Origin: an uncultured Actinomycetes bacterium
GTDB taxonomy: Bacteria > Actinomycetota > Acidimicrobiia > Acidimicrobiales > Ilumatobacteraceae
Assembly: GCA_903872155.1 (NCBI GenBank)
Contig: CAIQJP010000042.1
Location: 83,028 to 147,027, forward strand
Direction of reading: 5' to 3'
Length of the DNA: 64,000 bases
The notes beneath the pieces were generated by a model. It was given only the letters and a program-made list of their open reading frames with translations, was not told the origin of the DNA and did not search any database. Below, piece after piece: positions 1-64,000 of this stretch. A program made the position numbers and the translations under genes. How positions within the stretch are numbered: the stretch's first letter is position 1; each line of letters starts with the position of its first letter.

Positions 1-139
1 CCAACTGCCCCGATGAATGGCGCGGTTCAAATTGGTGACTGTGTTGCACCGCGAACAATTCTTGAAGCAATTCTCGAAGCTCGCCGCGCTGCCCTTAGCA
101 TCTAATTCATTGGGCGCGAAAACACCTTATAAACGGGGT

Positions 140-1507
140 CTAATCGCCCAACACCGGATGATGACGTGCTGCTTCAAAATCACTGACATCAATCACGGCA
201 GAAATCGGCATCCCTGGCCCGACCACTGCCGATAATGCATTTCCACCACTCAACTTTTCAGGAAGCCCGGAAGTGAACACCACTAACCGTTCACCTGGGA
301 AAACTTCAGTCACAACAGCGGCCCGACCAATGGCGCGCCACAACAAATCACCGCGCGATAAGCCTGGTCGTACATTCGTGAGGCCACCAGCGATATCAAA
401 CAAGATCGATCGCCCATCGGGTCGAATCGCTTTCCCAGCAATTTCAAATCCCGTCAGTACTTTTTGACCCCACACAATTTTGTGAAAGTGATTGAGCGTC
501 AAGATTTCTTCAACGACATCGCGAATAGAGCGGGTCTCGACATTGGTGCGGGGTTGACCATCTTTGGCAACACGTTGCATTGCGCGCTCAACATAATTCT
601 CATCAGTGTCAAAACCAACGAATGATCGCGACAAACGTGAAGCAGCAAGCGCGGTTGAACCAGACCCCATAAACGGATCAAGGATGAGGTCACCTTTGAA
701 TGAATACAAATCAATACAACGCTCAGCGAGAGTCACCGGAAACGGCGCTGGGTGATTCACACGCGTCGCGCTTTCAGGCTGAATCTCCCATACATCAATC
801 GTGGCCTCAATGAATTCGTCTGATGTTGATGTTGAAACTGACGGAAACCCGCGTTTGGCTCGCTTGGCTGGAACGATCGCTCGGTCAAAACGGCCTTTGC
901 TCGCCATGATCAACCGTTCAGTTGTGTCTCGTAAAACTGGATTCGTTGGCGACCTGAACGACCCCCAGGCGCAACTTCCCGATGAGCCGCGCTGCTTCAG
1001 CCACACCACTTCACCGCGCAACAAATACCCGAGTTCGTCTTGCAAGATCGTGGTGATATCAGATGCCAATGAACGAAATGGCCGACGACCCAAATTGGCT
1101 ACATTCACCACGATTCGCCCGCCAGGTTCAAGCACTCGCTTACATTCAGCGAATACTTCAGTAAGCATTTCCAAATATGCGACATAGTCGGCCGGGATAT
1201 GGCCTTCACCTAATGCCTCTTCATAGGCCTTCCCCGCGAAGTAGGGCGGCGAGGTGACAACAAGTCCAACAGAATTGTCGGGGATTCGCGACATATCGCG
1301 CGAATCGCCTACAAAGATCTGATTTCGAACTGGGTCAACCGTTGCTGGATCGGCCAATGTCTCGTCTGCCGATATATCGGGTGTCCGAAAACGCGCGTAA
1401 AAAGCCGATGCATCATGACCTTCGCGTTTCGATGCACCAAAAGGAGATGTGGCAGTGCTGCGCCGTATTCGAGGCGCGTTTTCGCCATAATTCGACACGT
1501 CAGACAT
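140..1507 (-). CDS. Beta-class DNA methyltransferase (N4-cytosine/N6-adenine type) with an extra ~125-aa C-terminal domain
   Basis: 455-aa ORF. Motif IV 'VTSPPYF' precedes motif I 'DPFMGSGST', which is the beta-class order (N-4/N-6 DNA methylase family). Residues ~330-455 carry no motif I recognise. Confidence 0.85.
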   Translation of the reverse strand: MSDVSNYGENAPRIRRSTATSPFGASKREGHDASAFYARFRTPDISADETLADPATVDPVRNQIFVGDSRDMSRIPDNSVGLVVTSPPYFAGKAYEEALGEGHIPADYVAYLEMLTEVFAECKRVLEPGGRIVVNVANLGRRPFRSLASDITTILQDELGYLLRGEVVWLKQRGSSGSCAWGSFRSPTNPVLRDTTERLIMASKGRFDRAIVPAKRAKRGFPSVSTSTSDEFIEATIDVWEIQPESATRVNHPAPFPVTLAERCIDLYSFKGDLILDPFMGSGSTALAASRLSRSFVGFDTDENYVERAMQRVAKDGQPRTNVETRSIRDVVEEILTLNHFHKIVWGQKVLTGFEIAGKAIRPDGRSILFDIAGGLTNVRPGLSRGDLLWRAIGRAAVVTEVFPGERLVVFTSGLPEKLSGGNALSAVVGPGMPISAVIDVSDFEAARHHPVLGD

Positions 1508-1609
1508 TGAAGGCAGAGTACCGACCTCACGCGCGCGCCCGCGCGATACCTATGTCCGAAATGAAGTGCTTCGGGATAGTCCGCCAATCACTCGGCGCGA
1601 GCCATAAAG

Positions 1610-2203
1610 ATGGATGCAGTGATTGCCATTTTGTTACTCATTCCCGTGGCCTACATGCTTGGCACCTTCCCCAGCGCGGTCTTACTCGCGCGCAGTCGCG
1701 GTATCGATATCACCTCGTCTGGCTCCGGAAATCCTGGGGCATCAAATGTGGGACGGTTGCTGGGTCGCAAACTTGGGATTCTTGTTTTTGTACTTGACGG
1801 ACTCAAGGGAGCAATTTCGGTCGGCGTAGGTTTCGCGATTGCGGGTTACGCCGGAGCATTAGCACTGGCGTGTGCGGCTGTCGTCGGCCACGTCTTCCCG
1901 GTCACCCGAAAATTCAAAGGTGGGAAAGGTGTCGCGACGACCGGCGGTGCAATGATTGCGCTCTATCCCATTCTTGGTGCAGCGATGACATTGCTCTGGC
2001 TTATTACCGCCAAACTCACCAAGAAAGCATCGCTTGGTTCGTTAGCCATAGCGATCGGCCTTCCGATTACACAAATCATCATCGGTCGTCCTGCTGGCGA
2101 AGTACTGACTGGTGTTGGTCTGTGCGCCTTTGTTGTTTGGCGCCATATTCCTAATCTGAAACGACTTTTTTCAGGAAGCGAAAATAGCCTCAAGACAAAG
2201 TGA
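1610..2203 (+). CDS. plsY: Glycerol-3-phosphate acyltransferase PlsY
   Basis: 197-aa polytopic membrane ORF with PlsY signatures 'SGSGNPGASNVGR' and 'FKGGKGVATT'. Confidence 0.9.
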   Translation: MDAVIAILLLIPVAYMLGTFPSAVLLARSRGIDITSSGSGNPGASNVGRLLGRKLGILVFVLDGLKGAISVGVGFAIAGYAGALALACAAVVGHVFPVTRKFKGGKGVATTGGAMIALYPILGAAMTLLWLITAKLTKKASLGSLAIAIGLPITQIIIGRPAGEVLTGVGLCAFVVWRHIPNLKRLFSGSENSLKTK

Positions 2204-2230
2204 CGCCTTCGGCAATGACAAGATGATGTC

Positions 2231-3142
2231 ATGGCACTTCACCCACAAACCGCAGCGCTCTTACTTGCAATGGAGCAACTGAATACTCCAGCAATTGAAA
2301 CCCAAGAAGCTACCGTTGCTCGCGCTGGTATGGAAATAATGACCGCACCATCTGCAGTTCAGTTGCACGAAATTCGCGACCTCGATGCCGACGGAGTGCC
2401 CGCTCGGTTGTACCGACCAAATGATCGAAAAGACCTTGGTCTGTTGGTGTTTTACCACGGTGGTGGTTGGGTTTGCGGAAGTATCAATACACACGATGAT
2501 GTTTGTCGCAAACTTGCTCAATCAATGGGCCATGCGGTGTTGTCAGTTGATTATCGATTGGCCCCTGAATTCGCTTTCCCCGAGCCACTGAATGATTGCA
2601 TTGTCGCTTTGCGTTGGGCCTATGCACATGCCAGCGAGCTTGGCATTGACGCTTCACGAATTGCGGTTGGTGGTGACTCGGCCGGCGGGAACTTGGCTGC
2701 GGCAGTAGCCAACTTGCAACCAGTACCACTGAAGTTTCAGATGTTGATCTATCCGGTTACTGATGCAACACGCAGTTCACAGAGTTATCAAGACAATGCC
2801 ACGGGCTATCGCTTAACTGCCAACGGAATGAAATGGTTCTGTGATCACTACCTCAGCGGTTCTATAGGTTCGCCTACTGATCCGCGCGTGTCTCCGTTAT
2901 TCGCCGATGCCGTCACGCTTGCTTCTGCCCCACCAGCCATTGTGATCACTGCCGAATACGATCCTTTGCGCGACGAGGGCGAACAATACGCTCAGCGACT
3001 TCTTGAAGCCGGCGTGGCGTGTTCGTTGACCCGTTATTACGGACAAATTCACGGTTTCTTTTCGATGAGTCACTTCGTCGACGATGGGGCTACGGCGATT
3101 ACTCAGGCAGCTACTGCAACACGAATCGCTCTCGAGCGCTGA
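2231..3142 (+). CDS. Alpha/beta hydrolase, hormone-sensitive-lipase-type esterase
   Basis: Oxyanion motif 'FYHGGGW', nucleophile elbow 'GDSAGGN', and C-terminal 'D...H' (DPLRDEG, IHGF). Confidence 0.85.
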   Translation: MALHPQTAALLLAMEQLNTPAIETQEATVARAGMEIMTAPSAVQLHEIRDLDADGVPARLYRPNDRKDLGLLVFYHGGGWVCGSINTHDDVCRKLAQSMGHAVLSVDYRLAPEFAFPEPLNDCIVALRWAYAHASELGIDASRIAVGGDSAGGNLAAAVANLQPVPLKFQMLIYPVTDATRSSQSYQDNATGYRLTANGMKWFCDHYLSGSIGSPTDPRVSPLFADAVTLASAPPAIVITAEYDPLRDEGEQYAQRLLEAGVACSLTRYYGQIHGFFSMSHFVDDGATAITQAATATRIALER

Positions 3143-3171
3143 CAGGGCAAAAACATTGAATTGCCACTAGG

Positions 3172-3843
3172 TTGGCAAGTGTTATGACCGCCAAAAAAGC
3201 TACGAAATCGGCCCCACCTTCATCGACATTGGTGTTGCTCGTTCGTCATGGGCAAACACCTACGACCGGGAAACTCTTGCCTGGTCGTGCCACCGGACTT
3301 CATCTCGCTGAAGCCGGAACCAAACAAGCAGAAGCTGTCGCTGAACGTATCGCGGGCTTGAAAAAAGTGGATGCCATTTATGCATCGCCTCTTGAACGTG
3401 CTCGCGAAACTGCTGCCCCTATCGCTCGTGCTCTTGGCCTTCGTACCAAAATTGACAAGGGACTTCTCGAATGCGAATTTGGCGACTGGACCGGTGCTGA
3501 ACTCAGCAAACTGATGAAGCTTCCTGAATGGTCAACTGTTCAACGTGCGCCATCAACTTTCCGCTTTCCAAATGGTGAAAGTTTCACCGAAATGCAAACA
3601 CGTATGGTCTCAGCAATCGATCGCTTAGTTGCCCAACATCGCGGTGGAGTCATTGTGTGTGTTTCACACGCCGACCCAATTAAGGCTGCCGTTGCGCACG
3701 CCATGGGAACCCATATCGATCTCTTTCAACGCATCGTGATTAGTACATGTTCAGTTTCGGCCATTGCTTACACCACCGGTGGTCCCATTGTTCTCAATGT
3801 CAATTCGACAGGCGGGTCGCTCGGCGATCTTCGCCCATCGTGA
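3172..3843 (+). CDS. Histidine phosphatase family protein (MSMEG_4193-type putative phosphomutase)
   Basis: 'LVRHGQT' RHG motif and second His in 'VSHADPIK'. First gene of a conserved actinobacterial trio. Confidence 0.8.
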   Translation: MASVMTAKKATKSAPPSSTLVLLVRHGQTPTTGKLLPGRATGLHLAEAGTKQAEAVAERIAGLKKVDAIYASPLERARETAAPIARALGLRTKIDKGLLECEFGDWTGAELSKLMKLPEWSTVQRAPSTFRFPNGESFTEMQTRMVSAIDRLVAQHRGGVIVCVSHADPIKAAVAHAMGTHIDLFQRIVISTCSVSAIAYTTGGPIVLNVNSTGGSLGDLRPS

Positions 3844-3851
3844 GGTAGGCA

Positions 3852-4394
3852 ATGGATTTCTTCGCCGACTTTGATTTTGTTGACGTCATCACTTCAGGTG
3901 CCATTGGCGAACCTGGACGACGAACCTTTTATATTCAGGCTCGCGCCGGAGCTCGTACCGTGACAATCAGGTCCGAAAAGCAACAAGTTGCCGCAATCGG
4001 CAAATACCTTCGACGCGCTCTTGCTCATTTGCCAGTTCCAGAAGGTCAGCCTCCCCGCTCGGTCATGCAACTTGTCGAGCCAATTCAAGAAGCATTTGTT
4101 CTTGGTGCGATCGCACTTGAGTTCAACCGTGCCAACGACGAATTCGTTTTGCACCTCAAAGAATTTGCACCGCTCGCACAAAGCGACGACGAAGATGAAT
4201 TTGATGACGATGAAGACGATGAAGAATCCATCGAGGATGCCACCGGCGCACGTGCCCGCGTCAGCATGACCCGCGCTCAAGCAATGGCTTTTTGCGACAA
4301 TGCCGACCGAATTGTGTCGGCTGGTCGGCCCGACTGTGAACTTTGCGAACTCCCCATCAACCCTGATGGCCACTTCTGCCCACGCATGAACTGA
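3852..4394 (+). CDS. DUF3090 family protein
   Basis: 180 aa with an acidic insert (DDEDEFDDDEDDEE) and a C-terminal Cys cluster 'CELCELPINPDGHFCPR'. Position between the phosphatase and the SCO1664-like gene matches the known trio. Confidence 0.75.
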   Translation: MDFFADFDFVDVITSGAIGEPGRRTFYIQARAGARTVTIRSEKQQVAAIGKYLRRALAHLPVPEGQPPRSVMQLVEPIQEAFVLGAIALEFNRANDEFVLHLKEFAPLAQSDDEDEFDDDEDDEESIEDATGARARVSMTRAQAMAFCDNADRIVSAGRPDCELCELPINPDGHFCPRMN

Positions 4395-4412
4395 ACAATT
4401 CGATTTGCCATC

Positions 4413-5105
4413 ATGAATATCCTGGAATTACTGCAACACGGTGAGATTGAAGTTGAAGGTCGGATGCCGTACAGCAGCAATGCAACTTTCCTCGTCAATC
4501 TCACTTTGGGCGACCAAGTAGGTAAAGCCATTTACAAACCGTTGCGCGGCGAACGACCTTTGTGGGATTTCCCAGCTGGGCTATATCAACGTGAAGTTGC
4601 TGCATACCTTCTGTCCGAGGCGATGGATGTGCATGTCATTCCACCCACTATCGAACGCGACGGTCCTTTCGGAATAGGTTCACTGCAATGGTTCATTGAT
4701 GCCCGTTTTGAAGAGCACTACTTCACTTTGTACGAGACCCGCGAAGACCTTCATGATCAGTTTCGCAATATGGCAGCTTTTGACATAGTTGCCAATAACA
4801 CCGATCGCAAAAGTGGTCATTGCCTCATTGATAACGATGATCGCATCTGGGGAATTGATCAAGGCTTGTGTTTTTCTGCTGAGTTCAAACTGCGCACAGT
4901 GATTTGGGAATTTGGTGGAGAGCCAATTGCACCTGATTTGATTGCCAAGATTCAACGAATTGTTGATCGTCCACCGCTTGAAGTTGCGGCGCTGCTAGAC
5001 GCCGACGAAATTGACGCAATGATCGAGCGTGCTTCGATGCTTGTGCAAGGTGCTATGTTCCCCATTGATGCATCTGGCCACCGCTACCCCTGGCCCATGG
5101 TCTAA
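4413..5105 (+). CDS. SCO1664 family protein (PI3/4-kinase-like fold)
   Basis: 230 aa. 'NNTDRKSGHCLI...IWGIDQGLCF' resembles a kinase catalytic loop plus DxG. Third gene of the trio. Confidence 0.7.
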   Translation: MNILELLQHGEIEVEGRMPYSSNATFLVNLTLGDQVGKAIYKPLRGERPLWDFPAGLYQREVAAYLLSEAMDVHVIPPTIERDGPFGIGSLQWFIDARFEEHYFTLYETREDLHDQFRNMAAFDIVANNTDRKSGHCLIDNDDRIWGIDQGLCFSAEFKLRTVIWEFGGEPIAPDLIAKIQRIVDRPPLEVAALLDADEIDAMIERASMLVQGAMFPIDASGHRYPWPMV

Positions 5106-5135
5106 AAATCAATCTCAAGATTCTTGTGATGATTT

Positions 5136-6155
5136 ATGAATGACGATGACCTTGATCCTTTGATTGATCGTGCCGACCTTGATGGACTCGTGCGACTCAT
5201 TGATGCTCGTTGCGAAACTCGCGACTGGGAAGGCCTCTTTCGTATTCGCGAACGGGCCCGGCTCGCCACAGAAACCGGACGTCAAGTGTGGCCTGCCACA
5301 ACTTTGGCTGAATACCGCCTAGCGTTGCACGCCAACACTAAATGGGCCGCAAAAGTGTTACAAGAAGATGGTGGCCGATTCACGATTGGACCGTTGACAG
5401 AAGTAGTTGCGCAAAATCATTCGTGGTCAGACTTAAAGGAATTGTTGACTGATGGTCCGCGCTCGGCGTTTATTGCCCACGAGCGTGTGATTCGTGGTGA
5501 AGCAATAAAGCGTGCCGATGTTGGCGATGTCCTCGATGTTTTAGACCTTCCACTCGAATTGCAACCATGGGAACCCACATACCCAATTGCGACGTATTCA
5601 GATAACGGAATTGAGGCGCCGTCACCAAGCGATATCTGGCGCCATGAATGGACCGACATCGAAGCCGATGAAGTTTTCGATGACATGATCGTTGATGATC
5701 CGTTTGTACGTGATGCATTGCGATCACTCGTAGAGCCGTGGACTTCCTCATCAGGTGGCCGAGCGTCGTGTGTAGTAGTCGATGGAACACTCAATGATGC
5801 AATGAGTGCGCTCGGACATCAGACCTTTCGAGTGACCCCGTTAACGACCGAGCAAGCATTGCAATGGCTTGCTTGGAGCGGATCATCCGGTGGCGCCCAT
5901 GGGCGACGTCGTGGGGCTGCGCTTGGCCGCTTTGGAGTGTGGTGGTTGCTGGCCGCGATTGGTGGATTCACCGAAGAGTGGGATGAGTTGCGAGATACTG
6001 GCGCACTGAGTCACGAGGTGGGCGACACGGCCCAAGCATTGCGGTGGTTCAGGGTCGATATCGAGGGTCATCATCCCTACGAACTGAACCTGGTAGCCGA
6101 AGATCCAGATAACGCCATCGCCGTCGCCCTGATCGCCCACGACCCCGCCAACTAA
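5136..6155 (+). CDS. Conserved hypothetical protein
   Basis: 339-aa ORF filling the interval, co-oriented with the trio. No recognisable catalytic motif. Confidence 0.6.
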   Translation: MNDDDLDPLIDRADLDGLVRLIDARCETRDWEGLFRIRERARLATETGRQVWPATTLAEYRLALHANTKWAAKVLQEDGGRFTIGPLTEVVAQNHSWSDLKELLTDGPRSAFIAHERVIRGEAIKRADVGDVLDVLDLPLELQPWEPTYPIATYSDNGIEAPSPSDIWRHEWTDIEADEVFDDMIVDDPFVRDALRSLVEPWTSSSGGRASCVVVDGTLNDAMSALGHQTFRVTPLTTEQALQWLAWSGSSGGAHGRRRGAALGRFGVWWLLAAIGGFTEEWDELRDTGALSHEVGDTAQALRWFRVDIEGHHPYELNLVAEDPDNAIAVALIAHDPAN

Positions 6156-6169
6156 CCCTCCACATTGAG

Positions 6170-6218
6170 CCACTCTGTACAACGGGTTCCAACTGTCGGA
6201 ACCGGTTGTACAGAGTGG
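6170..6218 (+). terminator. Long hairpin (21-bp arms, 1 mismatch, 7-nt loop) after the 5136..6155 gene
   Basis: CCACTCTGTACAACGGGTTCC / GGAACCGGTTGTACAGAGTGG read directly. No T-tract follows on the + strand. Confidence 0.45.
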
Positions 6219-6278
6219 TAAAAAACAGCCACTTTGGAATCTCGCTACCGCTAGGCGGCAGCCAAATTCCAAAGTGGC
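6219..6278 (-). terminator. Rho-independent terminator of etfA
   Basis: 13-bp arms GCCACTTTGGAAT / ATTCCAAAGTGGC (6228-6240 / 6266-6278). On the minus strand the hairpin is followed by TGTTTTTTA. Confidence 0.6.
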
Positions 6279-6287
6279 GGAATTGAG

Positions 6288-7250
6288 TCAGCGGGACTGC
6301 AAGGCTTCGATGAGCTTGGGCAGAACCTTGTGCACATCGCCAACAATTCCGAGGTCAGCAATTCCGAAGATCGGAGCTTCCTTGTCCTTGTTGATGGCGA
6401 TGATGTTCTTTGAACCCTTCATGCCCACCATGTGCTGAGTCGCACCCGAGATACCGCAAGCGATGTAGACGCTCGGCTTCACAACCTTGCCGGTCTGGCC
6501 GACTTGGTAGCTGTACGGAACCCATCCAGCGTCAACGATCGCACGTGATGCACCAGGCGCACCCTTGAGCAACTTGGCCAGTGTTTCGATCATTGCGTAG
6601 TTGGCACTCTCACCAAGTCCACGTCCACCCGACACAACCACGTTGGCTTCGTCGAGCTTGGGACCAGTTGTCTCTTCAACATGCACTGCGGTGACCTTGG
6701 CAGTTCCGGTTGCACCGAGATCGGGGACGCTGACAGCCTGCACTGCAGCAGCTGCGCCACCTGATGCTTCGGGGTTGAATGACTTCGGGCGGAAGGCTGC
6801 CAAATACGGAGCGCCACCAGTGAAGGTTGTCGTGACCAACGTGTTGCCACCGAAGATTGGAGTGGTAACTGCAACTGAATCACCAGATGCTTCGATCTCA
6901 ACGTTGTTGGTCAGCACGGTACGACCGAGCTTGACTGACAAACGTGCCATGACGTCACGGCCTTCGTATGACTGCGGGAACATAATGAGGTCGGGCGAAT
7001 CGCCGCCATCAATCGTTGCCTTCATTGCTGATGCAACTGAAACTCCAGCCAAGTTCTGGCCGTAGTCAACTGCGAAAACTTTGCTGGCACCGTATTCACC
7101 AAGTGCACCAGCGACCGAAGCGCCGTCACCGGCTACCCACACGCTCACCGATCCGCCAAGAGTGCGAGCCTTAGTGACCAACTCAAGTGAACCTGATGTC
7201 GGTGCGCCATTGGCGACCTGAGCAAAAACCCAAATGTTGCTAATTCCCAT
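6288..7250 (-). CDS. etfA: Electron transfer flavoprotein subunit alpha
   Basis: 320 aa with the typical EtfA C-terminal FAD-binding region ('GISGATQHMVGM', 'IIAINKD'). Confidence 0.92.
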   Translation of the reverse strand: MGISNIWVFAQVANGAPTSGSLELVTKARTLGGSVSVWVAGDGASVAGALGEYGASKVFAVDYGQNLAGVSVASAMKATIDGGDSPDLIMFPQSYEGRDVMARLSVKLGRTVLTNNVEIEASGDSVAVTTPIFGGNTLVTTTFTGGAPYLAAFRPKSFNPEASGGAAAAVQAVSVPDLGATGTAKVTAVHVEETTGPKLDEANVVVSGGRGLGESANYAMIETLAKLLKGAPGASRAIVDAGWVPYSYQVGQTGKVVKPSVYIACGISGATQHMVGMKGSKNIIAINKDKEAPIFGIADLGIVGDVHKVLPKLIEALQSR

Positions 7251-7322
7251 TGTTCTGTCCGTTCTCGTTCTTTTTCGTCGTTAAGTAGTTGTCGTTGTCA
7301 GTCATCGAACCGAATGCGGTTC

Positions 7323-8099
7323 TCAGATGACCTTCAAACCTTCAAGGAAGGTCACGATCTTGCCGAATGTTTCGCCGTCATCTTCGATGACTTCACCAGC
7401 AGCACGAGCCTCGGCCTGTGCAACATTGCTGATTTGCTGACCAGCGCCAGCCCAGCCGACCGGAGTCACGCCAAGATCGGCAGCAGTGACTTCGTCAACT
7501 GGCTTTGACTTTGCAGCCATGATGCCTTTGAAGCTTGGGTAACGCGGCTCAACAACACCAGCAGTTACCGAGATGAGTGCGGGCAGCGGGCAGGTCACTT
7601 CGTCATAACCTTCTTCGGTCTGACGATCGGCCTTGAGAATTCCGCCTTCAATCGAAACTTTCTTCGCGAAAGTTACCGAAGGCAATCCGAGAACTTCAGC
7701 AATTTGCTCAGGAACAGTTCCGGTGTAACCGTCGCTTGATTCGGTTGCGGCGATAATCAAATCGGCACCACCCAAACGCTGAATTGCTGCAGCCAAAATC
7801 TTGGCGGTCGTGAGGGCATCTGAACCCTGCAATGCCGGATCGGACACAAGCACTGCTTTGGCAGCACCCATCGCAAGAGCGGTGCGCAAACCAGCGGTCT
7901 CGCTATTTGGTGCCATCGACACCAAGCTGACTTCACCGCCACCTGCTGCATCAACCAACTGCAAGGCCATTTCAACGCCGTAGCTGTCGGACTCGTCAAG
8001 GATCAATTTGCCTTCGCGCTTGAGCGTGTTTGACGAGGCGTCAAGAGCTCCGGGGTTGGCGGGGTCGGGGATCTGCTTCACACAGACGATTACGTTCAT
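7323..8099 (-). CDS. etfB: Electron transfer flavoprotein subunit beta
   Basis: Canonical N-terminus 'MNVIVCVKQIPD'. Start moved to the ATG at 8099, inside the longer ORF. Confidence 0.9.
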   Translation of the reverse strand: MNVIVCVKQIPDPANPGALDASSNTLKREGKLILDESDSYGVEMALQLVDAAGGGEVSLVSMAPNSETAGLRTALAMGAAKAVLVSDPALQGSDALTTAKILAAAIQRLGGADLIIAATESSDGYTGTVPEQIAEVLGLPSVTFAKKVSIEGGILKADRQTEEGYDEVTCPLPALISVTAGVVEPRYPSFKGIMAAKSKPVDEVTAADLGVTPVGWAGAGQQISNVAQAEARAAGEVIEDDGETFGKIVTFLEGLKVI

Positions 8100-8228
8100 A
8101 GTTCGCCATTCTTGCGGCTTGTGCACCGTTTCACACAACCCATCGGACATCTAAATAAGTGACTCCCGACCTAGCCCATCGGGTGTCGGCTGAACTCCTC
8201 GCCAAATGGGCTGGTACGGTCTCAGGCG

Positions 8229-9230
8229 GTGCGGATTCTGCTGGTCGTCAACTCCTTTGCCTCCTCGGTCACGGCGCGAAACACGGTCATCGTGCATCGG
8301 GCCTTATCGAGGCAACACGACGTGCAAATCGTCGAGACCAACCGTCGTGGTCACGCCACTCGTTTTGCCCAAGATGCCGCTCACAGGGGTATTGATCTGG
8401 TGATTTCTTTTGGCGGTGACGGCACCCTGAACGAAGTCGCCACCGGCGTCGCTGGCTCAGAGACTGCCCTTGGCGTTTTACCCGGTGGAAGCACGAACGT
8501 GTTCGCTCGCACCATCGGACTTCCGAATGATCCAGTTGCGGCAGCCTCGCTATTGGTTGCGGGACTTGAAGACCCCGAAGCAAACATTCGCCCAATTGGG
8601 CTCGGCCGCGTCAACGGGCGCTTCTTTTGTTTCCACACCGGTATCGGATACGACGCCGCAGTTGTGCGCACAGTTGAAACTCGCGCATCTCTCAAGCGTT
8701 GGGCCGGACATCCACTCTTCATTTATGCCGCGTTACATACGTGGCTCAGTAAATACGATCGTCACCATCCACACTTCAGCGTTGCTGCTGATTCGGCAAT
8801 TGGTGGTCCAGGTGGACTTTCAGATATTGAAAATCTGAACTACGACCCAACACGATTTGTTGATGATGGTTATTTCACTGTTGTCCTCAATACGAATCCG
8901 TATTCGTTCCTTGGTAACCGCCCACTTGACTTGTCGCCGGCAGCTGGTCTCGACAAACCACTTGTTGCAGTTACTTTCCGCACGATGTCCGCTATTGCAA
9001 TCATTCGTACGCTCGCCGGCGCACTCAAAGGTGGCGGAGTCACACCAAGCAAACACGTTGCGTGTTTTAACGATGTCCACGAACTCATTGTTGAAAACGC
9101 TCAACCATTCCCCTATCAAGTTGATGGCGATTACTTGGGCGAATCAACACGTTTACATTTCAGGCATGTGCCTGAAGCGGTGAAATTACTATTCCCTGTG
9201 CAGCCTGAAGTTCAGTCACTGAAAGATTGA
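8229..9230 (+). CDS. Diacylglycerol kinase family lipid kinase
   Basis: 'GGDGTLNEV' DAGK catalytic motif. GTG start. Confidence 0.85.
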   Translation: MRILLVVNSFASSVTARNTVIVHRALSRQHDVQIVETNRRGHATRFAQDAAHRGIDLVISFGGDGTLNEVATGVAGSETALGVLPGGSTNVFARTIGLPNDPVAAASLLVAGLEDPEANIRPIGLGRVNGRFFCFHTGIGYDAAVVRTVETRASLKRWAGHPLFIYAALHTWLSKYDRHHPHFSVAADSAIGGPGGLSDIENLNYDPTRFVDDGYFTVVLNTNPYSFLGNRPLDLSPAAGLDKPLVAVTFRTMSAIAIIRTLAGALKGGGVTPSKHVACFNDVHELIVENAQPFPYQVDGDYLGESTRLHFRHVPEAVKLLFPVQPEVQSLKD

Positions 9231-9919
9231 TCGCGTACTCGCATCGCGACATCAGGAAAATTCGTACAAATTCCATCAATACCCCACGAGATAAGTTCTG
9301 CCATACGTGAAGGATCGTCACAGGTCCAAGCATTCAAAGTCAGACCGTGGTGATGACACGCATCAATCGTTTCTTGAGTCACAAAGTTGACCCACGGGTG
9401 CAATGCACTATGTCCACTCTTGACGAGACCAGACAAAACTTCACCAAATTCTTCGGGGCGAACCCCAACTGTCAACCAGGCAGTGGCAATCGTCGGACGC
9501 AATTCCTGACATCGATCAATGGTTTCTCGGCGGAACGAAGAAATCAACCACTGCTTGTCACCTTCAGGGCGTTGAGCCAAACAAGCGATTGTCTCGTCGG
9601 CGATTGATTCGCTCTCATCAAAGTCTGGTTCTTCGGGATCATTCTTGATTTCAACATTGACCCACATCGGGACGCATGCATCAAGGGCCTCGTCAAGCGT
9701 GCAAACATCATCAGGTAATTCCGAATAATTCACTTGTGAAATGATTCGACCATCATCGAGTGTCGCATTGTGATGTATCACCAAAATACGATCAAGCGTT
9801 CGTCGCACATCAAGTTCAGCTGCGTCAGAACCCATGGAAACTGCACGTTTAAAGGCAGAAATTGTGTTTTCCTTCTCAGCGGCCGAGGCACCTCGATGAG
9901 CGAGTACTTGAGTTCCCAT
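9212..9919 (-). CDS. Glycerophosphodiester phosphodiesterase
   Basis: 'LAHRGAS...EKENT' GDPD N-terminal motif. Start set at the ATG at 9919 (MGTQVLAHRG). Confidence 0.85.
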   Translation of the reverse strand: MGTQVLAHRGASAAEKENTISAFKRAVSMGSDAAELDVRRTLDRILVIHHNATLDDGRIISQVNYSELPDDVCTLDEALDACVPMWVNVEIKNDPEEPDFDESESIADETIACLAQRPEGDKQWLISSFRRETIDRCQELRPTIATAWLTVGVRPEEFGEVLSGLVKSGHSALHPWVNFVTQETIDACHHHGLTLNAWTCDDPSRMAELISWGIDGICTNFPDVAMRVRDQSFSD

Positions 9920-10130
9920 ACCTTGAGTTAACTCTGAATACACACCAACCCGCACAATTATTTTTCTTTCTAGCAACAAAAAATTTGTCCTGTGACGAAA
10001 AACTTAGACCCGACCCCTTGCGTGTTCACCAGTTGTTTGCCAACCTTGAAGAGTCAGTTAATACAAGTCATCAAAGTTCTCGTCAAGAGAACAACAACCC
10101 CTCAACCCCCTAACTCGCCTGGAGCACCCC

Positions 10131-10448
10131 GTGTCAATCCTTGCCTCTTCACTTGCCCTTGGTTCCGCCGATTATTCATGGCGCGATGAAGCCGTCTGCC
10201 GTGACACCGATCCCGATTTGTTTTTCCCAATCGGCACGACCGGCCAAGCACTCCTTCAGATTGATCGCGCTAAGCAAGTTTGTAACGAATGCACAGTTCA
10301 AGTGAGCTGTCTTGAATTCGCACTTGAGACCAACCAAGACTCTGGTGTCTGGGGTGGAACTTCCGAGGAAGAGCGTCGCGATATTCGTCGCAAGATTGCC
10401 GCTCGCAATCGTGCTGCCCAATTGGCAGCTCGTTCATTTGCTTCCTGA
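10131..10448 (+). CDS. whiB: WhiB1-like Fe-S transcriptional regulator
   Basis: Four Cys (C...CNEC-x5-C), a 'GVWGG' turn and a basic tail. Layout and sequence closely resemble mycobacterial WhiB1. Confidence 0.9.
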   Translation: MSILASSLALGSADYSWRDEAVCRDTDPDLFFPIGTTGQALLQIDRAKQVCNECTVQVSCLEFALETNQDSGVWGGTSEEERRDIRRKIAARNRAAQLAARSFAS

Positions 10449-10459
10449 AGATTCGTGAA

Positions 10460-11941
10460 CTAGCGCGGTAAGCGCAAGTCAACAACTGTTCCATCGCCTC
10501 GACGATGGGCTTCAATTCCGACTGCAATGAAATCTTCCGGAGCGCCGGCGCGAATTGAAATTGAACCGTTGAGTTCGGTCGTTACCAAAGTGCGCACGAT
10601 GGACAACCCGAGACCAGTTGCACCATTCAAATCAAAAGAAGGATCAAGTCCGCGACCATCGTTAATGACTTTGATCGCAATTTCATCATCGTCACCGCCC
10701 AGTTCAACTACGACTGTTCCGCCATCGCTTCCCTCGGGGAATCCGTGATCAACCGCGTTTTGCAAAAGTTCAGTGAGCACCACTGAAAGCGGCGTAGCGA
10801 TTGTTGCGGGCAAACGTCCACCATCACCTTGCACAATAAATCGCACCGGACGATCAGGTGATTGCAATCCTTCTTCGGCCAATCTCATGAGTGGTCGTAC
10901 GATTTCAATGAACGCCACATCTTCACCAGTTTCGCGTGACAAAGTTTCATGCACGAGAGCAATGGTTCGAATACGCCGCACGCTTTCTTGAACTGCTGCT
11001 TTTGCTTCAGGAGATTCAAGGCGTCGAGCCTGTAAACGCAACAATGAAGAAATTGTCTGCAAGTTGTTCTTTACTCGGTGGTGAATTTCGCGAATGGTTG
11101 CATCTTTAGACAACAGCATTCGGTCACGTCGACGCACTTCAGTGACATCACGAATGAGCAACATGCCACCCGTAATCACTTCTGTTGAAATGATCGGAAT
11201 ACAACGCACGAGCAAAGTCACATCAGCGGTTTGATCAAATTCTTCAATGACCGGCTCAAAACGTTCAAACGCTTGGCGCACCGGGCTGTCAGCAAATCCG
11301 AGTTCACTTAACGATTGACCGACAACATTCGCAGTGATTCCGACGCGGTGAAGAGCCGAAACTGCGTTTGGAGACGCGTAACGAATAATGGCGTTTTCGT
11401 CCAGTACTACAGCTCCGTCGCCAACACGCGGAGCAGCACTCAAGTCGGCAGCACGACCCGGGAACGGGAAAGCACCTTCGGTGATCATTTCGGCGATTCG
11501 CTGAAAGATCGACAGGTACGTTCTTTCAAGTTCGCCGGGTTGACGACTGGTCTTTGACGACCATTCACGAGTTAACACGGCAACTGGACCATCAGCACCC
11601 CGCACCGGAATCGCCAGTACGTGCACAGAATCAAACATTTCGTGCTTATGCAATTCGGCTTCACTAATCGAACCTGTTGACATTGCTCGATCCAGCAATT
11701 CTGATTCAGCCGGATTAGCCAATGATTCAACTAAGTCGGTGCGATAGATGGTTTGACCAGTAGCTGGCCGCACTTGGGCCCCCACGATCCATTCACCCTC
11801 GAGATTTCTCAAGTACAAAATCATGTCGGCGAAACACAAGTCGGCGAGCATGCCCCATTCGCCGATCAACTGCTGCAGATGAGCGCTGTCGTCTTTGGAA
11901 ATTTCAGTATGTTGGCGAAGAAGTTCGGCAAGTGTTGCCAT
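10460..11941 (-). CDS. pdtaS: PdtaS-type sensor histidine kinase (GAF/PAS-HisKA_2-HATPase)
   Basis: H-box 'EIHHRVKNNLQ'; ATPase boxes 'ELLQNAVDHG', 'NDGRG', 'GLGLSIV'. Adjacent to whiB1, as in mycobacteria. Confidence 0.85.
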   Translation of the reverse strand: MATLAELLRQHTEISKDDSAHLQQLIGEWGMLADLCFADMILYLRNLEGEWIVGAQVRPATGQTIYRTDLVESLANPAESELLDRAMSTGSISEAELHKHEMFDSVHVLAIPVRGADGPVAVLTREWSSKTSRQPGELERTYLSIFQRIAEMITEGAFPFPGRAADLSAAPRVGDGAVVLDENAIIRYASPNAVSALHRVGITANVVGQSLSELGFADSPVRQAFERFEPVIEEFDQTADVTLLVRCIPIISTEVITGGMLLIRDVTEVRRRDRMLLSKDATIREIHHRVKNNLQTISSLLRLQARRLESPEAKAAVQESVRRIRTIALVHETLSRETGEDVAFIEIVRPLMRLAEEGLQSPDRPVRFIVQGDGGRLPATIATPLSVVLTELLQNAVDHGFPEGSDGGTVVVELGGDDDEIAIKVINDGRGLDPSFDLNGATGLGLSIVRTLVTTELNGSISIRAGAPEDFIAVGIEAHRRGDGTVVDLRLPR

Positions 11942-12010
11942 ACCTACGAGTCTGCCCGAAAACCGACCTGCGCCGAGTCATACCCAGCGGTATGACGGGT
12001 CAAAAATGTG

Positions 12011-12241
12011 TCATCCGCCGAAGCCGATGCGGCGATCCCCTTCGACCGATCCGATTTCGACATAGGCGATTTTGGCGGCGGGCACACCGACAGTGCGACC
12101 CTTTTTGTCCACAAGCCACAACACATCGACCGCACCTGACAAGGCTGCCTCAACCTTGGCTTTGGTGGCATCGCGTTCGTCATCAGCCTGCTCTAATGAG
12201 ATTTCTCGAGCTGCTTGGGTAACGCCGATACGAATGTCCAC
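12011..12241 (-). CDS. DUF3107 family protein
   Basis: 76 aa. 'MDIRIGVTQAAREISLE...VLWLVDKKGRTVGVPAAKIAYVEIG' matches the DUF3107 pattern as I remember it. Confidence 0.75.
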   Translation of the reverse strand: MDIRIGVTQAAREISLEQADDERDATKAKVEAALSGAVDVLWLVDKKGRTVGVPAAKIAYVEIGSVEGDRRIGFGG

Positions 12242-12324
12242 GATATGCCTCCTGTGAAAGCGTTGTTGGCAGATTCTGCTCCCAACAACGTAGATGAGAC
12301 GCTACCGCCCCAGTGGGTTCGAAC

Positions 12325-13077
12325 TCAGACGGCAGTGGCGCAAAAAGTATTGCCCTGCGCCAATGATTCCATGGTTGACACGTCGGCATCGCCGTACAGC
12401 GCGCTCAACATCCCCTTCACCATGCCGCGGTCGACAGCACAAATGACTGGATGTTCAATCGCGACGTCTCCAAAAGGACAGTGATTGTTGATGATTTGCA
12501 ACTGATTGTTGCGCTTTTCAGTATGTGCGGCGAAACCATGAGCAGTGAGGGCATCGGCCACCGCCTGCATGGCTGAGCGAAGACTACGTTGACCCGCCTC
12601 GAGATCGGTGCCCGTGAGCGCTGCCGCCATAGCCCGGCCATATTCTTGGCCAACTTGTTCGGCAATCACTTCAGCTTGTTGCGTCGGCAACAGCGCGAGC
12701 GTCTTACCGAGCAAACTCAGAACGAGATCGTCACTTCGAACCGGAAACTCGCTCATCGGCAATTCGGCGGCTGCCGAATAGCGCTTCGACGGTCGGCCGG
12801 CTCCACCACCTGGAGGGCGCACGACTGCAACATCGACATAACTCCCCGCCGCCAACTTGTCGAGGTGATGTCGCGCCACATTGGGGTGTAGATCAAACTC
12901 AGAGGCCACCTCAGCAGCCGTCACACCGTCGTCCACGCCACGGACGAACAAATAGATGGCTCGTCGAGTGGGGTCACCAAAAGCGTTGGTAATAGCCGTG
13001 ACCGAGGCTGCAAATCCACCAGTCGCCGTTGACGGTGACCCGTGACCTGAGGTCTGGAGAGGGCGAACAGAAGACAC
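12325..13077 (-). CDS. ArsR/SufR-like winged-helix regulator with a C-terminal Cys cluster
   Basis: HTH 'GVTAAEVASEFDLHPNVARHHLDKL'; C-terminal 'HCPFGDVAIEHPVICAVD...FCATAV'. Start set at the GTG at 13077 because the longer ORF would overlap Mrp; a TATAAT lies 6 nt upstream. Confidence 0.65.
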   Translation of the reverse strand: MSSVRPLQTSGHGSPSTATGGFAASVTAITNAFGDPTRRAIYLFVRGVDDGVTAAEVASEFDLHPNVARHHLDKLAAGSYVDVAVVRPPGGGAGRPSKRYSAAAELPMSEFPVRSDDLVLSLLGKTLALLPTQQAEVIAEQVGQEYGRAMAAALTGTDLEAGQRSLRSAMQAVADALTAHGFAAHTEKRNNQLQIINNHCPFGDVAIEHPVICAVDRGMVKGMLSALYGDADVSTMESLAQGNTFCATAV

Positions 13078-13083
13078 GTGGGT

Positions 13084-13089
13084 ATTATA
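13084..13089 (-). promoter_or_regulatory. Candidate -10 hexamer (TATAAT) for a leaderless regulator mRNA
   Basis: The reverse complement of 13084-13089 is TATAAT. It sits 6 nt from the proposed GTG at 13077. Confidence 0.35.
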
Positions 13090-13132
13090 CCTATCGCCGT
13101 AGTGCAAATTCTGAAGTAGGGAGCCCCCACCC

Positions 13133-14278
13133 GTGTCCGTCACCCGTGAACAAGTCGTTGAAGCCCTTCGTCCTGTCGAAGACCCCGAACTCCATCGCTC
13201 AATTGTCGACCTCGGCATGTTGCGTGATGTGCAAATTGACGGCGGGAACGTCTCGATTTTGATTGCTCTCACAGTTGCTGGTTGCCCGTTGCGCAACGAG
13301 ATCACCAATCGCGTCAAGGGCGCGGTCGCTCCCCTCGCGGGAGTTTCAAACGTCAATCTTGATTTCACAGTGATGACCGATCAAGAACGCGAAGAGCTCC
13401 GCATGAAGTTGCACGGTGACCCTGGCTCAACTGCCGGCCAAGGTCAAGCACACGGCCATGCCGAAGGTCGCGCGATTCCATTTGCTGATCCCGACAACAA
13501 GACGCGTCCGCTCTTGATTTCATCCGGAAAAGGTGGCGTCGGCAAAAGCAGCGTCACCACCAACCTTGCCGTTGCCTTGGCCGCTCAAGGTCACACTGTC
13601 GGCGTACTTGACGCTGACATTTACGGATATTCAATTCCACGCATGCTTGGCGCAAATGCCGATCCGGTTGCAATCGATCGCATGCTTCTGCCCTCAGAGG
13701 CGTACGGAGTTCGTTGCATTTCAATTGGATACTTTGTTCCCGAAGGACAAGCAGTCGTGTGGCGCGGACCAATGTTGCACAAGGCTCTCGAACAATTCTT
13801 GACTGATGTGTTTTGGGATGAACCCGATTTCTTGTTGATTGACATGCCGCCGGGCACTGGTGATATTGCACTCAGCCTGAGCCAGTACCTGCCCAAGGGC
13901 GAGGTGTACGTCGTGACGACACCACAGCAAGCAGCGCAAAAAGTTGCACGGTTGTCAGCAGCGATGGCGACCAAAGTTGGGTTGCCCGTGAAGGGTGTCA
14001 TTGAAAACATGTCATGGTTTAGCGGTGATGATGGAAAGCGCTACGAATTGTTCGGTAGCGGTGGTGGGCAAGAGCTTGCCGACGAACTCAATGTTCCTTT
14101 GCTTGGACAGTTGCCACTGGTTCAGCAACTACGTGAAGGTGGCGATGATGGTCACCCGATTGCCGCCATTGCCCCCGAAAGCGAAGCCGGAAAGATCTTC
14201 CACGAGATGGCCCGCAAGATTGCTGCCGACAACAAGCCGCGCAAGAAGTTCAGCAAGTTCCTAAAAGTCAATGGCTAA
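13133..14278 (+). CDS. apbC: Mrp/ApbC/NBP35 Fe-S cluster carrier ATPase with N-terminal DUF59 domain
   Basis: DUF59 'VEDPELHRSIVDLGM', deviant Walker A 'SGKGGVGKSS', and 'DMPPGTGD'. Confidence 0.9.
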   Translation: MSVTREQVVEALRPVEDPELHRSIVDLGMLRDVQIDGGNVSILIALTVAGCPLRNEITNRVKGAVAPLAGVSNVNLDFTVMTDQEREELRMKLHGDPGSTAGQGQAHGHAEGRAIPFADPDNKTRPLLISSGKGGVGKSSVTTNLAVALAAQGHTVGVLDADIYGYSIPRMLGANADPVAIDRMLLPSEAYGVRCISIGYFVPEGQAVVWRGPMLHKALEQFLTDVFWDEPDFLLIDMPPGTGDIALSLSQYLPKGEVYVVTTPQQAAQKVARLSAAMATKVGLPVKGVIENMSWFSGDDGKRYELFGSGGGQELADELNVPLLGQLPLVQQLREGGDDGHPIAAIAPESEAGKIFHEMARKIAADNKPRKKFSKFLKVNG

Positions 14279-15552
14279 ATGTCGTACGGCGTGACCTTGT
14301 AATAAATCGCCTTTAAATACGCACCAAATTCAAAGCCAATCGGGTGATCAACCGCGTGTTCGGTGCGTTTGAATTCATCAATATCAACTTGGGCGGTTCG
14401 AGCTGCCAGATAAGCCGCATCTGCTAATTCATCAATGTTGACGCGACTTGAACATGATGCTTGCAACAAAGTTCCGCCTGGTGAAGTGAGTCGTAGGCCA
14501 AGACGAGCCAATCGTTCATACGAACTCAGCGCGCGCAAAATTGATGCCTGATTTTGTGCAAACGACGGAGGATCCAAAATCACAATGTCAAACTGTTCAC
14601 CGCGTTCAACCATGTCTTCAAGAACTGCAAAAGCATCACCACGAACATCAGTCACCTTGCACGATGCGATTGAACCAATTTCTTTGTTGTGCTCAAGATT
14701 GCGATGAGCTGTTGCAAGAGCAGGAGCACTTACGTCAACCATGTGAACCGACTTCGCTCCACCAGCTGCAGCCGACAGAGTGAAGCCACCAGTACTCGAA
14801 AAAACATCAAGCACTCGACAACCACTCGCCAAATTGCGCACAATCGCGCGGTTGTCACGTTGATCTAAGAAGTGTCCAGTCTTATGGCCAAAGACAACAT
14901 CTGCTTCAAGAGAAAGTCCATTCTCTAAAAACATGATTGGCCCAGTGGGGGCTTCGCCAAACAAGGTGTCGCCATCAACTAAGCCATACGTTTCACCATC
15001 GCGAACGAGCCGTGAAAAGCGGATCACAACTCGCTCAAGAGAACCGACTTCAATCAATGCCTTCATGATTGAACGTAGGTGAACGAACCAGGCGCTGGTG
15101 TACAACTTGATCACTGCCGTGGAGGCATATTGATCAACGATCAAGCCAGGAAGCCCATCGTTCTCACCATGAACCCAACGAAAACCCGTTGTTAAACCAG
15201 TGCTCAACAATTCACGACGCACATCTAACGCCTGACGCATCTTGTTAAGCCACCACTCATCGTCAATTGTCACTGGCTTACCGACGTGCAAAACCTTGAC
15301 CCTGATCGGTGATTCAGGGTCCCATAAACCGATTGCTGCGAATCGGCGATTGTCATCAAACACCACCGCCAAGTCACCGCTAGTGCCCGCTGGTTTGTGC
15401 GATTCAACTGCTTGATCGAACAACCAAGGACTACCCGAACGAATCGCCCGCAATCCAGGTCGACTGACACGTACTGCTATGCGTACATCAGATGGTTGGG
15501 GTAGAACCACAGCATCAACAAATCCTGGGGCGCGTTGTTCGACTTCAGACAC
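14275..15552 (-). CDS. Class I SAM-dependent rRNA (cytosine-C5) methyltransferase, RlmI-like
   Basis: PUA-like N-terminus, 'VLDVFSSTGGFT' SAM motif and 'ILDPPSFA' motif IV. Confidence 0.85.
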   Translation of the reverse strand: MSEVEQRAPGFVDAVVLPQPSDVRIAVRVSRPGLRAIRSGSPWLFDQAVESHKPAGTSGDLAVVFDDNRRFAAIGLWDPESPIRVKVLHVGKPVTIDDEWWLNKMRQALDVRRELLSTGLTTGFRWVHGENDGLPGLIVDQYASTAVIKLYTSAWFVHLRSIMKALIEVGSLERVVIRFSRLVRDGETYGLVDGDTLFGEAPTGPIMFLENGLSLEADVVFGHKTGHFLDQRDNRAIVRNLASGCRVLDVFSSTGGFTLSAAAGGAKSVHMVDVSAPALATAHRNLEHNKEIGSIASCKVTDVRGDAFAVLEDMVERGEQFDIVILDPPSFAQNQASILRALSSYERLARLGLRLTSPGGTLLQASCSSRVNIDELADAAYLAARTAQVDIDEFKRTEHAVDHPIGFEFGAYLKAIYYKVTPYDI

Positions 15553-15567
15553 TCGTGTAACGGTATC

Positions 15568-15729
15568 TCACAGATCGTCGTCATCATCAGAATCGTCATC
15601 GTCTTGATCATCATCGTCAGAGTCATTTCCAACATCCGAACCAAAGTTTGAGCCGCAATTTGGACACGAACTCCCCACGTCACTTCCGATGTATTCATTA
15701 CAGCTGGGACACAATCCACTATCAGACAT
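15568..15729 (-). CDS. Small zinc-ribbon protein with poly-acidic tail (53 aa; below the ORF-track cutoff)
   Basis: Hand translation: MSDSGLCPSCNEYIGSDVGSSCPNCGSNFGSDVGNDSDDDDQDDDDSDDDDDL*. GAGGAG lies 5 nt upstream of the ATG. The ORF ends 15 nt before the RlmI-like start. Confidence 0.6.
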   Translation of the reverse strand: MSDSGLCPSCNEYIGSDVGSSCPNCGSNFGSDVGNDSDDDDQDDDDSDDDDDL

Positions 15730-15872
15730 TTGCTCTCCTCGTCATTGACAACGAATGCATCTTTGCCACAGGGTGAATGGAAGTTCCCGCAATGAGACGA
15801 CTGTCCTCTACTGAAAATCATGCAGACACCTGTGACTCTTTGTAATCTGACCTGACTACCAGGGGGCAAACA

Positions 15873-17033
15873 ATGACATCACGTCAGTTTTCAATTACTT
15901 CATTCCCTATCGGCGCAACGTTCGCAGTCGTCGGATTACTTGCACTTGCCTCATGTGGCGGTGATGACTCGGCAAGTTCGGCCGATACCGCTGCTTCGTC
16001 GACCGAAGCCATCGTGACTACTGAAGCCCCTGTCGCTGAAACTATTGCCCCACAACCGACGGACGCCCCAGCAGTTGCACCGACCTGGGAAACAGTTGAC
16101 GCACCCAGCGACTGCATGTGCGCCGATGGAAGCGCCTTCCATTTCTACGTTCGTGAGGCGAGTCCAACCAAAGTCTTGTTCTATCTCGAAGGCGGTGGAG
16201 CTTGCTTCAGTGCCGAGATGTGCGCACCAGGTAGCGGCACCTACAACGAGACGATTGCTCCAGTTTCACAACTCGCCGAAGCACCTGGAATTTTTGATTT
16301 CGCGAATCCCGAAAATCCATTTGCGGATTATTCAGTTGTCTATGTTCCTTACTGCACCGGTGACGTGCACGCTGGCAATACAACCAAGGATTACGGCAAC
16401 GGTGTTGTCATCCAACACAAGGGATTCGTCAATGCTTCAAACGCACTAGACACGATGATTGAACGATTCCCTGAAACGACACAACTCGTTGTCGCAGGTT
16501 CGAGCGCTGGCTCGTTCCCAACCCCAGTATTCGCCGGCATGGCCGGCGATCGATTACCAAATGCCGATCTCAAAGTATTCGCCGACAGTTCGGGGGCGAT
16601 CCCTGATGCCATGGGATTTGTCATTGGTAATTGGGGAACTCTTGAAACACTTCCCGATTGGCCCGAACTTCAAGGTGTCACAGTTGACCAATTCACACCG
16701 GCATACACATTCATTAAGGCCGCTGAGCACAACCCCAAGATCACGTTTGCTCGTCACGACTTTGCCTTTGACAGTGTCCTTTCAAGTTTTGCTCGCATGG
16801 CTGGTCTGTCCCCCGATGACCTCGTCTCAGTCATGCAGACCAACGAAGCAAAAGTTGAAGCCACTGGAGTAAACGTTGCCAACTGGATTTCACCAGGCGC
16901 CGACCACACCATTGCTGTACGCGACGAGTTCTACACCGAAGAAATGAACGGTGTGCGATTTGTTGATTGGCTCACCGCGTTCATGAATGGCACACCCGAG
17001 GCTGACAACTACTGCGTCGATTGCGCTGGGTAG
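15873..17033 (+). CDS. Pectin-acetylesterase/Notum-family hydrolase lipoprotein
   Basis: Lipobox 'LLALASCGG'; 'YLEGGGACF', 'YVPYCTGDVHAG' and 'VVAGSSAGS' motifs. Confidence 0.65.
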   Translation: MTSRQFSITSFPIGATFAVVGLLALASCGGDDSASSADTAASSTEAIVTTEAPVAETIAPQPTDAPAVAPTWETVDAPSDCMCADGSAFHFYVREASPTKVLFYLEGGGACFSAEMCAPGSGTYNETIAPVSQLAEAPGIFDFANPENPFADYSVVYVPYCTGDVHAGNTTKDYGNGVVIQHKGFVNASNALDTMIERFPETTQLVVAGSSAGSFPTPVFAGMAGDRLPNADLKVFADSSGAIPDAMGFVIGNWGTLETLPDWPELQGVTVDQFTPAYTFIKAAEHNPKITFARHDFAFDSVLSSFARMAGLSPDDLVSVMQTNEAKVEATGVNVANWISPGADHTIAVRDEFYTEEMNGVRFVDWLTAFMNGTPEADNYCVDCAG

Positions 17034-17087
17034 GGAACCGTCGCTGCGCGCAAATCTTCAAAGCGGGGAGAGGAACCGTCGCTGCGC
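17034..17087. repeat. 16-nt direct repeat GGAACCGTCGCTGCGC (x2, 38-bp period)
   Basis: Copies at 17034-17049 and 17072-17087, read directly. Confidence 0.7.
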
Positions 17088-17112
17088 TCCTCCCAAATCC
17101 TGCACGGCCACT

Positions 17113-17157
17113 AAATTGTTTGAGGCCTGCCAGCAAGCTGGCAGGCCTCAAACAATT

Positions 17158-17158
<1 letters not shown>
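17113..17158. terminator. Perfect 22-bp inverted repeat, probably a bidirectional terminator
   Basis: AAATTGTTTGAGGCCTGCCAGC-AA-GCTGGCAGGCCTCAAACAATTT lies between the convergent esterase gene and the tRNA. Confidence 0.7.
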
Positions 17159-17234
<76 letters not shown>

Positions 17235-17294
17235 GCGGAAATGTGAAGTGTACGGGCAGATGGCGCTATCGGCAACGCCCGTCTTCAGTCAGCC

Positions 17295-18020
17295 TTAACC
17301 CAGGTCGGCGATCGCGCGCGGAGCGCAGAAATCGATGACTTGCACCAACTTTTCGGCCAAGCGACGAGACGCCATGAGTAAGTTCGCATTGAACTGATCG
17401 GCGGTTGCAGTGTGATGGTCAACCAGATCGGTAATCGCCTTGAGCGCCATCACCGGAATCGCCATCATTTCGCAGACGTAGGCCACCGCTGCAGCCTCCA
17501 TTTCTTTCACTGCTCCCCCAGAAGCGGCGATCAATCGTCGATCGTCGTCATTCTCGTCAAGCGAGTTACTGGTCGTCACGACACCCAATTTGAGATTCAA
17601 TGCCTGTGCAAGACCCGCCGCAGGCACGGCTGGATATGAACCAATTCCATATTCTTCAAATCCCGGAATCGCGATTCGCCGATCGTGATGAACAAACCTC
17701 TGATCACTCACGTACACATCACCGATCTCTGTACCTTGACTCATCCAGCCACCAGCAGTGCCAGCAGTAATCAAAAGATCGGGGTTATATCGATCGGCAA
17801 CAAAATATGTATTGAGCGCCGCGGCCTCAGTGCCGATCGAATCAACTCCATGTCGCTTATCGCGTCCATTGACCGAAATGATGACGCGACACCCGTTGCG
17901 GTTCGCCTCAAAAAATTTAAAAGGCATCAACGGGATCGCCGGAATCGCCTGAGCGCCAAGTTGCGTCAAAATCGGCGAGGCTTCAGAAGCCATGGCCATG
18001 ACGACCGCGATGCATTTCAT
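17295..18020 (-). CDS. Nucleoside phosphorylase-family nucleosidase (MTA/SAH nucleosidase-like)
   Basis: 241 aa with the PNP_UDP_1-type pattern ('ITAGTAGG', 'KEMEAAAVA'). Confidence 0.65.
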   Translation of the reverse strand: MKCIAVVMAMASEASPILTQLGAQAIPAIPLMPFKFFEANRNGCRVIISVNGRDKRHGVDSIGTEAAALNTYFVADRYNPDLLITAGTAGGWMSQGTEIGDVYVSDQRFVHHDRRIAIPGFEEYGIGSYPAVPAAGLAQALNLKLGVVTTSNSLDENDDDRRLIAASGGAVKEMEAAAVAYVCEMMAIPVMALKAITDLVDHHTATADQFNANLLMASRRLAEKLVQVIDFCAPRAIADLG

Positions 18021-18036
18021 GCCTTGATAGTAGGTG

Positions 18037-18774
18037 CTAGTCGTAGGAGCGACGGAGCATTAGGCGAGTCCACAATTGCAAAAGCTGTAGTGCCGAGCGA
18101 GAAATTGCGGGGATGCGAAAAAACTGCGATTTCCCATGAGGACGGTGATAGTGGCTCACACCAACTTCAACAAAATTCGCATGCACACGATTGAGCGCAT
18201 GCATCATTTCAACACAGATCACACCGGTCGTTGACTGCAGGCGGACTTTGCCTAACACCGCATTTCTGATCAAACGAAAATCACAGTCAGTATCTCGAAC
18301 TGGCAAGCGGAAAAGGAACCGCACCCCATGGTGATATACCCGACCAATAATGCGTCGATGCAGGGGGTCGCCACGACCGATCTTGAATCCCTGAATGACA
18401 TCAGATGATTCAGTCACTGCAGCGATACAGCGAGTGATTTCACGAGCGTCGTACTGTGCATCGCCATCGGTATAGAAAACCCACTGTTTGGTTGAAGCCA
18501 CGAAACCAGACAACAGCGCACCACCGTAACCACGATTCACTTCATGATTCACGATTCGAAGCTCTCTCACTTCGTTTTGAAGTTCTTGCAAAACCTGCAG
18601 CGAGTTGTCGCTTGATCCGTCATTGACGACAATGATTTCAAAATCAGAAACTGCTTCAACTAGAGATGCACGAACATCCCTAACCATCTTGCCAATCGAT
18701 AATGCATCGTTGTAACAAGGAAAGAACGCTGATACCGATGACACCAATGGATTTTGTGCGCGCACTGTTGTCAT
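18037..18774 (-). CDS. Family 2 glycosyltransferase (polyprenyl-phosphate sugar synthase, ArnC/DPM1-like)
   Basis: 'IIVVNDGSSDNS', 'YTDGDAQY' (DxD) and 'NRGYGGAL'. Start set at the ATG at 18774, which overlaps the upstream stop as ATGA. Confidence 0.8.
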   Translation of the reverse strand: MTTVRAQNPLVSSVSAFFPCYNDALSIGKMVRDVRASLVEAVSDFEIIVVNDGSSDNSLQVLQELQNEVRELRIVNHEVNRGYGGALLSGFVASTKQWVFYTDGDAQYDAREITRCIAAVTESSDVIQGFKIGRGDPLHRRIIGRVYHHGVRFLFRLPVRDTDCDFRLIRNAVLGKVRLQSTTGVICVEMMHALNRVHANFVEVGVSHYHRPHGKSQFFRIPAISRSALQLLQLWTRLMLRRSYD

Positions 18775-19826
18775 AGATCTATGTCTACTAGTGCCGCACA
18801 AACATCATCAACTTCATCATCTGTGAGTTCAGGAAAACAAGGAAGGCTCACGCATTCATTCGCCCATTTTTCAGCAACAGGGCACGCAGCAGAGACAAAC
18901 TGCTGAAGTGCAGGTTGCTGTGTGAGTGCTAACGGATAATGAATCCCGGTAGCGATTTCGTGCTTGAGCATTGCTTGGCGGAATTCATCTCGATCGGGTG
19001 TCAGGGCTACTGCTAAGTGGTACACGTGATTGACATGACGGGCTTGCCAACGAATATTGGGATTGGCAAGTTGATAACGATTCGCGATATCGCGACGTCG
19101 TTGATTTCCAAGTTCTAATTGAGGGAGCACGATATTGAGCCAAGCGGCTTCAATTTCACTCATACGGTGATTCTGACTGACCTCAATGTGTACGTACTGT
19201 TCGCTTTGACCATGTACGCGGAGTCGGCCTAAACGTTCAGCAACTTCTGGATCGTCGGTGACAACCATTCCACCGTCACCAATACCCCCAAGATTTTTGG
19301 TCGGATAAAACGAATACGCGCCGATTGAACCAGCCAAGCCTTTTGTCGCTCCATGGCTTTGCGCACAATCTTCGACAACCTTCACTCCTAGATCTGTCAA
19401 CTTGCCCAAATTGTCAACCGGTCGACCGTACAGATGGACCGCGATAACAGCCTGAGTTCGTTCGGTCATCGCTTGCTCGACGAGCTCAAGATCTATCGCC
19501 GCGGTTTCGTCATCAATATCGACGATCACTGGTCGGGCACCAACAGCACATACTGCAGATGCAGTCGGCACGGCTGTCATCGCCGGCACGATGACTTCAT
19601 CGCCTGGTCCTATCCCGAGAGCCGCCAAACCGAGCTGCAATGCCGAGGCACCACTCGATACTGCAATCCCATATTTTGTGCCAGCGAAATTTGCAAATGA
19701 CTTTTCAAACTGACTCGTTTGCGAACCAAGCAAAACAGAACCACTGTCTAGAACTTGCCGAGTTGCAAGAGCGAATGCATCGGCATTGGCTTCTAATTTC
19801 CTGGACAAATCAATCAGAGGTACCAC
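18771..19826 (-). CDS. DegT/DnrJ/EryC1-family PLP sugar aminotransferase (ArnB-like)
   Basis: Catalytic-Lys motif 'SFYPTKNLGG' and a 'HLYG' region. GTG start overlaps the SDR stop by 13 nt. Confidence 0.85.
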   Translation of the reverse strand: MVPLIDLSRKLEANADAFALATRQVLDSGSVLLGSQTSQFEKSFANFAGTKYGIAVSSGASALQLGLAALGIGPGDEVIVPAMTAVPTASAVCAVGARPVIVDIDDETAAIDLELVEQAMTERTQAVIAVHLYGRPVDNLGKLTDLGVKVVEDCAQSHGATKGLAGSIGAYSFYPTKNLGGIGDGGMVVTDDPEVAERLGRLRVHGQSEQYVHIEVSQNHRMSEIEAAWLNIVLPQLELGNQRRRDIANRYQLANPNIRWQARHVNHVYHLAVALTPDRDEFRQAMLKHEIATGIHYPLALTQQPALQQFVSAACPVAEKWANECVSLPCFPELTDDEVDDVCAALVDIDL

Positions 19827-20818
19827 GGATGCCTCCGATAAAAGTCCAAAGTTTGTTCAACACCATCAGCGAACGCTACTTGCGGATTCCAATTCAATAA
19901 GCGATGTGCCTTTGCATAATCACCGCTAAAGCCACCAATATCAATTCGGGCAAGTTCTTCAGGCCAAGGGATACAAGAAACTGTCGAACCCTCTCCTGCC
20001 TTTGCAACAACTAATTCCGCTATCTGTAAAAGGCTGAGGACTTCCGTGTGACCCAGATTGATGACCTCTCCCGGATTTACTGCACCAGCTGCAACTTGTA
20101 GGGCCGCCTTTCCTAAAGCCTCAACGACGTCAGTGATATACAAGCAATCGCGTAATTGCTGTCCATCACCAAATACTTCGAGTGGCAAGCCCTTCATTGC
20201 TCGTGCCAAAAACACAGGCAAAAAACCCAATCCTGTCTTTTGCAAACTTTGATTTGGTCCAAAGACATTGCTGAGGCGCAATGACACCGTTTTTACACCG
20301 TGAACAGTTCCATACAGACGGTGATAGTTCTCTCCTGCCAATTTGTTCACGCCATTGATGTCACGCGGCACTGTTGGGTGTTTTTCATCAACGGGCAAGT
20401 ACTGAGGTGTTCCGTACACCTGCCGAGTTGAAGTATGCACAACAACTGCTAACGGTTGACAGCGACGCAATGATTCAAGAAATCTCAATTGTGACGTCAC
20501 ATTAAGTTCAGCATCACGTATTGGGTCCACCATTGACTCGTGATGGCTCACTTGGCCGGCGATATTAAAGACAAAATCAACTCCATCTAGAAGTTGTTCA
20601 GCTAATTCATCATCGGCAATGTTTCCTTTGATGACACTGATTGCCGAGAGTGACGGGTTGATATTACGTTCATCTCCCCCATGCTGTTCGATCAAGGCGT
20701 CAAGAACTCGCACTTGTGCCCCGGCCACCGCCAGAGAATTGGCCATGTTCGATCCGATGAAGCCGAGCCCACCAGTTACAAGACAGGTAGATCCCGCGAA
20801 TTGGTTCAAGGCACCCAT
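19814..20818 (-). CDS. Extended SDR (NAD-dependent epimerase/dehydratase family) with a non-canonical active site
   Basis: Rossmann motif 'VTGGLGFIGS' and 'HTSTRQVYG'. The expected PxxxYxxxK is 'PRDINGVNK', so Asn replaces the catalytic Tyr. Confidence 0.8.
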   Translation of the reverse strand: MGALNQFAGSTCLVTGGLGFIGSNMANSLAVAGAQVRVLDALIEQHGGDERNINPSLSAISVIKGNIADDELAEQLLDGVDFVFNIAGQVSHHESMVDPIRDAELNVTSQLRFLESLRRCQPLAVVVHTSTRQVYGTPQYLPVDEKHPTVPRDINGVNKLAGENYHRLYGTVHGVKTVSLRLSNVFGPNQSLQKTGLGFLPVFLARAMKGLPLEVFGDGQQLRDCLYITDVVEALGKAALQVAAGAVNPGEVINLGHTEVLSLLQIAELVVAKAGEGSTVSCIPWPEELARIDIGGFSGDYAKAHRLLNWNPQVAFADGVEQTLDFYRRHPWYL

Positions 20819-21933
20819 GCTGACCTCACCACGTTGACGGCCAAGAAAAGAAATGAACTTCCAGCAACGACGAAAAAGATTGACCGATACATCTTTGACC
20901 AGTTCATCAATGAAATCGCCACCATCACCAACAATGGTGCGGTCAATGAAACATACCGAGCCATGCCCTCAACTCCGAGTAGCAATGAAGGTGCCAACAA
21001 AACAAAAGAAATGACATGCCACCAATGAGGAATTTTCTTGATGGCCGGCAACGCAACTGCAGCAACGACGACAAAAGTTGCGACATGCAAAACGATCGCT
21101 GGTCGTTCAAACGGGTGTGACAGGAAATCAACAATCGTCGTTTCTAGCCACGTATTCTTGGCATGAACAAATGCAAGTGCATCGCCGGTTTTGTTATGGC
21201 AATAAATCATCCAGATCGCGACAAATGCCAGTGATGGCGTCGCGACGATGACAGCGTTCTTCAAACTTCGTTGCACAAACCAAACTGCAGCGAGAAGCGC
21301 TGGCAAAATCAAGATGCCGTTTGGTCGGCTGGCACTCACCACTAAGAGCAACAGTCCGACGAATAACCATTGCCTATTCGTATTTTTGTTGTTGACTACT
21401 CGCCATTCAATACGATCAACAAGAACCAAAAGCCATATCAACGCCGCGACAAACATGCTGTCGCTATACGACAACACTTGGCCAACGGCGCCTGGCAAAA
21501 GTGCGAGAGTCCAAACTGCATATTTCGCTACGGTTTCGCCTTCGCGTCGTCGAACTAACTCATGCATTCCGATGAATGCAAAAAGAGCACATATCCACGA
21601 AACGAAAATCAACGATGGACCAACCGGCGCTCCAACTCGCGTGAACAAATCGGCCACAAAGGGGTAGAGCGGCGAAAAGGGCCAGGCCGTTCCGAAATTT
21701 GGCAACGCTCCATTTGGATAACCAATCGTCATGATGATGCGGTACCAGCCGCCATCCATATAGGTCAAACCAAAAGTGTTGAACCACTTTCCTTGCGCCG
21801 TTGGCCAGACCACAAGACCAATACATCCGATGACTCGCGAAACAATCCACGCCAAAATCGGTATTTGCCACAATCGAACAGCAGATTTGAGCCGGGGCAA
21901 AACGGGAGTCACTGAAGCGTCCACGATCCCCAT
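20806..21933 (-). CDS. GT-C-type polytopic membrane glycosyltransferase (PIG-V/DUF2029-like)
   Basis: 375 aa with ~10 TM segments. 'MDGGWYRIIMTIGYP...WPFSPLYPF' resembles the PIG-V-type mannosyltransferase motif. Confidence 0.6.
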   Translation of the reverse strand: MGIVDASVTPVLPRLKSAVRLWQIPILAWIVSRVIGCIGLVVWPTAQGKWFNTFGLTYMDGGWYRIIMTIGYPNGALPNFGTAWPFSPLYPFVADLFTRVGAPVGPSLIFVSWICALFAFIGMHELVRRREGETVAKYAVWTLALLPGAVGQVLSYSDSMFVAALIWLLVLVDRIEWRVVNNKNTNRQWLFVGLLLLVVSASRPNGILILPALLAAVWFVQRSLKNAVIVATPSLAFVAIWMIYCHNKTGDALAFVHAKNTWLETTIVDFLSHPFERPAIVLHVATFVVVAAVALPAIKKIPHWWHVISFVLLAPSLLLGVEGMARYVSLTAPLLVMVAISLMNWSKMYRSIFFVVAGSSFLFLAVNVVRSAWVP

Positions 21934-21993
21934 AGGTTCTAGTGTAAGAGTTTTATGACGTGAAGGTAAGAGAACTTACGTTTCATTCGGAAA

Positions 21994-22749
21994 ATGGTGA
22001 TCACAGTTATGGACGCAGCCGAATATCGCCGTATGGCCGACGTTGAACTGACCCATTGGTGGTACCAAGCAACCCGCACATTGCTTCGCCAGTTCATTAT
22101 TAGTGAATTACCAAAAGATGAACAATCTTCTTCTCGACGTTTCCTCGATGCCGGATGTGGCACCGGAGCAACTGGTGCCTGGCTAGCCGATTTCGGCTCT
22201 GTCATCGCCCTAGATACCGAGCGTGAGGCGCTGAATTTATACTGCCAAGCGCATCCCGAAGCGCAATTGATTCACGGAGATATTTCAGCAATTGATCTGC
22301 ATGATGACTTCGTCGACACCGCACTCTGCGTCACAGTTTTGTACCACGGCGAAGTGTCCAGTCCTGCCGCCGCGGTCCGCGAAATGGCACGAGTCGTCAA
22401 GCCTGGTGGTCTCGTGTGTCTGATGGAGCCAGGGGTTCGTTCACTTCGTCGTAGCCATGATCGAGTCACCCATGCAGCTCGTCGATTCAGCCGTCGCGAT
22501 CTTGAACAACTCGCGCAACAGGCCAACCTCGACATCGTTCGGTCAACTGGCGCGTATTCATTCCTCATTCCACCGGCATGGCTCAAATCAAAAATAGAAA
22601 AAAGAGAATCCACCAGCGACCTTGACAACAATGCTTCCGGACTGTTCGGGATTCTTGGATTCATTGCTCGGATCGAGCGACAACTATTACGCGTGGTCTC
22701 ACTCCCCTTTGGTCTCAGCGTGATCGTGATCGCCCGCAAAAAACTTTGA
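21994..22749 (+). CDS. Class I SAM-dependent methyltransferase
   Basis: Motif I 'FLDAGCGTGA' and 'VKPGGLVCL'. Divergent from the glycosylation operon. Confidence 0.8.
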   Translation: MVITVMDAAEYRRMADVELTHWWYQATRTLLRQFIISELPKDEQSSSRRFLDAGCGTGATGAWLADFGSVIALDTEREALNLYCQAHPEAQLIHGDISAIDLHDDFVDTALCVTVLYHGEVSSPAAAVREMARVVKPGGLVCLMEPGVRSLRRSHDRVTHAARRFSRRDLEQLAQQANLDIVRSTGAYSFLIPPAWLKSKIEKRESTSDLDNNASGLFGILGFIARIERQLLRVVSLPFGLSVIVIARKKL

Positions 22750-22811
22750 CACCAAATTCACTGCAGAAAATCACCTGATGCAATGCGTTCGAGCAGTACG
22801 GTAGACAACGC

Positions 22812-23177
22812 ATGGGATTGTTCAAGCGCACGCCAAAGACCCCTCCCGTAGATCCGGCCGAAGTCGCCGAATTACGCGAACAACTCGCTCAATTGCGAGC
22901 AGAGTTGGCTGCGATTCATTCAGTTGACTCTGAGCAGTCGCGTCACCTTGAAGAGGTCGATGGAAAAATCATCAGTCTCAATGCTCGAATCACCCAAGTT
23001 GGATCCGAAGTGACGCATCAACTCGGTGAACTTTCAAGCGATATTGACTCTTTAGGCCAGCGTACCGATGCGGCCAATGTTGATCAGGTTCGACTCGCCA
23101 ATGAACAAGCGCGTTACCAAATCGCTTTTCGCCAAGATTTGGCTGAAGTTGTTGAGTTGATCAACAAAAAGCGTTGA
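22812..23177 (+). CDS. Coiled-coil hypothetical protein
   Basis: 121 aa, heptad-like, Q/E/L-rich. Confidence 0.5.
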   Translation: MGLFKRTPKTPPVDPAEVAELREQLAQLRAELAAIHSVDSEQSRHLEEVDGKIISLNARITQVGSEVTHQLGELSSDIDSLGQRTDAANVDQVRLANEQARYQIAFRQDLAEVVELINKKR

Positions 23178-23202
23178 TCAACTCAACATTAGGTACTTCA
23201 AC

Positions 23203-26157
23203 TTAAGCGTTCAATTGGGCAAGTGCTTTGGCGATCAAAGCTTGTGCTTCATCAACTTTGCTCTGATACGTCCCCAAATCACCATCACGTAAAGCAACAT
23301 CTGCTTCGTCGAATAGTTTCTGGGCGTCTTCAAGCAACACCACTGGATCAGTCGTTGCAGTATCGGTTCCTGTCGTGGTGCCCGGATCTGTACCGGTATC
23401 CGTACCAGTGTCGGTTCCAGTACCAGTATCGGTCCCGGTATTTGAACCAGAGTCGCCAACTACTTCACCAAGGTTGACTTTTGCTTTCGGGAAGAGGCGG
23501 TTGATGGCTTCAGTCAAGGTGTCACCAATAACCGCCTCGCCGTCGTACCAAGCCAGTACTCGTCGCACGAAAACTTGCTTAGAACCAGTTTCATCTGGTC
23601 GTACATAAAGCGGCTGAACCCAAATCAAACCTTTACCAACTGGGACAATTTGCAGTTGACCAAGAATAACTCGAGAGCCTTGTTGGTTGAGCAAAGTAAT
23701 CACTGGTGAAATGCTCGGATTACTACTCAACTCAGCCGAGACAGTTGCTGGTCCAGCTGGCAACGTTCCGTCATACTTGTACACCTTCAGTTGCCCATAT
23801 GTTTCGGGATCACTCGAAACCACCATGAACGCTCGTAGTTCTTTTCGCGTGTCGTCCGATGAGAAAGGAACAAATGGACGGATCAACGAAAAGGTTGGAC
23901 CAACAGTTGAATCGACTGTGTCGGGCGAATGGAACAAGGTGTAGTACGGCTCAAAACGCGCCACGTTCGCATCGGCCACATTGCCAGTATCAGCTTGTGA
24001 AGTCGCACCTGTCGCAGCGGTGACATCACCGGCGGCCGTCACTGCAACTTCTGGCTGACGTTGAGCTGCCTGCGCAACACTCCACGCCGAGTCACGATTA
24101 AAGAACGCATCGGTATCAGTGAATTGATACCGACCATACAGGTTCGTTTGTACTCGGAAAAGATCTTCGGGGTACCTGAAGTGAGCACGTAACGTGGCTG
24201 GAACTTGATCGGCCGAGGTGAAAAGTCCGGGGAAAGCTTTTGACCACGCTCGCACGATTGGGTCAAGTGGATCAACAACGTACAAAACAACAGAGCCGTC
24301 ATATGCATCAACAACGGCCTTCACACTGTTGCGTACGTAATTGAAATTATGTTTGAGACCTGAGCCCGCGGTGAGATTGTCGGTATTAGCTTCTTGTGCA
24401 TAGGGGTATCGAGATGTAGTAGTAAATGCATCAATAACCCACAGAACTTTTCCACCATCAACGACAGGATAAGGATCGGCATCAAGGTGCAAGAACGGTG
24501 CAACTTTTGAAACTCGATCGCTGACATCACGAACATCAATCAAACGAGATTCTTTGGTAATCAAACTTGAGCCGAATAAGTTGAATTCACCAAAGTGAAT
24601 TGCGTATGCAAGTTTCTTCGCAGCCGAATCAAGAACAATTCCACCTGTTCCCTCATAGGGGGTCGCCGAGGTATTAGGACATGCTTGTTCAACTTGCTTC
24701 GTATTGACAATTGCATATCCAGGCTGTTGTGTCCCCACATACAACTGCGGTTTTTCCGTAGCAATCTCTTCATAAATGGGACGACCATCAGCAGTAATTT
24801 GTGAGGCACTTGCCGCAACAACGCCGCAACCATGCGTGTAAATCAAATGCTTGGATACCCAAGTCTTATTGGGAATGCCGTCGGGATTGAGTTCACGGGC
24901 TGCAACCATGGTCTGTTGTGAACGCCCTGCGACGTCGTATCTATCGACATCAAGATCGTTAATCGAGTAGAACGCAAAGAGTCCTTGATCAAGCGAATAA
25001 CGATCTTTCATTTCGGTGACATCAAGTAGTCGCGAGTCAGCCAATGGCGCAGAATCTTTGGCTACTTCAGCATCAGTCACTTTTCCAGAAGTCAAAGAAA
25101 TCGTTTCAACTTTGTCAATTCCCATGGCAGCACGTGTTGCGGCGACATTTCGTCCGATATACGCATATTCGCGTGTTGTCACATTCGGCTGAACAACAAA
25201 GCGTTGAATCACTGCCGGATAAATAGTTCCCGCAACTACTGCAACAACCGCCCAAAGTGCCATTGACAAAAGTGGTAAGCGCCAGCCACCAAATCGAATA
25301 CCTGCCAAAAAGAGAACCGCTACAAGCAAACTCACCAGGATCAATAAGTTGATGGCCGGAAGTTGAGCATTGACATCGGTGTATGTCGCTCCTTGAACAA
25401 CTCCGCGACCAGAAACAGTCAGTTCAAAACGCTGCAACCAATAATCGGCAGCCTTGATGACAGCCATGATTGAGAAGAGAACACTGAGATGAATCCGCGC
25501 TCCTTTAGAGATTCGGTCGCCAGCAGTTTGCACACGAATAGAACCGTTCAAAAAATGCATCACAGCTGTAAGAATTGTGATCATCACAGCTGCAGCAAAC
25601 GCCCAGTCAACCATAAACGTCAAAAACGGAAGCCTGAATACATAGAACCCAACATCAACTCCATATAACGGATCGTTGATGCCAAATGATTGCGAATTCT
25701 TAAACAGCAACCAGTCTTGCCACTGCGCCATAGCTGGCAAGCCAACCATCAGACCAAAAAGTACTGACAACACGATTCGTAATAAACGAGTGCGACGACC
25801 AACGATGAGTTTGAAGCGTTCAACAACTTCACGCTCGGGTCCACTTGAAAGTTCTTTAGGCGACAAACGCTCGGCCAGGGTCAAACTGATGAACGAAACA
25901 ACGGCGAAAGCAACGCTAAAGATTGCACCAAGAAATACCTTCGACTTGATACCAGTCCAAAAGACACTGCCGCGATCGACAGACCGAAACCACAACAAGT
26001 CAACATAGAAATTGGCGAGAGTACGCGCCGACAAAAAGAGAACGAGAACAATTGCCGCAACGACAAAAAGTGCAATTCGCCCTTTTGACATCCAAGCAGG
26101 TCGATTGGGGTTTCTGGGGCGACGCGGGCTACGAGGTAGGTCCGAAGATGGTTTCAC
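23203..26157 (-). CDS. UPF0182 family membrane protein
   Basis: 984 aa with an N-terminal multi-TM region and a large extracytoplasmic domain. Neighbourhood with the PDZ-Lon-like protease resembles mycobacterial Rv3193c/Rv3194c. Confidence 0.8.
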   Translation of the reverse strand: MKPSSDLPRSPRRPRNPNRPAWMSKGRIALFVVAAIVLVLFLSARTLANFYVDLLWFRSVDRGSVFWTGIKSKVFLGAIFSVAFAVVSFISLTLAERLSPKELSSGPEREVVERFKLIVGRRTRLLRIVLSVLFGLMVGLPAMAQWQDWLLFKNSQSFGINDPLYGVDVGFYVFRLPFLTFMVDWAFAAAVMITILTAVMHFLNGSIRVQTAGDRISKGARIHLSVLFSIMAVIKAADYWLQRFELTVSGRGVVQGATYTDVNAQLPAINLLILVSLLVAVLFLAGIRFGGWRLPLLSMALWAVVAVVAGTIYPAVIQRFVVQPNVTTREYAYIGRNVAATRAAMGIDKVETISLTSGKVTDAEVAKDSAPLADSRLLDVTEMKDRYSLDQGLFAFYSINDLDVDRYDVAGRSQQTMVAARELNPDGIPNKTWVSKHLIYTHGCGVVAASASQITADGRPIYEEIATEKPQLYVGTQQPGYAIVNTKQVEQACPNTSATPYEGTGGIVLDSAAKKLAYAIHFGEFNLFGSSLITKESRLIDVRDVSDRVSKVAPFLHLDADPYPVVDGGKVLWVIDAFTTTSRYPYAQEANTDNLTAGSGLKHNFNYVRNSVKAVVDAYDGSVVLYVVDPLDPIVRAWSKAFPGLFTSADQVPATLRAHFRYPEDLFRVQTNLYGRYQFTDTDAFFNRDSAWSVAQAAQRQPEVAVTAAGDVTAATGATSQADTGNVADANVARFEPYYTLFHSPDTVDSTVGPTFSLIRPFVPFSSDDTRKELRAFMVVSSDPETYGQLKVYKYDGTLPAGPATVSAELSSNPSISPVITLLNQQGSRVILGQLQIVPVGKGLIWVQPLYVRPDETGSKQVFVRRVLAWYDGEAVIGDTLTEAINRLFPKAKVNLGEVVGDSGSNTGTDTGTGTDTGTDTGTDPGTTTGTDTATTDPVVLLEDAQKLFDEADVALRDGDLGTYQSKVDEAQALIAKALAQLNA
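23357..23441 (-). repeat. Coding low-complexity (Thr-Gly/Thr-Asp)n tract near the UPF0182 C-terminus
   Basis: Encodes 'NTGTDTGTGTDTGTDTGTDPGTTTGTDT'. The DNA shows degenerate GGTACC/GGTATC-type 6/12-nt periodicity. Confidence 0.8.
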
Positions 26158-26172
26158 ATATTGAGACTAGTT

Positions 26173-28116
26173 CTATTGCTGAACAAGCGCACAGCGGCAG
26201 CCCGCATGGGCTGGCGCGTGGGTGTGACCCGTGGGGAATGCTTCCCCTGCACCGAGAAATCCCGCAAGCGAGTTATCTTCAGCGTCAGCACAAGCCGGAC
26301 CATTGGGGTCGACCTTCCAACAAATTTTTTCACCTGGCGTGAGCGCAGCGAAAGCACCTCGACCAAATGAAGTCTGGGCAATGTTGTCAACCTGAGTATC
26401 AACATGCGTATTTTTCCACTCGCGATATACCAATCGCACTAGTGAAGTGAGCTCGGCATTATCGCCCGAAGCTTGCGAAATACTTCGGCTCAAACGTTCA
26501 CGTAAAGGTACAACCACAGTTGCAACGACGAACTCGTTGATCGCAGCCATTTGCGTGGCAACCATTTTTTGAATTTCTTTGTCTGATGCATTGCTCAATG
26601 ACTTGGCACCAGCCAAGGCCGCAGCTTTCAAAGATGCCTCAAGTGCCTCAATCATGCGCGTCGAGTGATCTGACTTCGGCCCAACGATGGCATCAAGGGT
26701 TTTCACTGAGAGTTTTCCGCGCAAAATATCAAGAACTTCATTTTGCTCATCTGCGAGTACTCGCTTCAATCGGCGCGACATTGCAGCAATGACAGGAGCC
26801 AGAGCTTCATCACGAAGTTCAAAAGGTGTTGGAGCGGCGACTTCTTCAGTCACTGGCTCGGCTGCGAGTTCGACTTCTTTTTCGACGACCGACTCAACGA
26901 CTTTGTCTGCGACTTTTTCAGCAGCCTTTTTCTTGGGCTCAGCCTTTTTGACTTGAGTTGTTGCAACTTCTTTGGCAACCGAATCGGCCCCTGAACGACG
27001 CAATTTGGCGAAAATATCGTCGGCTGGAGGAACAGCCACTTTTGCTTTAGTTTCAACGATCACAAGTGGCGGATCATTGACATCATCATCGTCATCTGAA
27101 TCGTCATCATCGATATCAACGACTTGTACCTCTTGACGGGCGAAAAGCGGAACCACGTTTGACACCGGAGCTTCAACAACGAGCTCAACAACTGGAGCGA
27201 TCGAAGTTTCAATCTCAACAACCGGAGCCTCAACGACTGCAGGTACTTCTTCAATAACCAACTTTTCAATGACAACTACGTCTTCGATCAATGCAGCGCG
27301 ATCAATAACGATCTCTTCGGCCATCACCGCGACGTCTTCATCTTGGTCGTATGGAGCAAAGACTGGTGCAGAAGAAACCGCAGGTCGCATGGCCTCACGT
27401 GCTTCAATTTCATCGGCTTGAACAATGATCGGAATTGGCCCTGTTGTTGGCGCCAAGTTAACGAATTCACTTGGTTCTTCGGCGACGTCATCAAGTTCGC
27501 GTAGAACATCTTCGGTGGCAATACGTGCACGATCAAACACCTGCACGATGCGGTCACGGCCATGCATCAAATCTTCAATTTGTTCTCGAGCTAGTTCACG
27601 TCGACGTGCAACATCGGCAAGGACACGTTCGCGATACGCACGGGCTTCATTGACCATGTCGCGACCTTGTTGCTTCGCCATCAAGATTTCGGCTTCAGCA
27701 TCAGATGTCGCATCCTGGCGGACTCGGGCTGCCTCAAGTTCAGCATCTTCACGAACGCGCGCTGCTTCATCAGTGGCTTCGCGGATGAGTCGCGTGGCAG
27801 TTTCTTCAGAACGAACCTTGATTTTGCCGGCGGCCTCACGAGCTGCTTGCACGATGCGAGCAGTCTCTTCGCCCAGAAGTTCAGTAATCGTTTCTTCGTT
27901 AAGTTCGATCTGTGGAGCGGGTCCGGCCTGTTGAGAGTTCAGCAGCTCGCGCTCAAGGAAAGTGATGCGTTCTTGTTGGCGTGAGATTTCAGCTGAAACC
28001 ATCCGCAAGAAGTCGCGGACCTCGTTTTGGTCAAAACCACGACGAGAAGAAGGGAATGTTGCGCCGGCGACGGCGGTCGGCGACGAGGGGTCGGGTCGCG
28101 AAAAAGAGATAGCCAT
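26173..28116 (-). CDS. DivIVA-domain protein with acidic/Val-rich linker and a Mu-F-like C-terminal domain
   Basis: N-terminal DivIVA motif 'RRGFDQNEVRDFLRMV' plus coiled coil. The C-terminus is 'ICWKVDPNGPACADAEDNSLAG...PTGHTHAPAHAGCRCALVQQ'. Confidence 0.8.
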   Translation of the reverse strand: MAISFSRPDPSSPTAVAGATFPSSRRGFDQNEVRDFLRMVSAEISRQQERITFLERELLNSQQAGPAPQIELNEETITELLGEETARIVQAAREAAGKIKVRSEETATRLIREATDEAARVREDAELEAARVRQDATSDAEAEILMAKQQGRDMVNEARAYRERVLADVARRRELAREQIEDLMHGRDRIVQVFDRARIATEDVLRELDDVAEEPSEFVNLAPTTGPIPIIVQADEIEAREAMRPAVSSAPVFAPYDQDEDVAVMAEEIVIDRAALIEDVVVIEKLVIEEVPAVVEAPVVEIETSIAPVVELVVEAPVSNVVPLFARQEVQVVDIDDDDSDDDDDVNDPPLVIVETKAKVAVPPADDIFAKLRRSGADSVAKEVATTQVKKAEPKKKAAEKVADKVVESVVEKEVELAAEPVTEEVAAPTPFELRDEALAPVIAAMSRRLKRVLADEQNEVLDILRGKLSVKTLDAIVGPKSDHSTRMIEALEASLKAAALAGAKSLSNASDKEIQKMVATQMAAINEFVVATVVVPLRERLSRSISQASGDNAELTSLVRLVYREWKNTHVDTQVDNIAQTSFGRGAFAALTPGEKICWKVDPNGPACADAEDNSLAGFLGAGEAFPTGHTHAPAHAGCRCALVQQ

Positions 28117-28193
28117 TCAGGAGAGAGTACGAAATATCTGTGGATAAAGGGTGGCAATCAGGGGTTTTACCCAAATTGCATGTCACTACACCC

Positions 28194-29405
28194 TTACTTG
28201 ACAGGAGTGACGACCTTGTCTCCACCCAACCTGATGAGGGCCGCCAAGGCTTCATCAATTGTGGCTACCGGGATGATTGTGACGGCGTCGCCAACTGCCG
28301 CTTGGGCTGCCGCGATCTCATCGGGGCCCTGAGCGGTGGGGACCAAGAAGACCTTGGCCCCAGATTTTTTGACGGCGATCGACTTCTGCACCAAGGCACC
28401 AATGGCCCCAACCGTTCCATCATCTTGAATAGTGCCGGTCACCGCGACTCCTTGAGGCGGGACGAGTTCACCTTTCGTCAAATTGTCAATCAGCGCCAAG
28501 GTGAAGGACAATCCTGCCGAAGGCCCACCGATTTCGTCAGTATCAAAGTTGACCATGAACGGCAATTGAACGGTTCGGGTGTCTCGTGCGCTGAACCCAA
28601 TCAAAGTTCGGCTGGGATCATCTGGACTTTGAATAAGCTCAACTTCAACACTTTTCAGGGTTCCTGGCCCGTCGTTCGTCAGCGGGATCACTCCAAGAGT
28701 CGCAATGTCCCCGGCTTTGGCCTTTTTCAGCACTTCAGACAACTTTGAGACAACTTTGACTTCAATAGGCCCGTCGCCAACATCAATCGACGTAATGACA
28801 TCACCGACGGCAAGCACCTTGCATGATCGAAGCTTTGGGGCGTCCTCCGGGCAGACGGATACGTCAAAACCTGCCACTTGAGCAGGACCTTCTTGAAAAG
28901 TTGAATCAAATCCAAGGTATGACAAGGCCACATAGGCGGCGATTTCTTTGGCATTTGCCATCGCTCCAAGTTGAACCTCATGGCTCTGCGTTGGATTGCA
29001 GTCACCAAAACGTTGTTCACAGGTCAATACGTTCACAAAGGGGTCAACCCACCCCATGAAGGCCTGCAAAGGATTCAATTTCGTACCAAGTGCCGTGACA
29101 AAACGAACTCCACGTTCGGGTCGGTACACAACTACTTGAGCACCATCAATGCTGAGCCGTGAACCCACAAGGTCGGCTCGACCAGGCGCTGTTTCGTACC
29201 TCTGTAATGGCCAAACCATGGCAACAAGAATCGTCACAATGATCAAAAAGGCGATTGTCACCAATGGGATGGCGACAACTTGAGCGCGTAACGACGGCGC
29301 GACCACCTTCGGGGCGAGTACCTTTTCTGTCTGCGTGTCACTCACTGAAATCTCCACCCGCCTTGGCCTCATCGCTGGCTTAGCCATGTTGGCACTACTT
29401 GTCAT
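28194..29405 (-). CDS. PDZ domain-containing Lon-like (S16) serine protease, YlbL/SdrC-like
   Basis: One TM helix, a PDZ segment ('VLAVGDVITSIDV') and a Lon protease C-domain ('GPSAGLSFTLALID', 'GAIGALVQK'). The start is uncertain (ATGs at 29405, 29387, 29372). Confidence 0.8.
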   Translation of the reverse strand: MTSSANMAKPAMRPRRVEISVSDTQTEKVLAPKVVAPSLRAQVVAIPLVTIAFLIIVTILVAMVWPLQRYETAPGRADLVGSRLSIDGAQVVVYRPERGVRFVTALGTKLNPLQAFMGWVDPFVNVLTCEQRFGDCNPTQSHEVQLGAMANAKEIAAYVALSYLGFDSTFQEGPAQVAGFDVSVCPEDAPKLRSCKVLAVGDVITSIDVGDGPIEVKVVSKLSEVLKKAKAGDIATLGVIPLTNDGPGTLKSVEVELIQSPDDPSRTLIGFSARDTRTVQLPFMVNFDTDEIGGPSAGLSFTLALIDNLTKGELVPPQGVAVTGTIQDDGTVGAIGALVQKSIAVKKSGAKVFLVPTAQGPDEIAAAQAAVGDAVTIIPVATIDEALAALIRLGGDKVVTPVK

Positions 29406-29661
29406 CGGGTGGCGCAAGCCTGCCAGAAATTTGCCGACTTCGCCACGCACCGACGACGGAATAACCCAGCACTCACAACGTCTGCTTGATGAGTCGAACC
29501 CGCTCAACTCGCCTGCCCCCGAAATCTCCGAAACCGTGGCGCGAAAAGTCTTAGATGCGACTGGTCTCGGAACAATCGCACTGGTCGGTGGAATTGTGGC
29601 CGCCATCGTGATTGCCACCGCACTGTCGTTCATCGTTACGAATGTCATTTCACGACTGTGA
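29335..29661 (+). CDS. Possible small 2-TM membrane protein
   Basis: 108-aa ORF with two hydrophobic helices. Its stop overlaps the GTG start of the HEAT-repeat gene (GTGA). It lies mostly in a region not otherwise coding if the protease starts at or before 29405. Confidence 0.35.
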   Translation: MSLTEISTRLGLIAGLAMLALLVIGWRKPARNLPTSPRTDDGITQHSQRLLDESNPLNSPAPEISETVARKVLDATGLGTIALVGGIVAAIVIATALSFIVTNVISRL

Positions 29662-30260
29662 GTGCATCCGACAGCCCAGAAATTGCCGAGCTTCGCCGCG
29701 CGATCGTGATCGCTGGACACACCGGCAACTCACAACTCATTCAACAATCGCTCGCTCATGAACATGGTTCAATTCGTGAGGCGGCATTAGGAGCACTCGC
29801 TCGAGTCGGCGAACTGACGAACGAAGTCCTTCAGACTTTTGTGAGTGACAGCGATTCTCAAGTTCGTGTTCGCGTCGCCGAACTCGCTGCCACGATCGAC
29901 ACTTTTGATTTGGTTCCATTACTGCACGATGCAAACTCACAAGTTGTTGAAATGGCGGCGTGGGCATGTGGTGAACATGAAAGTGCGCGTGGAGAAATCA
30001 TGAACGAGTTAATTCAACTTGTTCTGCATCATGACGATGCATTGGTTCGCGAAGCAGCAGTCGCCGCGCTCGGAGCAATTGGTGATGAGTCTGGACTTCC
30101 TGCGATCTTGTCCGCCTGTCAGGACAAGCCAGCCATTCGCCGACGTGCCGTACTTGCGCTAGCACCGTTTGATTCACCCGAAGTCGAAAAGGCTCTCAAG
30201 AATGCACTCGAGGATCGCGACTGGCAAGTACGCCAAGCAGCCGAAGACTTATTGGGTTAG
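29658..30260 (+). CDS. HEAT-repeat protein
   Basis: Repeated 'D.D..VR..AA.ALG' units. Confidence 0.75.
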   Translation: MSASDSPEIAELRRAIVIAGHTGNSQLIQQSLAHEHGSIREAALGALARVGELTNEVLQTFVSDSDSQVRVRVAELAATIDTFDLVPLLHDANSQVVEMAAWACGEHESARGEIMNELIQLVLHHDDALVREAAVAALGAIGDESGLPAILSACQDKPAIRRRAVLALAPFDSPEVEKALKNALEDRDWQVRQAAEDLLG

Positions 30261-30278
30261 CCCAATTTTGATGGGCGC

Positions 30279-30845
30279 CTAAATGCCCTGCAGAATCAAC
30301 AGGATCCCGAAGATCACAAAAAGTATTGAGGCACCGTAACGAATTGCTTTCTCAGGCAATCGTGAACCCAGGTGGTAGCCAACCAAAATAGCCAGTGCAT
30401 CTGCGGACACCATTCCAAGCGTTGAACCAAGCCAAGTGCCAACAACACCTTCTTTAGTGGCCAAAGTAATTGTCGCCAACATTGTCTTGTCGCCGAGTTC
30501 GGCTAAGAAGAAAGCGATACTCGCAGCGACTACCGCGTTACGGGTGTTCTTTTGTGCGGCCTCAGCTTCTTCGTCGGTCAGTTCATCACCACGCAATGTC
30601 CAAGCAGCGAAAAACAAAAATGCAATGCCAGCGATAATTGCAATTGCGTGAGTTGGCAAGCGCGACCCAACAACAGCTCCCAATGCGACGCTCATTGCAT
30701 GGGTGACCGCAGTGGCAATCGATATTCCAATAAGAACTGGCAAGGCCTTATAACGCGCCGCGAATGCCATGGCCATCAACTGGCTTTTATCACCAAGTTC
30801 GGCAACAAAAATAACACCGAAGCTTAGAAAAAAGGCTGACAACAT
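30279..30845 (-). CDS. UPF0016 (TMEM165/GDT1) family cation (Mn2+/Ca2+) transporter
   Basis: Two 'ELGDK(S/T)' signature motifs in a 6-TM, 188-aa protein. Confidence 0.85.
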   Translation of the reverse strand: MLSAFFLSFGVIFVAELGDKSQLMAMAFAARYKALPVLIGISIATAVTHAMSVALGAVVGSRLPTHAIAIIAGIAFLFFAAWTLRGDELTDEEAEAAQKNTRNAVVAASIAFFLAELGDKTMLATITLATKEGVVGTWLGSTLGMVSADALAILVGYHLGSRLPEKAIRYGASILFVIFGILLILQGI

Positions 30846-30855
30846 ATAAAGGACA

Positions 30856-31806
30856 CTAACTCTGTGTCTCTAGAGCATCCCAAAATTCTTGTGGGATCAC
30901 CTCAGCGGCATAAGAAAGATCGTCATTCATCTCATTTCTAGTTCGAGCGCCAATCACGATGGATGAAACACCCGCATGACGTAGTCCAAACTGCACTGCC
31001 GCATGAGCTAGTGACACTCCGTGAGATTGTGCAAGTCCGGCCATTGTTTGGGCTTTCTCAAGAATTTCGGGAGATGCATCAACGTAATCAAACGTTTTGT
31101 TCATTTCCGGATTAGCAAGAAGTCCGCTGTTAAAAATTCCGCCAAGTACAACACCGATGTTTTTCTCACGACAAAGTTGCAACAATTCAGTTCCTGAAGA
31201 GTTATCAAGAATTGTGTATCGCCCAGCCAACAACAAACAATCAAGATCAACTTCGTCAACAAAACGGGTGAGAGAATTTGTTTGGTTCATGCCACAGCCA
31301 ACTGCTTTCACCACACCTTCATCTCGCAACTGAATGAGAGTGGGAAATGCTTCGTTAATGACCCAATCTTCGTAATCATCCGGGTCATGCACATGAACAA
31401 CGTCTAAGTAATCAACGTTAAGTCGATTCAAGCTTTCATCTATTGAGGCAAGTATCGCATCACGGCTGTAGTCAAAGATGGGTTCGAGTTGCGGGACATT
31501 TTTGAAAATTGTTGGCGAGATTTGTTCTTTAGGCTCACGTAACAGTCGGCCAACTTTGCTCGCCAGCACGTATTGATCGCGCGGATATTTTGCTAACGCC
31601 TTTCCCAAGCGAATCTCTGACAAGCCGTGACCGTATAACGGAGCAGTATCAAAGAACCGGACTCCGCCTTCCCATGCGGCATCAACTGTGGATTGAACAT
31701 CGTCATCAGAAACTTCCGTGAACAAGTTCCCGAACGGAGCGCATCCAAGCCCAATTCGCGTTACTGATGGCCCGCGATGACCAAGTTGCCGAGTCTCGAT
31801 GATCAC
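30856..31806 (-). CDS. Aldo/keto reductase (aldose/L-fucose 1-dehydrogenase-like)
   Basis: AKR pattern: 'FDTAPLYGHG', 'ASKVGR', 'LDVVHVHDP'. Confidence 0.8.
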   Translation of the reverse strand: MIIETRQLGHRGPSVTRIGLGCAPFGNLFTEVSDDDVQSTVDAAWEGGVRFFDTAPLYGHGLSEIRLGKALAKYPRDQYVLASKVGRLLREPKEQISPTIFKNVPQLEPIFDYSRDAILASIDESLNRLNVDYLDVVHVHDPDDYEDWVINEAFPTLIQLRDEGVVKAVGCGMNQTNSLTRFVDEVDLDCLLLAGRYTILDNSSGTELLQLCREKNIGVVLGGIFNSGLLANPEMNKTFDYVDASPEILEKAQTMAGLAQSHGVSLAHAAVQFGLRHAGVSSIVIGARTRNEMNDDLSYAAEVIPQEFWDALETQS

Positions 31807-31809
31807 GAA

Positions 31810-33102
31810 CTAGTCACGCCACTCAGCGCCGTTGGGATAGTTCAACATTTCAATTGACTCTTGTTTCATTTCAATCGAATAACCCGGCGCTTGTGGCAAT
31901 AAGTAATGGCCGTTACGCATTTGAATCGGATTGACAAAATGCTCATGAAGATGCGACGCATATTCAGTTGTTCGATCTTCGAGTGAAGCACTCACACTCA
32001 AATAATCAATCACCGATATGTGCTGCACATATTCACACAAGCCAAGTCCGCCGGCGTGTGGACAGACCGGAACATTTCGCGCAGCAGCCAATAGAAGAAC
32101 TGCAAGTACTTCATTAAGTCCACCTAGACGGCAGGCATCAATTTGGGCGTAATCAATTGCGTCAGCTTGCAGAAGTTGTTTGAAAATCAATCGATTAGCG
32201 GCGTGTTCGCCCGTTGCAACACCAATGGGCTTCACACCTCGCCTAATTGTGGCATGTCCCAAAATGTCGTCGGGGTGCGTTGGCTCTTCAATCCATCGCA
32301 GGCCGTATGGCTGCAATTGATTACTCCACTCAATGGCTTGGTTAACATCCCACACCTGGTTTGCGTCAGCCATCAGTTGGCGACTGTCACCGATTTCTTC
32401 ACGCATCACTTCACATCGGCGCATATCCGATGCCACATCGATTCCGACCTTGGTCTTGAAGCTGTTCCAACCATCGGCAATTGCACCACGGCACAGATCG
32501 CGCACCTTGTCTTCGGGGTAACCAAGCCAACCAGCCGAAGTGATGTAAGCCGGATATCCATTTTCTTCAAGAAACGTTAAGCGCTGTTTCTGGCCAACTC
32601 GCGCCTTCGTCAACATGTCCAAGGCGCGTACTTCATCTACTTCATCGCGCAAATATCGAAAATCAATGCAGTCAACAAATTGGGCTGGTTCCATATCGGA
32701 GACCAATTTCCAAACGGGAACGCCACGTTCTTTGGCCCACAAATCCCACACCGCGTTCACGAGTGCAGCGGTCGCCAAATGGATCACTCCTTTATCTGGA
32801 CCAAGCCAGCGGAGTTGCGAATGATTCGTGACCTGACGCCAAAACGCACCCATGTTGTCAACGATGTCCGACAGATTGCGACCGACGACCAAAGTCGATA
32901 ACGCCTCGATCGCTGCGCAACAAAGCTCGTTGCCCTGGCCGATCGTAAATGTCATACCGTGTCCCTCAAGGCCCGAGTCAGTATGCAAAATCACATAGGC
33001 GGCCGAGTAGTCAGGGTCGGGGTGATTGGCATCAGAACCCGCCAATGTCCGTGATGTACGAGCTCGAAGGTCATGAGTTGAGGCTGACAAGATGCGGGTC
33101 AT
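31810..33102 (-). CDS. fucD: L-fuconate dehydratase (enolase superfamily)
   Basis: The N-terminus 'THDLRARTS...SDANHPDPDYSAAYVILHTDSGLEGHGMTFTIGQGN' closely matches Xanthomonas FucD as I recall it. Start set at the ATG at 33102. Confidence 0.8.
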   Translation of the reverse strand: MTRILSASTHDLRARTSRTLAGSDANHPDPDYSAAYVILHTDSGLEGHGMTFTIGQGNELCCAAIEALSTLVVGRNLSDIVDNMGAFWRQVTNHSQLRWLGPDKGVIHLATAALVNAVWDLWAKERGVPVWKLVSDMEPAQFVDCIDFRYLRDEVDEVRALDMLTKARVGQKQRLTFLEENGYPAYITSAGWLGYPEDKVRDLCRGAIADGWNSFKTKVGIDVASDMRRCEVMREEIGDSRQLMADANQVWDVNQAIEWSNQLQPYGLRWIEEPTHPDDILGHATIRRGVKPIGVATGEHAANRLIFKQLLQADAIDYAQIDACRLGGLNEVLAVLLLAAARNVPVCPHAGGLGLCEYVQHISVIDYLSVSASLEDRTTEYASHLHEHFVNPIQMRNGHYLLPQAPGYSIEMKQESIEMLNYPNGAEWRD

Positions 33103-33183
33103 TACCGCCAACCATAACAATTGCCATCAATATGGACAATACTTAGATCACTCGCACGCTTCGGAGGCGACGACGGAGGCATC

Positions 33184-33888
33184 ATGACGCAACGCATTGT
33201 TGTTATTACTGGTTCAGCAGGAGGTATCGGAACCGCTATCAATCAACGTTTTACGCAAGACCAAGACATTGTTGTCGGTCTCGATCTCGCCGACGGGTTT
33301 GATCTCTCTCAACCACAGCAATGTGACCAGGCGATTCAAAGAGTGATTGCTGAGCATGGTCGCATTGATGTGTTGTGCAATAACGCAGGCATCAGCAGTG
33401 TCGGTGACGTTGTCGATTCAACTCTCGACGACTGGCAACGCGTTTTTGCTGTCAACGTTTTCGGTATTGCCAATATGTCACGAGCGGTTCTCCCCCACAT
33501 GCGTCAACAAGGTTCGGGGTTCATCGTCAATACCTGTTCGATCGCGGCAACTGTTGGCCTCGTTGAGCGGGCCGTGTACTCAGCTTCTAAAGGTGCCGTA
33601 CTCTCACTCACCAAAGCAATGGCCGCCGACGAAATCGCACACAACATTCGCGTTAACTGTGTTTCTCCGGGCACGGTTGCTAGCCCTTGGGTCGAAAGAC
33701 TCGTTGCGACGACGCCAGATCCGAGTCAAACAATGGAGTCACTACGTAAACGTCAACCGATGGGGCGCCTTGTTGAATGTGAAGAAGTTGCTGACGCAGT
33801 TTTCTATTTGGCTTCGCCTAGTACTTTCACAACAGGTATGGAACTTCTGATTGACGGCGGAATCTCCGGCGTGCGAATTGTTCAATAG
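33184..33888 (+). CDS. SDR oxidoreductase (2-keto-3-deoxy-L-fuconate dehydrogenase-like)
   Basis: 'VITGSAGGIG', 'NNAG' and 'YSASKGAV'. Start set at the ATG at 33184. Confidence 0.8.
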   Translation: MTQRIVVITGSAGGIGTAINQRFTQDQDIVVGLDLADGFDLSQPQQCDQAIQRVIAEHGRIDVLCNNAGISSVGDVVDSTLDDWQRVFAVNVFGIANMSRAVLPHMRQQGSGFIVNTCSIAATVGLVERAVYSASKGAVLSLTKAMAADEIAHNIRVNCVSPGTVASPWVERLVATTPDPSQTMESLRKRQPMGRLVECEEVADAVFYLASPSTFTTGMELLIDGGISGVRIVQ

Positions 33889-33896
33889 GTAGCAAA

Positions 33897-34991
33897 ATGG
33901 CATTGCGCATTGCACTTGTTGGTGGACCGATGTACGACCACCTCTATTCAATTTTTGATGAGTACGACGTTGAGGTGATCGTTCATGATGATCATCCGAC
34001 TTTGAATCGCAAAATTGCAGAAATGCTGACTGCCGGTGAACGAATTGACCTTCTATCGACGCATTCGAAATATGCACCTTCACAGGCGAGTTGGCTACGA
34101 CCACTTGATTCACTTGTTGAGACGTCAGCTATAGACGATCTTGCCCCACTTGCAGTTGATCTTTGCCGTTATCAAGGGCAACTACTCACAATTCCACGAC
34201 TCATTGATGTACGCATTATGTGGCTTCGTTCAGACCGCGTCGCATTGGCACCAACTACTTGGGATGACCTCATTAACAGTCCAGTGAAGTTCGGTTTTCC
34301 TGGAAAAGAATCAGGACTCTTCGGAACCTTCTATGAAATGGTCGTTGGCGCAGGCGGCCGAATTTTTGATGATGATGAACAACCTTGTTTCAACTCAAAC
34401 GAATCAATTCAAGCCATAGAGACTTTGATTGCCCTCGCCCAAAAAACGGATTCTGATTTACCAACTTGGCACTACGACCAAGTTGACGCAGCCCTCCTCA
34501 GTGGAACAACTGATGCTTCGGGTGCTTGGCCAGGGGCGTGGGGTTCAATCCATGCATCTGAGTTCGCCGAAGTTCTACGTCCTCATCGCTATCCATCGGG
34601 TGCCAAGCGTTGGGTAAGTTACGCCGGTTGTCACGCATGGGGCATACCAACGACCTGTAGCGATATTGACGGCACAACTGCCCTGCTGCATCGTTTGATG
34701 TCGGCCGAAGTTCATGGCCTTGACGCGAGTGGTGGGAACATGTGCGCACATGTTGAAGCGCTATCACAAGTAGTTCCAGTCAACGACATTGACCAACAAC
34801 GTTTAACCATCACTCGTGAAACAATCAATCAAGCGATGATTACGTATCCATCGCACATTCGCTTCCCCGAAGTTGAAGATGCTGGGTGGATGTTGATGAA
34901 CGAAACTCTCCGAGGCCTGCGATCACCGCAGGATGCGGTTCAGACTTTGCAGATAGTTGCTGAGAAAGTTTTTGCCACCGATAGAAGCTGA
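33897..34991 (+). CDS. Solute-binding-protein-like protein without a signal peptide
   Basis: 364 aa. It resembles family-1 extracellular solute-binding proteins, but the N-terminus 'MALRIALVGGPMYDHL' has no signal or lipobox. Confidence 0.55.
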   Translation: MALRIALVGGPMYDHLYSIFDEYDVEVIVHDDHPTLNRKIAEMLTAGERIDLLSTHSKYAPSQASWLRPLDSLVETSAIDDLAPLAVDLCRYQGQLLTIPRLIDVRIMWLRSDRVALAPTTWDDLINSPVKFGFPGKESGLFGTFYEMVVGAGGRIFDDDEQPCFNSNESIQAIETLIALAQKTDSDLPTWHYDQVDAALLSGTTDASGAWPGAWGSIHASEFAEVLRPHRYPSGAKRWVSYAGCHAWGIPTTCSDIDGTTALLHRLMSAEVHGLDASGGNMCAHVEALSQVVPVNDIDQQRLTITRETINQAMITYPSHIRFPEVEDAGWMLMNETLRGLRSPQDAVQTLQIVAEKVFATDRS

Positions 34992-34992
34992 A

Positions 34993-35420
34993 TCACGATG
35001 GGCAACATGCGTTGCCACCAGATTCGCTCTTGCGACCAAGTGGAAGATTGACGAACTGCTCAACATCGGAGTGCTTCACGTAGAACTCCCACTTATGTCC
35101 ATCAACTCCGTCAACCCACGTTTCGGTTTTTTCGGCAAAACAACATTGGGTGTCATCAATACCGGTTGTCTCTAGCCAGCATCTCGCAAACGCTTGTCTG
35201 CTTCGACCACTTCTTCGGCTGTATCGGTTTCAACCCCAAGATGGTTGATCGTGCCATGGTCACCGCCCTTTTCGAAGATGACGAACTTCAGTGGCGGATC
35301 AACAATCGCCCAATTCGCATATCCGGGCTTCACCTTCAGCGGCTCGGTATTAAACAACTTTGTGTAGAAGGCAATGGCTTCATCAAGATTGTCAACATTG
35401 AGAGCAAGTTGTAAACGCAT
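34993..35420 (-). pseudogene. cadI: CadI/ArsI-family VOC (glyoxalase-fold) gene interrupted by a 1-nt frameshift
   Basis: Frame A reads MRLQLALNVDNLDEAIAFYTKLFNTEPLKVKPGYANW...RLRDAG*, stopping at 35172-35174. A shifted frame continues LETTGIDDTQCCFAEKTETWVDGVDGHKWEFYV...ACCPS*. Joined, they match full-length mycobacterial CadI. Confidence 0.8.
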
Positions 35421-35447
35421 ACCTATTTCATAGCACTTACAAACGAG

Positions 35448-36104
35448 ATGGCATACTGCCTTATGTCCTTTCTTCAGTCTGATGCCGAAGTTGTTTTGGC
35501 CTACCTTGAATTTCGTCATCGAGTGGTGAGTCTCATTCGGGAAATTCCTGAATCTCAGGCAACGTTGTCGGTGCCACTTTGCCCAGTTTGGGAAGTCAGC
35601 AGTGTCATTTCACATATGGTTGGCGTTCCCGAAGACATCTTGGCGGGTCGCATGGAAGGCGTCACCACTGATGCCTGGACTCAGGCCCAAGTTGACCGCC
35701 ATGAAGGCGAATCGCTTTCCCAGTTGGCCGACGCGCTTCTCGCTACGTCGGTTGAATTCGATGTCGTATTGCCGCACATCCCAAGTCCTACTAATTCGCA
35801 AATGGTGATGGACGCAGTCACCCACGAACACGACTTGCGCCATGCGATTGGACGAGCCGGTGCTCAAGATTCTTTGGCAGTCAATGTTGCCCTCGGCTGG
35901 CTTCTGAACATGGTCGAAGGAAAGGCACCTGGTCTGGCTCAAGAACTCCTCGATTCGGGGGTCTCGCATTATGAACTCATGCGCAGTCTGACTGGCCGAA
36001 GGTCTGTCGATCAAATGAAACAAATTGGTGTCGATGGTGAACAAATCAAGTTGCTTCTGCAAGGGACTCCCTTGCGTGTACCAATGACTGCAATTGAATT
36101 CTAA
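35448..36104 (+). CDS. Mycothiol-dependent maleylpyruvate-isomerase/DinB family protein
   Basis: The N-terminal 'W.V..V..H' metal-binding region ('VWEVSSVISHMVG') is typical of the actinobacterial DinB-like family. Confidence 0.6.
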   Translation: MAYCLMSFLQSDAEVVLAYLEFRHRVVSLIREIPESQATLSVPLCPVWEVSSVISHMVGVPEDILAGRMEGVTTDAWTQAQVDRHEGESLSQLADALLATSVEFDVVLPHIPSPTNSQMVMDAVTHEHDLRHAIGRAGAQDSLAVNVALGWLLNMVEGKAPGLAQELLDSGVSHYELMRSLTGRRSVDQMKQIGVDGEQIKLLLQGTPLRVPMTAIEF

Positions 36105-36137
36105 ACTAAGAAGGACTCAAATTCTGATGGGGGATTT

Positions 36138-36683
36138 ATGACAGACAGAGCTACGTTTACTCGTTTTGAAGATTCGACCAAAGTCGAGTGGGACAACATC
36201 ATGCAATGTATGAAGCACACCCAGTCCCTTGTGCCCGACCGCATACTTGAACAATTACGTCATCTCGAAAGTGATCACGGCGGATTTCCGGTGTCACGTC
36301 TTGAACATTCATTACAGACTGCAACCCGTGCCCTGCGCGGTGGAGAAAATGACGAGTACGTTGCATGCGCCCTCATCCACGACATCGGCGACACTCTGTC
36401 GCCATACAACCACCCGGCGATCGCCTCAGCAATCGTAAAGCCATTTGTCAGCGAAGCAAATCACTGGATGGTTGAACACCACGGCATTTTCCAGGGCTAT
36501 TACTTCTGGCATCACATTGGCCTTGATCGCAACACCCGTGACGCGTTCCGCGACAATCCGTATTACGAATACACCGAAGAATTTTGTGCCAAGTACGACC
36601 AGGTGGCCTTTGACCCCGAATACAAGAGCGAATCACTTGAATATTTCGAGCCTTTGATCAGGTCGGTTTTCTCAGGCCAGTAG
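36138..36683 (+). CDS. HD-domain metal-dependent hydrolase/oxygenase family protein
   Basis: 'HSLQTA...ALIHDIGD...H...HH' His/Asp ligand pattern. Confidence 0.65.
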   Translation: MTDRATFTRFEDSTKVEWDNIMQCMKHTQSLVPDRILEQLRHLESDHGGFPVSRLEHSLQTATRALRGGENDEYVACALIHDIGDTLSPYNHPAIASAIVKPFVSEANHWMVEHHGIFQGYYFWHHIGLDRNTRDAFRDNPYYEYTEEFCAKYDQVAFDPEYKSESLEYFEPLIRSVFSGQ

Positions 36684-36693
36684 TCCAAATGGA

Positions 36694-36718
36694 GAATTAG
36701 TCAATTATTGACTAATTC
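36694..36718. promoter_or_regulatory. Perfect 25-bp palindromic operator overlapping the mod promoter -35
   Basis: GAATTAGTCAAT-T-ATTGACTAATTC. It contains TTGACT (36708-36713). TATCTT follows 18 nt later (36732-36737), and the modA ATG lies 6 nt beyond that. Confidence 0.55.
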
Positions 36719-36743
36719 TTCAATCCAAAGATATCTTGGGGCT

Positions 36744-37517
36744 ATGTTCGCTCGACGTGCCTTCAGTGTCGCTCCCTTCATCGTTGCCCTGGCGCCGCTC
36801 ATCTTTACAACGGCGTGTTCTTCATCATCGGATTCGCAAGAACCGACGACAATCGAGGTGTACGCGGCATCTTCGCTTGCCACACCTTTTGCCGACGCCG
36901 GTCGTGCCTACGAAAAAGCCCATCCAGGTGTGAAGGTTGAATTCAACCTTGGAGCTTCGTCAGACTTGGCACGGTTCGTACAAGAAGGGGCACCTGCGGA
37001 TGTTTTTGCATCTGCCGACGTTGCGAACATGGACAAAGTTGAGTCGCAAGATCTGCTCGACTCGCAGTCAGTCATTTTTGCAACAAACAATCTTGAGATC
37101 ATTGTTGAAAAGGACAACCCTCTCAACATCTCTTCTTTGCAAGATCTCACCGATCCAGATCTAATTTTTGTTACAACAAGTCCCGATGTTCCCATCGGCA
37201 AATACACCGCTGAGGTACTCAAAAACGCTGGAGTCTCTATTACGCCCGATTCTTTTGAAAGCAACGTCAAAGGAATCATGCTCAAGGTGGCAAGTGGTGA
37301 AGCAGATGCTGGAATCGTTTACCACTCCGAAGTTGTTGCATCAGATGGTCAAGTTGAAGGTGTGCAAATTCCCACAGAGTTCAACATCTTGGCCAAGTAT
37401 CCGATTGGCATCATCAAAAGCTCCGCAAATAAGCCGCAGGCTCAAGGGTTTGTCGACTTCTTGTTATCCCCCGAAGGACAGGCACTCCTCACTCAATACG
37501 GTTTTGGAGTTCCATGA
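36744..37517 (+). CDS. modA: Molybdate ABC transporter substrate-binding lipoprotein
   Basis: Lipobox 'LIFTTAC'; ModA-like 'VYAASSL...FNLGASS...ADVFASAD'. Start set at the ATG at 36744. Confidence 0.85.
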   Translation: MFARRAFSVAPFIVALAPLIFTTACSSSSDSQEPTTIEVYAASSLATPFADAGRAYEKAHPGVKVEFNLGASSDLARFVQEGAPADVFASADVANMDKVESQDLLDSQSVIFATNNLEIIVEKDNPLNISSLQDLTDPDLIFVTTSPDVPIGKYTAEVLKNAGVSITPDSFESNVKGIMLKVASGEADAGIVYHSEVVASDGQVEGVQIPTEFNILAKYPIGIIKSSANKPQAQGFVDFLLSPEGQALLTQYGFGVP

Positions 37518-38332
37518 ATCGTTCACGTCGCCATCGGCAAAGACTTCCGTGGCAAATCGTATTGATCGCTGCTGTCGCTGCTGCCTTCTTTCTTGCACCT
37601 TTTGTCGGGTTGATGTGGCGTACACCGTGGAGCAAATTCACAGACATCGTGACACGTCGCGAGATTCGCGATGCATTGTGGTTATCGATTGAAACTTCAC
37701 TCATCACCTCAGTCATTTGTTGTATTTTCGGCGTTCCACTTGCTTGGCTTTTAGCGCGCGTTGAATTCCCTGGTCGTCGATTCATTCGAGCACTCACAAC
37801 GCTCTCGATGGTCCTCCCTCCCGTTGTCGGCGGAATCGCTCTCTTGTTTACGTTCGGACGCCGAGGTCTTATCGGCCAATATCTCGATCAGTGGTTTGGA
37901 ATTCGCTTACCTTTTACAATGACTGCCGTCGTCATGGCACAATGTTTTGTGGCGATGCCCTTTTTGGTGCTGACTGTTGAGGCAGCGTTACGCCAACTTG
38001 ATTTGCGTTATGAGGGAGTTGCTCGAACTCTTGGCGGAAGTCGTTGGTATGTATTCCGTCGAGTCACACTGCCAAGTATCAGACCAAGTCTCTTTGCTGG
38101 ATTCGTTCTCGCGTGGGCTCGTGCACTCGGAGAATTCGGTGCCACCATTACGTTTGCCGGAAATCTGCCGGGCACAACGCAAACCATGCCACTTGCGACG
38201 TACGCCGCTCTTGACTCAAACCCGGAATCGGCATTGATTCTCTCGCTCGTGATGATCGCAATCGCATTTACTATTTTGATCGTGCTCAGAGATCGCTGGC
38301 TCGGCCGATCCGATCAAGGCCTTCCACTATGA
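37514..38332 (+). CDS. modB: Molybdate ABC transporter permease
   Basis: Permease with an EAA loop ('EGVARTLGGSRWYVFRRVTLP'). 4-nt overlap with modA. Confidence 0.85.
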   Translation: MNRSRRHRQRLPWQIVLIAAVAAAFFLAPFVGLMWRTPWSKFTDIVTRREIRDALWLSIETSLITSVICCIFGVPLAWLLARVEFPGRRFIRALTTLSMVLPPVVGGIALLFTFGRRGLIGQYLDQWFGIRLPFTMTAVVMAQCFVAMPFLVLTVEAALRQLDLRYEGVARTLGGSRWYVFRRVTLPSIRPSLFAGFVLAWARALGEFGATITFAGNLPGTTQTMPLATYAALDSNPESALILSLVMIAIAFTILIVLRDRWLGRSDQGLPL

Positions 38333-39012
38333 CTCTTGATTCGCGCTTCACACTTACTCGAGGCTCTTTTGAACTCAACGTTGATCTCTCATTCAATGAG
38401 GGTGAAGTTGTGGCAATCATGGGCCCAAATGGTTCGGGTAAATCAACTTTCCTTCATGCCATCGCTGGCTTGCTTCCTGCTACATCTGGAACATTGTTAC
38501 TTGACGGCGAAAAATTGGACGATGCATCAACCGATATTTTCGTTGATCCGACACAACGCACTGTTGGACTCGTTTTCCAAGGCGGACTGCTTTTTGAAAC
38601 GATGAGCGTTTTAGACAACATCATTTTTGGACTTCGCGCCCGCAAAATCAAACGAGCCGATGCAGTCACCCAAGCAGAACCATTGATCAGCCAACTGGGA
38701 CTTACTGATCTTCTTGATCGCCAACCGCGCGAACTCAGTGGTGGCCAATCTCAACGAGTCGCGATTGCGCGAGCTTTAGTCACCCAACCCAAAGTGCTCC
38801 TGCTCGATGAACCGATGTCGGGGCTCGACACTGCAACTCGTCAACTCATTCGTGAAGAATTCTGTGAAGTTCTTGCTGGCTTCGCCGGATATCGAATTCT
38901 TGTGACTCACGATTTAGAAGATGCGCTTGCGATGGCTGATCGAATCATTGAGCTTGATCACGGCAAAGTTGTTTGGGACGGGACTATTTCTGAGTATCGA
39001 GCAAAGTTATGA
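38329..39012 (+). CDS. modC: ABC transporter ATP-binding protein (ModC-like, lacking a TOBE/Mop domain)
   Basis: Walker A 'GPNGSGKST', signature 'LSGGQSQRV', Walker B 'LLLDEP'. At 227 aa it has no C-terminal regulatory domain. Confidence 0.8.
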   Translation: MTLDSRFTLTRGSFELNVDLSFNEGEVVAIMGPNGSGKSTFLHAIAGLLPATSGTLLLDGEKLDDASTDIFVDPTQRTVGLVFQGGLLFETMSVLDNIIFGLRARKIKRADAVTQAEPLISQLGLTDLLDRQPRELSGGQSQRVAIARALVTQPKVLLLDEPMSGLDTATRQLIREEFCEVLAGFAGYRILVTHDLEDALAMADRIIELDHGKVVWDGTISEYRAKL

Positions 39013-39536
39013 GTCGCCAGGCTCGCGAGTCACACGATCTTCTTCTTGGCGAATGGGCCTGCCTTGGCTTGTTGTATAAAAAGCCATCGCATGGTTTTGC
39101 CATCGCAGCGCGCCTCAAACCCGGTTCCGATATCGGTCGTATTTGGTCATTGACTCGCCCACTGACCTACCGCGCTCTTGAACAACTGCAGATTCATGGG
39201 TATGTCGAAGAATCGGGCGAAGAAGCAGGTCTGGCTGGCGGCAATCGAACTCTTCTGACGATCACAAAGCCCGGTCGTGCAATTTTTCGTACTTGGATCA
39301 ACACGCCTGTTGTTCATTTACGAGATATGCGAAGTGAATTGCTACTCAAACTGGTGTTAGCCGACGAATGCGGAATTGACATCTCAGACATGTTGAAGAC
39401 TCAACGAAGAAATATCAAAACATTGCAACGAAACATTGCAAGCAGTCTTGACGGAAACGACAAAAATGACACCGTGCATAAATGGCGTGGCGAAATCGCC
39501 GAAGCAACACTGCGCTTTATTGACTCATTGAAATAA
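39009..39536 (+). CDS. PadR family transcriptional regulator
   Basis: Winged helix ('GFAIAARL...IWSLTRPLTYRALEQLQIHGYV') plus a C-terminal helical domain. ATGA overlap with modC. Confidence 0.75.
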   Translation: MSRQARESHDLLLGEWACLGLLYKKPSHGFAIAARLKPGSDIGRIWSLTRPLTYRALEQLQIHGYVEESGEEAGLAGGNRTLLTITKPGRAIFRTWINTPVVHLRDMRSELLLKLVLADECGIDISDMLKTQRRNIKTLQRNIASSLDGNDKNDTVHKWRGEIAEATLRFIDSLK

Positions 39537-40487
39537 TCAGCCTCTATAAGGACGAATGCCGCCAACCGGAACAGTTCCGAGTCGTCCCTGTTGATAATCA
39601 TCAAACGCTTGACGAATTTCATTTTCGGTATTCATCACAAACGGACCATAAGCTACGACTGGTTCACCAATCGGTTGTCCACCAAGTAACAAAACTTCGA
39701 GTGATGAATCGTCATCTGCTTGCAAAGAAATTGAGTCGCCACTTCCATAGACGGCCAACTGACCCAAACGAAGCGGTCGACGTTCATCACTGACTGAACC
39801 CGAACCGGCAAGCACATACGCCAGTGCATTGAATGCAGGGTTCCAGGGCAGTTCTACTCGCGCTCCAGGAGCCAGCGTCACATGTGAAACAACAATCGGT
39901 GTATGGGTCGAACCTGGTCCATGAAATTCACCTAAATCGCCAGCAATCAAACGAATGAGTGCCCCACCATCGGGCGATGACAACAAAGTCACAAGATCGG
40001 CTTCAAGATTTTGATACGCCGGCGAAATCATTTTTTTATGGCTCGGAAGGTTCACCCATAACTGAACGCCATGAAAGAGTCCACCAGCAATGACCAATTT
40101 TTCTGGTGGAGTTTCAATGTGCAAAATTCCAGCGCCAGCAGTCATCCACTGAGTAGCACCATCGGCAATAACTCCACCGCCGCCATGTGAATCTTGATGA
40201 ACGAATATGCCATCCATGATGTATGTGACGGTTTCAAACCCACGATGCGGATGCCAATCGGTTCCGCGTGGTTCGTATGGTGCGTAATTCACTTCGCCCA
40301 TCTGGTCCATATGAATAAACGGATCAAGAATCTCACGACTCACACCTGCGAATGCCCGACGCACCGGAAAACCTTCGCCTTCATGACCACTCGGAGCTGT
40401 CGTCACTGAAATGACTGGGCGAGAATGTCCACCAATAGGAGCGGAAATACGAGGGAGAGTCAAAGTGTCGGCGGTAATTGCGGGCAT
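39537..40487 (-). CDS. Pirin family protein
   Basis: 'HPHRGFETVTYIMDG' cupin metal motif; bicupin length. Confidence 0.9.
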   Translation of the reverse strand: MPAITADTLTLPRISAPIGGHSRPVISVTTAPSGHEGEGFPVRRAFAGVSREILDPFIHMDQMGEVNYAPYEPRGTDWHPHRGFETVTYIMDGIFVHQDSHGGGGVIADGATQWMTAGAGILHIETPPEKLVIAGGLFHGVQLWVNLPSHKKMISPAYQNLEADLVTLLSSPDGGALIRLIAGDLGEFHGPGSTHTPIVVSHVTLAPGARVELPWNPAFNALAYVLAGSGSVSDERRPLRLGQLAVYGSGDSISLQADDDSSLEVLLLGGQPIGEPVVAYGPFVMNTENEIRQAFDDYQQGRLGTVPVGGIRPYRG

Positions 40488-40610
40488 GCCACATTCAACA
40501 CTTTCTGCCTGAGCAAAATTTCAATAATTGTAAAATTCTTTGGTCTCTCGTCACCCAATTAGGGACCAAAGTCAATCCAACTCGCGTAACGATTCACGTA
40601 ACTTCGCTGC

Positions 40611-41378
40611 ATGTCATCTCTCTATCCAATTGGCAATCGACTCAACGGCAAAGTCGCTCTGATTTCAGGAGGATCCCGCGGTCTTGGCGAGAGCCACGCG
40701 CGAGCCATGATTGCTCAGGGTGCCAAAGTTGTGATCGCCGACATTCTTGATGATGTTGGCCAAGCTCTGGTCGCCGAACTTGGGGACGCCACTCGCTACA
40801 TCCATCTCGATGTCACCAAACGTGATGAATGGGCGCGAGCAGTCGCATTTACTCTCAAAGAATTTGGTGGGCTTAATGTCTTAATCAACAACGCTGGTAT
40901 TGCTCACTTCTCGGCCATTGGTGAGTACAAACCCGAACAATGGGACACGATGATTGCCATCAACCTGACTGGAGTTTTTAATGGCGTTGATGCGTCTCTA
41001 GAGGCACTCAAGAAAAGTGCTCCTAGCTCAATTATCAATGTGTCATCCATTGCGGGACTTCGTGGTTACAGCGGATTGGTCGGTTACAACGCTGCCAAGT
41101 TTGGGGTCACCGGACTCACCAAATCAGTGGCACTCGATGTTGCTCAATTCGGAGTTCGTTGCAATTCAATTCACCCCGGAGTTATTGACACCCCGATGAC
41201 CTCAAATGTTGCCACTCGTCGAAAGCATGTTGCCATGGAACGAACTGGCCGCCCTGAAGAACTTTCAAGTTTGGTTGTCTACCTGGCGAGCGATGAAGCA
41301 AGTTTTTGTACCGGATCAGAATTCATCTGTGACGGTGGTGAGTCTGCTGGTCTCGCCCCTAACGCTTTCATAGGGTGA
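40611..41378 (+). CDS. SDR family oxidoreductase (3-alpha/20-beta-hydroxysteroid dehydrogenase-like)
   Basis: 'ISGGSRGLG', 'NNAG' and 'YNAAKFGV'. Confidence 0.85.
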   Translation: MSSLYPIGNRLNGKVALISGGSRGLGESHARAMIAQGAKVVIADILDDVGQALVAELGDATRYIHLDVTKRDEWARAVAFTLKEFGGLNVLINNAGIAHFSAIGEYKPEQWDTMIAINLTGVFNGVDASLEALKKSAPSSIINVSSIAGLRGYSGLVGYNAAKFGVTGLTKSVALDVAQFGVRCNSIHPGVIDTPMTSNVATRRKHVAMERTGRPEELSSLVVYLASDEASFCTGSEFICDGGESAGLAPNAFIG

Positions 41379-41423
41379 AGTCGTCACTCAAATTCCATCG
41401 GTTCGGTAGCAAAACCCGCCTGA

Positions 41424-41834
41424 TCACAAAACGATGTGAAATCCGCTTGCTTGTGCAGCCGCGCATAGGGACTCATCAGAACTAGCGAAAACATCAGCCT
41501 TCATAAATATGGCTGAGGCCAGATGAATCGAGTCATAGCCGCGGAGGGAAAACTCTTCAGCTAACTCGGCTGCCATCTTGACAAGTTTTGAAGTTACCTC
41601 AACGACATACAGTTGAGAATGAAGGCCTTCAAGTATTGATTTTGCTTTCACCAAGTTTGAATCATTAATCTGCCCGCGCCTTTTGGCAGCAGCTAATGCA
41701 GCCCTTGATTCAACGTACAACACCATCGACGAACCTAAGGTTGACGAGACGTTCCAGATTTCTTCAGCTTGTTCAGAACCAATTTCATCAATGAACAACT
41801 TGACAAATAGTGAAGTATCAAAATACGTGATCAT
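41424..41834 (-). CDS. vapC: Type II toxin VapC (PIN domain ribonuclease)
   Basis: 'MITYFDTSLFVK' N-terminal Asp, a mid Glu and 'YDSIHLASA' PIN acidic residues. 4-nt overlap with the antitoxin gene. Confidence 0.8.
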   Translation of the reverse strand: MITYFDTSLFVKLFIDEIGSEQAEEIWNVSSTLGSSMVLYVESRAALAAAKRRGQINDSNLVKAKSILEGLHSQLYVVEVTSKLVKMAAELAEEFSLRGYDSIHLASAIFMKADVFASSDESLCAAAQASGFHIVL

Positions 41835-42106
41835 CGACGTTCTGCAATGACCAATTCGCTGACACTGCCTTTGGATTGAATTCTTCGCTTTGGCAGTTCG
41901 CGAACTCGACTTTTTGGAGCCTGAATGATCCCAGCTGCGACGAGGTCACTCATTTTGTCATCGACCTTGTCAACCGAAATCAAGTGAGCGACAGGCCGAC
42001 CGTGATCGGTGACCACTATCAAGTCTCCTAGTTTGACTCGCTCCAAGTACCGGCTCAGATTATTTTTGAGGTCTCGAACCCCTACTTCAATTGTGGCTAC
42101 ATTCAT
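41831..42106 (-). CDS. Type II antitoxin (Phd/YefM family)
   Basis: 'VGVRDLKNNLSRYLERVKLGDLIVVTDHGRPVAHL' is a typical Phd/YefM N-domain. Start set at the ATG at 42106. Confidence 0.75.
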   Translation of the reverse strand: MNVATIEVGVRDLKNNLSRYLERVKLGDLIVVTDHGRPVAHLISVDKVDDKMSDLVAAGIIQAPKSRVRELPKRRIQSKGSVSELVIAERR

Positions 42107-42137
42107 TAGATCATTGTAGCCACAATTTTTCAACGCG

Positions 42138-43931
42138 TCAAACGTTCGGCGTAAGTACTAAGCCAGCAAGGTCGCCCTGCTGACGCCAATTTTCGACATA
42201 CTCAGCAAATCCCAAGACACTGGTCATCCAGGCAATGGCTCGAGCCGAGCGCATGTCTCCGCCACCTTCGCTATTGAGGTAACCGGGTGTGCAAGTCGCG
42301 TTGTAACGAGCGATTCCCCACAGTTGCGCAAACAAAGTTTCAAACCAATTCTCTTGTGCCGCAGTTTCGGGTTCGATCGTTGCGTAATTCCCCTTCACGC
42401 ATTGCTCAATCAAGAACGCGACATGTTGCGCTGCTTCGGTAATTGAGTGGACGAAGTTAGTCGCTTGTGCTCCCTGAACTGTTGAGATCATAAACATGTT
42501 CGGGAAACCGTTTGACAGCACACCATGCAAAGTGGCCGGGCCTTCTGCCCAAGCCTCACTTAACGAAATGCCGTCGCGCCCTTTTGGATCAAAACCCAAA
42601 CGATGTGTATAGCCCGTTGTCACTTCAAAACCTGAAGCAAAGATCAATAAGTCAACGGGATACTCAACTCCATTAACGATGACCCCGCGTTCATTGATTT
42701 CGTTGACACCCTTTCCATCAGTATCAACGAGATGAACATTCGGACGATTGAAGGCTGGCAAGTATTCATCGTGGAAACAGGGACGCTTGCAACTTTGCGA
42801 ATACCACGGCATCATCAGTTCGGCTGTTGCCGGATCTTCGATCACATCAGCGATTCGCTGACGAACGCGTTCCATGTTTTCGAAGTCAATTCGCTCTAAC
42901 TCAAGCGCCTCGTCATCATTCTCGGGCAACTTACGAGTATCAACCCAGTTCATCTTGGTCCACTCATCGTCAATCATGTCGACAGCAGGCTGTGCACCCG
43001 TCACTGCTTGAGTGAAGTTTCGAGTTCGTTCGGCCTGCCAACCTGGCTTCAGCGACTTGAACCATTCTGGATCGGTCGGTTTGTTGTTGCGAACACCCAC
43101 ACATGCAGCGGTGCGCTGGAAGACAAAAAGTTCTTTCGCAGCTTCAGCCAATTTGGGAACAACTTGAACAGCCGTGGCACCCGTCCCAATAATGCCGACG
43201 CGCTTGTCAGCAAGTTTTTCCATCAACGTCTGCGAACTTCCACCGGTGTAGCTGTAATCCCAGCGACTGGTGTGGAAGGCACGACCGGCATAGGTTTCAA
43301 TGCCGGGGATGCCAGGCAACTTCGCTTTATGAAGCACTCCACCGGCAATCACGATGAACTTCGCCGAGAGTACGTCGCTACGCGAGGTCATGACATTCCA
43401 ACGCTTCGTTGATTCATCCCAGCGCATGTCTTCAACTTCGGTCTGGAAGAGTGCGCCGCGATACAAGTCGAATGTACGACCAAGCAATTGACAGTAAGCA
43501 AAAATCTCAGGGGCTTTCGCATACTTTTCGGTGGGCATGTAACCCGTGTCTTCAAGTAGCGGCAGATACACATACGACTCAACGTCACAAGCGGCATTGG
43601 GATAACGATTCCAGTACCAGGTACCACCAAAGTCGCCAGCTTTTTCGATGATTCGGAAATTGGTAATTCCGGCCTTTGTCAAATTGGCTGCTTCAATCAT
43701 TCCACCGAAGCCACCACCAACAATGACGACATCAACTTCTTCGACAATGGCATCGCGTGTAAAGCCAGGCTCAACATACGGGTCACGGTCGAACTCTTCG
43801 TAGTCGCCTTTAAGTTCTTTGTACTGACGGATGCCGTCAGCGCGGAGACGCTTTTCGCGTTCAATGCGATATTTCTCGCGAGCTTCTTCCAACGAAAGTT
43901 TCTTGTCGTTGTTATTCCCCATAGCTGGCAT
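42138..43931 (-). CDS. Baeyer-Villiger flavin monooxygenase
   Basis: FAD motif 'GGGFGG', '[11 protein letters not shown]', BVMO fingerprint '[12 protein letters not shown]' and NADPH motif 'GTGATAVQ'. Confidence 0.88.
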
Positions 43932-44019
43932 TCCCCATCTCGAATTACTGCGTATCTATCCTCGCAAGAGTAGAGAGAAATTACCAACTCACATCAGAGA
44001 ATTTGGTCCCAACTCGACC

Positions 44020-44463
44020 CTATTCACAGGGCCGATTCTTGGTTTCGACACCCAAAAGTCGGCCAAGTTTGCGATAACTCGAGCGAAAAGCCTCGTGAAC
44101 TTCAGGGTTCGTGGCAAGTTCGGCCGGAAGACCCTCTTGGTCAATCGAGATCAACGTGCCGCCTGAATCGGGCAAGAACCGCTGAGTGGATTTGAAACCG
44201 ATACTTGGTTCTTCACCAACCAACAAATGGGGTTCTTCTACGGCCGTCAAAATTCCTTTGTTTTCATTCACCGCTCCGGTTTCATCAAAAACCATGTCAC
44301 ATTCGAAACGCCCACCAACGCGAACGTCAAGCACGACTGACTCAATAGGTATTGATAAACCCTCTGGGGCGAAGAACTGACAAAACTTCTCTGGAGTTGT
44401 GTAGGCATCCCACACATTTTGAGGACTGCACGCGATCCAATGACGAATTTTTAAAACGGACAT
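44020..44463 (-). CDS. SRPBCC (AHSA1-like) domain protein
   Basis: 147 aa with the typical 'VWDAYTTPE...' START-like pattern. Confidence 0.65.
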   Translation of the reverse strand: MSVLKIRHWIACSPQNVWDAYTTPEKFCQFFAPEGLSIPIESVVLDVRVGGRFECDMVFDETGAVNENKGILTAVEEPHLLVGEEPSIGFKSTQRFLPDSGGTLISIDQEGLPAELATNPEVHEAFRSSYRKLGRLLGVETKNRPCE

Positions 44464-44472
44464 GGCACCAAA

Positions 44473-45450
44473 TTATCTGCCACTTGATTTCACTGCGCGT
44501 TGAGCTACCTCACCAAGCAAGGCAATTCGTTCAGTCTTGTGACCATTCGCTGGCAAATTAATAGAAAGTCCGTCAATGCCCGTATTGAGTGCGGCAAGCA
44601 GTTTCTCCCCGACCGTGTCAGGGTCGCCGTAAATTAAGACGGCCTTCATCATTTCAACTAACTCATTGCTCCAGCCCTTCGCCTGCGCAATTTCAACGAG
44701 GTCTTGATGGGCTTCTTCCATCGTTGGAGCAACGCAAACCATCTGCAACTTTGAAACCTTGATGTCTGAACGGTTTCGGCCAAGTCGAGCACAATGTTCG
44801 TCAAGCACTTCAAGTTTGCGAGCAATATCTTCGATGGGTCCGCCCGCCAAATCTGACTCATCTGCATATTGCGCGACCATGCGCAAAGTCTTCTTTTCAC
44901 CGTTGCCACCGATCATGATCGGAATTCGCGACACTGGAGCCGGGAAGTTCATTGCGTCAACAACTTGATAGTGCTTCCCTTGAAGATTCGCCTTGTCGCC
45001 ACGAAGCATCGGAATAATGATTTGCAATGCCTCTTCTAACTTTTCAAAACGATCGGTGAATGTTCCAAATTCAAATCCGAGCGAGTTGTGCTCTAGTTCA
45101 AACCAACCTGCACCGATTCCAAGCTTGGCCCGACCGTTGGAAACGATGTCAAGAGCGGTGATGATCTTGGCCAACAACGTTGGATTGCGATAAGTGTTGC
45201 CCGTTACAAGTGAAGACAACTGGATACGACTGGTGTGTTGGGCAATCGCCGAGAGCAAGGTGTAGCACTCAAACATCGGTTCTTCGGGCGCTCCGAGACC
45301 AGGCAGTTGATAGAAGTGGTCCATGACGTAGACCGTGTCAAAGCCAGCATCTTCGGCCGCCTTGGCTTGTGCGATCACATTTTGAAAAATCTGATGACTA
45401 TTCGCACCAGGGATCGTGAAGTTTGGAATTTGATAACCCAATATCGCCAT
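44473..45450 (-). CDS. LLM-class F420-dependent oxidoreductase
   Basis: Luciferase-like TIM-barrel pattern ('FDTVYVMDHF', 'LGIGAGW'). Confidence 0.8.
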   Translation of the reverse strand: MAILGYQIPNFTIPGANSHQIFQNVIAQAKAAEDAGFDTVYVMDHFYQLPGLGAPEEPMFECYTLLSAIAQHTSRIQLSSLVTGNTYRNPTLLAKIITALDIVSNGRAKLGIGAGWFELEHNSLGFEFGTFTDRFEKLEEALQIIIPMLRGDKANLQGKHYQVVDAMNFPAPVSRIPIMIGGNGEKKTLRMVAQYADESDLAGGPIEDIARKLEVLDEHCARLGRNRSDIKVSKLQMVCVAPTMEEAHQDLVEIAQAKGWSNELVEMMKAVLIYGDPDTVGEKLLAALNTGIDGLSINLPANGHKTERIALLGEVAQRAVKSSGR

Positions 45451-45537
45451 GTTGGCCTCCTGTAAATAGTTCAGGCTTCAACTTACACGGCAACCTATTA
45501 GCCAAGAGTTTTGTACAACAAGGAATTAGAAACCGTG

Positions 45538-47631
45538 TTACACAGTGCAGTCATACAGCGAGTCAGAAATTTCGGAGACAACGGTACACGTCTCTTCAAT
45601 GTGCGCGATGAGGCCGCTGCCTCCACCCGGACCAGCACCGTTTTGCAAAAGTGCGTAGCGAACCTCGCCTGCAGCAACCAATTTGTCCCATGCGGCATCA
45701 TCAAGAATGACATCACCGCCAGAGAAACCTCCTAAGGCCATCACTGCTTCTCCGGTGTCGATAATGATTTGTCCTGCTGTCATTGCAGAAGGAGTCGCAA
45801 CCAACCATTTTTCGTTTTCTCGGTGCGCAACGAGGTACTTCGTCACTGCTGAATCGTCATTGGAGAAATTCGTCCTACCCATTAATCGAGCACCTCCAAA
45901 CGACGTTGTAACCGGCGACGCATATGGCAAATTCGCGTTGAGTCCTGCCTTCAGCGATCCCATCGTCCAAACAGCAGGTACTAACAATGTTGCAAGAACG
46001 AGGCCTGCAATGCGCGGACCTAACTTCCAGCGACCTAATACGCCGACGACTAAAAGCAAGGCACCCAGTATCGCTACAGCGATCGAACACTGAGTCGCAA
46101 TGTCCCATGAAATTCGACGGGCAATGACAGCAGTCGTTGCGCCACTTGCCGCAATCCCTCCACCGAGGACCGCAAGAGTCCAACGACTGTTCCACAAATC
46201 GCGCACGACCCCCGTTCCAGCACCGATCAGAATTGCAAGTGGGGGGACAATGCTTGCAACGTAGTAAGGGTGGACGATTCCTTTCGTCATGCTAAAAATC
46301 ACTGCACCACTTAAGAACCAGACTGTTGCAGCCAAGACCAGCGGATCGCCAAAAATTCGACGTCTGCGAACCCAGAGTGCTGCCAGCAGACCCAGAATAC
46401 CGGGGACAACCAACCAGCCGATTTGAGTTCCAAGATCTGCATTGAGAAGTCGCAAAATTCCAGGAGAACCACCTGAGAAGCCAGTCATTCCATTCGCGAT
46501 ACCAAGCATTCCTCCGCCACGGTCGATCGGTACTGCAATGTTTTCAGTTTGCGACATATCGCCGTACCCATCAACGCGCGATGGCAGTTCACCTCCACTG
46601 CCATCTGGCAATTCACCTGCGAAACCGGGCGGCATTTCGCCTTCAAAACCCATCGGCGGGAATTGCATCTCTTCACCTGGTACGAAACCTGCGGGTGGTT
46701 GTCCGTAAATACTGAAATCCTCGGGCATTGCGCCTTGACGATCAGAACTTCCACCATCACCCGTTGGTGGACCTTCAAAAGAACCTCCATCAGGAGCGGA
46801 GCCACTCGGCCCACCAAGCACACCCATATCTCCTTCAACTTGATTAACGCCGTTGCGTTCGAATGCAAGCTGATATGCGCTATTCGTGGCGCTTGAACCG
46901 ACATATGGTCGTTGATCTTTCGGGGTGAGATCAACGAATGTGAACCAAGCAAGAGCACTCACAGTTGCAATTGCTAGTCCTCCGACCAGCATGATTGAAC
47001 GCTTTTTCCAAGTCAACTTTGATGCCAACCCGAAGGCCACGGCGACTGCGACAAGCACCGGAGTGGCCGCCAACATTTTCGTTGTAAATGCCGCTCCAAA
47101 AAGAAGACCAGTGGCAACCCACCATTTCCATTTTCCTGATTCAGTCGCTCGAACTCCGGCGAATACAACCGCCGTCATGAAAAAAATCAAGATGGCATCA
47201 GTGTTATTGGAATGATTCACCATGACAGAAATCGGTGAAATCGCAAGTGCGAGTGCCCCAATCGTTGCACCAATCCTGCCCCATCTCGGAGCAATTAATA
47301 CATAAACAAGAATGACAGCGCCAACTCCAGCCAACACTTGTGGAATGAGCAGAGTGAGTGAATGGAACCCAAAGACACGAACCGCAAGAGCTTGAATCCA
47401 CATTGACATCGGTGGTTTATCAACCGTGACAAACCCGCGAGTATCTAAAGCGCCAAACCAAAAGGCGTGCCAACTTTCGCTCATGCTGCGAACTGCCGCC
47501 GAATAATACGTGTTACCCCAACCCACTGTTCCCAATGCCCACGAAGACAAGATCGCGGAGACTGCAATCACTACACCCAAAGACCAATGCCGACGAATAG
47601 CGACAATCCACTGAGCTCTTATTTTCTGCAT
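45538..47631 (-). CDS. Family 39 glycosyltransferase (ArnT/PMT-like) with a Gly/Pro-rich insert and a C-terminal extracytoplasmic domain
   Basis: 'TVDKPPMSMW' loop-1 motif, more than 10 TM helices, and a ~130-aa G/P/E-rich insert. Confidence 0.8.
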   Translation of the reverse strand: MQKIRAQWIVAIRRHWSLGVVIAVSAILSSWALGTVGWGNTYYSAAVRSMSESWHAFWFGALDTRGFVTVDKPPMSMWIQALAVRVFGFHSLTLLIPQVLAGVGAVILVYVLIAPRWGRIGATIGALALAISPISVMVNHSNNTDAILIFFMTAVVFAGVRATESGKWKWWVATGLLFGAAFTTKMLAATPVLVAVAVAFGLASKLTWKKRSIMLVGGLAIATVSALAWFTFVDLTPKDQRPYVGSSATNSAYQLAFERNGVNQVEGDMGVLGGPSGSAPDGGSFEGPPTGDGGSSDRQGAMPEDFSIYGQPPAGFVPGEEMQFPPMGFEGEMPPGFAGELPDGSGGELPSRVDGYGDMSQTENIAVPIDRGGGMLGIANGMTGFSGGSPGILRLLNADLGTQIGWLVVPGILGLLAALWVRRRRIFGDPLVLAATVWFLSGAVIFSMTKGIVHPYYVASIVPPLAILIGAGTGVVRDLWNSRWTLAVLGGGIAASGATTAVIARRISWDIATQCSIAVAILGALLLVVGVLGRWKLGPRIAGLVLATLLVPAVWTMGSLKAGLNANLPYASPVTTSFGGARLMGRTNFSNDDSAVTKYLVAHRENEKWLVATPSAMTAGQIIIDTGEAVMALGGFSGGDVILDDAAWDKLVAAGEVRYALLQNGAGPGGGSGLIAHIEETCTVVSEISDSLYDCTV

Positions 47632-47696
47632 TCCGTCAGTAGATCAACTCTGAGTAAGAAGAAGGTAAGCGCTTAGTTGCAACATCTGGGGTAGGT

Positions 47697-48134
47697 TCAA
47701 CTGCCTAGTTCGTACCGATACAAGTTTGACTCACGAAGTTTGAAACCCATGCGCTGGTACAAACGGTTAGCGGCCTCGCGTGATGGGCGCGAAGTCAGAT
47801 CAACCGTGATGGCACCGTTGGATTTTGCAAAATCAAGCGCGGCACGATTCAGGGACTCTCCAGCACCATGCCCACGCGCCGAATCATCAACAACGACATC
47901 TTCTATCCATGCACGTACACCAGTGGGGATGCGGAACATCGCAAGAGTCAACGAACCGACGATGCGTCCGTCAAGTTTCGCTAGGAACAGCGTCGACGCT
48001 TCGGACTTCACTAACGCTTCTAATTCTGAGCGACTCGGAGGTGGGTTTGACTTTGACAATTGTGGGATCAACATCTCAAATGCCTGCACGACATCATCAT
48101 TGATCACTTCACATATTTCGATCTGAACGCTCAC
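47697..48134 (-). CDS. GNAT family N-acetyltransferase
   Basis: Acetyl-CoA motif 'VVVDDSARGHGAGESL'. Confidence 0.85.
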   Translation of the reverse strand: MSVQIEICEVINDDVVQAFEMLIPQLSKSNPPPSRSELEALVKSEASTLFLAKLDGRIVGSLTLAMFRIPTGVRAWIEDVVVDDSARGHGAGESLNRAALDFAKSNGAITVDLTSRPSREAANRLYQRMGFKLRESNLYRYELGS

Positions 48135-48173
48135 GGTAATGAGTCTAGGTTGATCTCGTTCTACGGTAAGCCC

Positions 48174-49076
48174 ATGGATTCACGCGAACTCTCAGCAAAA
48201 GCCCGCGCACTTGGCGGGGCACTCGAACCCGTCATCGGACAGGTCTACTTTTCGCCCGAATGTCATGCCAACTACGTGGCCCTCGGTTTCCAACCAAGTC
48301 CTGGCGACATGAATGGTGTTGCGCTCCCCGAAAGTGTTGCCTACTTCACGAGTCGTGGTTCATTGATGGGCCAGGTTTCGGGTGAAGTTGTCGCAGCAGC
48401 ATTCGCAGTTTTCAATCCACTCGTTGTCGTCCCGGCAGTCACTGCTGGTTGGCAGATCACTGATGCCACAACCATTTGTGCAGCTCGCCGCAATGGAGCA
48501 ATCGGGCAACTTGAACGAATTCTTGGTGCAAAACCTGGTGGAGTCAACAAGGCTCGTCAAATTCTTGAACGTGCAGTCTCAGTGCTTCATCCCGAAGGAC
48601 GACCACTATTTGCTGGCACATTGCACCAATCAATTCCTGAAACCGATCTCGGCGCAGTGTGGCATTTCGGTGACATGTTGCGTGAATATCGCGGTGACTC
48701 ACATACTGCAGCCTGGATCTCCGCTGGTCTTGATGCAACCGAAATCGGATTGCTTACCGAACTGTTTTGGGGACTCCCCCTCAAGTCATACAGTCGCACG
48801 AGAGCATGGAGCGAAGACGATTACGCAGCAGCCATTGAACGACTTGAGTCGCGTGACCTCATCACCGATGGTGCTTTCACCGACAAAGGACGACAGCTAC
48901 GCGAGCAAGTTGAAGTCAATACCGATGAACAGATGCGCACCGTCATCTCAAAAATCGGTGCAGATTTTGACCTACTGATTGCCACGCTGTCACCTTGGTC
49001 AGAATTTGTTCGAAACTTCAAGGGCTACCCCAGTTCAGGACCTCATGAACTTGCTGAAGCCGCAAGCCGTCGTTAG
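48174..49076 (+). CDS. Conserved hypothetical helical protein (possibly SCO6745 family)
   Basis: 'ALEPVIGQVYFSPECHANYVALGF...YFTSRGSLMG' resembles the SCO6745-family N-terminus as I recall it. Start set at the ATG at 48174 to avoid overlapping the GNAT gene. Confidence 0.5.
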   Translation: MDSRELSAKARALGGALEPVIGQVYFSPECHANYVALGFQPSPGDMNGVALPESVAYFTSRGSLMGQVSGEVVAAAFAVFNPLVVVPAVTAGWQITDATTICAARRNGAIGQLERILGAKPGGVNKARQILERAVSVLHPEGRPLFAGTLHQSIPETDLGAVWHFGDMLREYRGDSHTAAWISAGLDATEIGLLTELFWGLPLKSYSRTRAWSEDDYAAAIERLESRDLITDGAFTDKGRQLREQVEVNTDEQMRTVISKIGADFDLLIATLSPWSEFVRNFKGYPSSGPHELAEAASRR

Positions 49077-49102
49077 GCATTCAGAACAGTAAGAATGTTG
49101 CA

Positions 49103-50428
49103 ATGACCGATATCGCAATCATCAATGGGACCGTGCTGCCGATGGCCGGCCGGCCAGTCATCAATAATGGCGTCGTTACGATTACAGGCAATTCGATCAG
49201 CGCAGTCGGCACCGCGACTGACATCGACGTCTCTTCTGCCAAGAAAGTGATTGATGCCCGCAACTGCGCAGTCATGCCAGGGTTTTGCAACAGCCACACC
49301 CACATCGCCTCAAACTTGTTGCTCCGCGGGCTCCTTGAAGATGTGTTGCTCTTTGAGTGGTTACAAACCATGTGGAAGCTCAAGCAGAACTTTGACGAAG
49401 AAACGCTCTATTGGGCAAGTATGTGCGGTCTTGTTGAAATGGCTCGCTCAGGAATCACCTCGTTCAATGAACACTTTGACGCGTATGCAGTTGAACCACA
49501 AATTGAGGCGCTCAAAGAAATTCCTCTACGCGCAACCCTCGGATACGGTTTTGCTGATCGTGGTCTCTATGCATCAATCACCGACTACTCATGGAAGACG
49601 ATTAACAACTTCGGCAATCTTGCTGCGCAACATCACAAAACTCGCGATGACCTTTTGCGCATCGCGCTGTCACCGCACGCCGTTTATTCATGTGGTGAAG
49701 AAATGTGGCGACTCGTTCGTGAAGTAGCCGACGCTCAACAAGTCCCGATTCATACACACCTATCTGAAGGTATGCAAGAAGTTGAATACTGCCTTGAGAC
49801 CTACGGACTTCGTCCGGTGCAGTGGTTGCATTCACTTGGTTTCCTTGGACCAGATGTCACCGCAGGACATTGTTCGCAACTTGATGCAACCGACATCAAG
49901 TTATTGGCCGAAACCGGAACGAAGATTGGTCACTGCCCCGTTTGTAATGCCAAATTAGGTTCGGGAACTATGCCACTTCGGCAAGTACGCGAAGCGGGTA
50001 TCACTGTTGGTCTCGCAACCGACGGGCCAGCAAGTCACAACGCCAGCGACATGTTCCAAGAAATGAAATTCGCGGGGCTCATTCATAAGACCAACACTGG
50101 CGACGTCGAATTCTTAAAGATCAACGAACTCCTTGAAATGTCGACATATCAGGGCGCGCTCGCGATGAATCGTCCAGACACTGGTCGGCTTGAAGTTGGC
50201 GCCAAGGCCGACGTCATCGTGGTCAACCTAGATACCGCCCACGCCCAGCCGGTTTATGACCCCATGTCTGCCCTGGTGTACTCAACACGCGCTGACGATG
50301 TTCGCCACACCATCGTGAATGGTCAATTCATTATGGAGAATGGCCGAGTGCTCGGTGTCGATGAAGACCTGATCAGGGCCAAATTCCATGAAAAAGCCCA
50401 TGCCCTGAAAGTTCGAAGCCTCAGCTAG
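49103..50428 (+). CDS. Amidohydrolase (MTA/SAH deaminase MtaD / chlorohydrolase family)
   Basis: 'CNSHTH' HxH metal motif, 'HLSE' and 'ATDGPASHN'. Confidence 0.75.
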   Translation: MTDIAIINGTVLPMAGRPVINNGVVTITGNSISAVGTATDIDVSSAKKVIDARNCAVMPGFCNSHTHIASNLLLRGLLEDVLLFEWLQTMWKLKQNFDEETLYWASMCGLVEMARSGITSFNEHFDAYAVEPQIEALKEIPLRATLGYGFADRGLYASITDYSWKTINNFGNLAAQHHKTRDDLLRIALSPHAVYSCGEEMWRLVREVADAQQVPIHTHLSEGMQEVEYCLETYGLRPVQWLHSLGFLGPDVTAGHCSQLDATDIKLLAETGTKIGHCPVCNAKLGSGTMPLRQVREAGITVGLATDGPASHNASDMFQEMKFAGLIHKTNTGDVEFLKINELLEMSTYQGALAMNRPDTGRLEVGAKADVIVVNLDTAHAQPVYDPMSALVYSTRADDVRHTIVNGQFIMENGRVLGVDEDLIRAKFHEKAHALKVRSLS

Positions 50429-50480
50429 TTCACGTTCGCTTGGTCGCACTTTCGTGGTGCATTACTGACATACTGACGTC

Positions 50481-51563
50481 ATGATCTTGACCGAACTGCG
50501 CACTACTGCCGACGAGTTTGCACGTGCAACCGACTGGCAACCAAAACCCGAAGGGCTCTGCCGAGGCGAAGTCTGTGTCCCCGCCCCAGGTGCATTGTCA
50601 GCTGACGGAATGATCGACGTTGCAGTCGCTGCACAAAAGCTGGGTATGCCGCTTGTGCAAGATGCTGAGCATGGTGTGTGGGCACTTGGTTCAGCAACGT
50701 TGTCTGGCAAGTCACTGAGCACTGCAGTTGCCGCCGATCCCGAACTCAAAACCTTTGATGGAACTCCATTCAAACTCTCATCACTGCGCGGCAAGAAAGT
50801 AGTCCTTGTCGCGTGGTCTAGTTATTGAGGCTGTCGCTCAAGCTTGCCCGGGTGGCAAGCACTCAACAATGAAATCGCCAGCCTCGGCGCAACAGTTGTG
50901 ACGGTTGCACTCGATATTGATCCTGCGTTAGCAAAACCTTGGAATGATTTAGCAAACCCAAGTCATCCGAGTTTGGTTGACACTCTTCACATCACTAATT
51001 CGCTTTTCGGATTTACCAATATCCCTATGGCGGCTTGGATTGATGAAGAGGGCAACTTAGTGCGTCCAGCCGAAGGTGCATCGATTGAACGCAGTCCTTT
51101 ACGTGACATGGAAATCCCTGAAGGTCTTCCCGAACAACTCAGCAAGATGATGCACGCTGTGAAAGCCATCCCCGATGACGGCGAGGCCTACCGCGAAGCC
51201 ATTTTGGATTGGGTGCGCAAAGGATCAGATTCCGAATTTGCCCTCACCCCCGACGAGGTGATCGCTCGTAGCCAACCGCGTTCAGACAATGAAGCTCGGG
51301 CAACTGCGTGTTTCGAACTCGGCGAATATTTCCATCGCATTGGCGAAAATGACACTGCTGTGACTTGGTGGAAAGAAGCACATCGTCTGCACCCACAAAA
51401 CCTCACGTACAAACGCCAAGCCTGGACATTAGTAACAACACCTGCTGGCGCCACCGAGTACGACCTCATGCAAGGTCCGAACGATGTTTACGACAGCAAC
51501 TTGGTTGATGAAGTCACCGGTGAGGGCGGATTTGGGCAATTCATTATCCGTCCACGCTTGTAA
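50481..51563 (+). CDS. ResA/TlpA-like thioredoxin-fold protein with in-frame TGA (candidate selenocysteine) and a TPR-like C-terminus
   Basis: ORFs 50481..50828 and 50844..51563 share a frame and are separated only by the TGA at 50826-50828. Read-through gives 'KKVVLVAWSSY-U-GCRSSLPGWQALNNEIASLGATVVTVALD...FGFTNIPMAAWIDEEGNLVRP'. Confidence 0.6.
50842..50860 (+). promoter_or_regulatory. SECIS-like stem-loop 13 nt downstream of the in-frame TGA
   Basis: GCTTGCC-CGGGT-GGCAAGC: a 7-bp stem with a G-rich 5-nt apical loop. Confidence 0.45.
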
Positions 51564-51641
51564 AAACAACCGTCAATTCATCCCAAACTGGTGTGGGTCA
51601 ACTGATTTCTGTCCCCAATTTGGGCGGTAGCGTTACAGGCA

Positions 51642-52613
51642 ATGGCTGATCTTGAGCACGTCCGTTGGATCCGCCGACCTGAACTGCGTCGGCCCCATGT
51701 CATCGCCGCCTTCACCGGCTGGAACGATGCCGCCGATGCTGCCAGCACTGCTGTAAAACACCTTGTTGAAAATTTGGGTGCAGCACCGCTTGCTGAAATC
51801 ATCCCCGAAGAATTCACCGATTTCGCAACAATTCGTCCGCATGTTCGTTTGAACACCGACGCAACACGTCACATCGTGTGGCCCACAGTCAGCCTGTGGA
51901 GTGTGACGAGTGGCGACGTTGATCTGATTCTTGTTCTCGGACCCGAACCAGCCCTTCGTTGGAAACTTTTCAGTGACCAAATCATCGGTGTCGCTCGCGA
52001 ATACAACGCGACAACTTTTATCTCACTCGGTGCTCTTTTGGCCGATGTTCCTCATCGTCACGAAACACAAGTGCTCGGAACTGCCACCGATCAAGCAATG
52101 ATCGATGCTCACGATTTACAGCGCAGCCGATACGAAGGACCGACCGGAATTGTTGGTGTTTTGAACGATGCCGCACACACTGCCGGATTTTCTACCGCTT
52201 CATTGTGGGCAGCGGTGCCGGCCTATGCCGCTCAAATTCCATCACCCAAGGCCGCTTCAGCGCTCATTGAACGACTTGCTGAAATTGTTGGTTGCGATGC
52301 GCCAACCATGATGCTTGATGCACAAGCCGAACTGTACGAAGAACAAATTGACGAACTCATCAGTAGCGATCCTTCAATGGCGCGTTATCTCGATCGACTC
52401 GAAAATCGCAGTGACGATGATGACGATTACGACGACGATGATTACGACGAAGACGACGACATGCCTTCGTACGGTGTCTCGCCCGATCAATTACGATTCG
52501 AAGGAATGGACGATGCTCCCCCGTTGAGCGGACCACTTCCCGATGAACCAGTCGACAGCGATGCGCTGATGGAAGAAGTTGAGCAGTTCTTGCGTAGTCA
52601 ACACGACGACTGA
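51642..52613 (+). CDS. PAC2 (proteasome assembly chaperone-like) family protein with an acidic tail
   Basis: 'VIAAFTGWNDAADAAS' PAC2 N-terminal motif. The C-terminus contains 'SDDDDDYDDDDYDEDDD'. Confidence 0.8.
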   Translation: MADLEHVRWIRRPELRRPHVIAAFTGWNDAADAASTAVKHLVENLGAAPLAEIIPEEFTDFATIRPHVRLNTDATRHIVWPTVSLWSVTSGDVDLILVLGPEPALRWKLFSDQIIGVAREYNATTFISLGALLADVPHRHETQVLGTATDQAMIDAHDLQRSRYEGPTGIVGVLNDAAHTAGFSTASLWAAVPAYAAQIPSPKAASALIERLAEIVGCDAPTMMLDAQAELYEEQIDELISSDPSMARYLDRLENRSDDDDDYDDDDYDEDDDMPSYGVSPDQLRFEGMDDAPPLSGPLPDEPVDSDALMEEVEQFLRSQHDD

Positions 52614-52615
52614 AA

Positions 52616-53314
52616 TCAGTCGGGTTTGCGCCACACATCTGGGCGTGGTGTATCAAATGTTGCAATTGATCGTTCGCCGTTAATGGCAGCAAAAGCCATT
52701 TGCCCCCACCATTCAATTCCGGCTGTTGCACTCGGCAATGAATCATGGGCAAACCAACCAAGACCACTTGTTTCAAGCGGATGACCTTGCAATGCCCCTC
52801 CGGTTGCTCGGCAATGAAAAAGCAACATGTACATACCGAAGCGACTGAAGCCCATTCGCTGACCATCGACAACACCCAGTAATTGCACGGGCTCACATTC
52901 AATACCGGTTTCTTCGAGTACTTCTTTCACCGCGACTTCGCTTGCCGAGTATCCGACATCGGCCCAACCAGTTGGATACAACCAGATTCCAGAATCAGCT
53001 CGTTGCATTAAGAGAATTTCGCCATCGTCGTTGCCCACGATGGCCCCGATTGCAACTTTCGGTGTCACATAGCCAGGAATCCCTTCGCCGATGGACTCCA
53101 TCCATTCTTGAACGAAGTGATCTTGTTCGCGACGAACTTCGAGAGCTTCGTCGGCAGCGGCTTTGATATCTGCAGCAACGTGCAACACTTCTTCGTAACG
53201 TTCACGCTCATACAAGTTCTGCGTAAAGCCCATACCAGTGCGCGCAATCCCCGCAAGGGTTTCACTCCAACGCACTAAGTCGCGCGTGAAATCTGCTGGA
53301 GTTGCATCACTCAT
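52616..53314 (-). CDS. NUDIX hydrolase with an N-terminal Nudix_N_2-type domain
   Basis: Nudix box 'GWADVGYSASEVAVKEVLEETGI'. Confidence 0.85.
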   Translation of the reverse strand: MSDATPADFTRDLVRWSETLAGIARTGMGFTQNLYERERYEEVLHVAADIKAAADEALEVRREQDHFVQEWMESIGEGIPGYVTPKVAIGAIVGNDDGEILLMQRADSGIWLYPTGWADVGYSASEVAVKEVLEETGIECEPVQLLGVVDGQRMGFSRFGMYMLLFHCRATGGALQGHPLETSGLGWFAHDSLPSATAGIEWWGQMAFAAINGERSIATFDTPRPDVWRKPD

Positions 53315-53331
53315 AGTAAGAAGTTACCTCG

Positions 53332-55614
53332 CTACGCGACCAACGAGAAGAGAATGGCGCGCTCAACCTCTTGGCGATGAAATTTGTCCGTCAGTTTGCT
53401 ACCACCAGATGTACGAACATAAAAGGCGTCGACAACTTCATCGCCGATTGTCTGCACCGTTGCGTGTCGAATGTCTAAACCGACCTCAGCCATCGCTTTT
53501 GTCACTCGGTGAAGAATTCCGTGTTGATCAGGGGCACGAACTTCAATCACTGTCGCATTTGAAGACGCTTCGTCGAAGAATGTCACGCGTGGTGGTGCCA
53601 GTTCTCCAGCAGAACGACGCTTTCGTCGATATGTCTTGGCCCGTTCGGCCATGCGAGCTTCGATTGCAAGTTCACCATGCAGAGCACGAGTCAGATTTTG
53701 AATAATTGGGGCCCATTCAATTGGCCCATGGCTCGGCACAATCACCCTAAATTGCGATGCCGCCATACCTTGTTCATCAGAGTGAGCTTGTGCACCCAAC
53801 ACGCTCAGTCCATGCAGAGCAAGCACACCTGCAACGCGGCTAAATGTTCCTGGTCGGTCGGGGCTCACTACCGTCACCGAGTCATCGGCAACGCCAAAGG
53901 TCACTGCACCGCCCGCCATCATTTCAAGTACTTCTGCATCAGGGAACAATCGCCACTGCGCTTCTTCAACTCCGGCACCTCCGAGCACGAGGTGAACTCG
54001 ACGCACCAGGTCATTCACTAACTCGGCTTTCCACGTACCCCAAGCAGCAGTACCTGTTGCCAAACTGTCGGCTTCGGTTAAGCCATGCAAAAGATCTAAT
54101 ACCAAAGGCGTTTTGACCTCATCAGCGACCATCGTGATCGTTGCACTGTCAGCCAAATCTCGTCGAGTTGCGACATCGGGCAATAGCAAGTGGTTCTTCA
54201 CCATCGAACAAATCACTTGAGTATCTTCAGCATTCAGACCAAGACGTGGTCCAATGCGTTCGACCATCGCCACACCAACTTCAGTGTGATCACCGGGATA
54301 TCCCTTACCGATGTCATGGAATAGTGCGCCAAGTACAAGAAGATCTGGACGCGCTACACGGTCGGCCCATGTTGCGGCGTTGGCTGTCGCTTCCCATAAA
54401 TGACGGTCAACAGTGAAGCGGTGATACGCGTTGCGTTGGGGCTTGCTGCGATTCGGTGCCCATTCTGGCAACACTTTGACCCACAAACCTCGCTGATCAA
54501 GTGCTTCAAGTACTGGGATCGCATCATGGGCTGTGAGTAGCAAGCCAACGAAATCATCAATCGCCCCAACTGGCCACGGGCTTGGCATCGGAGGGCACGA
54601 CTGCGCCAAGCGATCAAGAGTTGGCCGATCAATGCGAACTTTATGTCGAGCCGCCGAAGCAGCGACGCGCAACAACAAGGTCGGATCAGTTGCTGGATCA
54701 ACTGTCTCATCAAGGTGTACCTCGCCTAGGTGCAAGATCACACCTGGAGCAAGGTGCTGATCAGCAACAGGTTTAGTTTTGGCCGCCGAAACGCGTGCCC
54801 AAACTTCATCACCAACCCACGCGACCGATCGCCCTGCATTTGAAAGCGCTGCCACAAGTGCATCCGCATTTCGATATCCACATAGATCGGCTACGACATC
54901 TTGATCTTCGAGATGCATCACTTCAACAGCCCGACCGACATGACGATGCAAGGCAACTCGAACTGCCATCAACACGTCACGACCTGCATCGAGGGCATCA
55001 CGATCAGAACGAGTGATTTCAACGCCAGCAGCTTCGGCCCAAATCAGAGCATGAATATCGCGCAGACCTCCGTACCCCTCTTTCAGATTCGGCTCAAGCA
55101 AGAATGCGACTTCACCATTTTCTTGTTGTCTTTCACGGACTCGTTGCATCAATTGAGGGAGACGATTAGCGGCGCTCGCCTTCCATGCTTTGATACCGTC
55201 AACACTGAGTTCGTTCGCCAAAGATTCATCACCGGCTAACAGGCGCACACTTAACAATGCAGTCGCTGCATCGAGTTCGGACTTGGCTAGTTCAACGGCT
55301 TGTTTGACTGTGCACACCGAATGACCAAGTTTGGTACCCGAATCCCAAATTGGGTACCAAATCTTTGACGCAAGATCATCAATGTTCTTCACACCATCGT
55401 GCACCAACATGATGTCTAAGTCGCTAAATGGCGCCAATTCGCCCCGCCCGTAACCCCCTACAGCAACAAGTGCGACCCGCTTTGAAACTTTCACCGATTC
55501 ACAAGCAGTTGCCCAAATTTCACGTATCCACTGATCTGTTGCCTCGCATAAGGCGTGGGTCAAACGCACCCCGCGCAATTTGGTGTCAGCGAGAACTTGC
55601 TGGCGGCGTTCCAT
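53332..55614 (-). CDS. glnD: [Protein-PII] uridylyl/adenylyltransferase GlnD
   Basis: NTase motif 'GGYGRGELAPFSDLDI', an HD domain ('LFHDIGKG') and two C-terminal ACT-like domains. Confidence 0.88.
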   Translation of the reverse strand: MERRQQVLADTKLRGVRLTHALCEATDQWIREIWATACESVKVSKRVALVAVGGYGRGELAPFSDLDIMLVHDGVKNIDDLASKIWYPIWDSGTKLGHSVCTVKQAVELAKSELDAATALLSVRLLAGDESLANELSVDGIKAWKASAANRLPQLMQRVRERQQENGEVAFLLEPNLKEGYGGLRDIHALIWAEAAGVEITRSDRDALDAGRDVLMAVRVALHRHVGRAVEVMHLEDQDVVADLCGYRNADALVAALSNAGRSVAWVGDEVWARVSAAKTKPVADQHLAPGVILHLGEVHLDETVDPATDPTLLLRVAASAARHKVRIDRPTLDRLAQSCPPMPSPWPVGAIDDFVGLLLTAHDAIPVLEALDQRGLWVKVLPEWAPNRSKPQRNAYHRFTVDRHLWEATANAATWADRVARPDLLVLGALFHDIGKGYPGDHTEVGVAMVERIGPRLGLNAEDTQVICSMVKNHLLLPDVATRRDLADSATITMVADEVKTPLVLDLLHGLTEADSLATGTAAWGTWKAELVNDLVRRVHLVLGGAGVEEAQWRLFPDAEVLEMMAGGAVTFGVADDSVTVVSPDRPGTFSRVAGVLALHGLSVLGAQAHSDEQGMAASQFRVIVPSHGPIEWAPIIQNLTRALHGELAIEARMAERAKTYRRKRRSAGELAPPRVTFFDEASSNATVIEVRAPDQHGILHRVTKAMAEVGLDIRHATVQTIGDEVVDAFYVRTSGGSKLTDKFHRQEVERAILFSLVA

Positions 55615-55666
55615 TCATACAGTCTGACCGAAAACGGCGACAACAAACCATTTCAGGCTTGAGTTC

Positions 55667-56107
55667 TTATTGGTTCTTCTTGCGCATCATGACGGTGGCC
55701 GCTTTCCAGGCTCCCCATTCGATACCTGGCTCGACCATTGCCTCGTCGATATCAACCCATGTTGCCGGACTCAATCCATACACATCATCGGGGAACGAGC
55801 GTTCATCAAATTCGTCTCGCGTGACGGCCGGCGACCCAAGATTCTTGAGTACTTCAGTAATTGGCCGAGTTGCCTGACGAAATATTGCTAGCGGATTTGT
55901 CCGTTGTTCAAAGACATCTTGAGATAACAGCTCGACCAAATTGTCGTGGACTTCGGCGGAAACTTGGGCGATCACCGATATACAAAGATCTCCGACCCGA
56001 GGGTCGGAGATCTTCTGTTCATCACAATGTTTTCGGATTAGCCGTTCAACCCACTGAGCGACGACTTGGTCGGAAGTCTCAAGAAGTCGAGCCGAGTAAT
56101 GATCCAC
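55667..56107 (-). CDS. Hypothetical protein
   Basis: 146-aa ORF filling the interval. No motif recognised. Confidence 0.5.
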   Translation of the reverse strand: MDHYSARLLETSDQVVAQWVERLIRKHCDEQKISDPRVGDLCISVIAQVSAEVHDNLVELLSQDVFEQRTNPLAIFRQATRPITEVLKNLGSPAVTRDEFDERSFPDDVYGLSPATWVDIDEAMVEPGIEWGAWKAATVMMRKKNQ

Positions 56108-56151
56108 GTTCTCTATGCAAGCAGACTTTTCGTCAATTCACTCACTCAAGA

Positions 56152-57477
56152 TCAAAGAGCCACTGTTGTGGTCGGAGTGATCTCTGGTCCCAAAAGATCA
56201 AGAACGTCATGCAAGATATGTCGAGCTTCATGTAGTTGATCTCTGGTTGGCTGTGATCCATCGGCAGGTTGCACCAACGAGCGAGCCTGAGCGAGCAGTA
56301 ACAATGCATCAGAGTTACCTTGTTCGGTTGCTCGTGGCTCAAGGCGATCAACGATGGCGATGATTCGCCCAACCGCAGATGCGATTCGTGAATCACGAAC
56401 TTGCTGCAAAGCATCGCGGACAACTTGTCGCGCATCAACTGTTGGATCATTCAATACCTGGTCTTGCGCTGCCCGCAAGATAGTGAGCAATTGTTCTTTC
56501 ACAGTTGCAGGAGCATCTGATGCCTGCACCGCAGCGATCACACCGGCAAGAGTCAATGAGGCTCGAGCTGTTGGTTGATTACTCAGTGCCTCTTTTGCCA
56601 ATTCCATGGCCGCTTCAAACGCGTCGTGGTCGGGCAAAGTCCCGGCATCAAGAAGTAATTTCACTTCTTGCAAAGCAGCAACTGCTGCCACGGCAGCGTC
56701 AGAAGTATTGCCATCAAGCAGACGCAAGGCTTCGGTTACCTCAGCAAGTTGACGAGGTAACTGTTGGTCGTCACGGACATGCCCCATTTCGGGGGACTCA
56801 TTTTCGGGGTTTTCGCCACCAATACGTGTGTACACCAGTGCTGCAACATTTGCGAAGACTGCACGCACTTCATCGGCCAAGATCACTTCACCTGCATCGA
56901 GACGAACTTGAAGTGCAGACAAAGCCTCTAATGCAGCATCTCGTGCTTCACTTTGTGGCAAGGCATTGAGTGCCGTCGTTGCTCGAGCAATGTTTTTTGC
57001 TAAATCATCGTGACGATGTTCAGAATCATGATGTTCCGTTTCGGGAGATTCGGTTTCGTTGTCATCACTCGAGTCATCACTTGTGTCGCTGCCTGGCTCA
57101 ATTGCAGGTAACGCAACAATCACGTCTGATGGCATTGATGTCGTTGGCAAATTGTTGGAACGACGATGCTTCGGCTCGGATGTTACTGGTGCAACTGATG
57201 CCGGAGTTTCTGATTCATCATCGTCGACCTCAGTCGTCGGAGCAGAAACTGGAGGAGTCGAACTCGTTGGGGCAATTCCAACGACAGTTGTTGGAATAGT
57301 TGTTGGAGGAACACTTGACCGAGATCGTTCACGACGTGGTATCGATGACTGTGGCACCTCTGTTGATTCGGTTTCGTTTTCGTGTGAATCACCGCCCGAA
57401 GCGAGCAAGGGGCTCGAACTGAGAGCTACGGGAGTCATCAAGATGGCCAAAGTTGGGAGTACATAGCGACGCTTCAT
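56152..57477 (-). CDS. Secreted protein with a disordered acidic P/T/S-rich region and a helical-repeat C-terminal half
   Basis: Signal peptide 'MKRRYVLPTLAILMTPVALSSSPLLA'. Repeated 'A..AL.AL....LDAG' helices. Confidence 0.6.
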   Translation of the reverse strand: MKRRYVLPTLAILMTPVALSSSPLLASGGDSHENETESTEVPQSSIPRRERSRSSVPPTTIPTTVVGIAPTSSTPPVSAPTTEVDDDESETPASVAPVTSEPKHRRSNNLPTTSMPSDVIVALPAIEPGSDTSDDSSDDNETESPETEHHDSEHRHDDLAKNIARATTALNALPQSEARDAALEALSALQVRLDAGEVILADEVRAVFANVAALVYTRIGGENPENESPEMGHVRDDQQLPRQLAEVTEALRLLDGNTSDAAVAAVAALQEVKLLLDAGTLPDHDAFEAAMELAKEALSNQPTARASLTLAGVIAAVQASDAPATVKEQLLTILRAAQDQVLNDPTVDARQVVRDALQQVRDSRIASAVGRIIAIVDRLEPRATEQGNSDALLLLAQARSLVQPADGSQPTRDQLHEARHILHDVLDLLGPEITPTTTVAL

Positions 57478-57533
57478 TTTTTATCCTTTGGGTAGAGAAT
57501 TTTGTTGATAGTTATCGAGATCGGGGGCATTGC

Positions 57534-57785
57534 TTATGGCGCAACAGAATCAAGATCGGCAATGGCCTGATCAATGACTTCAAGATCGGCATCCAATGAC
57601 GCCAGATCACTTTCAACTGCTGCCAATTGCGGGTCACTGACTGCTGAAACCTGCGTCTGCTCAACCACTGACACAGTTGGCTGGCTTTGGTTTGATTCGG
57701 GCTCAGCTGAACTATGACTGCACCCCACGACAAAAAGACTCGCCATGGCCAATGTCAAGGAACATTTAAGGGATTTCGTCTTCAT
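57534..57785 (-). CDS. Small lipoprotein (83 aa)
   Basis: Lipobox 'LFVVGCS' after 'MKTKSLKCSLTLAMAS'. Start set at the ATG at 57785, inside a longer ORF. Confidence 0.55.
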   Translation of the reverse strand: MKTKSLKCSLTLAMASLFVVGCSHSSAEPESNQSQPTVSVVEQTQVSAVSDPQLAAVESDLASLDADLEVIDQAIADLDSVAP

Positions 57786-57943
57786 TGGTGCTCGCTTGCG
57801 GGATCTGCTGAGTGACTGGCGGTCGCCCAGAACGAAGAAGTCACGCCTCGCCCCCAAAGAAGGTTTGGTGGTTTGGAGATATTTGTCTCGTCGCTCGCGG
57901 CGAACTGTCCTCGTGTGCCACAGCCCCTCTATATGGTGAAGGC

Positions 57944-58645
57944 ATGGGATTCTTTGAAGCACGCAAACAGCGCCAGGCCGCAAAAGTCGCCGCCAAGCAA
58001 GCAGCTCAACAGCAAGCACAATTGCAAGATTGGCAACAAAATGCCGATTCTCTCGACGCCATGCTTGAAATCGTTCGTGATTGCCGCAATGGCAAGATTT
58101 CCGAACAGTTCACCGATACCGGCGACTACGGGTTCATGCTGAAAAAAGGTGAATTCGCCGTGGCCTATTTACAAGTTGGATTTCTCGAAAATGTTCGGGC
58201 GCCAACGAAATACAGCGGTGGTTACGGCGGGGTTTCTTTCCCAATTTTCGGCAAGGTGCGACTCAACGCCGGCAAAACTGGAGGAAAAATCACGCAAGGT
58301 ACTGAGTCAATCAACGCGACCGACCAAGGTCCGCTCCTCATCACCAACCAACGAATCATGTTCGCTGGCACCAAGCGGTCCCATGAGTGGCGTTTTGACA
58401 AAATGATGAGTTGCTCGCATTCCCCTGAAGGTTCTTCAATTTTCGCAATGACAGGTGCTGCGAAACCAACTGGTGTTGCATACGGCAAAAAAGCCGCTAC
58501 TGAAGTGCAGTTTCGTATTGAACTGGCATCGGCAATTGCTCTCGACACTCTCGACCGCTACGAAGCAGAACTCGTGGCTGAACGAACGCAACTTGATGCC
58601 GACCGTCCACTTCCGCCACCACCGAATTCTTCAACAACCTCTTGA
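57944..58645 (+). CDS. Hypothetical protein with a bacterial PH/GRAM-like core
   Basis: 'GPLLITNQRIMFAGTKRSHEWRFDKM' resembles bacterial PH-domain strands. Q/A-rich N-terminus. Start set at the ATG at 57944. Confidence 0.5.
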   Translation: MGFFEARKQRQAAKVAAKQAAQQQAQLQDWQQNADSLDAMLEIVRDCRNGKISEQFTDTGDYGFMLKKGEFAVAYLQVGFLENVRAPTKYSGGYGGVSFPIFGKVRLNAGKTGGKITQGTESINATDQGPLLITNQRIMFAGTKRSHEWRFDKMMSCSHSPEGSSIFAMTGAAKPTGVAYGKKAATEVQFRIELASAIALDTLDRYEAELVAERTQLDADRPLPPPPNSSTTS

Positions 58646-58675
58646 GGCACAACTCTGTCTCGTAGAGTTCACTCC

Positions 58676-59938
58676 ATGAGTTTGCAGAGGCGTCCATTCA
58701 TCGCCTTATTTTTGTCAATCACGACAATGGCTGGCCTGGTCGCCTGCAACGGTTCAAGTTCGACCTCAACACCAGACAGCACTCCTCAAGTTTCGACGAC
58801 TGCCGCGCCCCAGGTGTCAGATGGAGTGTTTCGCCTAGGCCTACTCATCCCCCAAACCGGATCTGTCGATGGCAGTGGCAAATCGCTCACTGAAGTGGCA
58901 ACAAATGCCATCGGTATTGTCAACGCCTCTGGCGGAATACTTGGTCGCGATATTGAGCTTGTCGTCCGAGATGAGGGAAGTGACTCGGCGACGGCACTTG
59001 CGGCGGTGGATGACTTCATCAGCGAGTTTCACATTGATGCTCTCATCGGTCCGATGTCATCACCGATTGCCTTGTCGGTGCTTCCGCGTTTAGTTGAGAA
59101 CAACATTGGTTCATGCTCTCCAACTGCGACCGCAGTATCGCTCGCCTCATTCCCCGACAACGGACTTTTTGTTCGCACCACGCCATCAGACATTTTGGCG
59201 AGCGAGGCCATGGCCCAATTGATTGGACAAACCGGCGTTATTGAGACTCTGGTTACCTATCCGGATGATCCGTACGGACGAGCCTTTGTTGCCGAAATTC
59301 GTCGATCACTTGCAGTGCAGGGAATCGCCATTGTCAATGAAGTTGCTTACGATACAGATTCAACTGATTATGCGCCGATCGCCCAAGAACTCACGGTGAA
59401 TCCAAATAGTGTGATCACACTGATCGGCAACAGTGAAAGTGGTGGTCGACTATTGAACAGTTTGGTTGATACGAAATCAGCCAACAAGATCATTGTCAAT
59501 GATGCACTTTCTCAGGTTGACCTGAGCACCAACATCAATCTTGATTCTGAAATGCGACAGAAAATTGTTGGTGTTGCAGTTGACGCATTCGCAGGAACTG
59601 ATGCAAATAACAACGCTTTAGTCCCACCATTTTCTGCGGCGGTTGTCGATTGCGTTAATCTCATTGCTCTTGCCGCAATCGCCAGCAAATCAGATACCGC
59701 CGATGTATTTATGGCTCAAGTGCCTGTCGTCAGTCGAGGCGGTTCAGGTTGCAATCTGTTTGAGGAATGTTTGGCTTTATTAGAGCAATCACTCAATATT
59801 GACTACAACGGAGTCACTGGTTTACTTGACCTTGACCCGAATGGCGATCCCTCACGTGCTCAATTCGTCACCTTCGGATTTGATGACCAAGGACGAAGTG
59901 AATTCAAAGAGCGAATTAACGTAGTTGCTTCGCCGTAA
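58676..59938 (+). CDS. ABC transporter substrate-binding lipoprotein (LivJ/branched-chain amino acid type)
   Basis: Lipobox 'GLVACNG'. Type-1 periplasmic binding fold pattern ('RLGLLIPQTGS', 'ALIGPMSS'). Confidence 0.8.
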   Translation: MSLQRRPFIALFLSITTMAGLVACNGSSSTSTPDSTPQVSTTAAPQVSDGVFRLGLLIPQTGSVDGSGKSLTEVATNAIGIVNASGGILGRDIELVVRDEGSDSATALAAVDDFISEFHIDALIGPMSSPIALSVLPRLVENNIGSCSPTATAVSLASFPDNGLFVRTTPSDILASEAMAQLIGQTGVIETLVTYPDDPYGRAFVAEIRRSLAVQGIAIVNEVAYDTDSTDYAPIAQELTVNPNSVITLIGNSESGGRLLNSLVDTKSANKIIVNDALSQVDLSTNINLDSEMRQKIVGVAVDAFAGTDANNNALVPPFSAAVVDCVNLIALAAIASKSDTADVFMAQVPVVSRGGSGCNLFEECLALLEQSLNIDYNGVTGLLDLDPNGDPSRAQFVTFGFDDQGRSEFKERINVVASP

Positions 59939-59946
59939 AACTGACG

Positions 59947-60654
59947 TTAAATCAGTTGGGCGAGTTCACTCACATCGGTGACGGTACCTGCATAAAAAGT
60001 CCCGAACTCGGCATAGACCGCAGATGCCTCGTCGAAGCGCATTGTGTAAACAACTTCTTTGAGATCGTCGGGGCGATTTGCAAACAAGGTCACTCCCCAT
60101 TCGAAATCATCTACTCCGGTTGAGCCTGTCACAATCTGAATCACTCGACCAGCAAATTTACGTCCGCTCGTGCCGTGTTCGTGCATCAGTTCTTTACGTC
60201 GGTCATACGGCAAGGTGAACCAGTTCGCATCTTTCACGCGACTCTTGCTCATCGGATAGAAACACCACGCCAACTTTCCCTCAGGTGGAAGTTGTGGGTA
60301 GAGCCGTGAGGTCAACATCGCCTCGGGCATGCCAACGGCGTATTCACTGACTTCGGTCATCGACACATAACTATCAATGATGTCAAGACCAGCGTGCTGA
60401 AGCGCCGTCTGGAACTTACGCAACAATCGCCAATCTTTGGTGAGCGCCATAATTGCAACGTCAGCCTTGTGGCCGAGCATGGAGACACAAACAACTTGTA
60501 CACCAGTCGCTTCGGCATCTTTCACGGCAGCGATGAATTCATCGGCTTCGTACACCAAAGTTGGTTTGGCAAAAAGGTGGATGACAGAAAGACCAACGCT
60601 GGGGCTCATCGTTCCGTCTTCGGCTGGACCAACTACAGGGGCATGCTCACTCAT
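59947..60654 (-). CDS. hemQ: Coproheme decarboxylase / chlorite-dismutase-family HemQ (ChdC)
   Basis: 'CFYPMSKSR...WFTLPYDRRKELMHEHG...VTGSTGVDDFEWGVTLF' is a typical HemQ core. Its ATG at 60654 overlaps the upstream stop (ATGA). Confidence 0.8.
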   Translation of the reverse strand: MSEHAPVVGPAEDGTMSPSVGLSVIHLFAKPTLVYEADEFIAAVKDAEATGVQVVCVSMLGHKADVAIMALTKDWRLLRKFQTALQHAGLDIIDSYVSMTEVSEYAVGMPEAMLTSRLYPQLPPEGKLAWCFYPMSKSRVKDANWFTLPYDRRKELMHEHGTSGRKFAGRVIQIVTGSTGVDDFEWGVTLFANRPDDLKEVVYTMRFDEASAVYAEFGTFYAGTVTDVSELAQLI

Positions 60655-63600
60655 CTGCCTAACGCTATCTTGCGACGACGATTCTCTGAAATTGCAGTAA
60701 GCAATAAGCCTAAGAACGCTATGACACATGGCAACCACAATTGAAGAGTTGCACCAGTCTTAGGCAATTCACCCAGACCGATCACTGTTCCGATTGGGTG
60801 AATAAAAATTGCCTGACGCATTCCACGGGCACTCACCGGGGCGAAAATTGCCAATGTGTGGAAGCCCTCTACATCACGAGGGAATACGAAAGTAAACGTC
60901 GCAACGCCATTGGCGTCAGCTGTAGTACTCGCCAATAGTCGTGGTGTTGAGGCCAGGAGAAGTTGAACATGCTCACCAGGTACAAAACCTGGAACAGAGA
61001 TCGTTTGCGAGTCTCCAGCAACAAATTGAATGCTGGGTGTAATTGACTGTTCCGGAAGTAACAGCACTTCTTCTTCAGTATCGACAACGCTTAAGACTGG
61101 TTCAAAGTAAGTGAATGCTCCAGTAAGCACACGGTCACCCGACGGCGAAATGATGTGAACATCAACAGCACCAGGGGCATGCGCTGGAGTTGTCACTGAA
61201 ATTGAGTTAGCCGAAACCACCGTGAGATTTGTCGCGACCGTTGTTCCAAATTTCACTTGTGTGGCTTGTGAGAAATGTTCTCCTGTGATTGTCACAGTCG
61301 TACCACCAAGTTCAGGGCCGATATTTGGAGTCAAGTTGGCGCTCAACCCGACATTACGAAGCAATGCAATCGGTTGGGAAATTGCTATTTGATCGGCCGA
61401 TGCAGAATCTCCAAGGTCTTGAAAAGCTCCACCAACGATGAGTCGTGAGTCAGAAGTGATTTCTAAAGAATTGAAATATGCACCCTGATTTTTCCCAAGG
61501 GCATACCACTGATCATTGGTCCATGTAGCTAATCCAGTCATGTTTGGATAAATCTCTGAAGTAAAGTCGCCCGCCACAACTAGCGCTCCAGTCGGTGCTA
61601 TTTCCATGTCGTAAACACAGCCATTGAGTGAGTGGTCACCGCTTAATTCTTCCCATGTCGTTCCGTCATATCTTGCGACACTGACACTTTGATCTCCCCA
61701 CTCCATGCAGCCACCGGCATACAACACATCCCTTCCCGTAGAACTATCAACGAGTAATGAATACGCGAACGACGCAAACTCCTGGCCATCTACTGACGCT
61801 GTTCCCACTGCCGACCATGTTGTCCCGTCCCATCGCGCCAAGTAACCAGCAGAAGACGTGCCGCTGGTATCAGGGAAATAGCCACTGACATATAAAGAAT
61901 TGTCACTGCCAAATGCCATCGCGTAGGCCCAATCAAACGCACCGTTGCCAGAACCATCAGAGCCGAGCGCGCTCCAAGACGACCCGTTCCATTTTGCAAC
62001 ATTGTCTGCTTCGGGGATGTCCGCCAAGTTTTGGAATTCACCACTTACATACAGGTCCCCTTCAGCGGTGAACAACATTTTGTAGATGACAGCATCGGCA
62101 TCTGAAATAACAGAAGTCCAAGATGACCCATCCCATTTCATCAGAGACTGTTGATCAACAAGTCCCACAACGTCAAAACTCCCCGCAATAAAGACATCAC
62201 CAGTTGGCGAAATAGCGATTTCGGAAAAGTAGCAATCGTCTGTACATGAAAACACTCCGTCCCCTGAGGCACTTTGGCCAAGACCTACCCAACGTGAACC
62301 ATTCCAACGCGCGACATAGTCGGCATTTGCTTCACCGCTCGCATCTTCAAAACTGCCCAAAATGTAGATCTCGCCATTTGGGCCTTGCGCAACACTCGTA
62401 ATACTCCCGTTGACATCACCATCATTTGCGTTTGAACTTAGGCCCGCCCATGCCATGTCGAGAGGACTAATCGGCGCAACATAACTGAACGCTTTGCTCA
62501 ATGTCGCGGTGCCACCTTCAGTCGTTAAAACGATGTCCGCTACACCGATTAATCCAGCAGGAACAATCACCAATAATTGTGTGTCAGAAATCGCGCCGAA
62601 CTGAGTTGATGTGACCCCACCAAAGGTGACTGAAACGACATCGCGAATTCCTGTACCTTCTAAGACCACCCATGATCCACCTTCAGAAGAGCCAGTCGAA
62701 GGCGTTAGCGAAACCAAGGTGGGTTGGACTGGCGTTCGATATGTGTACAGAGCCTCTGACTGACTCGTACCGCTTTCTGTTGTCACCGTGATGTTGACTG
62801 CGCCATCAGCTTGAGCAGGCGTAACTGCCGTCATCATTGATTGACTTACCACCACATATGACGAGGCCGGTATCGCCCCGAATGACACGCCCGTCACATT
62901 GATGAAATGTGATCCGAAGATCGTCACCTCTTGTCCACCCGTTGTCGTTCCGGCATTTGGCGACACCGAAGAAATCAAAGGGCTTGGGATCGGACCATAC
63001 GTGTAGACCCGCGCATTTTCGGTAATAGCTATGATTCGTCGTTGCGGGTCGGCGGTGTCACTAATGGCAAACCCCGTCCAACCAAGGGATGGCAAGCCAG
63101 CACTGCTCCACGTCACACCACGGTCAGTTGACATTTGAGGGATAGAACCATACGAGCTTGCAATGAGAACCAATCCATCATCGGACATCGCTGCAAATGT
63201 GGCCTGGTTATCTGCGAATGTTGATCCGATATTCGCGCTAGTAAATGACTGCCCGCCATTTCGCGATGACATCACACCAGCAGCATTTCCCTTTGCGACT
63301 CCCATGATGGTCATTCCATCATCTGATATTGCAATCTGATTCCAATTCGTTCCTGAACCCTGCAAAGTATCCCAGTTTTCACCTCCATCGACAGATTTTT
63401 TCATCGCTGATCCATAATTCGCTGCAACCACTTTGCGTCCATCAGAACTCATGTCAATAGTCGTCACAGCAGGGCTGTTAGTTACGAGGGTAAAATTCCT
63501 ACCACCGTCGATTGATTTCAGAATTCCAAATGCTGTCGCTACAACGACGGTGTTGCCATCATCTGAAATTGCAATATCGTTCAATTGATTCAATGCCGTG

Positions 63601-63974
63601 TGATCCGGTGTCGTTTGAGCCAATGTCCAAGTAGAACCCGAGTCAATTGATTGATAAATACTTTGACCAATGCCATCCCACGACAACGCAAAGACGATTT
63701 GGCCGTTGCCGCTGACTGCGATGGCCCCCCAATAGGTGCTTGGTGCGTTCGCCAGTTCAGTCCAGGTCAAACCTGCATTGACTGTTTTCCAAATTTTCCG
63801 CGGCGCGTTCGTTGGGTTTTCAGTGGCGTAGGCGATCATCCCATCATTTGACGAATCAACTCCAATTAACCGCTTCAAATCGGGACCACTTTGACTCCAA
63901 CCCACGCCAACCGCGTGTGCGACGCCAACATGAGAAATTTGTGGAACCACCAACGTCATTGACAGTAGGAGCAC
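60651..63974 (-). CDS. Large LPXTG-anchored surface protein (BNR/Asp-box propeller + IPT/TIG domains + second ~55-aa-repeat propeller)
   Basis: Six 'S.D.G.(T/S)W' Asp-box repeats; three IPT-like segments ('SPNAGTTTGGQEVTIFGSHF' and others); six 'A(R/K)W(D/N)G(S/T).W..LG' repeats; C-terminal 'LPKTG' followed by a TM helix and 'RRRK'. The reading frame stays open upstream to the window edge, so the 5' end may be incomplete. Confidence 0.8.
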   Translation of the reverse strand: MLLLSMTLVVPQISHVGVAHAVGVGWSQSGPDLKRLIGVDSSNDGMIAYATENPTNAPRKIWKTVNAGLTWTELANAPSTYWGAIAVSGNGQIVFALSWDGIGQSIYQSIDSGSTWTLAQTTPDHTALNQLNDIAISDDGNTVVVATAFGILKSIDGGRNFTLVTNSPAVTTIDMSSDGRKVVAANYGSAMKKSVDGGENWDTLQGSGTNWNQIAISDDGMTIMGVAKGNAAGVMSSRNGGQSFTSANIGSTFADNQATFAAMSDDGLVLIASSYGSIPQMSTDRGVTWSSAGLPSLGWTGFAISDTADPQRRIIAITENARVYTYGPIPSPLISSVSPNAGTTTGGQEVTIFGSHFINVTGVSFGAIPASSYVVVSQSMMTAVTPAQADGAVNITVTTESGTSQSEALYTYRTPVQPTLVSLTPSTGSSEGGSWVVLEGTGIRDVVSVTFGGVTSTQFGAISDTQLLVIVPAGLIGVADIVLTTEGGTATLSKAFSYVAPISPLDMAWAGLSSNANDGDVNGSITSVAQGPNGEIYILGSFEDASGEANADYVARWNGSRWVGLGQSASGDGVFSCTDDCYFSEIAISPTGDVFIAGSFDVVGLVDQQSLMKWDGSSWTSVISDADAVIYKMLFTAEGDLYVSGEFQNLADIPEADNVAKWNGSSWSALGSDGSGNGAFDWAYAMAFGSDNSLYVSGYFPDTSGTSSAGYLARWDGTTWSAVGTASVDGQEFASFAYSLLVDSSTGRDVLYAGGCMEWGDQSVSVARYDGTTWEELSGDHSLNGCVYDMEIAPTGALVVAGDFTSEIYPNMTGLATWTNDQWYALGKNQGAYFNSLEITSDSRLIVGGAFQDLGDSASADQIAISQPIALLRNVGLSANLTPNIGPELGGTTVTITGEHFSQATQVKFGTTVATNLTVVSANSISVTTPAHAPGAVDVHIISPSGDRVLTGAFTYFEPVLSVVDTEEEVLLLPEQSITPSIQFVAGDSQTISVPGFVPGEHVQLLLASTPRLLASTTADANGVATFTFVFPRDVEGFHTLAIFAPVSARGMRQAIFIHPIGTVIGLGELPKTGATLQLWLPCVIAFLGLLLTAISENRRRKIALGR

Positions 63975-64000
63975 ACCGATAAATGTCCGAACGATTGAAC

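Follow-up and report, generated by a model that had tools for sequence, protein, structure and literature searches.

A five-gene cassette from an uncultured actinomycete that probably encodes an extracytoplasmic glycosylation system with a lipid-linked amino sugar

The Arn pathway (PmrHFIJKLM; ArnA, B, C, D, T and E/F), which places L-Ara4N on lipid A, is one of the described systems closest to the locus reported here. Three-component (Gtr-type) systems, such as GtrA/GtrB/GtrC, CsbB/GtcA/YfhO and PgfS/PgfM, form another group (PMC11127046, PMC7389260). Galactosamine on mycobacterial arabinogalactan depends on the synthase PpgS (Rv3631) and the GT-C enzyme Rv3779. The QdtA/QdtB, FdtA/FdtB, DesV/DesVI and TylB/TylM1 pairs belong to pathways for 3-amino-3,6-dideoxyhexoses and for desosamine or mycaminose. 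Every GT-C enzyme characterised to date uses a lipid-phosphate donor (PMC11127046). The locus lies in a window of 64,000 nt, the whole stretch of DNA that was analysed, from an uncultured Actinomycetes bacterium (GCA_903872155.1, CAIQJP010000042.1:83028-147027). By the names of its homologues, the bacterium is placed in Ilumatobacteraceae (class Acidimicrobiia).

Four genes overlap one another on the minus strand of the window. They are predicted to encode a GT-C-fold glycosyltransferase (20806..21933; Pfam, AF2 and Foldseek), an extended SDR (19814..20818; Pfam, PDB alignments and Foldseek), a DegT-family sugar aminotransferase (18771..19826; Pfam and PDB bit scores) and a GT2 of the polyprenyl-phosphate sugar synthase type (18037..18774; PDB and NCBIfam matches). 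Read directly from the junction sequences, the overlaps are 13 nt between the GT-C and SDR genes (20806..20818), 13 nt between the SDR and DegT genes (19814..19826) and an ATGA stop/start overlap between the DegT and GT2 genes (18771..18774). A Shine-Dalgarno-like GGTGAGG lies 5 nt before the SDR start (ATG, 20818) and a GGAGG lies 5 nt before the DegT start (GTG, 19826). The GT2 start is the ATG at 18774, with a TTG at 18801 as the mechanical alternative. An orthologous cassette (L001; 55-70% protein identity) has identical overlaps of 13, 13 and 4 nt, so the arrangement is conserved and not a product of chance. The 4-nt overlap is also found in a further locus (L006). These ORFs and overlaps are exactly those of the preliminary description. 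Its single coupled operon of four genes is supported by the junctions and by their retention in L001, and its family calls are matched in Pfam for all four genes.

A class I SAM-dependent methyltransferase gene (Pfam Methyltransf_11/25; 21994..22749, plus strand) is divergent from the GT-C gene, and a nucleosidase gene (PNP_UDP_1; 17295-18020) lies 16 nt downstream of the GT2 gene. Both positions had been given correctly; the methyltransferase is now a member of the unit and the nucleosidase is not. In a genome of the same genus (G163), 53 bp separate the nucleosidase gene from a coiled-coil gene, and precisely the five cassette genes are absent. The unit consists of the GT-C, SDR, DegT and GT2 genes and the divergent methyltransferase gene, and the nucleosidase, which remains in G163 when the five are missing, is a bystander. 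The 60 nt that separate the GT-C start from the methyltransferase start (21934..21993) are presumed to contain a shared promoter region. A search of them found no sigma-70-type consensus, so that a promoter role can only be inferred.

At 39 loci, drawn from many phyla, full-length orthologues of the methyltransferase (27-58% identity) are encoded next to SDR/DegT/GT2 genes. TylM1, DesVI and CalS10 are among its matches, the similarity being generic, and profile searches of the protein cannot separate N- from O-methylation. Another genome (G131) keeps the methyltransferase, GT-C and GT2 genes, has no SDR orthologue genome-wide and has no DegT gene in the 19 kb around the locus. This gene content speaks against an amine made by DegT as a necessary substrate of the methyltransferase.

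A check of neighbourhood conservation, as the preliminary description had proposed, finds the cassette in other Acidimicrobiia with the same order and overlaps between unrelated flanks. Of 401 Acidimicrobiia genomes, 30 encode this GT-C family and 41 the SDR orthologue, and 29 genomes have the two together (Fisher p = 1.8e-33, without correction for phylogeny). Conserved order, co-occurrence and gene fusions support a functional link among the cassette genes.

Relatives of the SDR are encoded at at least 560 loci in many phyla. Where full flanks are available (43 loci), DegT is present in 41, an orthologous GT2 in 24, the methyltransferase in 25 and all three in 19. Only the SDR, DegT, GT2 and methyltransferase families recur broadly, and this core is found in Chloroflexota, Acidobacteriota, Verrucomicrobiota, Planctomycetota and other phyla. 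The core is not peculiar to actinobacteria. The 18 polytopic neighbours that were scanned comprise five YfhO, three PMT_2, one GT87 and nine unnamed proteins, and no more than about half of the membrane-protein partners outside this lineage can be recognised as GT-C. We infer that the core arose early and is a widespread module for donor synthesis, whose GT-C partner varies by lineage. No published study of this module with its Tyr-less SDR was found in the literature searched.

The GT-C protein is small (375 aa) and has about 9-11 TM segments. It scores 32 bits against Pfam PMT_2 (cut-off 26.1). The suggestion of a PIG-V/Gpi18-like (GT76) protein is not supported, as there is no match to Mannosyl_trans2 (PF04188) and PMT_2 is the only family matched at E <= 0.01. 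In a Foldseek search of the PDB with the AF2 model (pLDDT 84.6, pTM 0.86), the best 39 matches are all GT-C enzymes, among them ArnT (5f15; TMq 0.58). These matches and the PMT_2 score support the original assignment of the protein as a probable GT-C glycosyltransferase. Among 24 homologues, Asp60 is invariant within M-D-G-G-W-Y in the first outer loop, as are the motifs YSD (156-158), SRPNG (202-206) and GxEGxARY (320-327). JGI gives one remote homologue the name 'Gpi18-like', and a distant paralogue on contig C63 scores 21.3 bits against PF04188 (cut-off 22.4).

The SDR matches Pfam Epimerase with 148 bits. Its fold is that of UDP-hexose/HexNAc 4-epimerases, with the Rossmann motif intact, and Mth375 (TM 0.86), PelX and WbgU are its best Foldseek matches. 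In PDB alignments, Asn155 (PRDINGVNK) sits opposite the catalytic Tyr of solved relatives, and STRQVYG stands where STDE or TSE is expected. Asn155 and STRQ are both conserved in orthologues, and the NAD-binding residues are invariant. Thr129 and Lys159 are kept, with Asn155 in the place of Tyr, a pattern seen in 115 of 120 close homologues and in 68 of 78 across phyla. STRQ and GQxSHxDSM are motifs specific to this subfamily. Model confidence is low in the loop surrounding Asn155. An ArnA-type decarboxylase was considered and rejected, given Asn155 in place of Tyr, STRQ in place of TSE and 30.8 bits against the NCBIfam ArnA model (cut-off 777). Since the protein has neither the catalytic Tyr nor the Asp/Glu or Ser/Glu of dehydratases and decarboxylases, the analogy with ArnA fails. 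An SDR of this kind may be unable to oxidise a sugar. The pairing of its gene with an aminotransferase gene (41 of 43 loci) implies a net output of keto-sugar and not epimerisation. There is no FdtA-type isomerase in the genome, so the SDR remains a candidate source of that keto-sugar.

The aminotransferase scores 316 bits against Pfam DegT_DnrJ_EryC1, and its PLP Lys lies within SFYPTKNLG, a motif that 7B0D and DesV share at the aligned position. Against PDB sequences it scores 285 bits with 7B0D, 230 with DesV, 227 with QdtB and 214 with WbpE, and 161-178 with ArnB structures. On sequence similarity, it appears to group with C3- and not with C4- (ArnB-type) aminotransferases. It was rejected as an ArnB equivalog, with 192 bits against the NCBIfam model (cut-off 631) and higher scores for C3-aminotransferases than for ArnB structures. 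The source of 7B0D is Archaeoglobus veneficus, where the gene is within an FdtA-acetyltransferase-DegT operon. This gene context of one relative, together with the similarity ranking, suggests that the amine is at C3. The cupin 3,4-ketoisomerase family (FdtA/QdtA/Tyl1a; PF05523) is absent from the 97%-complete genome, and no FdtA/QdtA-type family recurs beside the module loci.

The GT2 (245 aa; 85 bits against Pfam Glycos_transf_2) has ArnC (3e-16, residues 11-221), DPMS and GtrB as its best PDB matches. The alignments span the full catalytic domain, including D-x-D-x-Q and H-H-x-x-R-x-x-G-x-S. Its best NCBIfam matches are ArnC (70 bits, cut-off 529), PgfS and PpgS (41.5 bits, cut-off 370), all below cut-off. 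These matches agree with the polyprenyl-phosphate type first proposed; the type is assigned by homology, and the corresponding activity is probable. No TM segment was found in the protein. Its C-terminal amphipathic helix, SQFFRIPAISRSALQLLQLWTRLMLRR, is conserved across phyla. At two loci (L097 and L112), a YfhO/PMT_2-type GT-C and this GT2 are joined in a single uninterrupted ORF.

As had been noted, no formyl- or acetyltransferase, deformylase or small (ArnE/F-like) flippase is found in or beside the cassette. Formyltransferase and deformylase families do not recur beside the module in 89 loci. A search of the 97%-complete genome for the GtrA flippase family (PF04138) gave no match; control genomes did respond. 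The ArnE/ArnF SMR family (PF00893) has only a 20-bit match, below cut-off and elsewhere in that genome.

The five genes probably encode an accessory, self-contained extracytoplasmic glycosylation system that uses an amino sugar on a lipid carrier. The substrate of the SDR would be a common nucleotide sugar, probably UDP-hexose or UDP-HexNAc, and its product a keto-sugar, most likely the 3-keto form. DegT would transaminate this to a 3-amino sugar; the family is clear and the position is the likely one. The methyltransferase would then modify the sugar and may N-methylate the new amine. If so, methylation would pull the reversible transamination forward and stand in for the formylation/deformylation pair of Arn. 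The GT2 would move the sugar to polyprenyl phosphate at the membrane surface, a flippase would carry the lipid-linked sugar across the membrane, and the GT-C, whose fold is well matched, would take it as donor, via Asp60, for transfer to an envelope acceptor. All NCBIfam matches of the cassette proteins are far below equivalog cut-offs. Of the Arn-like logic first proposed, the route from amino sugar to lipid carrier to GT-C is supported by gene order, co-occurrence and fusions; the ArnA- and ArnB-type identities are not, given an SDR without Tyr and a C3-like DegT. The cationic decoration of the cell wall suggested earlier is a guess; its amine may carry a methyl group.

A true Arn pathway, in which the SDR converts UDP-glucuronate to UDP-4-keto-arabinose, DegT makes UDP-L-Ara4N and the GT2 and GT-C deliver it to the envelope, is highly improbable. 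In its favour, DegT and the GT2 match ArnB and ArnC, respectively, better than any other NCBIfam model, ArnT is among the GT-C fold matches and the genome has UDP-glucose dehydrogenase-type genes. However, the SDR has neither the Tyr nor the Ser-Glu pair and scores far below the ArnA cut-off, its fold neighbours are 4-epimerases, DegT scores C3-aminotransferases above ArnB, and no formyltransferase, deformylase or ArnE/F was found. It is also quite unlikely that the sugar is used in the cytoplasm, with direct transfer by the GT2 to an acceptor in the cytoplasm or membrane (such as a glycolipid or growing polymer) and the GT-C doing something else, such as using a different lipid-linked donor. 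The full catalytic domain of the GT2 aligns best to ArnC, DPMS and GtrB, its amphipathic helix is conserved, two lineages have it fused to a YfhO-type GT-C, and lipid-phosphate donors are used by all GT-C enzymes so far characterised. The absence of TM helices from the GT2 and the lack of a detected flippase would fit cytoplasmic use, as would the 17 of 41 SDR-DegT loci with full flanks that lack an orthologous GT2; these loci indicate that the sugar has other uses as well.

The same machinery could instead make a 4-amino-4,6-dideoxyhexose (viosamine- or perosamine-like) from an RmlB-supplied 4-keto-6-deoxy sugar, with the Tyr-less SDR as a non-redox helper, epimerase or inactive partner. Loss of Tyr suits a non-oxidising role, a bona fide dTDP-glucose 4,6-dehydratase is encoded elsewhere in the genome (420 bits), and the regiochemistry of the DegT family is not safely read from sequence. 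We nevertheless consider this unlikely. No two genes of the module are linked more tightly than SDR and DegT (41 of 43 loci), and no RmlB or isomerase recurs beside them, which suggests that DegT is fed by the SDR itself; the NAD-binding residues of the SDR are invariant, and DegT has C3 enzymes as its best relatives. Within the preferred extracytoplasmic system, a joint reading that we hold tentatively is that the Tyr-less SDRs (T-N-K triad, STRQ, GQxSHxDSM) are nucleotide-sugar enzymes of a new type yielding a 3-keto sugar, that a new lipid-linked (methyl)amino sugar results and that this donor is shared. Such an SDR would need neither a cupin isomerase nor a GFO-type oxidase, and would either oxidise C3 directly or carry out a 3,4-keto isomerisation with its SDR scaffold. 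If true, the polyprenyl-phosphate-linked (methyl)amino sugar that it makes together with a C3 aminotransferase, a methyltransferase and a TM-less GT2 would be one not known before, and diverse GT-C enzymes in more than 10 bacterial phyla would share that donor for envelope or protein glycosylation.

Compared with known enzymes, the SDR is closest in fold to the 4-epimerases Mth375, PelX, WbgU, WbpP and GalE Rv3634c (TM 0.81-0.86), with which it shares the Rossmann motif and the triad Thr and Lys. It differs from them in the Tyr to Asn change, in the STRQ and GQxSHxDSM motifs and in its pairing with an aminotransferase. The 3-amino-sugar and desosamine pathways include DesV and QdtB, which are among the best solved relatives of DegT, and DesV/DesVI and TylB/TylM1 likewise pair an aminotransferase with a SAM methyltransferase. 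Unlike these pathways, the cassette has no cupin 3,4-ketoisomerase, its methyltransferase resembles theirs only generically, and its proposed product goes to a lipid carrier and not to an antibiotic aglycone or O-antigen.

The cassette shares with Arn the proposed series from SDR and DegT to an amino sugar, an ArnC-like GT2 and a GT-C, and ArnC is the best solved match of its GT2. It differs in the absence of the formyltransferase, deformylase and ArnE/F, in an SDR that is Tyr-less and epimerase-like and not a UDP-GlcA decarboxylase, in an aminotransferase closer to C3 enzymes, in a GT2 without the two C-terminal TM helices of ArnC, in the added methyltransferase and in a monoderm host without lipid A. 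The PpgS pathway offers a precedent from actinobacteria, a short polyprenyl-phosphate amino-sugar synthase without TM helices that works with a GT-C, and PpgS is among the NCBIfam matches of the cassette GT2, although far below cut-off. The mycobacterial sugar comes from UDP-GalNAc without dedicated transamination, and no methyltransferase takes part. Unlike the Gtr-type systems, the cassette brings its own amino-sugar genes (SDR, DegT and methyltransferase) and its genome has no GtrA-type flippase. As in those systems, a conserved donor part with a GT2 lipid-sugar synthase is combined with a variable, fast-evolving and exchangeable GT-C, and the partners of the core in other phyla include YfhO-type proteins. 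In the cassette, too, the GtrB/DPM1-type GT2 is genetically coupled to the GT-C, as seen in conserved adjacency and in natural fusions of the two types.

The four minus-strand genes of the cassette encode a membrane protein of GT-C type (20806-21933), an SDR (19814-20818), a DegT aminotransferase (18771-19826, GTG start) and a GT2 (18037-18774). These reading frames occupy exactly the positions given in the preliminary description, and the overlaps of 13, 13 and 4 nt that it reported were confirmed when each junction was read directly. The GT-C ends in W-V-P-stop, and the SDR gene, with its ATG at 20818, overlaps this end by 13 nt; a GGTGAGG stands 5 nt upstream of the ATG. The SDR in turn ends in W-Y-L-stop and is overlapped by 13 nt by the DegT gene, whose GTG (19826) has a GGAGG at the same 5-nt spacing. 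The DegT and GT2 genes share an ATGA at 18774-18771. An orthologous cassette with 55-70% protein identity (L001) has identical 13-, 13- and 4-nt overlaps, so the coupling of the four genes is conserved. On the opposite strand, a methyltransferase gene (21994-22749, plus; Pfam Methyltransf_11/25) starts 60 nt from the start of the GT-C gene. A promoter and terminator scan gave fewer matches than shuffled sequences and none in the divergent intergenic region. The names of close homologues place the host in the Ilumatobacteraceae, Acidimicrobiia.

In a genome of the same genus (G163, 97% complete), neither the GT-C of the cassette nor the SDR orthologue was found. At the syntenic site, the nucleosidase gene and a coiled-coil gene are 53 bp apart and are followed by UPF0182 and a DivIVA-like gene. 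Because this empty site retains the nucleosidase and lacks exactly the GT2, DegT, SDR, GT-C and methyltransferase genes, these five form the unit that is present or absent. Comparison with the empty site revealed no repeats at the cassette borders. The G+C content of the cassette (18000-22000) is 0.48-0.50 versus 0.52-0.55 in the flanks. The cassette behaves as an accessory element, and its lower G+C fits an accessory, patchy distribution.

Links to two neighbouring functions were considered and rejected. The nucleosidase gene (17295-18020; Pfam PNP_UDP_1) lies 16 nt downstream of the GT2 gene, and its product could act in an MTX-like route from MTA or in SAH recycling. The nucleosidase is a bystander, since no other locus of the module has it and the cassette-less genome retains it at the same site. 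A tRNA-Met (CAT) gene just downstream of it (17158-17234, minus) closes the co-oriented gene string. In one group of Acidimicrobiia (L004, L005, L006 and L007, about 7800-8000), the cassette adjoins and is divergent from mftA-mftB-mftC. A PlsY-like gene at 1610-2203 of the window is syntenic with these loci, and the mftC of the source genome is located just upstream of the window (G000:C42:78806-79816). Because some 21 kb separate this mftC from the cassette and mft genes are absent from other cassette loci, the arrangement was judged to reflect synteny within the lineage, later disrupted by rearrangement, and not a functional tie to mycofactocin.

The gene order of the cassette is repeated in other Acidimicrobiia contigs with unrelated flanks, where the methyltransferase gene is usually divergent or adjacent. 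Across these cassettes the SDR, DegT and GT2 proteins are 50-77% identical, whereas the GT-C falls to about 30% identity. Such a difference is typical of a donor part that is conserved and an acceptor-specific part that evolves fast. In a set of 401 genomes from the class, the GT-C family (best E ≤ 1e-45, a threshold set at a clear score gap) is present in 30, an SDR orthologue in 41 and both in 29 (Fisher p = 1.8e-33, uncorrected for relatedness of the genomes). In several of these genomes the GT-C and SDR genes are not adjacent, and a single donor may thus supply GT-Cs that are unlinked to its genes. G131 (97% complete) is the only exception and retains a methyltransferase-GT-C-GT2 unit (8040-10795 of L030, which is G131:C9:196000-215000). 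No SDR orthologue was found anywhere in this genome, and no DegT gene in the 19 kb fetched around the locus. The same GT2 and methyltransferase may therefore also act on a sugar that does not come from this SDR-DegT pair.

The window GT-C matches Pfam PMT_2 with 32 bits (cut-off 26.1). Its AF2 model was built from a 24-sequence alignment (pLDDT 84.6, pTM 0.86). A sequence search against PDB chains returned nothing meaningful, and only the fold search was informative. The best 39 PDB fold matches are exclusively GT-C enzymes, among them STT3/PglB/AglB, ALG9/3/12, ArnT (TMq 0.58), AftD, Pmt4, EmbB and PimE. These matches identify the protein as a GT-C outside every solved family, in agreement with the glycosyltransferase originally proposed. 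Asp60 is invariant within M-D-G-G-W-Y in the first outer loop, as are YSD, SRPNG and GxEGxARY. The family is small: a search of 1.84 billion representatives gave 70 clusters at E ≤ 1e-30. The source genome contains two distant paralogues of this small GT-C (G000:C18:1026-1760 and G000:C63:1018-1899), one of which falls just short of the PIG-V (Mannosyl_trans2) cut-off. A second, larger GT-C of 697 aa is encoded in the window at 45538-47631 (minus) and has a PMT_2 match of 98 bits and a YkcB_C domain.

The GT2 belongs to Pfam Glycos_transf_2. Its whole catalytic domain aligns to ArnC (E 3e-16), followed by DPMS and GtrB, and homology thus assigns it to the polyprenyl-phosphate type suggested earlier. 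In NCBIfam the top-ranked models are ArnC, PgfS and PpgS, every one below its cut-off. No transmembrane helix was found in the GT2; a C-terminal amphipathic helix (SQFFR..IARS..QLL.LWWRL..RR) is kept across phyla. In a marine Actinomycetota MAG and Candidatus Solincola, an uninterrupted reading frame of about 1,190 aa (L097:4438-7983 and L112:4395-7976) fuses an N-terminal GT-C of YfhO/PMT_2 type to an orthologue of the window GT2. The GT2 part follows the last transmembrane helix and faces the cytoplasm, and both fusions are directly upstream of a Tyr-less SDR and a DegT gene. No other observation argues as strongly as this fusion that the donor of the GT-C is made by the GT2.

The SDR (Pfam Epimerase/GDP_Man_Dehyd) is shown by homology and fold to be NAD-binding and epimerase-like. 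The nearest structures to its AF2 model (pLDDT 85.5) are UDP-hexose/HexNAc 4-epimerases, with Mth375 (TM 0.86) ranked before PelX, WbgU, WbpP and Rv3634c. At the position of the catalytic Tyr, a residue thought indispensable for SDR chemistry, it has Asn155, and STRQ replaces the STDE of dehydratases and the TSE of decarboxylases. These substitutions do not agree with the ArnA-like role first assigned to the SDR. Decay of the active site was rejected as the cause: Asn and STRQ are invariant among orthologues, and they also occur in 115 of the 120 nearest proteins in the database and in 68 of 78 homologues drawn from many phyla. Model confidence is low in the loop around residue 155. Invariant His92 (in GQxSHxDSM) and Arg132 (in STRQ) are speculative candidates for the chemistry that would let an SDR lacking Tyr oxidise or isomerise a sugar. 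A divergent sister group (L115-L118 and L120-L123; in loci with full flanks, the SDR is at about 8001-8970) keeps the Tyr, and the Lys of YxxxK is changed to Asn or Gln (Y-E-I-S-N/Q). Its hosts are Acidobacteriota (Thermoanaerobaculia among them), Syntrophorhabdus and 'delta proteobacteria'. A DegT partner is usual in this group, and the orthologous GT2 and methyltransferase are mostly missing.

The aminotransferase (Pfam DegT_DnrJ_EryC1) contains the PLP lysine motif. Its highest bit scores are to 7B0D (285), DesV (230), QdtB (227) and WbpE (214), compared with 161-178 for ArnB structures. The proposed PLP sugar aminotransferase is therefore upheld, and its parallel with ArnB is not. The PDB name of 7B0D is 'Glutamine--scyllo-inositol transaminase'. 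It was traced to Archaeoglobus veneficus, in an operon encoding FdtA (3,4-ketoisomerase), a hexapeptide acetyltransferase and the DegT protein (L141, 4940-7116), the classic context of a C3-aminotransferase. The operon makes an FdtB/QdtB-type dTDP-3-keto-6-deoxyhexose aminotransferase the most likely identity of 7B0D, whose family shows 72-82% identity among Thermococcus, Pyrococcus and Methanocaldococcus. By sequence ranking and this context, the best solved relatives of the window protein all appear to be C3 enzymes.

A scan for the SDR signature, with one genome per species, found at least 560 loci in Actinomycetota, Chloroflexota, Acidobacteriota, Verrucomicrobiota, Planctomycetota, Gemmatimonadota, Myxococcota, Binatia, Nitrospirota, Bacteroidota, several Proteobacteria and others. 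The donor core is not an actinobacterial peculiarity. Among the 43 loci kept for neighbourhood counts (at least 3.5 kb on both sides of the SDR), a DegT gene is beside the SDR in 41 (40 on the same strand), an orthologous GT2 (at least 40% identity) is present in 24, the methyltransferase in 25 and all three in 19. When all neighbours were clustered, only the four families of this core recur broadly (73, 50, 48 and 39 loci), and no recurrent flippase, formyltransferase, deacetylase, RmlB or isomerase was found beside the module. A large polytopic protein adjoins the module at most loci. Of 18 scanned, five match YfhO, three PMT_2, one GT87 (all GT-C families) and nine have no match. The family profile of the window GT-C showed no similarity to three of the unnamed membrane proteins that adjoin the module at other loci. 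Whereas the four-gene donor core is shared across phyla, its accessory form with five genes is confined to some Acidimicrobiia.

Homology or fold establishes the GT-C, the GT2 of polyprenyl-phosphate type, the PLP-dependent sugar aminotransferase, the NAD-binding SDR that resembles epimerases and the SAM methyltransferase, and the genetic coupling of these proteins is likewise shown. In the proposed pathway, the SDR would supply a keto-sugar to the DegT enzyme, since it is the tightest DegT partner and an FdtA-type isomerase is absent from the source genome and does not recur in the module. The DegT enzyme would place an amine, probably at C3. The methyltransferase may N-methylate this amine, which would make transamination irreversible and stand in for the formylation and deformylation pair of Arn. 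This step is uncertain given the G131 variant and the methyltransferase profile, which gave only generic class I matches in the PDB and NCBIfam and did not separate N- from O-methylation. The GT2 would load the sugar on polyprenyl phosphate and a putative flippase would then act; in the source genome, GtrA was not found and SMR had no match above its cut-off. Finally, the GT-C would move the sugar from the lipid carrier to an acceptor.

In bacteria studied, lipid-carrier glycosylation outside the cytoplasm affects antibiotic resistance, phage recognition and envelope charge. The module is a compact means of donor synthesis common to many phyla, most of them uncultured. Neither it nor the Tyr-less SDR family was found described in literature searches. 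It pairs a C3-type aminotransferase with this SDR, and an understanding of the SDR would extend the known routes to keto and amino sugars by a new one. The identity of the sugar and its acceptors would reveal what is displayed on the surface of Acidimicrobiia, Acidobacteriota, Chloroflexota and Verrucomicrobiota that abound in fresh water and soil. The presence or absence of five genes within a genus offers a clean natural comparison.

The observation in the preliminary description is confirmed and its interpretation is partly supported. The cassette shares the overall logic of Arn and of Gtr-type three-component glycosylation systems (PMC11127046). It is not a member of the Arn pathway, since it lacks five of its features: an SDR of ArnA type, the formylation cycle, an ArnB equivalent, the helices that anchor ArnC, and ArnE/F. 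The aminotransferase-methyltransferase pair recalls DesV/DesVI and TylB/TylM1, and mycobacterial PpgS/Rv3779 is an actinobacterial precedent for a lipid-amino-sugar synthase without transmembrane helices that is paired with a GT-C.

Follow-up and report, generated by a model that had tools for sequence, protein, structure and literature searches.

Positions 50481-51563 on the plus strand of the window (the whole stretch of DNA that was analysed, 64,000 nucleotides) hold, in all likelihood, one gene for a 360-residue ResA-like WAxxUGC selenoprotein of a freshwater Ilumatobacteraceae-type actinobacterium. The TGA that interrupts the frame at 50826-50828 very probably encodes selenocysteine in this thioredoxin-fold redox protein. 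The candidate selenoprotein proposed in the initial annotation is supported by the conservation of the TGA, by purifying selection on both of its flanks, by Cys homologues and by a hairpin of the SECIS type. The selenoprotein family is already curated and published; the find is genuine, not new.

Layout of the gene

One frame runs from the ATG at 50481 to the TAA at 51561-51563, and its only interruption is the TGA at 50826-50828, codon 116. ORF finders assign the start of a second ORF to the TTG at 50844, and five sense codons (GGC TGT CGC TCA AGC) lie between the two. The distance between the starts (50844-50481 = 363 = 121 x 3) places the ORFs 50481..50828 and 50844..51563 in the same frame, and re-reading of the layout confirmed the initial description of a same-frame pair split by the TGA and five sense codons. 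The read-through peptide given there, ...KKVVLVAWSSY-U-GCRSSLPGWQALNNE..., was reproduced as written. The features of the gene are as follows.

50481-51563, plus strand: complete selenoprotein coding sequence, 360 codons including the UGA-Sec at codon 116; stop TAA at 51561-51563
50826-50828, plus strand: UGA very probably read as selenocysteine (U116), the predicted attacking, N-terminal residue of the U-G-C redox motif
50832-50834, plus strand: Cys118 (TGT), putative resolving partner of U116 in U-G-C; invariant and followed by the invariant Arg119
50842-50860, plus strand: bacterial SECIS-type hairpin, stem GCUUGCC/GGCAAGC of 7 bp, loop CGGGU at 50849-50853
50481-50705, plus strand: N-terminal domain of unrecognised fold, about residues 1-75, with Cys27 (50559-50561) and Cys32 (50574-50576), both invariant
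50718-51095, plus strand: ResA/TlpA-like thioredoxin-fold domain, about residues 80-205, with the cis-Pro motif N-I-P (P182 at 51024-51026)
51123-51560, plus strand: all-helical C-terminal domain, about residues 215-360, with one TPR-like repeat (residues 274-307, 51300-51401)
51399-51425, plus strand: motif N-x-T-Y-K-R-Q-A-W, in which all residues except x are invariant

Conservation of the UGA and its Cys homologues

The TGA is present at the selenocysteine codon in 80 of the 80 related loci that were fetched, each from a different GTDB species; these loci belong to freshwater Acidimicrobiia/Ilumatobacteraceae and reach down to 60% protein identity. The identical gene, with both TGA and hairpin, occurs in three independent assemblies. 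Presence in 80 related loci and in three independent assemblies puts the combination of TGA and hairpin far beyond chance. Both halves of the frame are open in every related locus that is not cut by a contig end, and dN/dS values of about 0.04-0.13 on either side of the TGA indicate purifying selection on both flanks. One relative (L001) stands at 92.6% nucleotide identity.

Alignment of the fused protein to its homologues, a check that the initial annotation had called for, gave the pattern expected of a Sec-decoded UGA: 27 full-length relatives have Cys in the corresponding column (TGC or TGT in the three whose DNA was read), and the orthologues keep the UGA (80/80). Across 27 sequences the residue at the selenocysteine position (C116) and the following G117, C118 and R119 are invariant. 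In a rough neighbor-joining tree all Sec forms group together, and P0005 is the one Cys form that falls within their clade or at its base; since this tree carries no bootstrap support, we conclude no direction of Sec/Cys change from it.

A SECIS-type hairpin constrained at synonymous sites

The hairpin downstream of the TGA consists of GCTTGCC (50842-50848), the loop CGGGT (50849-50853) and GGCAAGC (50854-50860), as had been read from the sequence at the outset. It lies 13 nt past the TGA, its loop starts 20 nt after the UGA, and its RNA codes for S-L-P-G-W-Q-A. The hairpin folds alone at -10.3 kcal/mol and is conserved in 80/80 loci; the 60-nt stretch from the TGA, whose folding was another of the suggested checks, gives z = -2.48 relative to shuffles. 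The published bSECIS model specifies a loop of 3-9 nt, a stem of 4-16 bp, a UGA spacing of 16-37 nt, and a G within the first two loop nucleotides with G or U directly after it, at an MFE <= -7.5 (PMC13188914). The hairpin at 50842-50860 falls within all four published bacterial SECIS constraints, and with its conservation across relatives the original claim of a SECIS-like element at canonical distance stands.

The nucleotides of the hairpin are more constrained than the encoded protein requires. Its Gly codon is GGG in 81/81 sequences (10.7% elsewhere) and its Pro codon CCC in 79/79 (38% elsewhere), while in the related sequences its Leu codon is only YTG and its Ser codon only AGY. In the alignment consensus 98.2% of hairpin cells are paired. 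One pair, 34-48, covaries (C-G 59, U-A 14, U-G 4, C-A 1); the remaining pairs are invariant or altered on one side only. Distant Sec forms retain the hairpin at the same distance (CCUGCC/CGUGU/GGCAGG), and the Cys homologues are without it. The family neatly illustrates how a SECIS element can impose a conserved peptide, S-L-P-G-W-Q-A, which is missing in the Cys forms.

Like the E. coli fdhF-type SECIS (the Zhang & Gladyshev bSECIS consensus), the element is an in-CDS stem-loop immediately 3' of the UGA, with a 7-bp stem, a 5-nt loop carrying G at position 2 and then G (U in distant relatives), a UGA-to-loop distance of 20 nt and a folding energy of -10.3 kcal/mol. In sequence it resembles neither fdhF nor any other SECIS element, which is usual for such elements, and the SelB site is a predicted one. 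A competing 41-nt alternative fold is predicted in the window sequence at -16.7 kcal/mol. A long-range lower stem (GAGGCUG/CAGCCUC) appeared in the single-sequence prediction; it has no support in the alignment consensus, so it was rejected and is not counted as part of the element. Rfam gave no match at the hairpin, either over the whole window at the gathering threshold or over 50750-50950 at E up to 10, a null that carries no weight since bacterial SECIS elements are not modelled there.

Membership in the WAxxUGC family

With U written as C, the protein matches NCBIfam NF041054, 'ResA-like WAxxUGC motif-containing protein' (WAxxUGC_long), at 463.9 bits (E 3.9e-139, cut-off 300), residues 1-350 covering profile positions 1-345 of 354. 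The ResA-like 'WAxxUGC' family name mentioned in the initial annotation is therefore a real one. In the window the motif reads W-S-S-Y-U-G-C, so that the protein shares U-G-C and the full-length match with the family and its clade differs from the family name by Ser for Ala, the motif agreeing otherwise. The related loci read W-A-S-Y/W-U-G-C, with W, U/C, G, C and R invariant. The three-domain architecture is common to the window protein and NCBI-named Cys homologues (P0067 = HEV7526365.1).

A 'UGC-containing' Prx-like/TlpA-like selenoprotein was listed in 2008 and again in a 2026 review, and 'Prx-like (UGC-containing)' selenoproteins were found to be commoner in non-marine samples (PMC2398784). 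The related MAGs are apparently of freshwater origin, judging by lake, river and pond isolate names, which fits that distribution. NF041054 and the published 'UGC-containing' families are linked by description; the review cites cd02966, not NF041054. A full-text literature search found no paper that uses 'WAxxUGC' as a term.

The U-G-C motif in a thioredoxin fold

Pfam Redoxin (41.2 bits) and AhpC-TSA (34.3 bits, gathering threshold 26) both match the window protein above gathering. In phmmer searches against the PDB, W-S-S-Y-[U]-G-.-C-R aligns with W-A-S-W-C-S-i-C-L (4evm), W-A-T-W-C-p-P-C-R (3kcm) and W-A-S-W-C-G-p-C-K (2yp6). In these alignments U takes the column of the first CxxC cysteine, and C118 that of the second after a one-residue deletion. 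The TGA thus sits at the N-terminal catalytic Cys of ResA/TlpA-type proteins, and the redox pair is U-G-C rather than U-x-x-C, as first described. The U/C-G-C spacing is invariant in the family. The cis-Pro is conserved, N-I-P aligning with Y-P, V-P and I-P of the PDB relatives. The structure model is that of the Cys homologue P0005 (55% identical to the window protein), for which Foldseek returned ResA 1st9_A at E 9.8e-10 and a target TM of 0.76.

Comparison with ResA/TlpA/CcmG(DsbE) (cd02966, Pfam Redoxin/AhpC-TSA) brings out a shared thioredoxin fold with a cis-Pro loop (the fold being taken from the P0005 model), W-x-x-W/Y before the attacking residue and Arg/Lys after the second Cys. Unlike these proteins, the window protein has an active site of the CxC type, one residue short of CxxC, carries neither signal peptide nor membrane anchor that would mark an extracytoplasmic protein, and has additional domains at both ends, a Cx4C domain at the N-terminus and a helical one at the C-terminus. 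The NCBIfam ResA and TlpA models score about 31 bits on it, against cut-offs of 170-230. Assignment to the peroxiredoxins (AhpC/TSA) was rejected: although Pfam AhpC-TSA is above gathering, the motif P-x-x-x-T/S-x-x-C is absent. The residues before U are V-L-V-A-W-S-S-Y (family consensus V-L-V-x-W-A-S-W), with no Pro at -7 and a consensus Ala at -3.

The bacilliredoxins BrxA/BrxB (UPF0403) likewise combine a thioredoxin fold with an unusual C-G-C spacing and are cytoplasmic, as the window protein probably is. In Brx enzymes the first Cys acts by a monothiol mechanism and strips bacillithiol from proteins (PMC6591457). They may serve as a working analogy for the actinobacterial U-G-C enzyme, for the motif only. 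Membership in the Brx family was rejected, as none of the Pfam/NCBIfam hits at E up to 1 belongs to it and the C-G-C spacing is all that is common to both; in contrast to the window protein, Brx has no N- and C-terminal domains and no Sec forms are cited.

Flanking domains and location

The initial annotation had pointed out an N-terminal module with CRGEVC and a TPR-like C-terminal module, and their invariant residues and models indicate that both are real, conserved and uncharacterised. The N-terminal domain carries the motif K-P-E-G-x-C-x-x-x-x-C, and all 27 aligned sequences share T17, W19, K22, G25, C27 and C32. It is modelled confidently as an alpha/beta domain (pLDDT about 90, for P0005 and for window residues 1-115); the fold search gave no significant PDB match to it (best E 1.2), and no Pfam family matched. 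In the C-terminal domain TPR_2 and TPR_11 reach an E of about 0.01, short of the threshold, consensus TPR proteins align with profile positions 278-313, and the helices are modelled with pLDDT above 80 in P0005. N307, T309, Y310, K311, R312, Q313, A314 and W315 are invariant in the 27 sequences, and the x of N-x-T-Y-K-R-Q-A-W is Leu in the window protein and Trp in the Cys homologues.

The N-terminus of the window protein, MILTELRTTADEF, is polar. Kyte-Doolittle means over 19 residues peak at 1.53, in a beta strand of the thioredoxin domain, and there is no hydrophobic segment. Since signal peptide and membrane segment are absent, the protein is probably soluble and cytoplasmic. Signal-like N-termini occur in some distant family members.

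Selenocysteine machinery and alternative readings of the UGA

ARAGORN found no tRNA-Sec in the 64-kb window or in the related loci L001-L060, and among 30 window ORFs compared with NCBIfam or Pfam, all those of SelA, SelB or SelD size included, there was no selA, selB or selD. The initial annotation was correct in reporting this set of genes as missing from the window. Complete Sec machinery is universal in Actinomarinales, another order of Acidimicrobiia (bioRxiv 10.64898/2026.04.03.716425). That preprint, on Actinomarina, was the only item on Ilumatobacter or Acidimicrobiia and selenocysteine in the literature searched. We infer a Sec-decoding capacity for this organism.

The alternative that survives best, and which we still consider quite unlikely, is a UGA that functions without selenocysteine. 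It would be read through by a near-cognate tRNA (as Trp, Cys or Arg), or would mainly terminate to give a regulatory truncated N-terminal product; the hairpin would then be a pause or read-through stimulator, not a SelB site. The lack of Sec machinery in the window and in the scanned locus flanks is in its favour, as is the fact that termination always competes at Sec codons. Against it, the codon occupies the position of the redox-active Cys of homologues, the hairpin agrees with the SelB-type bSECIS model down to its G-G or G-U loop dinucleotide, curators class the family among the selenoproteins, and a sister order of the class has the complete machinery.

A pseudogene or a sequencing or assembly error, by which a Cys codon TGC or TGT was mutated or misread to TGA, is most improbable. 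The Cys codons of the homologues are indeed one base away from TGA, and one related contig (L084) has TCA at the Sec site and broken neighbouring genes, so poor assemblies do get this codon wrong at times. This reading is nonetheless refuted in practice by a TGA kept in 80/80 species-level genomes, by its recurrence wherever the identical gene was assembled independently (three assemblies), by two intact halves with dN/dS of 0.04-0.13, and by a dedicated hairpin conserved at synonymous sites in the TGA forms only.

Just as improbable is a pair of genes, for a 115-residue protein ending at the TGA (50828) and a 239-residue TPR-like protein starting from the TTG at 50844. Most public annotations split the locus in this way (115 aa and 239 aa, 'hypothetical protein' or 'TPR repeat protein'), and protein libraries hold many fragments of 114-117 aa and of about 230 aa. 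Such a split would cut the thioredoxin fold exactly at its active site, while single-chain Cys homologues span both halves and the two halves share a frame in every locus. The supposed TTG start encodes the Leu within the hairpin stem, and 61/81 sequences have CTG instead.

That TGA has become a sense codon throughout the genome, as it has in code 4 or 25, is a reading with nothing in its favour beyond the in-frame TGA itself and merits virtually no credence, since TGA is the commonest ordinary stop in the window (25 of the 51 long ORFs examined end in it) and no other convincing TGA-interrupted gene was found in the 64 kb. A second TGA-interrupted frame (3852..4394 and 4413..5105) was considered and rejected, being two complete unrelated genes.

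Selenocysteine at codon 116 is thus the reading that we retain. The neighbourhood of the related loci gave no functional lead. A PAC2-family gene lies immediately downstream in 77/80 loci, and the lineage shares its synteny with PAC2, Nudix and GlnD, which is absent around distant Cys forms. The upstream amidohydrolase was rejected as a selenium-linked partner: it matches SsnA weakly (185 bits, cut-off 455) and is present in 15/80 loci.

Proposed mechanism

By the standard bacterial mechanism, the hairpin at 50842-50860 would position SelB as the ribosome reaches the UGA at 50826-50828, and SelB carrying Sec-tRNA(Sec) and bound to the hairpin would bring about insertion of selenocysteine instead of termination. 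By analogy with thioredoxin-fold enzymes, U116, which takes the place of their attacking Cys, would most likely attack disulfides, mixed disulfides or peroxides. The resulting intermediate would be resolved by C118, with formation of a strained selenenylsulfide, and recycling of the U-G-C site may fall to the N-terminal Cx4C pair or to a low-molecular-weight thiol.

The function of this experimentally uncharacterised family could be new. One speculative and rather unlikely possibility is a cytoplasmic three-domain enzyme in which the Cx4C domain relays electrons to the strained U-G-C selenenylsulfide for a specific client in the abundant freshwater Acidimicrobiia, which, if true, would be a chemistry distinct from that of CxxC thioredoxins. 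The PAC2-family protein encoded immediately downstream would be a candidate client, and mycothiol-type de-thiolation, by analogy with the C-G-C bacilliredoxins, a candidate role.

Significance

The value of the gene is mainly practical, as it shows that selenoprotein genes are still mis-called in public data. At least 21 deposited contigs carry its exact C-terminal half, annotated as a 'hypothetical' or 'TPR repeat' protein of 239 residues, and its N-terminal half has been deposited as a separate 115-residue ORF, with dozens of such half-proteins in protein libraries. Current understanding of Sec decoding is left unchanged by this UGC selenoprotein gene. We found no report of Sec decoding in Ilumatobacteraceae in the literature searched, and the gene implies selenocysteine decoding in freshwater Ilumatobacteraceae-type Acidimicrobiia. 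The U-G-C in a thioredoxin fold beside a Cx4C domain of unrecognised fold is a putative redox design that may merit characterisation.

The TGA at codon 116 is very probably a sense codon in a conserved gene

The gene runs in a single frame from the ATG at 50481 to the TAA at 51561-51563, with the TGA at 50826-50828 (codon 116) as its sole interruption. The initial annotation had described two in-frame ORFs (50481..50828 and 50844..51563) separated by this TGA and five sense codons, a layout that the sequence confirms; the TTG at 50844 is where an ORF finder starts the second ORF, of 239 residues. Of 51 long window ORFs that were examined, 25 stop at TGA, and the genetic code is therefore standard.

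Scanning a single genome for each GTDB species gave 103 relatives, and the best 80, all of them metagenome-assembled genomes, were kept. These are mostly titled Actinomycetota, Acidimicrobiia or Ilumatobacteraceae, and many of their isolate names indicate a lake, river, pond or groundwater source. The nearest has 92.6% DNA identity to the window. Alignment of the homologues at the TGA column places TGA in 80/80 of these loci, over protein identities to the window that fall from 97% to 60%, and an identical gene with the same TGA and hairpin is present in three further independent metagenome assemblies. Wherever a contig end does not truncate the locus, both halves are intact, and dN/dS values of 0.04-0.13 for both halves indicate strong purifying selection. 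Of the best 120 protein clusters, 27 span the full length and have Cys in the selenocysteine (Sec) column (W-A-S-W/Y-C-G-C-R), encoded by TGC, TGC and TGT in the three Cys forms whose DNA was examined. Another 92 are C-terminal fragments starting just past this column, which is the expected look of a Sec gene truncated by a gene caller. A 50%-identity representative library held 264 family members at E up to 1e-30, including many N-terminal fragments of 114-117 residues that stop just before U and C-terminal fragments that begin past it.

One locus (L084 2001-2987, protein P0021) has TCA (Ser) at the Sec codon with the SECIS hairpin intact. Its neighbouring PAC2 and Nudix genes are fragmented, so the TCA is probably an assembly error, though it may be a recent Sec-to-Ser change. 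Elsewhere in the window, ORFs 3852..4394 and 4413..5105 (+) share a frame, with a TGA and a few codons between them, much like the arrangement of the selenoprotein gene, but are two complete, distinct genes: TIGR03847 covers positions 4-177 of 177 in its profile and TIGR03843 (SCO1664 family) 1-253 of 253.

A bSECIS-type hairpin constrains the codons after the TGA

The 7-bp stem with a CGGGT loop noted 3' of the TGA in the initial annotation is present as described:

50842-50848 and 50854-50860, + strand: hairpin stem GCTTGCC/GGCAAGC, enclosing loop CGGGT

Folding of the region gave -10.3 kcal/mol for the hairpin alone, and the 60-nt stretch that starts at the TGA folds more stably than its shuffled versions (z = -2.48). 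The bacterial SECIS (bSECIS) model (PMC13188914) calls for a loop of 3-9 nt, a stem of 4-16 bp, a UGA-to-loop distance of 16-37 nt and a minimum free energy <= -7.5 kcal/mol, with a G among the first two nucleotides of the loop and, as a rule, G or U after it. With a 5-nt loop CGGGU, a stem of 7 bp, a UGA-to-loop distance of 20 nt and -10.3 kcal/mol, the window element lies within all four constraints.

The hairpin region of the 81 Sec-form sequences is AGC YTG CCC GGG TGG CAR GCN (S-L-P-G-W-Q-A), and its synonymous sites are frozen beyond the need of protein coding.

Codon choice in the hairpin and elsewhere in the same genes
Gly: GGG in 81/81; elsewhere 10.7%, the least used Gly codon
Pro: CCC in 79/79; elsewhere 38%
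Leu: CTG or TTG only; elsewhere CTC 42%
Ser: AGC or AGT only; elsewhere TCN 64%

In the 7-bp helix 98.2% of cells are paired; shifting the 3' partner by 1-3 columns lowers this to 31-71%. One pair covaries, that of Leu codon base 1 with Gln codon base 3 (C-G 59, U-A 14, U-G 4, C-A 1). The other pairs are invariant or change on one side only, so covariation by itself gives modest evidence, and the skewed codon usage argues more strongly for the hairpin. Cys homologues lack such a hairpin, and their peptide differs there (e.g., D-G-I-A-S-W-Q or F-D-L-P-L-W-Q). Three more distant Sec forms (L088 257-316, L089 347-406 and L090 335-394), reading W-A-S-W-U-G-C-R-S-D-L-P-V-W-Q-E-L-R, carry CCUGCC/CGUGU/GGCAGG as their hairpin, spaced from the UGA as in the window; their loop dinucleotide is G-U versus G-G in the window clade, the alternative that the bSECIS model allows.

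Two other structures were predicted in the single window sequence. One is a competing 41-nt fold at 50826-50866 (+) of -16.7 kcal/mol, in which the UGA region pairs with the 3' arm of the hairpin. The other, a long-range stem GAGGCUG/CAGCCUC (50827-50833 with 50879-50885), finds no support in the alignment consensus and was set aside.

Domain architecture and active site

In phmmer alignments to solved thioredoxin-family structures, U116 falls on the first Cys of CxxC, C118 on the second once a deletion of one residue is allowed for, and the cis-Pro loop is matched by N-I-P(182); the TGA thus stands at the N-terminal catalytic Cys of the ResA/TlpA type, where it had been placed at the outset. 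The AlphaFold model of P0005, a Cys homologue 55% identical to the window protein, is confident (pLDDT 91) and has three parts. The first is a predicted small N-terminal domain of alpha/beta type; the second, a thioredoxin fold, matches ResA (1st9, E 1e-9, target TM 0.76) and TlpA; the third, at the C-terminus, is helical and includes one TPR-like repeat. The two flanking parts correspond to the additional modules already suspected from the sequence. The N-terminal domain has an invariant Cys pair, C27/C32, in K-P-E-G-x-C-x-x-x-x-C; Pfam gave no family for it, and the PDB fold search no significant match. The C-terminal motif N-x-T-Y-K-R-Q-A-W is invariant except at x, where the window has Leu and the Cys homologues have Trp.

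The window protein has neither a signal peptide nor a transmembrane segment and is probably cytoplasmic, in which it differs from ResA, TlpA and CcmG. The peroxiredoxin motif P-x-x-x-T/S-x-x-C is absent from it. The bacilliredoxins, which use a monothiol mechanism to take bacillithiol off proteins (PMC6591457), are the closest precedent in function for a cytoplasmic thioredoxin fold with C-G-C spacing; we found no sequence relationship of the window protein to them, and the likeness is therefore an analogy only. Some distant members in the representative library (P0172 and P0180) begin with a hydrophobic stretch resembling a signal peptide, so a subset of the family may be exported. What is said here of selenium incorporation, SelB binding, location, substrate and mechanism of the U-G-C protein is what we infer.

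Gene neighbourhood and Sec machinery

Genes of the window considered with the selenoprotein gene
140-1507, -: N6/N4 DNA methylase, seen while scanning for sel genes
10460-11941, -: PdtaS-type histidine kinase, likewise seen in that scan
42138-43931, -: neopentalenolactone/pentalenolactone D synthase PtlE-like (668 bits; cut-off 1100)
49103-50428, +: TRZ/ATZ-type amidohydrolase, below every NCBIfam cut-off
51642-52613, +: PAC2 (proteasome assembly chaperone-like) gene with an acidic D/E-rich tail, on the same strand as the selenoprotein gene
53332-55614, -: GlnD (784 bits, above cut-off)

A PAC2-family gene lies directly downstream, on the same strand, in 77 of the 80 Sec-form loci and in the nearest Cys form (L082), and an SCO6745-family gene lies upstream in 60 of those 80. 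The amidohydrolase stands between the latter and the selenoprotein gene in only 15 of the 80 and therefore looks like a lineage-specific insertion; as a selenium-linked SsnA it was rejected, the resemblance being weak (185 bits versus 455). More distant Cys forms sit in unrelated neighbourhoods, one amid GSHPx, OsmC, MarR and Usp genes. This synteny is within one lineage and is given no functional weight, and the methylase, PdtaS-type, PtlE-like and GlnD genes are unrelated to selenium.

Scanning of the 64-kb window and of the related-locus flanks examined found no selA, selB, selD or tRNA-Sec, as the initial annotation had noted for the window. Sec machinery is universal in Actinomarinales, another order of Acidimicrobiia, according to a preprint (bioRxiv 10.64898/2026.04.03.716425); our literature search returned no report of it for Ilumatobacteraceae.

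A known family, split in public records

The fused 360-residue protein, with U written as C, matches NCBIfam NF041054, 'ResA-like WAxxUGC motif-containing protein' (model WAxxUGC_long, equivalog), nearly end to end and with a score of 463.9 bits (curated cut-off 300), so the half-remembered family name WAxxUGC is real. Pfam recognizes only Redoxin and AhpC-TSA in the middle of the protein, with TPR repeats near residue 280 below threshold. A 2026 review traces the UGC-containing family to the 2008 GOS study and to Peng et al. 2016, and the GOS paper (PMC2398784) describes 'Prx-like (UGC-containing)' with 46 Sec sequences, commoner in non-marine samples. By their description these published families probably correspond to NF041054; a full-text search of the literature collection found 'WAxxUGC' in no paper.

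Exact copies of the 239-residue product of the second ORF (50844-51563, +) occur in NCBI, ENA and Logan, spread over at least 21 contigs (the longest 332,511 bp), the product's cluster mates are labelled 'hypothetical protein' or 'TPR repeat protein', and the 115-residue first half is annotated as its own gene. This splitting is a systematic mis-annotation. Since the family is curated by NCBI and present in the selenoproteome literature, and near-identical copies, usually mis-annotated as two ORFs, are in public assemblies, the gene is already known.

With the TGA conserved, Cys in homologues and a bSECIS-type hairpin, the selenoprotein reading proposed at the outset is supported, and this is very probably a genuine selenocysteine-encoding gene. 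It is a clear case of a SECIS element fixing peptide sequence. Its remaining value lies in the implied use of Sec in an abundant freshwater actinobacterial lineage and in a U-G-C enzyme, yet to be characterised, whose N-terminal domain is without a recognised fold.
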